This document shows positions 1 to 27,015 of a DNA stretch of 27,015 bases, one piece after another (within the stretch, counting starts at the first letter, position 1; every line of letters starts with the position of its first letter). The stretch comes from Candidatus Woesearchaeota archaeon (lineage in GTDB: Archaea; Nanobdellota; Nanobdellia; UBA10117; ARS21), in contig CAZYQG010000001.1 in the NCBI GenBank assembly GCA_964649785.1, positions 1 through 27,015 on the forward strand. The letters run 5' to 3'. The translations under genes were made by a program, and so were the position numbers. The notes beneath the pieces are model-generated. The model was given only the letters and a program-made list of their open reading frames with translations. It was not told the DNA's origin and did not search any database.

Positions 1-1
1 A

Positions 2-277
2 ACTTCCAGATTCAAAAGTGACCTTATCTTCAAGACTTAAATTTTCAATATTTTCTCTTGCAACCTTTATTGCATAAGGATTGATATCAATACCGTTCCA
101 ACTATTTGCGAACTCACTTAGATATATTGCAAGTCTTCCGTCTCCACAACCAATATCAAGTATATTTTTTCCATCCAAAGAAACATGTTTTTCTATAATG
201 GATTTATATTTTTCAGTGAGTGCAGGAGTCAGATTTCCTTTGCTTGTGTACTTAACGTAAAAATCAGGATTATTCAT
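2..277 (-). CDS. Class I SAM-dependent methyltransferase, N-terminal part (runs off the left edge; not in ORF track)
   Basis: Hand translation from ATG at 277: MNNPDFYVKYTSKGNLTPALTEKYKSIIEKHVSLDGKNILDIGCGDGRLAIYLSEFANSWNGIDINPYAIKVARENIENLSLEDKVTFESGS. Contains motif I LDIGCGDG and motif II GIDIN. Start overlaps the rps27ae stop by 8 nt. Confidence 0.88.
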   Translation of the reverse strand, partial: MNNPDFYVKYTSKGNLTPALTEKYKSIIEKHVSLDGKNILDIGCGDGRLAIYLSEFANSWNGIDINPYAIKVARENIENLSLEDKVTFESGS

Positions 278-476
278 TTTTTTCAGAAGGTTTTTCTTCT
301 TGTTCTTGAGCGTTAGATTCTGTGTGTCCAGTTACACCACAATGTTTTCTGTCTTTGTGTATTGCCATGAACAAACCATTGTCTTTTGGTGATCGAGGAT
401 TCTTTCGGATTAGTTGTCCGTCTTTAACTTCGTAAAGCTTCCATCTTTGATATGCTGGTTTCTTTTCGTCTGCCAT
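270..476 (-). CDS. rps27ae: 30S ribosomal protein S27ae (eS31), zinc-ligand-degenerate form
   Basis: YEVKDGQLIRKN..SPK....FMAIHKDR.HCG..GHTE matches the S27ae pattern. Located directly after rps24e, as in the conserved archaeal operon. Confidence 0.9.
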   Translation of the reverse strand: MADEKKPAYQRWKLYEVKDGQLIRKNPRSPKDNGLFMAIHKDRKHCGVTGHTESNAQEQEEKPSEKNE

Positions 477-928
477 TATTCAGTTGCTTCCTCTTCTTTT
501 GTTTCTTCAGTTTCTGTAGCTTCTGCTTCAGCTACATCTTCTGTAGAAGTTTCTTCAGCTGGAGTCTCTTCAGCCGGTGTTTCAGCAGCAGCTTTTTCTT
601 CAGCTTTCTTAGCCTTGGCTTCTTCAGCTGCTTTCTTTTCTGCTTCAAATGCTTTTTCTCTCCGAGTAGCGAAGTGTTTATTTTCAATCTTTGAAATTAC
701 TTCTGCGTTGTCGTAGATATAGAATTTTGCTAAGCTTTTGTTTGATCCGAATCCAGTTTTCATTTTCTTCAGAACAATTTGCTCAGCTGGAGCTTTGAAT
801 TTAACTGACATGAATTTGTATAGTTCTGCACGAGAAGGAGTTTGTGTATTCTTGTGATCAATTTCTAGATTAATCTCTTTACGTGAGAACAACTTATTTT
901 CTGTTTCTTGTAATACTTTTGTTTTCAT
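476..928 (-). CDS. rps24e: 30S ribosomal protein S24e with acidic/Ala-rich C-terminal tail
   Basis: N-terminal ENKLFSRKEI..TPSR..KTGFG..YIYD is the eS24 signature. Operon position between spt4 and rps27ae. Confidence 0.93.
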   Translation of the reverse strand: MKTKVLQETENKLFSRKEINLEIDHKNTQTPSRAELYKFMSVKFKAPAEQIVLKKMKTGFGSNKSLAKFYIYDNAEVISKIENKHFATRREKAFEAEKKAAEEAKAKKAEEKAAAETPAEETPAEETSTEDVAEAEATETEETKEEEATE

Positions 929-1074
929 TATCTTAATCCGTATTCTCCCGGTTTGGAGATTTTAGCCTTTTTAGCTATTTCTGATTCTTCAGGATGAAAT
1001 ACAACCAATCTACCTTTCCAAGTTTCTGATTCTTTCAATCCCTTTGCGATTATTGGTAATTTTTTCTTTGCCAT
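928..1074 (-). CDS. spt4: Transcription elongation factor Spt4 (RpoE''), 48 aa, lacking the zinc ribbon (not in ORF track)
   Basis: Hand translation: MAKKKLPIIAKGLKESETWKGRLVVFHPEESEIAKKAKISKPGEYGLR*. The S..WKG....P..SEIAK....PG.Y pattern is the Spt4 C-terminal half. Located immediately after rpoE1, with a TAATG overlap into rps24e. Confidence 0.88.
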   Translation of the reverse strand: MAKKKLPIIAKGLKESETWKGRLVVFHPEESEIAKKAKISKPGEYGLR

Positions 1075-1077
1075 TTT

Positions 1078-1632
1078 TTAATTAGCTTTAGACTCAACTT
1101 TTCTGATATCATCAAGCCATTCTGATTTTCCAAGATATGGTTGACGCATAGTCATACCAATTTTTGGTTCTTGTGTGTTCTTGATGCTTACAGCAATGAT
1201 TCTTGCTCGGACTTTGTCCTTGACTTTCAGTACTTTCTTTGAGTCTTTCCCAAGAAGAGTACCTTCTTTGCTGAATGATACGAAGTCATCCATCGTTTGT
1301 GAAATGTGAATCATTCCTTCGAATGGTCCAAAGTCAACAAATGCTCCGAATTTTGCGATGTCTTTAATCTCACCTTCAATAAGATCGTTTGTTTCAGGTA
1401 AATAGTGAACAACGTTGAATGTTACGTTGTGAAATGCTGCTCCATCACCATGGATTATGATTCCATCTTCAATATTTTTTATTGATTGAATTGCTATTAC
1501 TCGTCCAAGTTGGTCAATTACTTTGTTTTCGTAATTTCGTCTAAGTTCTTCAGTTACAACTTTCTTTAAGTCTTCACTAAATCGACTTGGATCAACTCTG
1601 ACAACGCCTTCGACTGCGGATTTGTAATACAT
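1078..1632 (-). CDS. rpoE1: DNA-directed RNA polymerase subunit E' (Rpo7)
   Basis: GDGAAFHNVTF, S1 domain FGAFVDFGPFEGMIHISQ, and C-terminal KIGMTMRQPYLGK. Confidence 0.97.
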   Translation of the reverse strand: MYYKSAVEGVVRVDPSRFSEDLKKVVTEELRRNYENKVIDQLGRVIAIQSIKNIEDGIIIHGDGAAFHNVTFNVVHYLPETNDLIEGEIKDIAKFGAFVDFGPFEGMIHISQTMDDFVSFSKEGTLLGKDSKKVLKVKDKVRARIIAVSIKNTQEPKIGMTMRQPYLGKSEWLDDIRKVESKAN

Positions 1633-1656
1633 CGTAGTTTTGATGTGATTGGTAGC

Positions 1657-1670
1657 TTTTTAAACGTTTC
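1657..1670 (-). promoter_or_regulatory. BRE/TATA-like promoter of rpoE1 (probably leaderless transcript)
   Basis: Minus strand GAAACG-TTTAAAAA at -32 to -25 from the ATG at 1632. Contains the TAA stop of the PIN gene. Confidence 0.6.
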
Positions 1671-2037
1671 TAATCAGTTTTTTGCTAATAGTGAATATTT
1701 GTACAGATTCAGCCTTTAGACGCTTTTTGAGTATCTTGTCGTTAGTAAGCACTGAAAAGTTCTTTGCCACTGCAAATTCTAATATTTTGTCATCTGGATG
1801 ACCTCTTCCAAGATAAACAGTATCTACTTTTGAGAATTTAATTATTTGAATTGCTAATTTTGCTGCATTTTTATCAGCACCCTTTTGTTTTTTGTCGGTT
1901 TGAATAAATTCTAATTCTTTCAAGACTTCATTTGGAATTATAATTTTTGTAAAACCCATTTTTTTGAGTTCTGTGATTACATCTACTTTTTCCTTTGCTG
2001 CATAAATTAATGAATTTGTATCAATTACAATTTGCAT
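1660..2037 (-). CDS. PIN-domain ribonuclease (Fcf1/Utp24-like); start reassigned from 2163 to 2037
   Basis: MQIVIDTNS, IPNEVLKEL, DD and TND acidic PIN residues. Usual position upstream of rpoE1. The longer start overlaps the divergent MTase, and a TATA box sits 21-29 nt upstream of 2037. Confidence 0.85.
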   Translation of the reverse strand: MQIVIDTNSLIYAAKEKVDVITELKKMGFTKIIIPNEVLKELEFIQTDKKQKGADKNAAKLAIQIIKFSKVDTVYLGRGHPDDKILEFAVAKNFSVLTNDKILKKRLKAESVQIFTISKKLIRNV

Positions 2038-2057
2038 AAGTATAATTTTCGAATGCC

Positions 2058-2066
2058 TTATTAAAA
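2058..2066. promoter_or_regulatory. Shared bidirectional TATA element for PIN (-) and MTase (+)
   Basis: TTATTAAAA / TTTTAATAA centred in the 48-bp gap between ATGs at 2037 and 2086. Confidence 0.55.
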
Positions 2067-2085
2067 CGTATTGATATGACTTGCT

Positions 2086-2571
2086 ATGTTGAAAGCGATT
2101 AAGGCAAAGGAGTTGTATGATAAGACTGCAAAGTTGTATAATTTTCGATATAGAAGAACTCAATTTGAGAAGTATAAAATTGCTTTACATGATCAATTGC
2201 TTGATGGAGAGATTTTAGATTTGGGTTCAGGAACTGGTCTGCTGTCTAAATTTCTAGGAAAGAGGATCCATCAAGTTGACGTTTCAAAAGGAATGCTTTT
2301 GTTGAGTCGCGGCAGAAGAGTTCAAGCAGATATTTCGAAGCTACCTTTTAGGGCAAATAAATTTGATTATGTTTTGAGTTTTTCTGCTTTAATGAATGCA
2401 GAAAACCCTGAAGCAGCAGCAAAAGAAGTTAAACGAGTTTTGAAACCTGGTGGAACATTTATTGTTACTTATTTGAAAAGTTTTGATTTTACAAATATGT
2501 TAAAGAGGTATTTCAAATTAATTGATTCTCGTGATTGTGGAGAAGATGTTTGCTTTATTTTGAAGAATTAA
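2086..2571 (+). CDS. Class I SAM-dependent methyltransferase (Methyltransf_11-like)
   Basis: ILDLGSGTG, VDVSKGML, ADISKLPF..NKFDYV and RVLKPGG motifs. Substrate unknown. Confidence 0.9.
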   Translation: MLKAIKAKELYDKTAKLYNFRYRRTQFEKYKIALHDQLLDGEILDLGSGTGLLSKFLGKRIHQVDVSKGMLLLSRGRRVQADISKLPFRANKFDYVLSFSALMNAENPEAAAKEVKRVLKPGGTFIVTYLKSFDFTNMLKRYFKLIDSRDCGEDVCFILKN

Positions 2572-3140
2572 ACACGAACAAATAATTTATATCTGTCACC
2601 ATCTTCAAGTTCAAATAGAATTCTATCTATGATTGCTTTCTTTGGATTTGGAACTGCTTTAACTCGCTCTTTAATTTCATCAAAAGATTTGAATGGTTCA
2701 ATTGTTCTTTGTTCTAAAATTTCTCGAGAGTGTCGCTTACCTATTCCTGGAAGTAATTCAAGTTGGTGAGATCTAAGTGAGATTGGTCCAGAGTTATTGT
2801 AGAAATTTAGATATTTCTCTTCATTTTCTGAGACTAATTTTTCAACTATAAAGTTCAATTCTCTTTTTGCTGTTTGAGTTAATTTAACCGTTTGCAATGC
2901 ACCTTTAATGTATGCAATATCTGGACGATCATCATCACCAATATAAACTTCATCGTGAGGTTTGAAACTTTTATCTGGTTTTGAAACTAATTCTAAAAGT
3001 ACGAAATGATCTTTTCCAAGTGCTTGAATTATTGGCTCTTTTTGGTGAAAAGGTCTAGAATCAGAAGAATAACCGTTCTTGAGAAAATCGAGTACTATTG
3101 CATGTTCTTCCTTTGCTCTTCGTGGTCTTTCTTGATTCAT
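2568..3140 (-). CDS. DUF655 family putative RNA-binding protein (HhH)
   Basis: EEHAIVLDFL, QALG..HFVLLEL, HQLELLPGIGK and EPFKSFDEI. Conserved position after rpoF. Confidence 0.92.
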   Translation of the reverse strand: MNQERPRRAKEEHAIVLDFLKNGYSSDSRPFHQKEPIIQALGKDHFVLLELVSKPDKSFKPHDEVYIGDDDRPDIAYIKGALQTVKLTQTAKRELNFIVEKLVSENEEKYLNFYNNSGPISLRSHQLELLPGIGKRHSREILEQRTIEPFKSFDEIKERVKAVPNPKKAIIDRILFELEDGDRYKLFVRV

Positions 3141-3161
3141 TTCGAATTTCTCCTATTGTTT

Positions 3162-3497
3162 TCATTGGGCTTTTATGATGTCAAGAATCTTTTTTAGATT
3201 CTCTTTTGTGACTGTGATTTGTTTTCCAGCAAACACAGTGTTTAATTCACCGTCATTTTTTGGTAACATGTTTGCAATTTCAACAGCCGCCTCTTCAGTC
3301 ATTCGAGGGATGTCTGCTGATCTAAGCTCCTTAACTAACTTAGTAGCTGAAGCTTTATCAAGTTTGTTAAACCGTGTTGCAAAGTCCTTTATCTTTTGCT
3401 GACTTCCACTTAATTCACCTTTCTTTTCTAGATCGTCAAGTGTTTCTTTGACTTCAGCAATAGTCAATGGTGTTTTGCTTATGATTTGTACTTCCAT
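3162..3497 (-). CDS. rpoF: DNA-directed RNA polymerase subunit F (Rpo4)
   Basis: LTIAEVKETL, AVEIANMLPK..ELNTVF (HRDC-like fold). Located between rpl21e and DUF655. Confidence 0.9.
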   Translation of the reverse strand: MEVQIISKTPLTIAEVKETLDDLEKKGELSGSQQKIKDFATRFNKLDKASATKLVKELRSADIPRMTEEAAVEIANMLPKNDGELNTVFAGKQITVTKENLKKILDIIKAQ

Positions 3498-3498
3498 T

Positions 3499-3807
3499 TT
3501 ATTTTTGTCTTACCAAATGTACTGCGCGTGCAATAACTTTCTTAGGTTTATTACCGTGCTTGATTTGTAGTAAGTATGAGTTTGTTCCTTCTTTTGATAG
3601 GATTTTTCCAATCAAGTTTCGGAATCTTGGATGTGGCATTCCTTTTTGGACTGCAGGTTCTTGAATTATTCTGACCTTTTCTCCAACTTCGAATTTTCTC
3701 AATAGTCGCGAGATAGTCACTTTTCCGTGCGTTCCTGCACTTTTTCTTAGCTTGCTTCTAGTTCCAGAACGAAATCCGCCCTTTCTACCAGTTCCTGCTC
3801 CTGCCAT
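3499..3807 (-). CDS. rpl21e: 50S ribosomal protein L21e
   Basis: GFRSGTRSKLRK, FEVGEKV, KGMPHPRF and AVHL. Confidence 0.96.
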   Translation of the reverse strand: MAGAGTGRKGGFRSGTRSKLRKSAGTHGKVTISRLLRKFEVGEKVRIIQEPAVQKGMPHPRFRNLIGKILSKEGTNSYLLQIKHGNKPKKVIARAVHLVRQK

Positions 3808-3828
3808 AATTTATTCTACGTTAGTGTG

Positions 3829-3843
3829 TTTTTAAAGGTTTCG
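3829..3843 (-). promoter_or_regulatory. BRE/TATA-like promoter of rpl21e
   Basis: Minus strand CGAAACC-TTTAAAAA at -29 to -22 from the ATG at 3807. Confidence 0.6.
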
Positions 3844-3854
3844 AGATGCTTTCT

Positions 3855-5213
3855 CTAAAACATTCCAGGCATTTTTGGCATGCCTTTCTTTCCCATTAAT
3901 TTTTGCATTCTTGCGAACTTTTTTGATTTTCCAGAGAATGCTTTCATCATTTTCTTCATTTGCTTATATTGTTTAATCAAATCTCGCATTTCAGTTTCAT
4001 CTCTTCCTGAACCTTTTACAATTCTTTGAATTCTTGATTCATTCATTAAAGAAGGATTATCTTTTTCTTGTACGGTCATTGAGTCCATTAAGTATTTCCA
4101 TACTTTCATATTCTCTTCTTGCTCTTTCAATTGATCTTTTGGAATATTCATTTTTCCCATTCCTGGAATCATGTTTGCAACTTGTCCAAGCGGTCCCATT
4201 TTTTTCAGAGCCTCCATTTGATTGTACAAATCAGTGAAAGAAATTTCTCCTTTCATGATATTTTTTGCAGCCTTTTCTGCTGTTTCTTGATCAATTGCTT
4301 CACTGGCTTTTTCTAAAAGAGTTTCAAGATCTCCCATTCCCAAAATTCTAGAAACGAAATTTTTTGGTTTAAATTCTTCAATTGCGTCAAGTTTTTCTCC
4401 AACTCCAATGAAATTTACTTTTGCCTTTGTTGCTGCAGCTGCCGAAAGAGCTCCACCACCTTTTGCAGTACCATCAAGTTTTGTAACAATAACTCCAGTT
4501 ACTCCTACTGCTTTGTGGAATGATTCTGCTGTTTTTTGAGCCGCTTGTCCAATATCTCCAGATAAAACTAACAGTTTAGTTTGAGCTTGAACTGCTTTAT
4601 CGATTGATTCAATTTCTTTTGTTAATTCATCATTCAATGCGTCTCGACCTGCAGTATCGATGATTACTAATTCATAGTTTTCTAGATCTTTCTTGACTGC
4701 GTTATAAATTTTTACTGGATTTCTTTCTTTTGCATCACCATAAAAATCAACTTTCAAAACATCAGCCAATTGTTTTAATTGAGCATAAGCTGCCGGTCTC
4801 CAAGTGTCAGTTTGAACAAGTGCGATTTTCTTCCCTCGCTTCTTGTATAATTTTGCAAGTTTTCCTGCAGTAGTAGTTTTACCTGAACCGAACAGACCAA
4901 CTAACATAATTTTTGTTGGTTTAACTTCAGTCGGAATTTCTTCGAATTCCTTTCCTAAAAGATTAGTTAATTCTTCATAAACAATGTTGACAGTATGTTC
5001 TCTAGCAGTTAATCCACCAGCTACTTTTTCCTTAAGTGCCCGCTTTTCAATATTTTTTGCTATTTCTCGGGCAAGTTCAATTGAAACGTCTGCTGAAATC
5101 AGTGATTTCTTGATTTCTGAGCAGAGTTCTTCTACTGCTTCTTTGTCAACTTTACCTGAAGTCAGCTTTTTCAGAGCGTTTTTCAGAGAGTCAGATAACT
5201 TATCTAAGACCAT
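3855..5213 (-). CDS. srp54: Signal recognition particle protein SRP54
   Basis: GLFGSGKTTT, DTWRPAAY, DTAGR, TKLDGTAKGGGALS, RILGMGD and a Met-rich M domain. Confidence 0.98.
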   Translation of the reverse strand: MVLDKLSDSLKNALKKLTSGKVDKEAVEELCSEIKKSLISADVSIELAREIAKNIEKRALKEKVAGGLTAREHTVNIVYEELTNLLGKEFEEIPTEVKPTKIMLVGLFGSGKTTTAGKLAKLYKKRGKKIALVQTDTWRPAAYAQLKQLADVLKVDFYGDAKERNPVKIYNAVKKDLENYELVIIDTAGRDALNDELTKEIESIDKAVQAQTKLLVLSGDIGQAAQKTAESFHKAVGVTGVIVTKLDGTAKGGGALSAAAATKAKVNFIGVGEKLDAIEEFKPKNFVSRILGMGDLETLLEKASEAIDQETAEKAAKNIMKGEISFTDLYNQMEALKKMGPLGQVANMIPGMGKMNIPKDQLKEQEENMKVWKYLMDSMTVQEKDNPSLMNESRIQRIVKGSGRDETEMRDLIKQYKQMKKMMKAFSGKSKKFARMQKLMGKKGMPKMPGMF

Positions 5214-5234
5214 GTTTATCTCGGATTTTGGGGC

Positions 5235-5248
5235 TTTTTAAGCGTTTA
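5235..5248 (-). promoter_or_regulatory. TATA-like promoter of srp54
   Basis: Minus strand TAAACG-CTTAAAAA at -29 to -22 from the ATG at 5213, directly beside the left 25-bp repeat. Confidence 0.55.
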
Positions 5249-5249
5249 G

Positions 5250-5274
5250 ATTATAAAATTTGTTTAATTATTTC
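5250..5274. repeat. 25-bp perfect direct repeat, left copy (att-like)
   Basis: ATTATAAAATTTGTTTAATTATTTC, identical to 9983-10007. Confidence 0.95.
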
Positions 5275-5317
5275 GTCAATAAACAAATATTAAAAATTAA
5301 TGAGGCTCTAAATATTT

Positions 5318-5899
5318 ATGTTCAAAGAAGAATTATTTTCGTTAATAGATTCATTGGAAGAGCTATATCAAACTGAACAGGTTAGCGATAAACAATATTC
5401 TTTACCAAAACTTTGCAACCTTATTCAAAAAAACCACGATGCAAATTCCAAACTTTGGATTAATGAGGAAGTTGCGAGGTCTGATGATATTGAAAACTCA
5501 AAAATTGTTAATGCAAAACGAAAGATTGATAGTTTAAATCAAATAAGAAATGATTGCGTTGAGTTAATCAATAATGAGTTAGTATCGCTTTTGTTAAAAG
5601 ATAAGATTAATCTTGACGATTTTGAAAAGTTCAATTCAGAAAGTTTTGGGAGTATAATTGATAGATTCTCAATAATGTATTTGAAACATTTTTACATGTT
5701 TCAACTTATAAATAACTCAAACTTAGAAGAATCTTTAAAAGCTTCTTGCAAAACTAAACTCTCGTTGATTGAAAATCAAAAGGCAGATCTTAAATATTTT
5801 CTCCAGGAATTGATTGAAGATATGTATTCTAAACGTCGCGCGTTTAAAATATACAAACAATTTAAAACATACAACAATCCAAAATTAAGAACATTTTAA
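5318..5899 (+). CDS. DUF4254 family protein (all-alpha, function unknown)
   Basis: NSKLWINEEVAR, KRKIDSLNQIRND, ESFGSIIDRFSIMYLKHFYM and YKQFKTYN match the DUF4254 motif series as I recall it. Confidence 0.78.
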   Translation: MFKEELFSLIDSLEELYQTEQVSDKQYSLPKLCNLIQKNHDANSKLWINEEVARSDDIENSKIVNAKRKIDSLNQIRNDCVELINNELVSLLLKDKINLDDFEKFNSESFGSIIDRFSIMYLKHFYMFQLINNSNLEESLKASCKTKLSLIENQKADLKYFLQELIEDMYSKRRAFKIYKQFKTYNNPKLRTF

Positions 5900-7507
5900 T
5901 TTATATAATGGAGATATTTTAATTGAGTCCTCAATTGTTCTATTATCTAGGTTTTTTACATTTTTTAATAATTCCAAAGGATTGTAATACTCTAGAAATT
6001 CTTCCAGTTTAAATTCTTTTGAAAGTTTGATATAATTTTTGTAAATATTTTCAAGATTCCCCTTTTTAGGAAGATTGGTTTCGCATCCAATTTTATCTAT
6101 CAAAGTTAGAACATTATCTAATCTATTTGATTCTTTCTTACTAATTACTACAGGCAACTGATAGGGTGAATAGCCACAGAATCCGATTGGAGATTCTCCA
6201 GCCATAGACCTTTTACTTTCATTATCCCAGCTTTCTGCGAAATATATAGTGAAATTGATTATTTTCTTATGCGTAACTAATGAAGCTATTGCAGAATCGC
6301 AAGCAAATACTAAGTTTATATTATTCACTTCAATCTTTTTACTTAACTCAGATATAGATTTGTCTTCCAGTATTTTACATAATGAATATCTCAATTCAAT
6401 TTGTGTTAACAACTTTTCAACTAATTTATAGTTTTTTGAACCTTTCTTTCCACATGAGATAAATATATTATTTACTTTTTTACTGTCTAAGTTTATGACC
6501 AAATTTTTCACAAAATTCAAACTCATTTCCTTTACCTTTGTAGATGCAAACGGTGCAATCAATATGTTAAGATTATGTTTATCTAACTTTAAATTATTTT
6601 TTCCAAATAAATTGATGTTGCAAGGCATAAATGGTTCAAGACAATCATTCATATGTGCTTCAATGTTGCCCGAGCTTAGTAATGGATCTTCCCGCTTAAG
6701 ATGAACAATTCTATTCTTATTATTTGGATTTATATTTACTAATAAATTTCTCCCAGGCAGGAAGTAAGTTAGCTTTTTATTTAAAGTTCCAATTATATCG
6801 ACTGAGCTTATGAAATGAGCATCAATTATGTCTGGCATAATTATTAGAGAATTATCCTTAATTGTTTGTTTCATTATATTAATATCCAGATCTTTAATAT
6901 TTATGAAATCTTGACTGATATGGTTCTTGAAACGTGAAAAACTGGAAACGATATTCAAGTTAAATTGCTCTTTAAGTTTATTTGAGTAATAACGACTTAT
7001 GATAGTATCACCAATATAATTGAATAAATTTATTGAATAAGCATTCCTAACATTCTTTAAATTTTTTAAAACTTCCTTTCTAAATTCTATCAATTTTACA
7101 TTTTCAATTTTTGTATTAAGAATTGATTCTAACACTTCCCTTTGTTCTTTCCTAAGTATTTCTGAACACAAACAAAGTCTGATTTCATATCCACTAACTT
7201 TTTTATTGATGATTTTTGATAAAATCTCAAAAGGATAACCTATTTGTAGTCTGAAGTTACCAGACCTTTTTTTTGTGATCATTAGAAATATATTTTTTTC
7301 TAATTCAATGATTTTATATTTTTCAGATTTTAAAACAACTTTTTTAATAATTCTATCAATTTTCACATTATTTTTTTTGTAGAACTTTTCCAAATAACTA
7401 AGTGAATCAGTAAATATATCGCCAACATTCGTTTCAGTAATAATATTCTTTTTACAATTTTTTAAATGGAAATCAGATATTTGTGTTAAATGCGTTGATA
7501 ATGCCAT
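5885..7507 (-). CDS. GT-B glycosyltransferase, GT9/heptosyltransferase-like, with ~150-aa extra N-terminal region
   Basis: YIGDTII (cf. GT9 iGD.vl), ILIAPFASTKVKE (cf. PGAS...K.W) and SISELSKKI....LVFACDSAIASL (cf. l.el..li..adl.i..Dsg..Hl). Highly divergent; the canonical His is not seen. Confidence 0.55.
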   Translation of the reverse strand: MALSTHLTQISDFHLKNCKKNIITETNVGDIFTDSLSYLEKFYKKNNVKIDRIIKKVVLKSEKYKIIELEKNIFLMITKKRSGNFRLQIGYPFEILSKIINKKVSGYEIRLCLCSEILRKEQREVLESILNTKIENVKLIEFRKEVLKNLKNVRNAYSINLFNYIGDTIISRYYSNKLKEQFNLNIVSSFSRFKNHISQDFINIKDLDINIMKQTIKDNSLIIMPDIIDAHFISSVDIIGTLNKKLTYFLPGRNLLVNINPNNKNRIVHLKREDPLLSSGNIEAHMNDCLEPFMPCNINLFGKNNLKLDKHNLNILIAPFASTKVKEMSLNFVKNLVINLDSKKVNNIFISCGKKGSKNYKLVEKLLTQIELRYSLCKILEDKSISELSKKIEVNNINLVFACDSAIASLVTHKKIINFTIYFAESWDNESKRSMAGESPIGFCGYSPYQLPVVISKKESNRLDNVLTLIDKIGCETNLPKKGNLENIYKNYIKLSKEFKLEEFLEYYNPLELLKNVKNLDNRTIEDSIKISPLYKLKCS

Positions 7508-7528
7508 TAGTTAGTTATATTTGGAAAG

Positions 7529-7538
7529 AAATATATTT
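7529..7538. promoter_or_regulatory. Palindromic bidirectional TATA element for GT9-like (-) and kinase (+)
   Basis: Perfect palindrome AAATATATTT in the 50-bp gap between ATGs at 7507 and 7558. Confidence 0.55.
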
Positions 7539-7557
7539 GTTCCGTACAAGCAAGATT

Positions 7558-8193
7558 ATGGGCATAAAGACAATTGGTCTTGAAGGTGTATCTTCTGTTG
7601 GAAAGACAACACTACTTTCAAAATTGAGTAATCATTTTGAAATTATCCCTGAATTTACTGAAGCACCCAATTATCTCAAAGGTATTGAACTGCATAAATA
7701 TTTTCTTGAGATGAATCATTCTAATCTGATGAAAGATAACCTTAACTCTCATAGCGAGGTACTGTGTTTTGATAGAACAATTGTTTCAACTATTATCTAT
7801 ACTTTTGTTCTTGATAAATTAAACAATACTAATTATTTTGTGCAGTTGGTTGAAGATTTTCCTGAACTATTAATTTATCCAAAATATTACCCACAACTAA
7901 CCATTCTACTTGATATTGATCCAATTAACACTTCAGATAGAATCATGAATAAATTTAAGGAGTCTACTTCCGATTGGAATAATCCTGAATTTCTAAACTT
8001 ATTTGATCAAGGTATCAAGTATTTTGTTGAGAATATTCTTCCGAGTGATTATGCTATTGTTGAAACTTCAGGAAAAGATATTAATGAACTCTTCAAAGAA
8101 TGTAGCGAATTAATTGATAATTTTGAGGCAAATCGAAAGAGTTTTGAACCTGTAACGCCCGAATTATTACTCACGCTGGAGGAAATCCTATGA
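7558..8193 (+). CDS. Thymidylate/deoxynucleoside-monophosphate kinase-like P-loop kinase; start reassigned from 7483 to 7558
   Basis: IGLEGVSSVGKTT Walker A, IIPEF, and FDRTIVSTIIY (DR motif of the TMPK/dNK family). The 7483 start would overlap the GT9-like start head-to-head. Confidence 0.78.
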   Translation: MGIKTIGLEGVSSVGKTTLLSKLSNHFEIIPEFTEAPNYLKGIELHKYFLEMNHSNLMKDNLNSHSEVLCFDRTIVSTIIYTFVLDKLNNTNYFVQLVEDFPELLIYPKYYPQLTILLDIDPINTSDRIMNKFKESTSDWNNPEFLNLFDQGIKYFVENILPSDYAIVETSGKDINELFKECSELIDNFEANRKSFEPVTPELLLTLEEIL

Positions 8194-8891
8194 CAATAAA
8201 GGCAGTAATCTTTGACTATTGGAATACGCTTGCAATGTGTTCCGTAAATGAGGAAATATTGTTGGATTCTGCTAAGAAAGTTCATGAATTTCTAGTATCA
8301 AAAGGCTACAACATTTCATTTGAAGACTATTATAATCAAAGAGAGAATAAGTTTTGGGAGTATGAGCATAATGCAATATATACTGATAGAGAGTTAACTC
8401 CTGAGGAAAGTTTTAAGAAATTTATTTTATCTGGATTTGAAATATCTGGAGAAGATATTGCGGAAGTTATAAAACTTAATGAGATTCATGACCATAAGTC
8501 AGTTATTAGAGAAGAACTTGAAGAATTGCTCATTTATCTTAACTCAAAAGGCATTAAATTAGGAATTATTACAAATGCATGGCATCGCATGTGTAAACGT
8601 GAACTTGAAGATCAAGGGCTACTAAAATATTTTGATAGTATTATAATGTCTTGCGAAGTAGGTTATCGTAAACCTGCCAAAGAGATATTTGATATTTCTT
8701 TTCAACAGCTCGGAGTAAGCGCAGATGAATGTATTTTTGTGGGTGATTCAAGCAGAGACGATATCTTTGGTTCGATTAATGCGGGAGTTAAATTTGCAAT
8801 AGGAATAGAGCCATTTGACAAACGAGATATAGACCCTCTTCCTCATAAAATAATTAATAATCTTTCTGAGATAAAGGAGTTTTTAGATTAA
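8190..8891 (+). CDS. HAD-superfamily hydrolase, subfamily IA (nucleotidase/phosphatase-like)
   Basis: FDYWNTL (motif I, second Asp replaced by Trp), IITN (II), RKP (III), VGDS..DD..G (IV). ATGA-coupled to the kinase. Confidence 0.9.
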   Translation: MTIKAVIFDYWNTLAMCSVNEEILLDSAKKVHEFLVSKGYNISFEDYYNQRENKFWEYEHNAIYTDRELTPEESFKKFILSGFEISGEDIAEVIKLNEIHDHKSVIREELEELLIYLNSKGIKLGIITNAWHRMCKRELEDQGLLKYFDSIIMSCEVGYRKPAKEIFDISFQQLGVSADECIFVGDSSRDDIFGSINAGVKFAIGIEPFDKRDIDPLPHKIINNLSEIKEFLD

Positions 8892-9938
8892 TTAAAGCTT
8901 AACTAAGAAGTCATAAACTTTTTTTGCTACTTTAGTTGTAGAATATTTATTAGCGTTTTTTATTAAGATTGTTCTATTTATTTTATTACCTTTTTTGAAT
9001 CTTGAAATTTCTTTTGCAAAACTTTTTTTGCTGTCTTTGAAGTATAGCGCAGTATTGTCAAGAATTTCTCTATTTAAGGGAATATCAAACACTAAAGAAT
9101 TGGTACCACAAGCGTGTGCTTCCAATGAGCATCTTGGAAATCCTTCAAAATTGCTTGGATGTATATATAGATCCGAAACTTGATAAAATTTAATGAGATC
9201 TTTTTCTGGAACAAATCCAAGATTGAAAGTATTTACATTGTTAAATTGATATCCTTCATCTATTTTTCCAATTTTTACTAGAATAACGTTATCCAAATTA
9301 GTTATAGAGTCAAGAAGAAAGCCCAATCTTTTTCTAGGTTCAGAAGTTCCAACATTCAAGCACAATAAGTGATTATTATTTGTAGGTATGCCGTATTTTT
9401 TAAGTAATTTGTTCTTAATTCCTTTTTTATCCTTCGTTAGTGGAGTGAATTCTGAAGTATTAATCGGGCTCCCAGTTAGCAATACATTAATTGGATTAAC
9501 TTTTAGTTCTTTTACTATTATGTTTTTTGAGTATTCAGATAGAGTAAATATTTTTTTTGCATATTTAACATATCTGTAGGCAACAATATTTATCATATTA
9601 AATAGTATCCTGCCCCCAAAGTCGCTTTTTTCAACTGAAGAACTACTTTTTGTCCTGAAATCGTGAATCATTAGAATTGCATTCTTAATCGGTAAAATTA
9701 AGAGATAGGAAAAAAGAATATCTTGTAGAATAATTGTTTTTTTAAGATTAAACATTAGTAAGATTGGTAAGTATATAAATCTATAATATATATTGTAAAG
9801 CAAATTTCTGTAAACAGGTTCAATGACTCTTATCTTCACACTTTTCTTGAGCTTATTAATTATTAATTTACTGTGGAGTTTTGAGGCATAGTCAATTTTT
9901 CCAGAAGATAGAACCCAAATTATTTCCTCTGTTTTCAT
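8892..9938 (-). CDS. Glycosyltransferase family 4 (GT-B, retaining)
   Basis: VGTSEPRKR, DLYIHPSNFEGFPRCSLEAHACG (E-x7-E motif) and FDIP..REIL. Confidence 0.9.
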   Translation of the reverse strand: MKTEEIIWVLSSGKIDYASKLHSKLIINKLKKSVKIRVIEPVYRNLLYNIYYRFIYLPILLMFNLKKTIILQDILFSYLLILPIKNAILMIHDFRTKSSSSVEKSDFGGRILFNMINIVAYRYVKYAKKIFTLSEYSKNIIVKELKVNPINVLLTGSPINTSEFTPLTKDKKGIKNKLLKKYGIPTNNNHLLCLNVGTSEPRKRLGFLLDSITNLDNVILVKIGKIDEGYQFNNVNTFNLGFVPEKDLIKFYQVSDLYIHPSNFEGFPRCSLEAHACGTNSLVFDIPLNREILDNTALYFKDSKKSFAKEISRFKKGNKINRTILIKNANKYSTTKVAKKVYDFLVKL

Positions 9939-9982
9939 AAAAGATTACTGACAGTATGAACTTTTATTGTTTATTATTTAAC

Positions 9983-10007
9983 ATTATAAAATTTGTTTAA
10001 TTATTTC
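9983..10007. repeat. 25-bp perfect direct repeat, right copy; encodes the last 7 residues and stop of the shikimate-kinase-like gene
   Basis: Identical to 5250-5274. Minus strand GAA ATA ATT AAA CAA ATT TTA TAA T = EIIKQIL*. Confidence 0.95.
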
Positions 10008-10535
10008 TTCCACAATTTCATCCGGACTTTTTGTTCCAACATAGATTATATTTTTTGTAATATCCATTATTTCAGTTTCAAATCTTAAATAATCCTTTTT
10101 TACTTTTTCTTCCAATTCAGAAGAAGGAGCATCAATGAAATGCGCTCTATTTCTTTCTCTTTTGAATAAGAATTCAATACTTTCTTTGTTATTCTCAAAA
10201 GGCAATAGCGCAATAACTTTTGAATTATTTGTTATAATTTCAATTATTTTTTTACAGATTCCCAATTCAGTACCTTTTGTATGAGTAATTGTTCCACCTG
10301 CGAGATCAAGGATAATTTTATCCTTAGATAAAACTCTTTCAATAACATTAACTGCCCGTTTCATAATCAGCAAGTCTTTTTTATCATTCATTGATTTAAC
10401 GAGCCCACCGTGATCCTTCATTTCAAGATTCATAAGTTCGTCAGATTCATTATGTTTGTAACTAAGTCGTTTAGCTAAGAGTTTACTAACTGTTGATTTT
10501 CCTACTGATCGCGGACCTATAACTGTTAAGTTCAT
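9984..10535 (-). CDS. Shikimate-kinase-like P-loop kinase (substrate unknown)
   Basis: GPRSVGKST Walker A, SDELM, LDLAGGT (cf. SK GGG motif) and a lid-region Arg. Confidence 0.72.
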   Translation of the reverse strand: MNLTVIGPRSVGKSTVSKLLAKRLSYKHNESDELMNLEMKDHGGLVKSMNDKKDLLIMKRAVNVIERVLSKDKIILDLAGGTITHTKGTELGICKKIIEIITNNSKVIALLPFENNKESIEFLFKRERNRAHFIDAPSSELEEKVKKDYLRFETEIMDITKNIIYVGTKSPDEIVEEIIKQIL

Positions 10536-10547
10536 TGTTATTACCTA

Positions 10548-10574
10548 CTAAAGTATTTTCTTAATTATTTCGTC
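10548..10574. repeat. Degenerate third copy of the repeat, forming the ftsY 3' end
   Basis: TTAATTATTTCGTC (10561-10574) is identical to 5264-5277. Over the last 9 codons, 21/27 nt match the left copy (DEIIKKIL* vs DEIIKQIL*). Confidence 0.75.
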
Positions 10575-11459
10575 GGCGCTGAATTCTTTCAAATCTTTGT
10601 ATTCTTGACCAATTCCTAAGAAAAGTATTGGTTTTCCAGTTTCGTGTGCTACTGAAATTATTGCTCCACCTCTTTCGTCAGCGTCAGCTTTTGTCAAAAT
10701 TACTCCATCAATGCCAATTTTTTCTCCAAAGAGTTTTGCTTGGTCAACTGCGTCATTTCCAGTTAAAGAATCAACAACTAGAATTGTAAAATCTGGTTTA
10801 GATACTCTTTTTACCTTTTCAAGTTCTCGCATCAAGTCTTCGTTTGCGTGACTTCTTCCTGCAGTATCTATTAAAACATAATCTAGTTTCTTTGCCTTTG
10901 CATGTTCAATTGCGTCGAACGCGACTGCTGCAGCATCAGAACCATAACTATGTTTTATTAGATTGATTTTAAGTTTGTCAGCGTGTGCTTGAATTTGTTC
11001 AATTGCTGCTGCTCGGAAAGTATCACCTGCGGCCATTACTACTTTCTTCTTTTTCTTTTGAAGATGCGATGCAAGTTTTGCAAGAGTTGTTGTCTTACCA
11101 ACACCATTAACTCCAACAAACATTATTTTGATTGGTTTGTCGCCTTTGTAAATATCAATTGCCTCTGCTGAGAGAATTTCTTTTAATTTTTTCTCAAGAG
11201 TTTTCTTTAGTTCTTTTGGCTTGGATTCTTTTATTGTTTCCTTTAATTCTTCAGTTACGGAATAAGCAACATTATTTGTCAACAATTCTTCTTCAAGCTC
11301 TTCTATAATTTTTTTGAGTTTAGATTTTTCTAAATTCTTAACAACATTTAATTTTGATACAAAAGAAGGTTTCTTTTCTTTCTTTGCTACAGGTTTTTTT
11401 GTTTCCTTCTCTACATTTTTTCTTACTTTTGAAAAAACAGATTTTAGACGCCCTAACAT
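10548..11459 (-). CDS. ftsY: Signal recognition particle receptor FtsY
   Basis: GVNGVGKTTT, DTFRAAAIEQ, DTAGR and TKADAD..GG. GAGGT Shine-Dalgarno upstream. Confidence 0.97.
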   Translation of the reverse strand: MLGRLKSVFSKVRKNVEKETKKPVAKKEKKPSFVSKLNVVKNLEKSKLKKIIEELEEELLTNNVAYSVTEELKETIKESKPKELKKTLEKKLKEILSAEAIDIYKGDKPIKIMFVGVNGVGKTTTLAKLASHLQKKKKKVVMAAGDTFRAAAIEQIQAHADKLKINLIKHSYGSDAAAVAFDAIEHAKAKKLDYVLIDTAGRSHANEDLMRELEKVKRVSKPDFTILVVDSLTGNDAVDQAKLFGEKIGIDGVILTKADADERGGAIISVAHETGKPILFLGIGQEYKDLKEFSADEIIKKIL

Positions 11460-11485
11460 ATTTTACCTCTAATTATGAGTTTAAA

Positions 11486-11875
11486 TTACTTGTTTTCCTG
11501 CATAATTTCTTTTTGTATATTTGTTTGGAGTTCAATAATTCTTGATTGAAGTTTGTTTAAGTTCTCAATAGTTTCCTTTTCTACTTTTTCCAGATTTTCT
11601 TTTTGAACCTTTACAAGTTTTTGAATTTCAGACTTACTTTTTTCTACAAAGTTTCCTGCACCCACATTTACCATGAATTTCAATTCGTCAGTAATCTTTA
11701 CGTTGTAATAAATTCCTGCACCGAGAGGAGTAAGTACTTTCTTATCTTTCTCAAGATTCTTTATTGTTTCAACTAAATGTTCCACTTCCATTTTTTGTTT
11801 CTGAAAATGTTGTAAATCTGATTGAAGTTTCTGCATTTGCTGCTGAATCATCTGAAATTCCATTTGTTCATTCAT
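11486..11875 (-). CDS. pfdA: Prefoldin alpha subunit; start reassigned from TTG 11887 to ATG 11875
   Basis: Coiled coil - LTPLGAGIY...VNVGAGNFVEK beta hairpins - coiled coil. Position between eif6 and ftsY. Confidence 0.9.
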   Translation of the reverse strand: MNEQMEFQMIQQQMQKLQSDLQHFQKQKMEVEHLVETIKNLEKDKKVLTPLGAGIYYNVKITDELKFMVNVGAGNFVEKSKSEIQKLVKVQKENLEKVEKETIENLNKLQSRIIELQTNIQKEIMQENK

Positions 11876-11876
11876 T

Positions 11877-12560
11877 TTATTTACCAATAAATCCTAGACT
11901 TTCGTCAATTCTACCGATTTCGAAACCAGATGAATTGCTACTTACTAGGAATCCGTTTGAGTTTGCGATTACACCAGAGCTCACAATTGAACTTCCAGTA
12001 CTAACTGTTCCAATTCCAACTTCAATTTTTAATAATTTTTCAAGTTCCTTTACACTTGGATCTGAAGTTATTGATCCGAACATTCCACCTTTGTTTGTTA
12101 GAATTCCGTATGCTCCTGGAACATTGCTCTCTGCAATTTTGATTTTCTTAACTTTAACATTTAATTCAGCTTCAATATTTTTTAATTCAGTAGATGAGAA
12201 ATCATCACTAATAATTGCATGTTTGTCATTTACTAGAATAGTATTACCTAATGCAGTATGAACTGTTTTGAATTTTTTAACCTCAACAATTCCTTTCAAT
12301 TGTTTTTTTAACGATTCAAATTCTTCATCGAAAATTATCTCTGGAACTAACAATACGTTTTTGTTTGCAACGCAAAATATTCCTGCGAAAGGTGTTCCGT
12401 AAATTTTTGAAGTGATCACTGGAACTTGAAGAACTTCTTTCAATAGTTCTGTTTGCTTCTTGTTCAATTTTTCGCCTAGAAGAACAAAAGAATCTGTTGC
12501 TACTGCGTACAGACCAATGTTTGGATCTCCTTTAAAATTTGTTTTGTCTACGTGAACCAT
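11877..12560 (-). CDS. eif6: Translation initiation factor 6 (aIF6)
   Basis: GDPNIGLY, ALGNTILVND, GSSIVSSGVIANSNG and GFEIGRIDESLG. Confidence 0.95.
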   Translation of the reverse strand: MVHVDKTNFKGDPNIGLYAVATDSFVLLGEKLNKKQTELLKEVLQVPVITSKIYGTPFAGIFCVANKNVLLVPEIIFDEEFESLKKQLKGIVEVKKFKTVHTALGNTILVNDKHAIISDDFSSTELKNIEAELNVKVKKIKIAESNVPGAYGILTNKGGMFGSITSDPSVKELEKLLKIEVGIGTVSTGSSIVSSGVIANSNGFLVSSNSSGFEIGRIDESLGFIGK

Positions 12561-13043
12561 TTATTCCTTCTTTTTAGATTTAGTTGAGGATGATTTGGTT
12601 TTAGTTTTTGTTGCGGAAGCTTTCTTTGTTACAGGTTTTTTTGCCGGTGTTTTCTTGGCTGTAGTTTTTGGTTTAGTTTCTTTCTTTGCTACTACTTTCT
12701 TCACTGGTTTTTCTTCCTTTTTCTCTTCGACTTTTTCTGGAAGTTCTGTTGGTTTTGTTTCTTCCTTCTTTGCTTTTCGAGGAAGTTCTGAAAGTTCGAC
12801 TAATACATAATCGTCTTCCTTCTTTACGTCAACTCTAACTCGTGAAGGAGGGTTTTTTGCGCCTCTCTTCCAAATTGCTTCATTAAGCCATCTGCCAACT
12901 TTGACATCTTCAGCTTTTGCGTGTTGAACTACAAAACTTCTGACTGTGTTTACTGCCTTTTCAGCCCTTCGCCATCGTGCAGTCTTAAGAAACTCCTTTC
13001 TCAAAGGAATTGTGTATGTCCGTGTTTCTCCAGCCTTCATCAT
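12561..13043 (-). CDS. rpl31e: 50S ribosomal protein L31e with ~70-aa Lys/Thr-rich C-terminal tail
   Basis: YTIPLR, RRAEKAV, LNEAIWKRG..NPPSRVRV. Confidence 0.95.
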   Translation of the reverse strand: MMKAGETRTYTIPLRKEFLKTARWRRAEKAVNTVRSFVVQHAKAEDVKVGRWLNEAIWKRGAKNPPSRVRVDVKKEDDYVLVELSELPRKAKKEETKPTELPEKVEEKKEEKPVKKVVAKKETKPKTTAKKTPAKKPVTKKASATKTKTKSSSTKSKKKE

Positions 13044-13045
13044 TT

Positions 13046-13222
13046 TTATCCTCGTTGAATATTACCTTTCCGCCATCTTCGTTTCTTTGATGTTGCTGCG
13101 GAAGGATGAACTCTTCTACCTACTCCGAATTTCTTTGGAATAATCCAGAAAGGTGCCCATCTAGTTTGGCGACCTGCTGTAATTAATCGATTTTTTCTGC
13201 CGGAAGGTTTTCTTGAACTCAT
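13046..13222 (-). CDS. rpl39e: 50S ribosomal protein L39e, 58 aa (not in ORF track)
   Basis: Hand translation: MSSRKPSGRKNRLITAGRQTRWAPFWIIPKKFGVGRRVHPSAATSKKRRWRKGNIQRG*. Shows the P.W, HP and RRWR signature. ATGA overlap with the rps19e stop; directly upstream of rpl31e. Confidence 0.92.
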   Translation of the reverse strand: MSSRKPSGRKNRLITAGRQTRWAPFWIIPKKFGVGRRVHPSAATSKKRRWRKGNIQRG

Positions 13223-13647
13223 TTTGCTTTCCTCATTTGAACTGCAGTTTTGTCAAGTAGAGATTGCCCTTTTGGTGAGATAATTCTACCTTTGTTTACA
13301 GTTTGTGATTGTTGAACTAGACCAGCTGTTTCAAGCTGTTGTGTGATTTTTCTTAGAATATTTCCGGAAGCTTTTGTAAATTTAGAAGGTTTTCGTCCAC
13401 GGTTTTTGCTCCCACCGTATCGAGAACGCATTTTTGAAACGCCCACTGGACCATGATTATAAATATTTTTTAGAACTGATGCAGCTCTAATGTGCCACCA
13501 TTCTGGATTTGCCGGAGGTCGCATTCTATGGTTTCCGCTCTTAACGAATTTTGCCCATTCTGGAGGTGAGATTTCTTTAATTTTCTTGAGTTCTCCAGCT
13601 AGTGCGTTAATTGCTTTTTCCGGGTTGATATCATTGACTGATGCCAT
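13219..13647 (-). CDS. rps19e: 30S ribosomal protein S19e; start reassigned from TTG 13656 to ATG 13647
   Basis: PPEWAKFVKSG, WWHIRAASVL, GPVGV..MRSRYGG, GNILRKITQQLE..GLV and GR.ISPKGQS.LD. Confidence 0.97.
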   Translation of the reverse strand: MASVNDINPEKAINALAGELKKIKEISPPEWAKFVKSGNHRMRPPANPEWWHIRAASVLKNIYNHGPVGVSKMRSRYGGSKNRGRKPSKFTKASGNILRKITQQLETAGLVQQSQTVNKGRIISPKGQSLLDKTAVQMRKAK

Positions 13648-13667
13648 GTTTATCAACGGGATATCAG

Positions 13668-13683
13668 TTTTAAAAACCTTTTG
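13668..13683 (-). promoter_or_regulatory. BRE/TATA-like promoter of the rps19e operon
   Basis: Minus strand CAAAAGG-TTTTTAAAA at -29 to -21 from the ATG at 13647. Contains the TAA stop of the upstream membrane gene. Confidence 0.6.
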
Positions 13684-13996
13684 ATAAGAGTCCAGCGATG
13701 ATGAAAATAAGTGCTTGTGTGCTTGCTTGTTTCAGTGCAATTCGAGGGTTTTGGTTGGTTGTGTTTAAAGAGGAGTAAATTAACAATATTGCAAAGATAG
13801 TTAGCAAAATTGTGTTTGAAGGATTTGGTCCAATTGAGATTCCTGCCAGTGTTGCAATAATATATCTAAATCTTCCAAACTCTTGCTTGGTTTTGTTTCT
13901 GAACCAAACGAATTCAGATCTTGCTATTCGATTTAGTAAGAATCCTAAGAAATATGCAGTCGAAATCAATAGGATGATTATTAGTCCATTTAGCAT
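13670..13996 (-). CDS. Hypothetical membrane protein (about 4 TM segments)
   Basis: ATG-started 108-aa ORF with alternating hydrophobic stretches; fills the gap between rps19e and the HemK-like gene. Confidence 0.7.
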   Translation of the reverse strand: MLNGLIIILLISTAYFLGFLLNRIARSEFVWFRNKTKQEFGRFRYIIATLAGISIGPNPSNTILLTIFAILLIYSSLNTTNQNPRIALKQASTQALIFIIAGLLSKGF

Positions 13997-14029
13997 ATTT
14001 TTTATAGGAGACTTAAATTTAAAACAATA

Positions 14030-14554
14030 ATGAAATTGAAAGATTCAGAGCATGTTTATTCTCCTCGTGAGGATTCAAAATTGTTACAACGTGTTGTTGA
14101 GGACTACATGAAAAAGTTCAAACCTAATCGAGTTTTGGATATGGGAACGGGTTCTGGAATTCAAGCAATAACTGCTAAGAAATCTTATGCAAATGCTGAA
14201 GTATTTGGTGCAGATATTAATCCAATGGCTATCGATTTAGCTACTGAAAATGCTAAATTTAATTCTGCGGAGATTAAGTTTTTTGTATCTGATTTATTTG
14301 AGAGATTTCAAGATCAGAAGTTTGATTTGATTATTTTTAACGCACCATATTTACCTCCTGAACCTCCGCTTGATCCGATTTGGAGCGGTGGAGAGAAATT
14401 TATTCTCAAATTTATTAAATTGGCGCGCGAACATTTAAATCACAATGGAAAGATTCTATTTGTTTATTCTTCAAAATCTCCAGTTAAATTCAAACATAAA
14501 ATCATTGCTGAAGAGAAAGTATTTTTTGAAACACTCTATGTTGCTGAGGCGTGA
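14030..14554 (+). CDS. HemK2/PrmC-like protein-glutamine N5-methyltransferase (putative aRF1 methylase)
   Basis: VYSPREDS.LL, VLDMGTGSGIQA and DLIIFNAPYLP (NPPY-type motif). Confidence 0.87.
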   Translation: MKLKDSEHVYSPREDSKLLQRVVEDYMKKFKPNRVLDMGTGSGIQAITAKKSYANAEVFGADINPMAIDLATENAKFNSAEIKFFVSDLFERFQDQKFDLIIFNAPYLPPEPPLDPIWSGGEKFILKFIKLAREHLNHNGKILFVYSSKSPVKFKHKIIAEEKVFFETLYVAEA

Positions 14555-14557
14555 TAA

Positions 14558-14572
14558 GGTTTATATTAAACC
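14558..14572 (+). promoter_or_regulatory. TATA-containing 15-bp palindrome upstream of the ncRNA candidate
   Basis: GGTTTA-TAT-TAAACC; its TTTATATT core lies about -30 to -23 from position 14590. Confidence 0.5.
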
Positions 14573-14589
14573 TGTGTCTTCTTGATTTA

Positions 14590-14884
14590 AGAAGACGGGG
14601 CTAACCTTGTGAATCACTTAAAGTTAAGTTTCAACTCTCGCGAGTGAAGCTATAAAGAGTGATAAGGGCAATAAGGGCAACTGTTAGTAGCTTGAGACGA
14701 CGATTGGGGAAAATAGGCCGCGATATGCGAACCCTTTTCGATTCGTTTGATCCCTCACTAGCATCTCTTAATGTCAGAAGAGGCTATTGACCGAGCTGTT
14801 TGAGCTGAAGAGTTCATTAAGAATTCATTCAGGAGGGCAACACTTTGGCCGTGGACCTTTTCCTCATGGGCCTATACGTCTTCT
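14590..14884 (+). ncRNA. Candidate ~295-nt structured non-coding RNA, class unassigned
   Basis: No ORF >=60 aa. Ends pair (AGAAGACG 14590-14597 / CGTCTTCT 14877-14884). Long helix 14706-14722 with 14850-14865, plus several hairpins. G-U pairs mostly favour the + strand. TATA upstream and T6 runs downstream. Confidence 0.6.
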
Positions 14885-14887
14885 AAA

Positions 14888-14893
14888 TTTTTT
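14888..14893 (+). terminator. Oligo-T tract (archaeal intrinsic terminator candidate) after the ncRNA
   Basis: T6 starts 4 nt after the 3' closing strand; a second T6 is at 14905-14910. Confidence 0.4.
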
Positions 14894-14937
14894 AGTTTCG
14901 AGCGTTTTTTAAGTTTTAATACTAAGAACATAGTCCC

Positions 14938-15183
14938 ATGTTAAGCGCATATGTATTAATAAAAACTCAAGCAGGTCAAGAGAAAGATGTTCTTGAGACT
15001 TTGAATTCTGACGACAGTATTGTAGATGTAAGTATTGTTTACGGTCAATATGATTTGATTGCAAAAGTTTTCTTGAATGATATGACTGATTTGCCAACAT
15101 TTATCATGGAAACAATTAGACCAATTAAGGGGATTACAGAAACTTCTACTTTGCTCGCAGCTTACGACCCTTCGAGTGCTTAA
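14938..15183 (+). CDS. Stand-alone Lrp/AsnC ligand-binding (RAM) domain protein, no HTH
   Basis: AYVLIKT..G.E..V, VYGQYDLIAKV, IRPIKGITETSTL. Confidence 0.9.
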   Translation: MLSAYVLIKTQAGQEKDVLETLNSDDSIVDVSIVYGQYDLIAKVFLNDMTDLPTFIMETIRPIKGITETSTLLAAYDPSSA

Positions 15184-15715
15184 TGACTACATTTTTCATT
15201 AAGTAAGAATTTGGAATCATCATTGTGTTTTTGCTATCCATTGCAATATATGTGTCAAGCAAATCTATCTTTGTAACTTTTCCATCAAAATCTTTGAATT
15301 TTATGAAGTCGCCTTTCTTTATTTTTTTAGTCCCAATCAAATAAAGTCCTGCGAAAATATTTGGCATGAAATCTCTTAGAGCCAAAGTGAACGAAATTAA
15401 CAAAATTCCACCAAATATTATTAAGATGAAATTCATAATTGAAATTGCAACTCCGATTTGGATTAATGCTGCAACTACTGCAATACCAATAATTGAATAT
15501 TTTACAAAATTTTCTGCAAGCTTTTGAGGTTTGGTCTTAATCCCCAAGGCCTTTCTCAAATTCCCATTTAAGTTTGCCTTTTTTATTGCCTTACTTGTCA
15601 ATTTTCCAAGAATTCTTCCTAACAAAACTCCCGTTACAATTATCAAAAGTGCTGAACCGAAAGTTGCTAGAATATAGAGTGAAACGTTGTATATCAACGT
15701 AAGTATTTCATTCAT
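15146..15715 (-). CDS. Small-conductance mechanosensitive channel (MscS family), short form
   Basis: TM helices, then LALRDFMPNIFAGLYL, KKGDFIKF...GKVTKIDLLDT and IPNS. Confidence 0.85.
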   Translation of the reverse strand: MNEILTLIYNVSLYILATFGSALLIIVTGVLLGRILGKLTSKAIKKANLNGNLRKALGIKTKPQKLAENFVKYSIIGIAVVAALIQIGVAISIMNFILIIFGGILLISFTLALRDFMPNIFAGLYLIGTKKIKKGDFIKFKDFDGKVTKIDLLDTYIAMDSKNTMMIPNSYLMKNVVIKHSKGRKLRAK

Positions 15716-15802
15716 TGCTCGTTAAGTCCAATTTTTGGCAATTTAAAGGTTTTGTTTCTGTCAAATAGCTAAGCTATTAAATCACGGTTTTCAGAATTAA
15801 AT

Positions 15803-16690
15803 ATGCCAATGAATGTTGGGTTTGAGTATGTTAATGCTGAACAAGAATACAACGAAGCTAAAACAACTGCTGAAAAAGTTAAGGCTTTGAAAAAGATGTT
15901 GTCAATGATTCCTAAACACAAAGGAACTGAAAAGCAACAGGCTCAAATTAAGAAGCAGATCAAGAAACTCCAAGAACAGGCAGAGTTTGAAAAGAAACAA
16001 GGAAAAGGCGCAAAATCTTTCACGATTAAGAAAGAAGGTGCTGGACAAGTTGCAATTTTTGGAAAGACAAATACGGGAAAATCAACTCTTTTGAAAATGC
16101 TTTCTGGAAAGAATGTAAAGATTGCTGAATACGAATATACAACGTCTGAACCAGTGCACAAAATGATTGCTTTTGAAAATGTCAAACTTCAAGGAATTGA
16201 AATTCCTGGAATCTACGAAGGATTTTATGACAGCAAAAATGGTCGTCAGTTTTTGAGCGTTGTTCGTAATGCTGATGTTGCAATTGTGCTTGCTGATAGT
16301 AAAGCAGATTTTGATATGATTTCTACTGAACTTGAAAAAGCAGGAATTATTTTAACCAAGACTAGAGAACGTCCAGAGGGTTTCGAAGTTAGAATTCCTT
16401 ATATCAAATTATCTAAGAATAAATTTTCAACAGAATTAATCCCAAAGCTTTGGAAAAAGATGAACAAGATTAGAGTTCAGACAAAGACTGACGGAAAGAT
16501 TGCTCCGAACCCAATTGTACTTCCAAAAGATTCAACAGTTGAAGATGTTGCAAGAATGATTCACCAAGATTTTGTTCGAAAGTTTAGGTATGCTAAAATC
16601 GAAGGACCAAGTGCTAAATTCAAAGGCCAGCAAGTTGGTCTTGAACACAAATGTAAGGATGGAGATATTGTTGAGGTTTTTGTAAAATGA
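15803..16690 (+). CDS. DRG/Obg-family GTPase with TGS domain, internally shortened
   Basis: PKHKGTEK, KKEGAGQV, G1 GKTNTGKST, G2 YEYTT, and TGS DVARMIHQDF...GQQVGLEH...DGDIVE. Confidence 0.88.
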   Translation: MPMNVGFEYVNAEQEYNEAKTTAEKVKALKKMLSMIPKHKGTEKQQAQIKKQIKKLQEQAEFEKKQGKGAKSFTIKKEGAGQVAIFGKTNTGKSTLLKMLSGKNVKIAEYEYTTSEPVHKMIAFENVKLQGIEIPGIYEGFYDSKNGRQFLSVVRNADVAIVLADSKADFDMISTELEKAGIILTKTRERPEGFEVRIPYIKLSKNKFSTELIPKLWKKMNKIRVQTKTDGKIAPNPIVLPKDSTVEDVARMIHQDFVRKFRYAKIEGPSAKFKGQQVGLEHKCKDGDIVEVFVK

Positions 16691-17070
16691 AAGCAAAAGG
16701 ATCGAATGCTGAAAGAGAACTTGTTGCTAAATTTTGGGGCGATGGATTTGCTTCAATTCGTGTTGCAGGTTCAGGTTCTTCGCGGTTTCCCTGTCCTGAT
16801 GTTTTAGCAAGCAACGGTCAACGAACTATTGCTGTTGAAGCAAAGGCCACTAAGAAAGAAGTTCAATATTTTAAAGAAAAGCAAATCACGGAGTTGATTG
16901 AATTTTCAAGAAAGTTTGGAGCTGAACCAATTCTTGCAGTTAAGTTTTCATCTCGCTGGGCATTTTTTGAATTATTCAAACTGAGACAAACTCCGAATGG
17001 AGATTATGCAGTTTCTAAAAAAGATGTTGTAGACTTGGGAATTAGTTTTGATGAACTAATTTCTGGATAA
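16687..17070 (+). CDS. hjc: Archaeal Holliday junction resolvase Hjc
   Basis: KGSNAEREL, RVAGSG, PDV and VEAK (PD-(D/E)xK). ATGA overlap with the GTPase. Confidence 0.95.
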   Translation: MKAKGSNAERELVAKFWGDGFASIRVAGSGSSRFPCPDVLASNGQRTIAVEAKATKKEVQYFKEKQITELIEFSRKFGAEPILAVKFSSRWAFFELFKLRQTPNGDYAVSKKDVVDLGISFDELISG

Positions 17071-17313
17071 AAAATCTGCGATTTCATTTGCAGTTTGTTC
17101 TTCACCTACAAAAAGCAGAGTCAGGATTAATATTAATGCAAAAAGAGTTGGAGATGCAATCAAGTATGTCCAAGATAGGTATGCGGTTCCCTGTACGGAT
17201 TGATAGAAAATATAAGTCATATAAGAAAATGCTGATAAAACTGAAACACCGAGAAGCATGATAATTAGATAAACAATTTTAGTGTTCTTCAGGACTGCTT
17301 CTTTTAGATTCAT
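17056..17313 (-). CDS. Hypothetical small membrane protein (2 TM)
   Basis: Two hydrophobic segments; ATGA-coupled to the AI-2E gene. Confidence 0.65.
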   Translation of the reverse strand: MNLKEAVLKNTKIVYLIIMLLGVSVLSAFSYMTYIFYQSVQGTAYLSWTYLIASPTLFALILILTLLFVGEEQTANEIADFLSRN

Positions 17314-18254
17314 ATTCTTCTCCCTAGATCTTTAAAGAATGCAGAGGCTATAGATAAGATTATTGGTCCAATAATTACTCCAATTAATCCCAGCATACTT
17401 AATCCTCCGAAGACCCCAATGAAAATTATTAGGGGATGGATGTTTGCCTTTCTTCCAAGAAGTAAAGGTCGAGCAGCATAATCAAGAATGCTTCCAAGTA
17501 CGAATCCATAAGCTAGTATCCCAATTCCTGCAGTCATGTTTCCGCTGAAAATTAGATATGCTCCGACTGGACCGTATAAGAAATATGGTCCGACAATTGG
17601 TAGCAATGAAAGCAGGCCAGCTACTGCTCCAGCAAGGAAAGGATACTCCAATCCAAAAATTAGAAATCCAACTCCCGCAAGTATTGCTTGAATTATTCCG
17701 ATTAGTAAAGTTACATGAACAAACGCATCAACATTTTGTCTTACATGATTAATGATTTGCATTTTCTTTCTTCTAGGAATTGGTAGCGTTGCTTCGAGCC
17801 AGTTTGTGAATCTTTCCCCGTCACGTAGAAAGTAGAATAACGAAATAAAGAAGATGAAACTTGCAATGAATAAACTAGGAATCTTTGAAACTAAATTGGA
17901 TAATCCAGTTATTATGTTTGTTGCAATAAAACTAATTATTTCTTGCATATTCGGACCTAATGAACTTGATACACCGGCAACTCCTAAATAAATTTTCCAA
18001 ACTTCATTTCTCATAAATGCCACACCGTAGTTCAAAATAACTAGTAGCAATGCTGTAAAGAATGCACAAATAAGAATACCTGAAAAATTTCCTCCAAATT
18101 TTTCCTTAAGTCTCAAGTAAGCAGGATATGAAAAGTATGCAAGAATTGCTGCGAAAAGTAGTGGCGTAACGAAATTCCATGCTACAAAAATAGCCAAGAC
18201 TCCAACAAAAAGAGTTAGGCCTAATTCAGCAAGCCTGTTATCACTAATACTCAT
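17310..18254 (-). CDS. AI-2E family transporter (UPF0118/PerM-like)
   Basis: PLLFAAILAY..YP, SLFYFLRDGE, LPIVGP and IHPLIIFIGVFGG...GLIG.IIGP. Confidence 0.92.
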   Translation of the reverse strand: MSISDNRLAELGLTLFVGVLAIFVAWNFVTPLLFAAILAYFSYPAYLRLKEKFGGNFSGILICAFFTALLLVILNYGVAFMRNEVWKIYLGVAGVSSSLGPNMQEIISFIATNIITGLSNLVSKIPSLFIASFIFFISLFYFLRDGERFTNWLEATLPIPRRKKMQIINHVRQNVDAFVHVTLLIGIIQAILAGVGFLIFGLEYPFLAGAVAGLLSLLPIVGPYFLYGPVGAYLIFSGNMTAGIGILAYGFVLGSILDYAARPLLLGRKANIHPLIIFIGVFGGLSMLGLIGVIIGPIILSIASAFFKDLGRRI

Positions 18255-18275
18255 GTTTTTATAGCGCTCTTAGAA

Positions 18276-18288
18276 TTTATATAATTTC
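18276..18288 (-). promoter_or_regulatory. BRE/TATA-like promoter of the AI-2E gene
   Basis: Minus strand GAAA-TTATATAAA at -30 to -22 from the ATG at 18254. Contains the TAA stop of the upstream HAD gene. Confidence 0.55.
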
Positions 18289-18915
18289 TGTTAGTTCTGA
18301 TAAATCCTTTACGATTATGTCCGGATATTCCTTTAGAAGGTCTTTGTAAGTTCTTGTTCCAACAATAGCAATGGCCATTACGTTATAGTTTTTTGCCATC
18401 TGGATATCTGTTTCAGTATCACCAACAACTGCTTTAATTTTTGAACCCAACGCCTTTTCTAATTTTTTTAGGGGCTCAGTACTTGGTTTACGATGCTTTA
18501 CATTATCCATTCCGACAATGGCCTTGAAAAATCTTGGATTAATTTCTAATTTTTGAAGAGTTTCTACAATTATTTTATGTTCGGCATTTGACGCGATTGC
18601 TAAAGTATATTTCTTGTTAAGCGCAGTCAAAGTTTTTACAATATTGGGTTTTGCTGTTGCCTTTGTTATGTCCAACAATTTGCTTTGATCTTCCGCGATT
18701 TTTTGAATTTTTCTTTGTCCAAGGGAAGGATAAATTTTATGAATAATTGTTTCTCGAAATTTTCCAAGATGTCTTTTTATCGTTCTTGCTGGAACTTTGT
18801 AAAGATTGTTTCTGGTAAAAGATTCATTATATGCATCAACGATTTCTTTAGCCGAATCGACGAGCGTCCCATCAAAGTCGAATACAATAATTTCCTTCTT
18901 TTGAAGTTTTACCAT
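18277..18915 (-). CDS. HAD-IA hydrolase (phosphoglycolate-phosphatase-like)
   Basis: FDFDGTLVDS, ASN, RKP and VGDTETDI. Confidence 0.9.
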   Translation of the reverse strand: MVKLQKKEIIVFDFDGTLVDSAKEIVDAYNESFTRNNLYKVPARTIKRHLGKFRETIIHKIYPSLGQRKIQKIAEDQSKLLDITKATAKPNIVKTLTALNKKYTLAIASNAEHKIIVETLQKLEINPRFFKAIVGMDNVKHRKPSTEPLKKLEKALGSKIKAVVGDTETDIQMAKNYNVMAIAIVGTRTYKDLLKEYPDIIVKDLSELTEII

Positions 18916-18917
18916 TT

Positions 18918-19970
18918 TTATGATTGAAACTTATATCTCAATTTAGCAATTATACCTTTCAGTCCATTTAACTTTTTGCCCGCTGGACTAGACGATGAAA
19001 TCAGATTTACAATTCCGCCACCACTTTCAACATGTTCGATTAATTCTTTGATTTCTTCAGAACCATCAAGTCTAGAATCTGAAATTAAAATTGATTCAAC
19101 TGCTCCGGCTTCTGCAGCAGCTTTTGTGTTTGAAATTCCATAAATTATCAATTCTGAATTCTTTGCAATCAATTGAAGTGCGTCATTTACTAAATCTTCT
19201 TCACGACTCAACTGACTATTTTTGATAATTTTATCAAGAGCATTTCCACTTATTAATTCTCTAATTCCATCTTCACCACCTGAAGATACATCTTCTAGTT
19301 TGACTTTTTTAGCAGTGTTCGGAAAGTCTTCTTCAAGTTGCTTTTTTACAATTTCCTTCCAAAACAATGGACTACCTAGAATTATTACTTCAACCTGTTT
19401 ATCATTAAATTTACTGTCAATTTCTCTGGCGACTCTTTGAATATCTTTATATCCTTGATTTTTTTGCTCCTCATATCTCTTTTTTGATAATCTCAGTGAA
19501 ATTCCGCCAAGTTTTGTGTATCCTGCGGCAGTGATGTGTGCAAAGTTTGCTTGTTCGTCATCCAGAACACAGACAAGTGCTTTTGGAGCCTTTGATGCTG
19601 CTTCAGCATCCTTTACCATCTGAATCTGATATTGTTTCCAATTCTGTTTTTCCACTTCAAGTTCAGTACTCATACTAACTTCAATGGAATGTGCAGAATG
19701 CATTGCAATTCCTTCAATTTCACTTTCTACCGTACCATGAATTCTTAGGAAGCGATCAAAGTCCAATTTTGTAACTTTTATTGCAATTCTAACACTTTTT
19801 TTTACAGATTTTTGACGGCTCGTAGCATCGCCCAATTTTATCTTTCTATAAGTCAACCCTCTGACGGTATCTCCTGGCTCAATGATTTGTTTAAGAAATA
19901 ATAGATCATCAAGACTATCGATTCTAAGGTTTAGGCGACTGTTTTTTAGGTCTAAGCGCTGGACTATCAT
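18918..19970 (-). CDS. pelA: mRNA surveillance protein Pelota (aDom34)
   Basis: DDLLFL..II.PGD, RIHG, HSIEV, eRF1-like domains 2 and 3 (AAEAGAVESILISD, L.GLKGIIAKLRY). Confidence 0.95.
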   Translation of the reverse strand: MIVQRLDLKNSRLNLRIDSLDDLLFLKQIIEPGDTVRGLTYRKIKLGDATSRQKSVKKSVRIAIKVTKLDFDRFLRIHGTVESEIEGIAMHSAHSIEVSMSTELEVEKQNWKQYQIQMVKDAEAASKAPKALVCVLDDEQANFAHITAAGYTKLGGISLRLSKKRYEEQKNQGYKDIQRVAREIDSKFNDKQVEVIILGSPLFWKEIVKKQLEEDFPNTAKKVKLEDVSSGGEDGIRELISGNALDKIIKNSQLSREEDLVNDALQLIAKNSELIIYGISNTKAAAEAGAVESILISDSRLDGSEEIKELIEHVESGGGIVNLISSSSPAGKKLNGLKGIIAKLRYKFQS

Positions 19971-19988
19971 ACGTTTTTGAACAAAAAC

Positions 19989-20000
19989 TATATATTAAAA
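19989..20000. promoter_or_regulatory. Shared bidirectional TATA element for pelA (-) and the surface-protein operon (+)
   Basis: TATATATTAAAA centred in the 47-bp gap between ATGs at 19970 and 20018. Confidence 0.55.
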
Positions 20001-20017
20001 GCTTGTTAGTCTTTATC

Positions 20018-21181
20018 ATGTCCATAGGCCGAAAAGGGAAGTCAGAAGTAAGTCCTACGGGTGCCGTAGTTTTACTAGTTTTACTGGCCGGATTTTTACT
20101 TTTTATCCTATCTCTACCTCAAGATTACCGAGATGCTACGCTGGATCGGATTGAGTCAGCTACACCAGACGTTTTATTTCAATTAACTCCAGGAGATGTA
20201 AAGACTACGACGGGTGCAAGTAGTACAACTCGTTATGATTTTGTAAATTTTAAACTAGACTCAGAAATGAGTTCAGTTGATTCGATTTTGTCAAGTAGTT
20301 TAAATTTAGAGTCTTCAGTACTCAACGACGATAGCGGAACTTATTCATTTATTCCTGAATGGGATGCTAATACTCTTGGAATTAGTCTAAATGCTTTTGT
20401 TCAAAGTTACGCAGGAAATGGGAAAATTGTTATTTTACTCAATGGTGCACAAATTTATTCCGGTACGCCTGTTGTCGGAAGTTCACTTAAAGTGAATTTA
20501 CCGTCTTCAGGAATGTTTCAAGGAACTAATAATTTGGAAGTTGTATTAGATAAACAGGGAGCTAATATATTTAGTTCTACTAAACTGGGATTGACTGGTG
20601 TTTTGTTGAGAACGGATTCAGTAGGTAAGGATTTATCAAGCATTTTTAATTTTGAAGTTGAAAGAGGAGAATTAGTTTCCGGTACTTATACGTCGATTAT
20701 TCAAAGGTCTGGAGCATCAGTACCACTAAATATTGAGTTAAATGGTGCATCGATTTATTCAGGAATTCCAGTTACAACTATTTTGACAGTTCCAATTTCA
20801 AAAGAATTACTTGTTCAAGGAACCAATAATTTAGCGTTTAGTATTGGAGAAGGTGTAGCATATGAAATTCTCTATTCAGATTTGATTGTTAAATCTCGGT
20901 CAGTTGAGGAATCCGTCAATGAATATTTCTTCAGAATTGAGAGAACTCCAGCTAAACGAATAATTAATGGTAGAGTTGATTGTCTTCTTGAGCTTATTAA
21001 AGGCAGTGGAACTGCTGATGAAGTTATTGTTGATTTGAATGGACGAGTAAGCACACATTCTGTCCGGGCTGGAGAAGTTTCATTTGATGTTTGTAATAGT
21101 CTAGTTTATGGAGGGAATACAATTTCTTTTGCTTCCGACGAGGAATTAAATCTAAGTTCGGCAAGTCTGATTTTGAGCTGA
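20018..21181 (+). CDS. Exported/membrane-anchored beta-rich protein of unknown function; start reassigned from TTG 20003 to ATG 20018
   Basis: Basic leader MSIGRKG, one hydrophobic helix, then a Ser/Thr/Gly/Asn-rich extracellular region with three similar '(I/V)xLNG ... GxNxL/I' units. Confidence 0.75.
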   Translation: MSIGRKGKSEVSPTGAVVLLVLLAGFLLFILSLPQDYRDATLDRIESATPDVLFQLTPGDVKTTTGASSTTRYDFVNFKLDSEMSSVDSILSSSLNLESSVLNDDSGTYSFIPEWDANTLGISLNAFVQSYAGNGKIVILLNGAQIYSGTPVVGSSLKVNLPSSGMFQGTNNLEVVLDKQGANIFSSTKLGLTGVLLRTDSVGKDLSSIFNFEVERGELVSGTYTSIIQRSGASVPLNIELNGASIYSGIPVTTILTVPISKELLVQGTNNLAFSIGEGVAYEILYSDLIVKSRSVEESVNEYFFRIERTPAKRIINGRVDCLLELIKGSGTADEVIVDLNGRVSTHSVRAGEVSFDVCNSLVYGGNTISFASDEELNLSSASLILS

Positions 21182-21182
21182 G

Positions 21183-23165
21183 ATGGTTTGGGACAAGATA
21201 AAGTCTGTAGCAAAGGCTGCACCTTCGGCAGTCACCGCCGGATTATCAGGTAAACTTCTAACCTTTTTACTAGTATTTGTTTTTGCTAATATTGGTTATC
21301 TTACTGGATTTCCTCTTATTATCTATGCATGGTTTGCAGGTTCAATTGGCTGGATTGCGAACGTTATACTTGGCAGAATTGGGGCACCTCTAATTCCAGA
21401 TTTTATCTTTACCTATTCAAAAATTATTACAAAATTCGGATGGGGTTTTATTTTCAACGGTTGGTATGTTTGGTGGTTTATCCGTAGACGTCGAGCAATT
21501 AACGCTGGAGCAGGGAAAGTAGAGTTTTGGAATGGTGGATTTGGTATGATTATAAAATTTGCATGGCTTTGGGTAGTATTTAGCTTTGTATTTACAGTAT
21601 TTTATACTGGATACAATTTTAACTCTGATTTTGACTTCCCCGTAACGGGTTGTGGAATACAGCGAACTGCACAATCTCAGCTTGGACTTTCTCCAGTTTC
21701 TTGTGAGATTGAAGGGTTCAATTTAGCAGCTCAACGACAATCTGAAAAAGCAGAGTTTGCTGCAGTTACAGGAACAGGAGTGATGGGCAGGTTATTTGCA
21801 CCGTTTATGGAAGAGACGGGATTTGGAAAAGTGTTCAAATCTAAGGACGTTCAGGATGAAACTATCTTAAATGAAGCAGCAGGATCAACTTTGACTGATT
21901 TGCGCGCGCCAAAGCTAAGCTATACTGCAAACAATCGGCTTGCTGAAGATATCAAGATTTTGGCAAATATTGAAGCCAAGAATTTATTTTTGAATGCTCC
22001 TTCTGATTCTAAGATTCTAGTTAAAATTGAACCAAGCATTTCAGTTACACAATGTGGTTGTACAGGTTTTAGTTGTTTAGCTGAAGATGTGAATTATCCT
22101 TTTGAAGCATTTAATCCTCACGGAGACCAACCAATTGTTTTTGAAAATGAGGAAGAAGTTCGTTGTTTGTTAACGGCTCAAGATATACTAAGGGGTGGTG
22201 GCTTTGGTCAAGAAGAGGACGCTGGAGAAACACCTTGTTGGTGTAATTATCGATGGACTTGTAATATTGATGGAATTTCTACCGAGGATAGAATTGCTCA
22301 GAATACTTTCAGGCTTGGTAGTGGTTTCCATCAACAAATTAAATGTATTCGTCCAGGGCTGTCTTTGAGAGAAGATAAATTTGTTGATGGTGATGAAGTC
22401 AGATATGATGGATTAGGTAAGCCATTTTATGTAGATGTTGACTTTTCTTATGATGGAATTGCTGCAGCCAATAAGCAATTGTTTGTCATTGATAAGAATG
22501 TTGCACGGCAAGAACAAGATCCAATTAATGCCTTAAATTTGGGAGATTATGTAATTTCCAACTCTTTCAATGACGGAAGAGTAAGACTTGGAATTGGTAC
22601 CGATACTTTATATGAATTCGTTACTCCCGCTTATTATGAGGACTTTTCTCCAGATATCCTTGATTTGGGCGTAAGCTTTAGTGCGAATAGATATCCGGGT
22701 GGATACAGAGCTGAAATTAATAAAGTCACTTTATGGGTACAAGTTTTGGATGATTCAGTTGGATTTGTTTGCGGAACGAGAGGTTTACCTGAGAAGAATA
22801 ATGAGACCCTAAAATGGGAGATTTCAGAAGAAGATAAATGTGATCCTGAAGGAAACAGTCAAAGTGGCAATTTCAGATATGAAGGATTGGATGAGACTGA
22901 GAGTTACCATAAATTTGTTATGAATAGCGAAGAGGCGCAAGATCTTGGTGCAAAGACTGTTTTGAATCTTGGAGAAGTTGCTAATTATGAGATTAAGATG
23001 TTTATACCTGAAGAAGTGCTTGGAGGATCAAGCTATCAAGGTATTTTGATTGAATCTGAAGTCGAATACACTTATACTACACGTGATGATTTGCTAGTGA
23101 GAGTAACACATGATGTATTTGTTGTAGATGAGCCAGAAGACGCAATAGTGATTGGAATTGGTTAA
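21183..23165 (+). CDS. Large membrane-anchored surface protein (N-terminal TM bundle plus Cys-rich acidic ectodomain)
   Basis: About 4 TM segments in residues ~25-145, then an acidic ectodomain with 12 Cys. No recognisable catalytic motif. Confidence 0.75.
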   Translation: MVWDKIKSVAKAAPSAVTAGLSGKLLTFLLVFVFANIGYLTGFPLIIYAWFAGSIGWIANVILGRIGAPLIPDFIFTYSKIITKFGWGFIFNGWYVWWFIRRRRAINAGAGKVEFWNGGFGMIIKFAWLWVVFSFVFTVFYTGYNFNSDFDFPVTGCGIQRTAQSQLGLSPVSCEIEGFNLAAQRQSEKAEFAAVTGTGVMGRLFAPFMEETGFGKVFKSKDVQDETILNEAAGSTLTDLRAPKLSYTANNRLAEDIKILANIEAKNLFLNAPSDSKILVKIEPSISVTQCGCTGFSCLAEDVNYPFEAFNPHGDQPIVFENEEEVRCLLTAQDILRGGGFGQEEDAGETPCWCNYRWTCNIDGISTEDRIAQNTFRLGSGFHQQIKCIRPGLSLREDKFVDGDEVRYDGLGKPFYVDVDFSYDGIAAANKQLFVIDKNVARQEQDPINALNLGDYVISNSFNDGRVRLGIGTDTLYEFVTPAYYEDFSPDILDLGVSFSANRYPGGYRAEINKVTLWVQVLDDSVGFVCGTRGLPEKNNETLKWEISEEDKCDPEGNSQSGNFRYEGLDETESYHKFVMNSEEAQDLGAKTVLNLGEVANYEIKMFIPEEVLGGSSYQGILIESEVEYTYTTRDDLLVRVTHDVFVVDEPEDAIVIGIG

Positions 23166-23222
23166 GATGGAGAATAAAATGTTGAACAGAAGATATAAAA
23201 ATGAGGAGGGACTTTCTAAAAT

Positions 23223-24386
23223 ATGAAGCTAAGTCATGTACTAATATTCATATTGATTGTATTTCTAAGCGGATGTACAGCAGATGAATCTGTTGAGACC
23301 ACTCAATTGAGTAGCACGGGCGGACTAGTTACTGGCGTTTATGCAGACTCTCTACCTTCTAGTTTATTTGAAGGAGATCAAATATTCTTACAATTGAGCG
23401 TTGAAAATCAAGGAGATCATGATGTTGAGGCAGGTAATTATTATTTAAATATAAAGGGAATCAACCCCACAGCATACCAAGGATTAGAGGTTGCTGATTT
23501 GACCAAGATTTCAAGTACTGAATTACTTTCTTTGGGTGAATTTGGAAACGACACTATTGTTAGAGGTCAAGAAGTATTTACTATTGGAAATTCATTCCTT
23601 TATTGTAATAATATTGACAATGATTTACCACTAAACCTTCATGCTAAGACTTGTTATGATTACGGAACAACTTCTGAAATCTCAGGATGTTTCATACATT
23701 CAACAAGCTCCACGGGAGATGAAGTTTGTGTAGTTTCAGGATATAAACCAGTAACAAACAGTATTGCACCAGTAATAATTACTGAGGTTGCAGAGAGTGT
23801 CGCTGGATCATCAGACGTTAGATTCAGAGTTAAAGTTGAAAATCTTGGAGGCGGTAAAGTATTTGATAAGTACAGTAATTCTGCAGGAGTTACTCAAACA
23901 GTTCAATCATGTGAATCTCTACCTAGAGGTACTGGATGGAATGTAATTTATATTGAAGATATTACTTTAGACGGTGCTACAATAATCAATACTGATACTG
24001 ATATTGATAGTGGTTTCAGATTCGAAGGTGGTGTTGAGAGCGTAGATGGCAAACACCGATTCAGACTTGATAACACGGGAACTGGACGATTCTCATTTGT
24101 AACAGGAGTTACCGGTCTTGATTTCGTAGGAAAAGTCGAGTTCAAATTAAGTTATGGTTACTCTGAAACTGATATTTTCAGTACAACAATTAAGGCCTTG
24201 TCAGACTTTTCACCAACCTGCGAGCAAAGTGATTCTACTACTGAAGAATCAACAACCGAAGATAGTTCAAGTGGAAGCACTATAAGTGACGAAGATGGAG
24301 ATGGAATTGCTGACTCCGAGGATCAATGTCCTAACACTGCAGAAGGAGCAGCAGTTGATCCAGATGGTTGTGTACCACAGGAATAA
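23223..24386 (+). CDS. Putative lipoprotein with Ser/Thr-rich linker and C-terminal thrombospondin type 3-like Ca-binding repeat
   Basis: Lipobox-like FLSG-C at residue 18; DEDGDGIADSEDQCPNT...VDPDGC tail; GAGG-type SD upstream. Confidence 0.78.
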   Translation: MKLSHVLIFILIVFLSGCTADESVETTQLSSTGGLVTGVYADSLPSSLFEGDQIFLQLSVENQGDHDVEAGNYYLNIKGINPTAYQGLEVADLTKISSTELLSLGEFGNDTIVRGQEVFTIGNSFLYCNNIDNDLPLNLHAKTCYDYGTTSEISGCFIHSTSSTGDEVCVVSGYKPVTNSIAPVIITEVAESVAGSSDVRFRVKVENLGGGKVFDKYSNSAGVTQTVQSCESLPRGTGWNVIYIEDITLDGATIINTDTDIDSGFRFEGGVESVDGKHRFRLDNTGTGRFSFVTGVTGLDFVGKVEFKLSYGYSETDIFSTTIKALSDFSPTCEQSDSTTEESTTEDSSSGSTISDEDGDGIADSEDQCPNTAEGAAVDPDGCVPQE

Positions 24387-24388
24387 TC

Positions 24389-25384
24389 ATGAATATTCAA
24401 AAAGCAATTATTGTAATATTATTAGTAATTATTAGTGGATGTATTGGTGGAACTCAGAAAGTATCAGATGATTTTGGAATGGGCCTTGTTGGAACAGATA
24501 AAGGAATTACTTTTGAAATGTCAGACCTTCCGCCAGCAATTGGAGCAAATCAGGCATTTAATTTAGAAATCTCAGCAACTAATAGAGGTTCATATTCTGT
24601 AAATCCTGGAGACGTTCTAGTTTCGTTAAGTAGTTTCAAATCATTTGATTTTAGTTTGAAGGATGATTTCTATCAAGAAAAAGTTGGTGAAAATGGATTA
24701 ACTAATAGTAATATTCTACTCAAAGCCTTCGATTCAGATGTGGCAGGAGATTCAGCACTATTTCTATTTGAAGGAATGTCATACAAAACTAAGTCATCAA
24801 CAGACATACAAGTTCCACTTACAATTGATACGTGCTATTATTATTCTTCCCTTGCCTCAGTTAATGTTTGCGTAGCCAAAGATACTTCAAGCGATATTTG
24901 TAGTTCAAGCGAAGCCAAACAAGTAGTAAATCAAGGTTCTCCAGTCAAAATTACTGGAGTTGAACAAATAGGGAGTATTCTTACTGGCGCGGCAGATACG
25001 GGACAGGGAAAAATTACTTCCAACATTCGAATTGATGTAAGTACAAGCGGTGCGGGTAAGTTTGAATCATACTGGGAGCGAGATCCAAAAAATCCACTTT
25101 CTTGTACTAGTTCTCAAGATGCTGTTACATTAAATACCGTCAGACTCAGATCAATCAAAGTTGGAAGCCAGGAAATAATTGAGGGAGAGGAAATAGTAAA
25201 TCTCTGCGGTTCAAATTTGATAAATATTGATTCAGAGGGAAAAGGTTCAATAAATTGTAATTCAGTTCTTTTGTATGGTCAATATTCTACAGCCATTGGT
25301 GACTTTGAAGAAAGAATGGCAATTACTTTAGATTATTTAAATTCAGATAGTATTACTAAAAACTTGAAAGTGCTATCAAATTAG
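24389..25384 (+). CDS. Putative lipoprotein, paralog of 23223-24386; start reassigned from TTG 24368 to ATG 24389
   Basis: Lipobox-like IISG-C at residue 18; shares the TCY.Y....C, C....K.V.N...PV.IT.V and G.GK motifs with the preceding gene. Confidence 0.78.
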   Translation: MNIQKAIIVILLVIISGCIGGTQKVSDDFGMGLVGTDKGITFEMSDLPPAIGANQAFNLEISATNRGSYSVNPGDVLVSLSSFKSFDFSLKDDFYQEKVGENGLTNSNILLKAFDSDVAGDSALFLFEGMSYKTKSSTDIQVPLTIDTCYYYSSLASVNVCVAKDTSSDICSSSEAKQVVNQGSPVKITGVEQIGSILTGAADTGQGKITSNIRIDVSTSGAGKFESYWERDPKNPLSCTSSQDAVTLNTVRLRSIKVGSQEIIEGEEIVNLCGSNLINIDSEGKGSINCNSVLLYGQYSTAIGDFEERMAITLDYLNSDSITKNLKVLSN

Positions 25385-25417
25385 AAAGCTTATAACTTTT
25401 GTTTTGGAAAGTAGTTT

Positions 25418-25996
25418 ATGTATTCACTTGAAAATCTTCCCAACTGTAATTTGTGTACTGAACTTTCTTTAACTAGAACGCAAGTAGTTGTTGGTGATGG
25501 ATTCACTGAAGGTCCTAAAATTGTTTTTGTTGGTGAAGCTCCAGGAGCAAATGAAGATATTCAAGGCAAACCTTTTGTTGGCAGGTCTGGACAAATATTG
25601 CGTAAAACTCTTGAAGCCTTGGGGTTCTCTGAAAAAGACTACTATATTACAAATGTTGTAAAATGTCGTCCTCCTGGAAATCGTGATCCAAAGCTGGAAG
25701 AAGCTAAGAACTGTTTTCCCTATTTACAAATGCAATTAGAAAAATTCAATCCACGAATTATTTGTTCGCTTGGTGCTCATGCTACTAAATATTTAATTTC
25801 GAACGGAGATTTTGAAAACGTAAATAAGAAAACTATTTCAGAAAATCGAGGAAATATCGTTAATATTAAACTTGGTAGTAAGTCTTACAAATTAATGCCT
25901 TGCTATCATCCTGCAGCAACAATTTACAATCAAAAATTAAGAGATACCTTTGTTGGAGATTTGAAAAAACTCAAAGAGATTGCTTACCCAATATAA
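25418..25996 (+). CDS. udg: Uracil-DNA glycosylase, family 4 (4Fe-4S)
   Basis: CxxC, VGEAPG..ED..G.PFVG.SG, NVVKCRPP.NRDP, a further Cys, and YHPAA. Confidence 0.95.
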   Translation: MYSLENLPNCNLCTELSLTRTQVVVGDGFTEGPKIVFVGEAPGANEDIQGKPFVGRSGQILRKTLEALGFSEKDYYITNVVKCRPPGNRDPKLEEAKNCFPYLQMQLEKFNPRIICSLGAHATKYLISNGDFENVNKKTISENRGNIVNIKLGSKSYKLMPCYHPAATIYNQKLRDTFVGDLKKLKEIAYPI

Positions 25997-26757
25997 CTCA
26001 TGTCTCCAGCTTTTCCAGACATTCGTTTTACTGTTTTTGTTAAAACTTTATTTCCTTTTTCTCGTTCTTTTTCTTCTTGAACAATTTCTTCATCCAATTC
26101 TTTCAGATCAATATCTAAGCCGAGTAAGTCTTTCAGAACTTTAAGTAGTTCTTTTGCTTCTTTCAATCCAATATGGAATTGATGACCAAAAGTTTCAACA
26201 ATTAATCCAACACCTTCAATATCATTTAGTTTTCCAATTCCAAGAAGTAATCCTGTTGCACCAACAATTGCGTCAGCTTTTGTTTTATTAAAAATTATAC
26301 CTTCGCTTCGTTTACTAAATTCTGCTTTTATTTCTTTAGACGTTGCAGCTCCGTAAATTTTTGGATTCTTTGGTTCAGACATTGTTCCAATTCCTCCAAG
26401 AGTAATCATTTCTTTACAACCTAACTCTTTAATCTTTTCAACTATTAGATTGCTAAATTGATAACTTGCTTCTTCATCAACTGGTTGAACATCTCCAGCA
26501 AGTAGAAGCAAATCTTGATTATCTACCTTTGCTGAGTAAATTTTTACAACTGGCATTTCAACCAAATTGCTGTCATTTACAAATACTGAGTGTGGAAAAC
26601 TTGTTGAATATATTTCGCAAACCGGAGTCGGTTCAAATTTATCAATTAGAAAATCTACTGCAATTTTACCAACATTTCCCACACCAGGAAGCCCTTCAAT
26701 TAAGATAGGATTCTTCAATTTCGGGGAATTTATTTTTTTAACTAAATATCGTTCCAT
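25984..26757 (-). CDS. PAC2 family proteasome assembly chaperone-like protein
   Basis: LIEGLPGVGNVGK, GDVQP, ITLGG, IVGATGLLLG and LIVET. Downstream of aIF2alpha, as in the conserved operon. Confidence 0.9.
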   Translation of the reverse strand: MERYLVKKINSPKLKNPILIEGLPGVGNVGKIAVDFLIDKFEPTPVCEIYSTSFPHSVFVNDSNLVEMPVVKIYSAKVDNQDLLLLAGDVQPVDEEASYQFSNLIVEKIKELGCKEMITLGGIGTMSEPKNPKIYGAATSKEIKAEFSKRSEGIIFNKTKADAIVGATGLLLGIGKLNDIEGVGLIVETFGHQFHIGLKEAKELLKVLKDLLGLDIDLKELDEEIVQEEKEREKGNKVLTKTVKRMSGKAGDMSYIG

Positions 26758-27015
26758 TATTTTATCTCCACAGACTCAATTGTTCCTTTTTCTTTATTTA
26801 ATTGTTTAGATAAAGAATCGAATAACTCTTCTACAATTTTACTTGCCCCTTTTCTGTCAGGATGTTTAAATTCAAAACGGTAGATTGGCGCACCAATATA
26901 TTTCACAATTAATTCACCATCTTTTTCTTCTGCAAACTTAATCGCATCTTTGACTGTCTTTTTTATAACTTCAAGACCATTTGGAGATTTAGACTCCATT
27001 GTAACTTTGAATTTT
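26757..27015 (-). CDS. eif2a: Translation initiation factor 2 alpha subunit, C-terminal part (runs off the right edge)
   Basis: Frame stays open to the edge (KFKVT precedes the track's ATG). SPNGLEVIK...YIGAPIYR is the aIF2alpha C-terminal domain. Confidence 0.88.
   Translation of the reverse strand, partial: KFKVTMESKSPNGLEVIKKTVKDAIKFAEEKDGELIVKYIGAPIYRFEFKHPDRKGASKIVEELFDSLSKQLNKEKGTIESVEIK

What the first reader, a model, noticed from the sequence alone, without database searches (positions are those of the whole stretch)
928..1074. Minimal Spt4 with the entire zinc ribbon deleted
Seen: a 48-aa ORF with no cysteine at the canonical spt4 position, retaining only the C-terminal half (SETWKG, HPEESEIAKK, PGEY). 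Established: archaeal and eukaryotic Spt4 bind Zn through two N-terminal CxxC motifs and pair with the Spt5 NGN domain through the C-terminal strand. Inference: a Zn-free Spt4 reduced to the Spt5-binding core, intermediate between Spt4/5 and bacterial NusG alone. It is short enough to be missed by gene callers, so 'spt4 absent' calls in small archaea may be artefacts.
Basis: partly seen in the sequence, partly recalled or inferred. Interest (0 to 1): 0.7.

Follow-up and report, generated by a model that had tools for sequence, protein, structure and literature searches.

The report
Zinc-free 48-residue Spt4 in marine DPANN
A clade of tiny marine archaea keeps a shortened, cysteine-free version of the transcription elongation factor Spt4, which suggests that the zinc ribbon regarded as essential to this protein can be lost in nature.

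Summary
The 48-codon ORF at 928-1074 (-) is real. It has no cysteine and lies in the canonical archaeal slot rpoE'(Rpo7) > spt4 > rps24e > rps27ae. Residues 15-48 match the C-terminal core of Spt4. An 11-residue deletion and two substitutions removed all four Zn ligands. The gene is fixed at 48 codons in a monophyletic marine Woesearchaeota/Nanoarchaeota clade. It is under purifying selection (dN/dS 0.02-0.35) and appears in many independent assemblies. The sister lineage has a 59-61 aa CxxC...CxxH Spt4 in the same slot. AlphaFold models retrieve only Spt4 chains from the PDB. The best reading is a zinc-independent Spt4 ortholog that still partners the Spt5 NGN domain; binding itself was not tested.

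The N-terminal 14 residues are retained and conserved. The form is a derived reduction, not an intermediate towards NusG. Gene callers, NCBI and IMG already call and name it Spt4/RpoE''; only the Pfam and NCBIfam curated cut-offs miss it.

Zn-ligand loss recurs: 10 of 75 scorable related species lack a full ligand set, and the neighbouring rps27ae has also lost its ribbon. This is a new variant of a known protein, of moderate interest.

The parts
928..1074 (-). Complete CDS of the 48-aa cysteine-free Spt4 ortholog (stop codon 928-930)
   Evidence: ORF list and sequence; Spt4 HMM and PDB matches; identical or related 48-aa genes in the same slot in L001-L012 and L091-L094; dN/dS 0.02-0.35
1033..1074 (-). 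Codons 1-14 (MAKKKLPIIAKGLK): remnant of the zinc-ribbon region. The inferred 11-codon deletion junction lies between codons 8 and 9 (nt 1050/1051). Leu6 replaces the 1st Cys and Ala10 replaces the 4th ligand.
   Evidence: MAFFT alignment with sister C3H forms and canonical Spt4. L6, P7, I9, K11, G12 and K14 are invariant in 15 clade members. AlphaFold predicts a short beta-hairpin, with block-mean pLDDT 60-73 over residues 1-20.
931..1032 (-). Codons 15-48: conserved Spt4 core (strand GRLVVF, Ser31 at nt 982-984, helix SEIAKK, strand GEYGLR). This is the part that faces the Spt5 NGN domain in solved complexes.
   Evidence: Aligns to Mj Spt4 residues 23-55. Ser31 corresponds to Mj Ser39, which H-bonds Spt5 Glu46 (PMC2896526). 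The predicted core superposes on Spt4 chains at 1.2-3.1 A for the Mj and best Pfu chains, with outliers at 3.4-4.6 A.
1078..1632 (-). rpoE' (Rpo7, RNA polymerase stalk subunit), the upstream operon neighbour
   Evidence: Pfam SHS2_Rpb7-N + S1; NCBIfam NF006333 at 220 bits
476..928 (-). rps24e, the downstream gene. Its start overlaps the spt4 stop (TAATG).
   Evidence: Pfam Ribosomal_S24e at 76 bits; sequence
270..476 (-). rps27ae, the last gene of the unit. It has also lost its zinc ribbon (NPRS...CGVTG, 1 Cys).
   Evidence: Pfam and NCBIfam S27ae. Nearly all other related loci where it was found have 4-5 Cys; only this clade, L065 and L070 have the 1-Cys form.

Best explanation
The ORF is the orthologous spt4 (rpoE'') gene of a marine DPANN clade (NCBI labels: Nanoarchaeota / Woesearchaeota / DHVE6). 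It has become zinc-independent.

Inferred history: in the clade's ancestor an 11-codon deletion removed the hairpin between the two zinc knuckles together with the 2nd and 3rd ligands, and the other two ligand positions became Leu and Ala.

Inferred structure: about 34 residues form the strand-helix-strand core. A short conserved N-terminal hairpin probably supplies a small hydrophobic core in place of the metal.

Inferred function: the protein still docks edge-to-edge on the Spt5 NGN beta-sheet, using Ser31 and the SEIAKK helix, and stabilises Spt5 on RNA polymerase as canonical Spt4 does.

Shown here: the gene is real, syntenic, conserved, under purifying selection and ligand-free, and its predicted fold is Spt4-like. 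Not shown: Spt5 binding, absence of metal, and why the loss was tolerated. The likely reason is a mesophilic lifestyle with relaxed need for metal-stabilised folding, by analogy with the C- forms of small ribosomal proteins.
For: Identity and position:
- Spt4 HMM and PDB matches are restricted to the C-terminal core.
- The gene occupies the canonical rpoE'-spt4-rps24e-rps27ae slot with overlapping stop/start codons.

Conservation:
- The same 48-aa gene occurs in Tara, JGI, ENA, Logan and NCBI assemblies, including long-read polished contigs of about 445 kb.
- The exact window protein is on 169 contigs.
- 13 clusters (90% identity) of exactly 48 aa, plus 4 longer calls of the same family (mis-called starts or chimeras), were found.
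- dN/dS is 0.02-0.35 while dS reaches saturation.
- The invariant residues include those invariant across Zn-bearing Spt4 (W19, G21, S31, G43, Y45) and also the N-terminal L6, P7, I9, K11, G12 and K14.

Phylogeny:
- On the Rpo7 tree the clade is monophyletic. Its sister carries a 59-aa CxxC..CxxH Spt4 in the same slot. The closest other Zn forms (P0044, P0181) are also C3H, and P0044 is syntenic.

Predicted fold:
- AlphaFold gives pLDDT 71.6 with a mixed alignment and 78.7 with a clade-only alignment, with the same strand-strand-strand-helix-strand pattern.
- Foldseek against the PDB returns Spt4 chains as the top 16 hits (mixed-alignment model) and as all 16 hits (clade-only model). TM-score on the query is mostly 0.52-0.63, and rmsd is 1.2-2.3 A over 32-36 residues for the first 13 hits of the clade-only model.

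Literature:
- The role of Spt4 is to stabilise the Spt5 NGN domain, especially against heat (PMC2896526).
Against: - No direct evidence of Spt5 binding. The cognate Spt5 is not in the window or in any fetched locus.
- Metatranscriptome contigs cover rpoE', rps24e and rps27ae of related strains, but not spt4 itself.
- The five AlphaFold models differ widely (47.9-78.7), and the N-terminal hairpin has only moderate confidence.
- Foldseek E-values are weak (0.03-0.3) because the query is so short.
- In yeast, mutating any Zn-binding Cys of Spt4 causes loss of function (PMC2896526). A zinc-free fold is therefore not a trivial expectation.
Confidence: 0.75

Rival explanations
1. Decaying relic. The ORF is a truncated remnant of spt4 with no protein function, kept only as a translated spacer that couples translation of rpoE' to rps24e.
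For: All four Zn ligands are lost, and yeast genetics calls them essential. Stop/start overlaps show tight translational coupling. No transcript or peptide evidence exists for this ORF itself.
Against: dN/dS is 0.02-0.35 with saturated dS, and the length is fixed at 48 codons in lineages whose Spt4 sequences are only 63-69% identical to the window's. The residues that stay invariant are the same ones invariant in functional Spt4. A spacer would not conserve its amino-acid sequence.
Confidence: 0.04
2. Redundant or specialised extra copy. A canonical zinc-bearing Spt4 is encoded elsewhere in the genome, and this short form is a diverged duplicate with a different or auxiliary role.
For: The whole genome could not be scanned. 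Only the 27-kb window and loci of 20 kb or less were available.
Against: It occupies the ancestral spt4 slot, and the sister lineages carry their Zn-bearing Spt4 in that same slot. That makes it the ortholog rather than a duplicate. No second Spt4-like ORF occurs in the window or in the 20-kb loci of the clade. Archaea normally carry a single spt4 (own knowledge).
Confidence: 0.07
3. Repurposed peptide. The shortened protein no longer binds Spt5 and has acquired another partner, for example the Rpo4/7 stalk or the small ribosomal subunit whose genes flank it.
For: It has a conserved, clade-specific N-terminal segment (LPxIxKGxK) with no counterpart in canonical Spt4. It is co-transcribed with stalk and ribosomal genes.
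Against: The conserved surface is the canonical one, including Ser31 and the helix that contact Spt5 in 3LPE. The gene neighbourhood is the ancestral one shared by ordinary Spt4, so it says nothing new.
Confidence: 0.08
4. Assembly or gene-calling artefact. A deletion was introduced by an assembler, or the start codon was wrongly chosen.
For: Short ORFs in AT-rich (34% GC) DNA are common by chance.
Against: An in-frame stop lies one codon upstream. Contigs of four independent marine runs are colinear with 0 differences and 0 indels across 400-1700. The same gene appears in assemblies made with different assemblers and in long-read contigs.
Confidence: 0.01

Closest known systems
Archaeal Spt4 / RpoE'' (M. 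jannaschii 3LPE_B, 4ZN1_B; P. furiosus 1RYQ, 3P8B_A, 3QQC_E)
   Same: Same gene slot after rpoE'. Residues 15-47 are about 51-56% identical to Mj Spt4 residues 23-55 by the Foldseek alignments. The conserved W-x-G, Ser (Mj S39), SEIAKK helix and G-x-Y strand are all present. The predicted core superposes at 1.2-3.1 A on the Mj and best Pfu chains, with outliers at 3.4-4.6 A.
   Different: No Cys at all and 11-13 residues shorter. The CxxC...CxxC ribbon, described as an essential structural element (PMC2896526), is absent. It scores below the Pfam and NCBIfam curated cut-offs.
C3H-type Spt4 of the sister DPANN lineage (P0007, P0044, P0048, P0181; 59-61 aa, CxxC-x8/9-CxxH)
   Same: These are its nearest Zn-bearing relatives: Rpo7 is 68% identical for P0007, and P0044 and P0048 score 57% and 55% identity to the window protein over the full alignment. 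P0007 and P0044 are confirmed in the same slot. They share the MAKK start and a related C-terminus (GEYALR in P0007, GEYAIR in the others, against GEYGLR here).
   Different: They keep a complete, though weakened, ligand set and the hairpin between the knuckles. The window form lacks both.
Full-length cysteine-poor Spt4 of other Woesearchaeota (64 aa, 1 Cys: L013, L016, L019, L024, L031, L036, L053; 0 Cys: L071, P0016, P0020, P0022, P0025, P0027)
   Same: Independent loss of the Zn ligands in the same gene, with the same conserved C-terminal core.
   Different: They keep the full length, so the ribbon region is degenerate but not deleted. They belong to different clades on the Rpo7 tree. Several still pass the Pfam cut-off.
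C- (zinc-free) isoforms of small zinc-ribbon ribosomal proteins (Makarova, Ponomarev & Koonin 2001, PMC56895; PMC10450194)
   Same: Recurrent evolutionary disruption of a structural Zn ribbon in a tiny nucleic-acid-machinery protein, linked to zinc supply or growth temperature. rps27ae in this same operon shows the pattern.
   Different: Those cases are ribosomal proteins, often with a C+ paralog retained. Here the protein is a transcription factor subunit, and no paralog was seen.
Bacterial NusG acting without an Spt4 partner
   Same: It shows that an NGN domain can function without a zinc-ribbon partner (PMC7289017).
   Different: This lineage still keeps and conserves an Spt4-derived partner. 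The phylogeny shows secondary reduction, not a transitional state.

Membership tests
Spt4 / RpoE'' (Pfam PF06093 'Spt4/RpoE2 zinc finger'; NCBIfam NF041664) | Significant sequence similarity to the family profile | tested here: met
   NF041664 E=4.7e-11 and PF06093 E=7.3e-5, covering only profile positions 22-56/57 and 40-74/77. phmmer against 3LPE_B gives E=6e-6.
Spt4 / RpoE'' (Pfam PF06093; NCBIfam NF041664) | Whole-protein score at or above the curated cut-off | tested here: not met
   Pfam 23.2 against 25 bits; NCBIfam 42.4 against 50. Other clade members score 21.7 and 36.6-38.7. A few clade clusters do carry a precomputed PF06093 hit.
Spt4 / RpoE'' | Four Zn-coordinating Cys (CxxC...CxxC zinc ribbon) | tested here: not met
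   0 Cys in the window protein and in the 48-aa clade members whose sequences were read. The only His (H27) is not conserved.
Spt4 / RpoE'' | Orthologous gene position rpoE'(Rpo7) > spt4 > rps24e > rps27ae | tested here: met
   Window. An Spt4 ORF lies downstream of rpoE' on the same strand in 75 of 80 related species-level loci, with rps24e and rps27ae detected further downstream in most.
Spt4 / RpoE'' | Descent from Zn-bearing Spt4 (phylogenetic nesting) | tested here: met
   On the Rpo7 NJ tree the 48-aa clade is monophyletic, with a C3H-Spt4 lineage as sister and C4 lineages outside. This is a distance tree of one marker, without support values.
Spt4 / RpoE'' | Spt4 fold (beta-sheet plus helix, core superposable on solved Spt4) | tested here: met
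   Two AlphaFold models (pLDDT 71.6 and 78.7). The top 16 (and for the clade-only model all 16) Foldseek PDB hits are Spt4 chains, with TM-score on the query mostly 0.52-0.63 over 32-39 columns and E-values of only 0.03-0.3 for the best. This is a prediction, not a structure.
Spt4 / RpoE'' | Conserved interface Ser (Mj Ser39) that H-bonds Spt5 NGN Glu46 | tested here: met
   Ser31 aligns to Mj Ser39 and is invariant in all alignments. Its role is taken from PMC2896526.
Spt4 / RpoE'' | Stable heterodimer with the Spt5 NGN domain | not testable with these tools
   The cognate Spt5 is not in the window or in any fetched locus. No complex prediction tool was available.
C- (zinc-free) variants of zinc-ribbon proteins (evolutionary category, Makarova et al. 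2001) | Homolog of a Zn-ribbon protein in which the ligand Cys are replaced or deleted while the protein is retained under selection | tested here: met
   Ligands absent, homologs with ligands present, purifying selection.

The most novel reading that the evidence does not exclude
The zinc ribbon of Spt4 is dispensable in nature and has been lost repeatedly in DPANN archaea. The 48-aa form would define the minimal Spt5-NGN-stabilising module, about 35 core residues plus a metal-free mini-hairpin. Its loss together with the rps27ae ribbon in the same operon would reflect a lineage-wide shedding of structural zinc/cysteine sites from the core expression machinery of ultra-small mesophilic cells.
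Probability: 0.35. Interest if true: 0.6.

Novelty: new variant of a known kind. Interest (0 to 1): 0.45.

Why it matters
Reviews and structural papers describe Spt4 as a zinc-ribbon protein whose four Cys are nearly invariant and structurally essential. A 2026 survey even identifies Spt4 orthologs by the zinc finger (PMC2896526, PMC7289017, PMC13289920).

A naturally selected metal-free Spt4 of 48 residues, plus several independent full-length Cys-free lineages, shows that the ribbon is not required for retention of the gene. It also offers a ready-made minimal construct for asking what Spt4 contributes to Spt5.

There is a practical consequence for domain-based censuses. These orthologs fall under the Pfam and NCBIfam curated cut-offs, so 'Spt4 not detected' calls in DPANN genomes can be threshold artefacts.

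The effect is limited. The gene is already called and named in NCBI and IMG, and loss of structural zinc ribbons is a known evolutionary theme.

Tried and rejected
- Longer reading frame or upstream zinc-ribbon exon: rejected. An in-frame TAA lies one codon upstream, Rpo7 is full length (profile 1-182 of 188), and there is no intergenic space.
- Assembly deletion: rejected as far as contigs allow.
- Expression: marine metatranscriptome contigs cover neighbouring genes of related strains but not this ORF, so the result is inconclusive.
- Cognate Spt5: no NGN or KOW domain protein in the window. The seed may be imperfect, so this negative is weak.
- Second spt4 in the genome: not testable.
- Zinc-scarce surface ocean as a general cause: not supported. 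The other Cys-free lineages have names suggesting sediment and groundwater MAGs. Cys content of the clade (0.5-0.95%) is only modestly below the relatives' median of 1.14%.
- Conserved stop-codon readthrough fusing Rpo7 to Spt4 (same frame, TAA AAA ATG in the window): rejected. Related lineages have the two genes in different frames with a 1-nt overlap.
- Literature: no paper in the held library mentions a Cys-free or zinc-free Spt4. The library is incomplete, so prior description cannot be excluded.

Full report
OBSERVATION. The minus strand of 928-1074 carries a 48-codon ORF, MAKKKLPIIAKGLKESETWKGRLVVFHPEESEIAKKAKISKPGEYGLR. It has no cysteine. An in-frame TAA lies one codon upstream of the ATG, and that TAA is the stop of the preceding gene, so no longer frame is available. 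The preceding gene (1078-1632 -) is a full-length Rpo7/RpoE' (NCBIfam NF006333, 220 bits). The following genes are rps24e (476-928 -) and rps27ae (270-476 -), each start overlapping the previous stop as TAATG. This is the canonical archaeal rpoE'-spt4-rps24e-rps27ae unit. The ORF matches Spt4 models significantly, but only over their C-terminal halves. NF041664 gives E=4.7e-11 (profile 22-56 of 57). PF06093 gives E=7.3e-5 (profile 40-74 of 77). M. jannaschii Spt4 3LPE_B gives E=6e-6 (query 15-47 to chain 23-55). Both HMM scores are below the curated cut-offs: 23.2 against 25, and 42.4 against 50.

SOURCE AND REALITY OF THE GENE. Rpo7 is 99% identical to a 177.7-kb contig of the MAG 'Nanoarchaeota archaeon bin102p', and 88% identical to 'Ca. 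Woesearchaeota SI072_bin119'. The same or closely related 48-aa gene sits in the same slot in contigs from Tara Oceans, JGI, ENA, Logan and NCBI. These were made with different assemblers. A more divergent lineage (P0005, 67% identical) is represented by long-read polished contigs of about 445 kb. The exact window protein is recorded on 169 contigs. A profile search of 5.8 billion proteins found 13 clusters at 90% identity that are exactly 48 aa, plus 4 longer calls of the same family that look like mis-called starts or chimeras. Logan contigs of four marine DNA runs are colinear with window 400-1700, with no difference and no indel. Pairwise dN/dS within the clade is 0.02-0.35 while dS runs to saturation, and the length never changes. 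The gene is therefore real and under purifying selection. Metatranscriptome contigs cover parts of rpoE', rps24e and rps27ae of related strains but not this ORF, so expression of the ORF itself is not shown.

WHAT HAPPENED TO THE ZINC RIBBON. I fetched 80 species-representative loci of related DPANN archaea through Rpo7 and read the ORF that follows it. The counts are:
- 62 loci have a canonical 59-64 aa CxxC...CxxC Spt4.
- 3 loci have three Cys plus a possible Asp or His fourth ligand.
- 7 loci form a clade with a 64-aa, one-Cys form.
- 1 locus has a 64-aa form with no Cys.
- 2 loci (the window's species and its sister) have the 48-aa form.
- 5 loci could not be scored.
Thus 10 of 75 scorable species lack a complete ligand set. 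On an Rpo7 neighbour-joining tree the 48-aa clade is monophyletic, and its sister (L095, Rpo7 68% identical) carries a 59-aa CxxC...CxxH Spt4 in the same slot. The 64-aa Cys-poor forms lie elsewhere on the tree, so ligand loss happened at least three times. The nearest other Zn-bearing proteins (P0044, P0048, P0181) are also C3H, and P0044 is syntenic. The alignment to these gives a simple picture: MAKLMCPK[CKRLTSTSTCP]VHKDAKLVETWKGR against MAKKKLPI[-----------]IAKGLKESETWKGR. On this reading one 11-codon deletion removed the 2nd and 3rd ligands and the hairpin between them. The 1st Cys became Leu6, with the following Pro kept. The 4th ligand became Ala10. This is inferred from the alignment. 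The ribbon is therefore destroyed rather than wholly deleted. The remaining 14 N-terminal residues are as conserved as the core, with L6, P7, I9, K11, G12 and K14 invariant in 15 members.

STRUCTURE AND LIKELY MECHANISM. Two AlphaFold runs were made. One used an alignment that includes Zn-bearing Spt4 (pLDDT 71.6). The other used clade members only (best model 78.7, though the five models range from 47.9 to 78.7). Both predict a short N-terminal hairpin (about residues 6-16), strand 21-25, helix 32-36 and strand 43-47. TM-score normalised to the query is mostly 0.52-0.63. For the first 13 hits of the clade-only model the rmsd is 1.2-2.3 A over 32-36 residues. E-values are weak (0.03-0.3 for the best) because the query is so short. 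In the M. jannaschii Spt4/5 structure the two beta-sheets join edge to edge. Ser39 of Spt4 fixes Glu46 of the NGN domain, an Spt4 helix packs on NGN helices, and the main measured effect of Spt4 is heat stabilisation of the NGN domain (PMC2896526). All of these Spt4 elements are retained here: the GRLVVF strand, the invariant Ser31 and the SEIAKK helix. My best explanation (confidence 0.75) is a zinc-independent Spt4 ortholog that still partners Spt5 NGN, with the conserved mini-hairpin taking over the packing role of the metal site. Spt5 binding and absence of metal are inferences. The cognate Spt5 is not in the window or in any fetched locus.

WHY THE LOSS WAS TOLERATED. Small ribosomal proteins are known to exist in Zn-binding (C+) and Zn-free (C-) forms. 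The metal is thought to aid folding at high temperature (PMC10450194 citing Makarova et al. 2001). The same operon supplies an example. rps27ae has lost three of its four ribbon Cys in this clade (NPRS...CGVTG), whereas nearly all relatives keep four, and two unrelated lineages (L065, L070) lost them independently. A mesophilic marine lifestyle with relaxed need for metal-stabilised mini-domains is the most economical explanation. Zinc scarcity in the surface ocean is not a general explanation, because other Cys-free lineages carry names suggesting sediment and groundwater MAGs. The clade's Cys content (0.5-0.95%) is only modestly below the relatives' median of 1.14%.

The core idea, a Zn-free Spt4 reduced to the Spt5-facing core, is supported at the level of sequence, evolution and predicted fold. 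Three points need correction.
- The ribbon region is shortened and mutated, not entirely removed, and what remains is conserved.
- The form is a derived reduction nested within Zn-bearing lineages, not an intermediate towards the bacterial NusG-only state.
- Gene callers do not miss it. It is called in every contig examined, and it is named 'DNA-directed RNA polymerase subunit E''' by NCBI (for example RZD31575.1, MEK9635326.1) and 'RPABC4/Spt4' by IMG. What fails are the curated Pfam and NCBIfam thresholds (the precomputed Pfam column is empty for most clusters). Domain-based censuses that define Spt4 by its zinc finger (PMC13289920) would therefore probably report it absent.

RIVALS.
- A non-functional relic kept as a translational coupler is contradicted by the strong amino-acid conservation (0.04).
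- A specialised extra copy beside a canonical Spt4 elsewhere cannot be excluded without the whole genome. It is unlikely because this is the ancestral slot (0.07).
- A repurposed peptide with a new partner is possible but unsupported (0.08).
- An assembly or calling artefact is excluded as far as contigs allow (0.01).

NOVELTY AND SCORE. I found no mention of a Cys-free Spt4 in the searchable literature. Reviews call Spt4 a zinc-ribbon protein whose Cys are nearly invariant and essential. The sequences themselves are already in public databases under the right name. I rate this a new variant of a known kind, with interest 0.45. It is a tidy natural experiment on the dispensability of the Spt4 zinc ribbon and a caution for HMM-threshold surveys, not a new system.

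Noticed in passing
window 270-476 (-): rps27ae has lost three of its four zinc-ribbon Cys (NPRS...CGVTG). Nearly all related loci where it was found keep four or five Cys. L065 and L070 lost them independently, and their Spt4 is still four-Cys.
   Followed up: partly
L091, L093, L094 around 10550-10620: In the more divergent 48-aa-Spt4 lineage (P0005) no rps27ae follows rps24e. There is only a gap of about 65 nt before the deoxyhypusine synthase gene, and tblastn finds no S27ae anywhere in the 20-kb loci.
   Followed up: partly
window 14590-14900 (+): An intergenic stretch of about 310 nt that looks richer in G+C than its surroundings. It has no tRNA and no Rfam match. It folds with paired ends (-93.7 kcal/mol, z=-1.9 on the + strand). 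The syntenic stretch of L091/L093/L094 has many invariant columns in long blocks (mean column identity 78% over four sequences), although synonymous sites between these lineages are saturated. It is a candidate conserved structured RNA, possibly a divergent SRP RNA or RNase P RNA.
   Followed up: partly
window 476-928 (-); L093 10149-10553: rps24e carries a C-terminal tail of about 50 residues rich in Ala, Glu, Pro and Lys. In the P0005 lineage the tail is a tandem APAEEEKPAEE repeat whose copy number differs between samples. rpL31e (12561-13043 -) has a similar long Lys/Glu/Thr-rich tail.
   Followed up: no
window 1072-1080: rpoE' and spt4 are in the same reading frame, separated only by TAA AAA. 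Stop-codon readthrough would fuse Rpo7 to Spt4. This is not conserved: related lineages have the genes in different frames with a 1-nt overlap.
   Followed up: yes
window 20003-25384 (+) and 5885-7507 (-): Four consecutive ORFs (392, 660, 387 and 338 aa) and a 540-aa ORF have no Pfam match at E<=0.001. A DUF4254 protein lies at 5318-5899.
   Followed up: no
L015, L047, L081 (Spt4 ORFs after rpoE'): Three Woesearchaeota Spt4 have three Cys, with Asp or His at or near the fourth ligand position (CPNGH, CIRD, CPND). They may be intermediate or alternative zinc sites.
   Followed up: no

Follow-up and report, generated by a model that had tools for sequence, protein, structure and literature searches.

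The window, a 27,015-nt stretch of archaeal DNA, contains one long interval between its genes, which raises the question of what this interval encodes. The initial annotation had placed there, at 14590-14884, an unassigned structured RNA of ~295 nt with its own promoter and terminator, and had offered three readings of it: a very divergent SRP RNA, a very divergent RNase P RNA or a new class of non-coding RNA (ncRNA). From a circular junction found in RNA only, the abundance of the transcript, the geometry of a bulge-helix-bulge (BHB) site, the conservation of the locus, a fold that covaries and the lack of signatures of SRP or RNase P RNA, we consider it very probable that the locus is a stand-alone gene for a BHB-processed, 272-nt circular ncRNA of a marine DPANN archaeon (Woesearchaeota/Nanoarchaeota) that matches no known family.

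Results

Promoter, termination signals and neighbours of the locus

The interval at 14555-14937 is indeed the longest non-coding gap in the window. Three signals frame the element, of which the T-runs were read directly from the sequence:

14560-14567, + strand: TATA box TTTATATT, invariant in all homologs within a spacer that varies
14888-14893, + strand: T-run, likely an archaeal oligo-T termination signal
14905-14910, + strand: second T-run, likely of the same kind

The BHB outer helix described below begins ~26 nt downstream of the centre of the TATA box. Several homologs have an imperfect first T-run, and the second lies inside a TTTTTAAGTTTTAAT block that is conserved in the homologs and may be a promoter of the downstream Lrp-like gene too. 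The promoter proposed earlier is backed by the invariance of the TATA-like sequence, and the terminator is likely, since T-runs follow the element and RNA coverage stops at 14875.

At the homologous loci, an 81-aa Lrp/AsnC-domain gene always lies directly downstream of the RNA element, and loci L013 and L014 have an extra methyltransferase gene inserted on the side of the element opposite the Lrp-like gene. The same window encodes SRP54 (3855-5213) and FtsY (10548-11459). No EndA or RtcB gene was found in the ~47 kb inspected around the locus, and the ~10 kb beyond each window end contain, except for one tRNA-His gene, no gene for SRP19, an RNase P protein, EndA, RtcB or a further tRNA. The tRNA-His gene (L044) is the single tRNA gene seen in the lineage; a TATA-like box ~27-30 nt upstream of its G-1 suggests that it has little or no leader. 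A coding reading of the element itself was rejected: its ORFs have at most 51 codons, the indels among homologs are not multiples of three, and neither of two protein searches returned anything. The 43-aa ORF within the element has no exact counterpart on record, and the 46-aa frame that spans the junction yields no candidate.

A circular transcript in marine metatranscriptomes

Transcription was followed in 13 marine metatranscriptome runs drawn from many studies and library types, which were inspected as assembled contigs, not reads, with depth given as assembler word depth. The RNA is present in all 13, and the only part of the locus covered is the following:

14604-14875, + strand: mature 272-nt circular RNA, with the back-joint 14875->14604 in metatranscriptomes

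The flanking genes, the Lrp-like gene included, have a depth of ~0. The junction 14875|14604 is carried by 12 of the 13 runs; a direct back-joint from 14875 to 14604, a jump back of 272 nt, occurs in ten (X25-X31, X35, X36 and X42), and a loose end "...GGGCCTAT" stands immediately before 14604 in runs X33, X34 and X36. The RNA contigs are 301-302 nt long, which equals 272 + k-1 (272 + 30), whole unitigs close on themselves, and none enters the leader upstream of 14604 or the trailer beyond 14875. DNA data do not contain the joint: six metagenome runs (X1-X6) are contiguous without it (0/6), and the junction pattern has 0 matches among the 241 million assembled records of metagenome_contigs. 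A variant of 87% identity is likewise expressed only within its predicted circle and has an identical junction. Two nucleotides (AC) are shared at the joint, and cut sites one or two positions further on are also allowed; the sequence has no terminal direct repeat of k-mer length.

The stretch 14604-14875 is a circular RNA by its junction, its occurrence in RNA only and its abundance, and it is among the most abundant transcripts of this uncultured, genome-reduced marine DPANN lineage. The ~295-nt RNA of the initial annotation is thus a real, independently transcribed gene, but its mature form is a circle of 272 nt and not a linear molecule of 295 nt, the proposed closing helix being removed in maturation.

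The junction coincides with a conserved bulge-helix-bulge site

A BHB is defined by a central 4-bp helix with flanking 3-nt bulges, which are cut by the splicing endonuclease, after which RtcB circularises the excised part (PMC4731332). When the leader and trailer strands of the element were cofolded, they formed the series helix, bulge, helix, bulge, helix, with these parts:

14590-14603, + strand: leader, removed in maturation
14590-14597 / 14877-14884, + strand: BHB outer helix AGAAGACG / CGUCUUCU, 8 bp, present in the cofold and covarying
14598-14601 / 14870-14873, + strand: BHB central helix GGGC / GCCU, 4 bp, present in the cofold and invariant in 15 homologs
14602-14604, + strand: 5' bulge UAA, 3 nt, its length kept in all homologs (AUA in L010)
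14874-14876, + strand: 3' bulge AUA, 3 nt, its length kept in all homologs
14876 onward, + strand: trailer, removed in maturation, the circle ending at 14875

In both bulges the joint corresponds to a cut behind nucleotide two, although the AC ambiguity also permits a position after the third. Beyond the bulges, the inner helix of the BHB (CC/GG) runs on into helix A of the mature RNA, which has two compensatory pairs. In the outer helix, three pairs are changed on both sides; AAGGCG/CGCCUU replaces AAGACG/CGUCUU in L010, and in the group of L004, L013 and L019 a change of register (AAGAAG/CUUCU versus AGAAAG/CUUUCU) is matched on both strands. The 8-bp helix that had been taken to close the RNA therefore exists and covaries, but it belongs to the processing site and is cut off from the mature RNA; the closing-helix reading overlooked the decisive BHB and with it the circular product. 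By analogy with known BHB processing, the archaeal splicing endonuclease and an RtcB ligase would be expected to act on such a site, and they are presumably the enzymes at work here.

Conservation and covariation support a four-armed fold

We collected 15 distinct homologs, all from marine Woesearchaeota/Nanoarchaeota and forming one narrow clade of at least 70% identity, in which the most divergent type has 73% identity. The assemblies JAAZWY01, CAYFOG01, JABIPN01 and CAXGHT01 are among the carriers of the element. A scan of viral_contigs with the family pattern gave 0 matches, and BLAST against phage and plasmid collections gave no match. The identity of the element is 94-99% where that of its flanks is 75-93%, and it is under stronger purifying selection than the neighbouring ribosomal-protein genes. 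Many unpaired nucleotides of the circle are invariant.

A consensus fold was derived from the alignment of the 15 homologs, and changes were counted pair by pair. It contains 97 pairs, with 98.7% of cells paired, and 21 of these pairs show compensatory double changes, compared with 6.6±1.8 in shuffles (0/500) and 1-5 in slid controls; covariation, which had been named as the check on an RNA gene, is thus found. Many invariant G-U pairs, which would be A-C on the other strand, fix the + strand as the one that folds, and the comparison of the fold with shuffles agrees (z of -2.44 for the + strand and -0.89 for the - strand). The homologs support a predicted architecture of four arms round a central junction:

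14605-14611 / 14863-14869, + strand: helix A, 2 of 6 pairs with double compensatory changes
14613-14663, + strand: arm B/C, consisting of helix B, an internal loop and hairpin C
14613-14618 / 14658-14663, + strand: helix B, 3 of 6 pairs with double compensatory changes
14627-14637 / 14642-14651, + strand: hairpin C of the consensus fold, with an invariant UCGC tetraloop
14667-14775, + strand: arm D, 109 nt, with compensatory changes along the whole arm
14667-77/14765-75, 14682-88/14757-63, 14695-703/14738-48 and 14707-09/14732-34, + strand: helices of arm D in the consensus fold
14719-14721 / 14727-14729, + strand: tip hairpin of arm D in the consensus fold
14678-81, 14713-18 and 14722-26, + strand: invariant unpaired parts of arm D (CAAC bulge, AUAGGC and GAUAU loop)
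14777-14862, + strand: arm E, 86 nt, with helices 14777-800/14839-62 and 14805-14/14822-35
14713-14719 / 14869-14875, + strand: candidate loop-loop pseudoknot AUAGGCC / GGCCUAU, complementary and fully invariant, ending at the ligation junction

In arm D, the compensations include C-G to A-U at 14669/14773 and A-U to G-C at 14700/14743, and the 3-bp helix 14707-09/14732-34 changes from G-C to A-U in five sequences. Arm E has eight pairs with double compensatory changes, among them the series G-C, G-U and A-U at 14777/14862; its internal loop of UGAG (14801-04) opposite GG (14836-37) is invariant, and its tip varies in sequence and length. Helix A is capped in the circle by a 7-nt junction loop made of G14870-U14875 and A14604 (GCCUAU|A). 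This loop would form the candidate pseudoknot with AUAGGCC, a complementarity that the initial annotation had pointed out and that is the only fully invariant long-range one of at least 6 nt. Because its strands never vary, the pairing lies beyond the reach of covariation, and we treat it as a putative contact.

Other structural proposals fared unequally. The hairpin placed at ~14628-14650 is present, at 14627-14651 in the consensus. The long helix GGGGAAAA-UA-GGCCGCG / CGUGGACC-UUUUCCUC (14706-22/14850-65) is paired in 79.8% of cells across the 15 homologs, with 0 compensatory changes; several of its pairs are broken in most sequences, it competes with the covarying helices, and it was rejected. 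The CCCUC/GAGGG pairing, said to enclose two hairpins, lies outside the supported fold. As for direct repeats, the tandem ATAAGGGCA x2 (14662-79) and the AGGGCAAC copies at 14674 and 14834 are present in the window, but the copy at 14834 and the first ATAAGGGCA are unconserved in the homologs.

Known RNA families and other explanations

Rfam was scanned with 4227 models, which covered the linear locus rather than the rotated circle. Sensitive mode returned two noise matches in 14500-14960, neither of them SRP nor RNase P, and only noise in the whole window, where no SRP or RNase P RNA was detected; the novelty of the element is left standing. In gathering mode, neither the window nor any of 17 related loci gave a match; we discount these negatives because this mode missed a tRNA-His of 44.5 bits, and we rely on the sensitive-mode scans.

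It is improbable that the element represents an extremely diverged, circularised form of the RNase P RNA of this lineage, in which AUAGGCC/GGCCUAU would serve as P4, helix A would be P2, arm B/C would correspond to a helix-loop-helix P3, and BHB cleavage and ligation would take the place of P1. The size of ~270 nt and the housekeeping-like abundance are shared with archaeal RNase P RNA, the order of junction, helix A and helix-loop-helix arm resembles P1/P2/P3, purine-rich sequence (GGGGAAAAUAGGCC in the window and GAGGAAAAUAGGCC in L010) precedes the invariant pseudoknot-like pairing, and no RNase P RNA was detected in the window. However, the models RNaseP_arch and RNaseP-T have no match on the element at E<=10. 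Strings resembling the universal segments CR-I (GGAAAGUCC-like; G.AA..UC.G.G, GAAR.YC) or CR-V (ACAGAA...GGCUUA-like; AC..RA....G..UA, A.A.AA), patterns reportedly given by Chen and Pace in 1997, are missing in strict and loose form from four homologs in any rotation, and from the circle in any rotation or strand, so that the absence of the ACAGAA element noted earlier extends to all rotations. The stretch before the P4 strand, J3/4, is nearly invariant in RNase P, whereas the A-rich stretch before AUAGGCC varies freely (AAAA, AUAA, AUUA, AGGA, AGAA). AUAGGCC/GGCCUAU could be a P4-type helix and is invariant, but its 5' strand is enclosed in the apical region of the covarying arm D, which appears not to fit RNase P topology. 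The apparent lack of a substantial leader on the tRNA-His gene also weighs against this identity.

To a similarly low degree of probability, the circle could be a stable by-product, a BHB intron from the 5' UTR of the Lrp-like mRNA or of a longer transcript whose spliced exons are the functional product. BHB introns of archaea are known to form lasting circles after excision, the element keeps its place upstream of the Lrp/AsnC gene even in L013 and L014, and, as noted, several homologs have an imperfect first T-run. Against this, the leader is only ~14 nt, the Lrp-like gene has an RNA depth of ~0 in 13/13 runs, and many unpaired nucleotides of the element are invariant; moreover, the circle and not its flanks is the most conserved DNA of the locus and carries 21 compensatory pairs in its internal helices, which argues for selection on the structure of the circle itself. 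Even co-transcription would leave room for a function of the circle.

It is very improbable that the element is an SRP RNA, divergent or permuted, that gains its function through circularisation, as that of Thermoproteus tenax does. There is a direct precedent in a BHB-processed circular SRP RNA missed by standard models, the SRP54 and FtsY genes lie in the same window, the size of ~270-300 nt is suitable, and no SRP RNA was detected there; yet Archaea_SRP has no match on the element at E<=10. The SRP54-binding core of helix 8 consists of AGG, a short stem, GNAR, a short stem and AGCA. Searched for strictly or loosely as AGG-N-GNAR-N-AGCA, this core is absent in any rotation and on both strands, which extends the earlier failure to find the helix-8 loop. 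The pattern was drawn partly from PMC4731332. AGCA occurs once, at 14760-63, and reads AACA in several homologs; a conserved GNAR tetraloop of the helix 6 type is also absent, the invariant loops being UCGC and GAUAU, and GNAR closed by a stem occurs just once, as GCUGAAGAGU at 14804, where it is unconserved and forms no loop in the supported fold. The SRP54 of the window keeps the canonical RNA-binding motif of its M domain, SRIQRIVKGSG, and its RNA partner should therefore carry a canonical helix 8. The termini of the element, moreover, lie at the end of a helix and outside any functional loop, and the gene is thus not permuted in the Thermoproteus sense. With no Rfam match, no helix-8 core, no CR-I or CR-V and an apparent misfit in topology, the proposal of a very divergent SRP or RNase P RNA is not supported, and a new ncRNA class is the surviving one of the three options offered.

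It is scarcely credible that assembly, or template switching by reverse transcriptase on a linear RNA of ~290 nt, created the junction artificially: the evidence does come from assembled contigs and AC is common to both sides, but the same joint recurs in 12 of 13 RNA runs of many studies and library types, in self-closing unitigs that never reach leader or trailer and have no k-mer-length terminal repeat, is missing from all DNA data (6 runs, 241 million records), and matches the symmetric bulge positions of a conserved, covarying BHB to the nucleotide.

Several further classes were considered and rejected. No ACA follows arm D or arm E by eye, as an H/ACA guide sRNA would have. A C/D box guide sRNA would have C (RUGAUGA) and D (CUGA) boxes that form a K-turn, but the one CUGA considered (14805-08) reads UUGG in homologs of the L004 type, and there are no conserved tandem G-A pairs. 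In the covariation-supported loops, the G-A pairs or boxes required for K-turn and sarcin-ricin motifs are, by eye, absent or unconserved. ARAGORN finds no tRNA in the window that could harbour a BHB intron, and the joined leader and trailer make only a hairpin of ~30 nt.

Discussion

Our results suggest the following pathway for the circular RNA. Transcription would start ~26 nt downstream of the conserved TATA box and end at the downstream T-runs, and the ~14-nt leader and the trailer would pair into a canonical BHB, in the order 8-bp outer helix, 3-nt bulge, 4-bp central helix, 3-nt bulge on the other strand and inner helix. The tRNA-splicing endonuclease would cut after the second bulge nucleotide, at 14603|14604 and 14875|14876, and an RtcB-type ligase would close the ends into the 272-nt circle, which, being resistant to exonucleases, would build up far above the neighbouring mRNAs. 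The circle would fold into its four arms, and ligation would create the 7-nt loop GCCUAU|A on the shortest arm, a loop able to base-pair with the invariant AUAGGC near the apex of the longest arm. Since GCCU (14870-73) is locked in the BHB central helix before cleavage, the mature fold would be gated by processing.

Our best guess, resting on abundance, conservation and structure, is that the product belongs to a new family and acts as a stable RNA of the housekeeping type that binds protein. A fuller proposal, which we hold to be evenly balanced between right and wrong, is that a new class of circular RNAs with a housekeeping role in DPANN archaea has here its first member: the BHB-made circle would be the only product of its gene, would attain its functional fold only after ligation, through contact of the junction loop with AUAGGC, and would be the core of a novel abundant RNP or form higher-order assemblies through its self-complementary loops (GGCC, AUAU). 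On this view, the RNA would stand apart from SRP, RNase P and guide RNAs and not be one of their variants.

To our knowledge, archaea have no dedicated genes for circular structured RNAs beyond rRNA intermediates, introns, some guide RNAs and one permuted SRP RNA. If the function is new, the RNA adds a component to a supposedly closed list of universal or abundant archaeal RNPs, and the tRNA-splicing machinery builds stable RNAs in mesophiles, which would make this more than an adaptation to heat. If it is instead a cryptic RNase P or SRP RNA, it would explain why such RNAs are missing from annotations of DPANN genomes. Either way, its sequence, junction and fold form a concrete target for metatranscriptomics and biochemistry, and RNA gene finders should look for BHB-flanked genes.

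Among known systems, the circular SRP RNA of Thermoproteus tenax and T. uzoniensis, whose gene has a TATA box 26 nt upstream, is a close parallel (Plagens et al. 2015, PMC4731332). As in Thermoproteus, the present ncRNA has a gene of its own, with a TATA box at ~26 nt and a short leader and trailer that form a BHB; both genes yield a circle of ~270-310 nt through the tRNA-splicing machinery (presumptively so here), and both went undetected by standard covariance models. The Thermoproteus RNA, however, is a permuted SRP RNA with a recognisable SRP54 site in helix 8, GNAR loops and termini in the tip of helix 8; in the present RNA, which is without these, the termini close a helix, and its host is a mesophilic marine DPANN archaeon rather than the hyperthermophilic Thermoproteus.

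The circular pre-16S and pre-23S rRNA intermediates of archaea, and circularly permuted 23S rRNA, provide a second parallel (PMC7758197, PMC12918454), in that the endonuclease cuts a BHB in the leader/trailer processing stem and ligation then closes the excised functional RNA into a circle. Circular pre-rRNAs are usually re-opened, whereas the present RNA, with its 272 nt and no similarity to rRNA, appears to accumulate as a circle. Excised BHB introns of archaeal tRNA and rRNA and the tricRNAs of metazoans share the cleavage motif and the formation of a circle from the part between the bulges. In contrast to these, the "exons" of the present gene are a leader of ~14 nt and a short trailer that comprise no tRNA (ARAGORN), and the excised part is the conserved, structured product.

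A circular RNA with an RNA-only junction

Our analysis indicates that the element at 14590-14884 (+) yields a bulge-helix-bulge (BHB)-processed, highly abundant 272-nt circular RNA (14604-14875) of a new family. We examined the locus in thirteen marine metatranscriptome runs, drawn from many studies, as assembled contigs. RNA coverage is confined to 14604-14875 in 13/13, and the adjacent genes, ribosomal-protein genes included, have essentially zero depth in the same runs; the steady-state abundance of the circle is very high relative to its neighbours. A joint that leads from 14875 back to 14604, i.e. a step back of 272 nt, is present in ten runs, and its contigs measure 301-302 nt, as expected from a 272-nt circle in a k=31 graph; further runs have contigs starting at 14604, immediately before which stands “...GGGCCTAT”, the 3′ end of 14604-14875 itself; and the junction is missing only from run X9, whose sole contig is 230 nt. 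The joint is absent from the six DNA metagenomes that hold the locus, where coverage is flat and contiguous, and the junction sequence has zero matches among 241 million assembled metagenome records. The junction is RNA-only and nucleotide-precise, and that it is an artefact is highly improbable.

For a variant of 87% identity (the type of related locus L013), RNA coverage likewise lies only within the predicted circle, and the same loose end recurs where this circle is predicted to begin. Several sequence variants of the circle co-occur in metatranscriptomes X25-X36 (e.g. a 1-nt deletion at 14706, and A>T at 14711); they match different MAG genotypes, which indicates that several populations express the circle at the same sites.

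A covarying BHB motif at the circle ends

The pairing around the circle ends is a BHB motif as the literature defines it, in which the tRNA-splicing endonuclease cuts in the bulges and RtcB circularises the intervening part (PMC4731332):

14590-97 / 14877-84 (+), outer helix, 8 bp, AGAAGACG / CGUCUUCU
14598-601 / 14870-73 (+), central helix, 4 bp, GGGC / GCCU
14602-04 (+), 5′ strand bulge, 3 nt, UAA
14874-76 (+), 3′ strand bulge, 3 nt, AUA
inner helix, starting CC/GG

The observed joint falls after the second nucleotide of each bulge, and a 2-nt AC ambiguity would equally allow cleavage after the third. Homologs preserve the motif, and its outer helix covaries: this helix reads AAGGCG/CGCCUU instead of AAGACG/CGUCUU in related locus L010, in the L004/L013/L019 group a register change from AAGAAG to AGAAAG on one strand is answered by CUUCU to CUUUCU on the other, and both bulges stay 3 nt across the compared homologs. 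By analogy with established archaeal BHB processing, the splicing endonuclease would cleave the motif and RtcB would ligate the product. The 8-bp closing helix of the initial annotation is therefore present and covarying, but it is a processing signal that is cut away and lies outside the mature RNA. The annotation is borne out in part: its option of a new ncRNA class is supported, and a BHB-processed circle is more unusual than the RNA it described.

A conserved four-arm fold under selection

Fifteen distinct full-length homologs (70-98% identity) came from synteny look-ups and a single pattern scan over metagenome contigs; all are marine, the known homologs so far forming one narrow clade, and three further pattern matches are chance. 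The circular consensus fold, which is conserved, has four arms round a central junction:

14605-11 / 14863-69 (+), helix A
14613-63 (+), arm B/C
14667-775 (+), arm D
14777-862 (+), arm E

Its 97 pairs, BHB included, are paired in 98.7% of alignment cells versus 42-47% with partners slid, and both-side changes occur at 21 pairs versus 6.6±1.8 in shuffles (0/500) and 1-5 in slid controls. The invariant unpaired elements are a UCGC tetraloop, a CAAC bulge, AUAGGC and a GAUAU loop, both near the arm D tip, and, in arm E, a UGAG/GG internal loop. Folding is better than in dinucleotide shuffles for the + strand (z −2.44) but not for the − strand (z −0.89); numerous invariant G-U pairs, which would be A-C mismatches on the opposite strand, together with the promoter and T-runs, fix the + strand. 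No other DNA of the locus is as well conserved along syntenic contigs as the element: over 14601-14700 its identity is 99% with L001-L003 and 94% with L004, against 75-93% for flanking coding DNA. The RNA is thus real and under selection, and conservation in relatives, the 21 pairs and a transcript in thirteen metatranscriptomes bear out the earlier proposal of an RNA gene. Its long-range helix GGGGAAAA-UA-GGCCGCG / CGUGGACC-UUUUCCUC does not hold: it is 79.8% paired across homologs with zero compensatory changes, its pairs are broken in up to 13/15 sequences, and the same nucleotides belong to helices that do covary.

AUAGGCC (14713-19) and GGCCUAU (14869-75) are the sole fully invariant long-range complementarity. 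GGCCUAU ends exactly at the ligation junction and supplies most of the 7-nt loop that caps helix A once ligation has formed it; before processing, the BHB central helix ties up its GCCU. From this anatomy we infer a candidate loop-loop pseudoknot that would be possible only after processing; because AUAGGCC/GGCCUAU never varies, it lies beyond the reach of covariation.

A dedicated gene in a translation- and secretion-rich locus

The window has a G+C content of ~33%, and among public genomes its nearest relatives are marine MAGs that carry the label Nanoarchaeota or Candidatus Woesearchaeota (DPANN archaea). The RNA gene sits within the window's longest non-coding gap (14555-14937), among genes rich in translation and secretion functions (S19e, L31e, eIF6, prefoldin, FtsY, SRP54, L21e, S24e):

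14030-14554, small MTS-type methyltransferase gene, upstream of the gap
14560-67, TATA-like box TTTATATT, invariant
14888-93 and 14905-10, T-runs 3′ of the element
14938-15183, 81-aa gene for a stand-alone Lrp/AsnC ligand-binding domain, downstream of the gap

A gap of ~370 nt lies immediately 5′ of the Lrp-like gene in every related contig, an arrangement that a stable 5′-UTR intron by-product of the Lrp-like mRNA would share. The element is a dedicated, promoter-bearing gene, and we consider such a by-product very unlikely. A conserved TTTTTAAGTTTTAAT block (14905-14920), 3′ of the RNA gene and 5′ of the Lrp-like ORF, could both supply the RNA with a terminator T-run and serve a leaderless Lrp-like mRNA as its TATA box. 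In one sub-clade (L013 2950-3624, L014 146-820), an inserted extra 224-aa SAM methyltransferase gene separates the MTS methyltransferase gene from the RNA gene, which remains attached to the Lrp-like gene.

Identity of the RNA

Against Rfam 15 in sensitive mode, the element, scanned in its linear genomic order, gave two noise matches, neither to an SRP nor to an RNase P family, in agreement with the novelty initially considered, and the whole window gave nothing meaningful. Gathering-mode scans were empty too and are discounted: in 45 kb this mode reported nothing despite a tRNA-His on related contig L044 (5356-5430, −), called by ARAGORN and scoring 44.5 bits in sensitive mode against a cut-off of 29, so its negatives are unreliable in this AT-rich lineage.

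The initial annotation also offered a divergent SRP or RNase P RNA. A cryptic RNase P RNA is improbable: no CR-I-like or CR-V-like string occurs in any rotation in four homologs, the purine-rich stretch before AUAGGCC varies freely, and the topology is unsuited, the AUAGGCC strand being inside arm D. A cryptic SRP RNA is less probable still. Thermoproteus circular SRP RNA, the closest known system, shares gene layout and maturation with the element but differs in RNA identity; no rotation on either strand contains the helix-8 SRP54 site or GNAR loops, and the element's single AGCA is not conserved. The window encodes FtsY (10548-11459, −) and SRP54 with its M domain (3855-5213, −); SRP54 keeps the canonical motif SRIQRIVKGSG, so its RNA partner should be canonical and elsewhere in the genome, and no SRP RNA is detectable in the window's 27 kb, sensitive mode included.

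Other identities were also rejected: H/ACA, C/D and K-turn features of guide RNAs are absent or unconserved; the joined flanks form no tRNA; internal and junction-spanning frames have no protein on record, and homolog indels are not multiples of 3; and phage and plasmid collections contain nothing similar. Full-text literature searches yielded no account of an RNA of this kind in DPANN. The anatomy of the circle suggests a stable, protein-binding RNA of housekeeping type.

Nanoarchaeum equitans has no RNase P. On L044 (5431-5464, −), a TTTTTTAAA box lies ~27-30 nt upstream of G−1 of the tRNA-His gene, a single case whose sequence suggests a transcript that is leaderless or nearly so, as in N. 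equitans. In the window, a PIN_9-domain protein (1660-2163, −) is encoded beside an Rpb7-like gene, with a shorter 125-aa version called in related contigs; we take this Pfam family to be the PIN domain of archaeal Nob1, the 16S rRNA 3′-end endonuclease. Four ORFs are without Pfam domains:

5885-7507 (−), 540 aa
20003-21181 (+), 392 aa
21183-23165 (+), 660 aa
13670-13996 (−), 108 aa

The 108-aa ORF is syntenic beside S19e in all related contigs, and the other three also recur among them.
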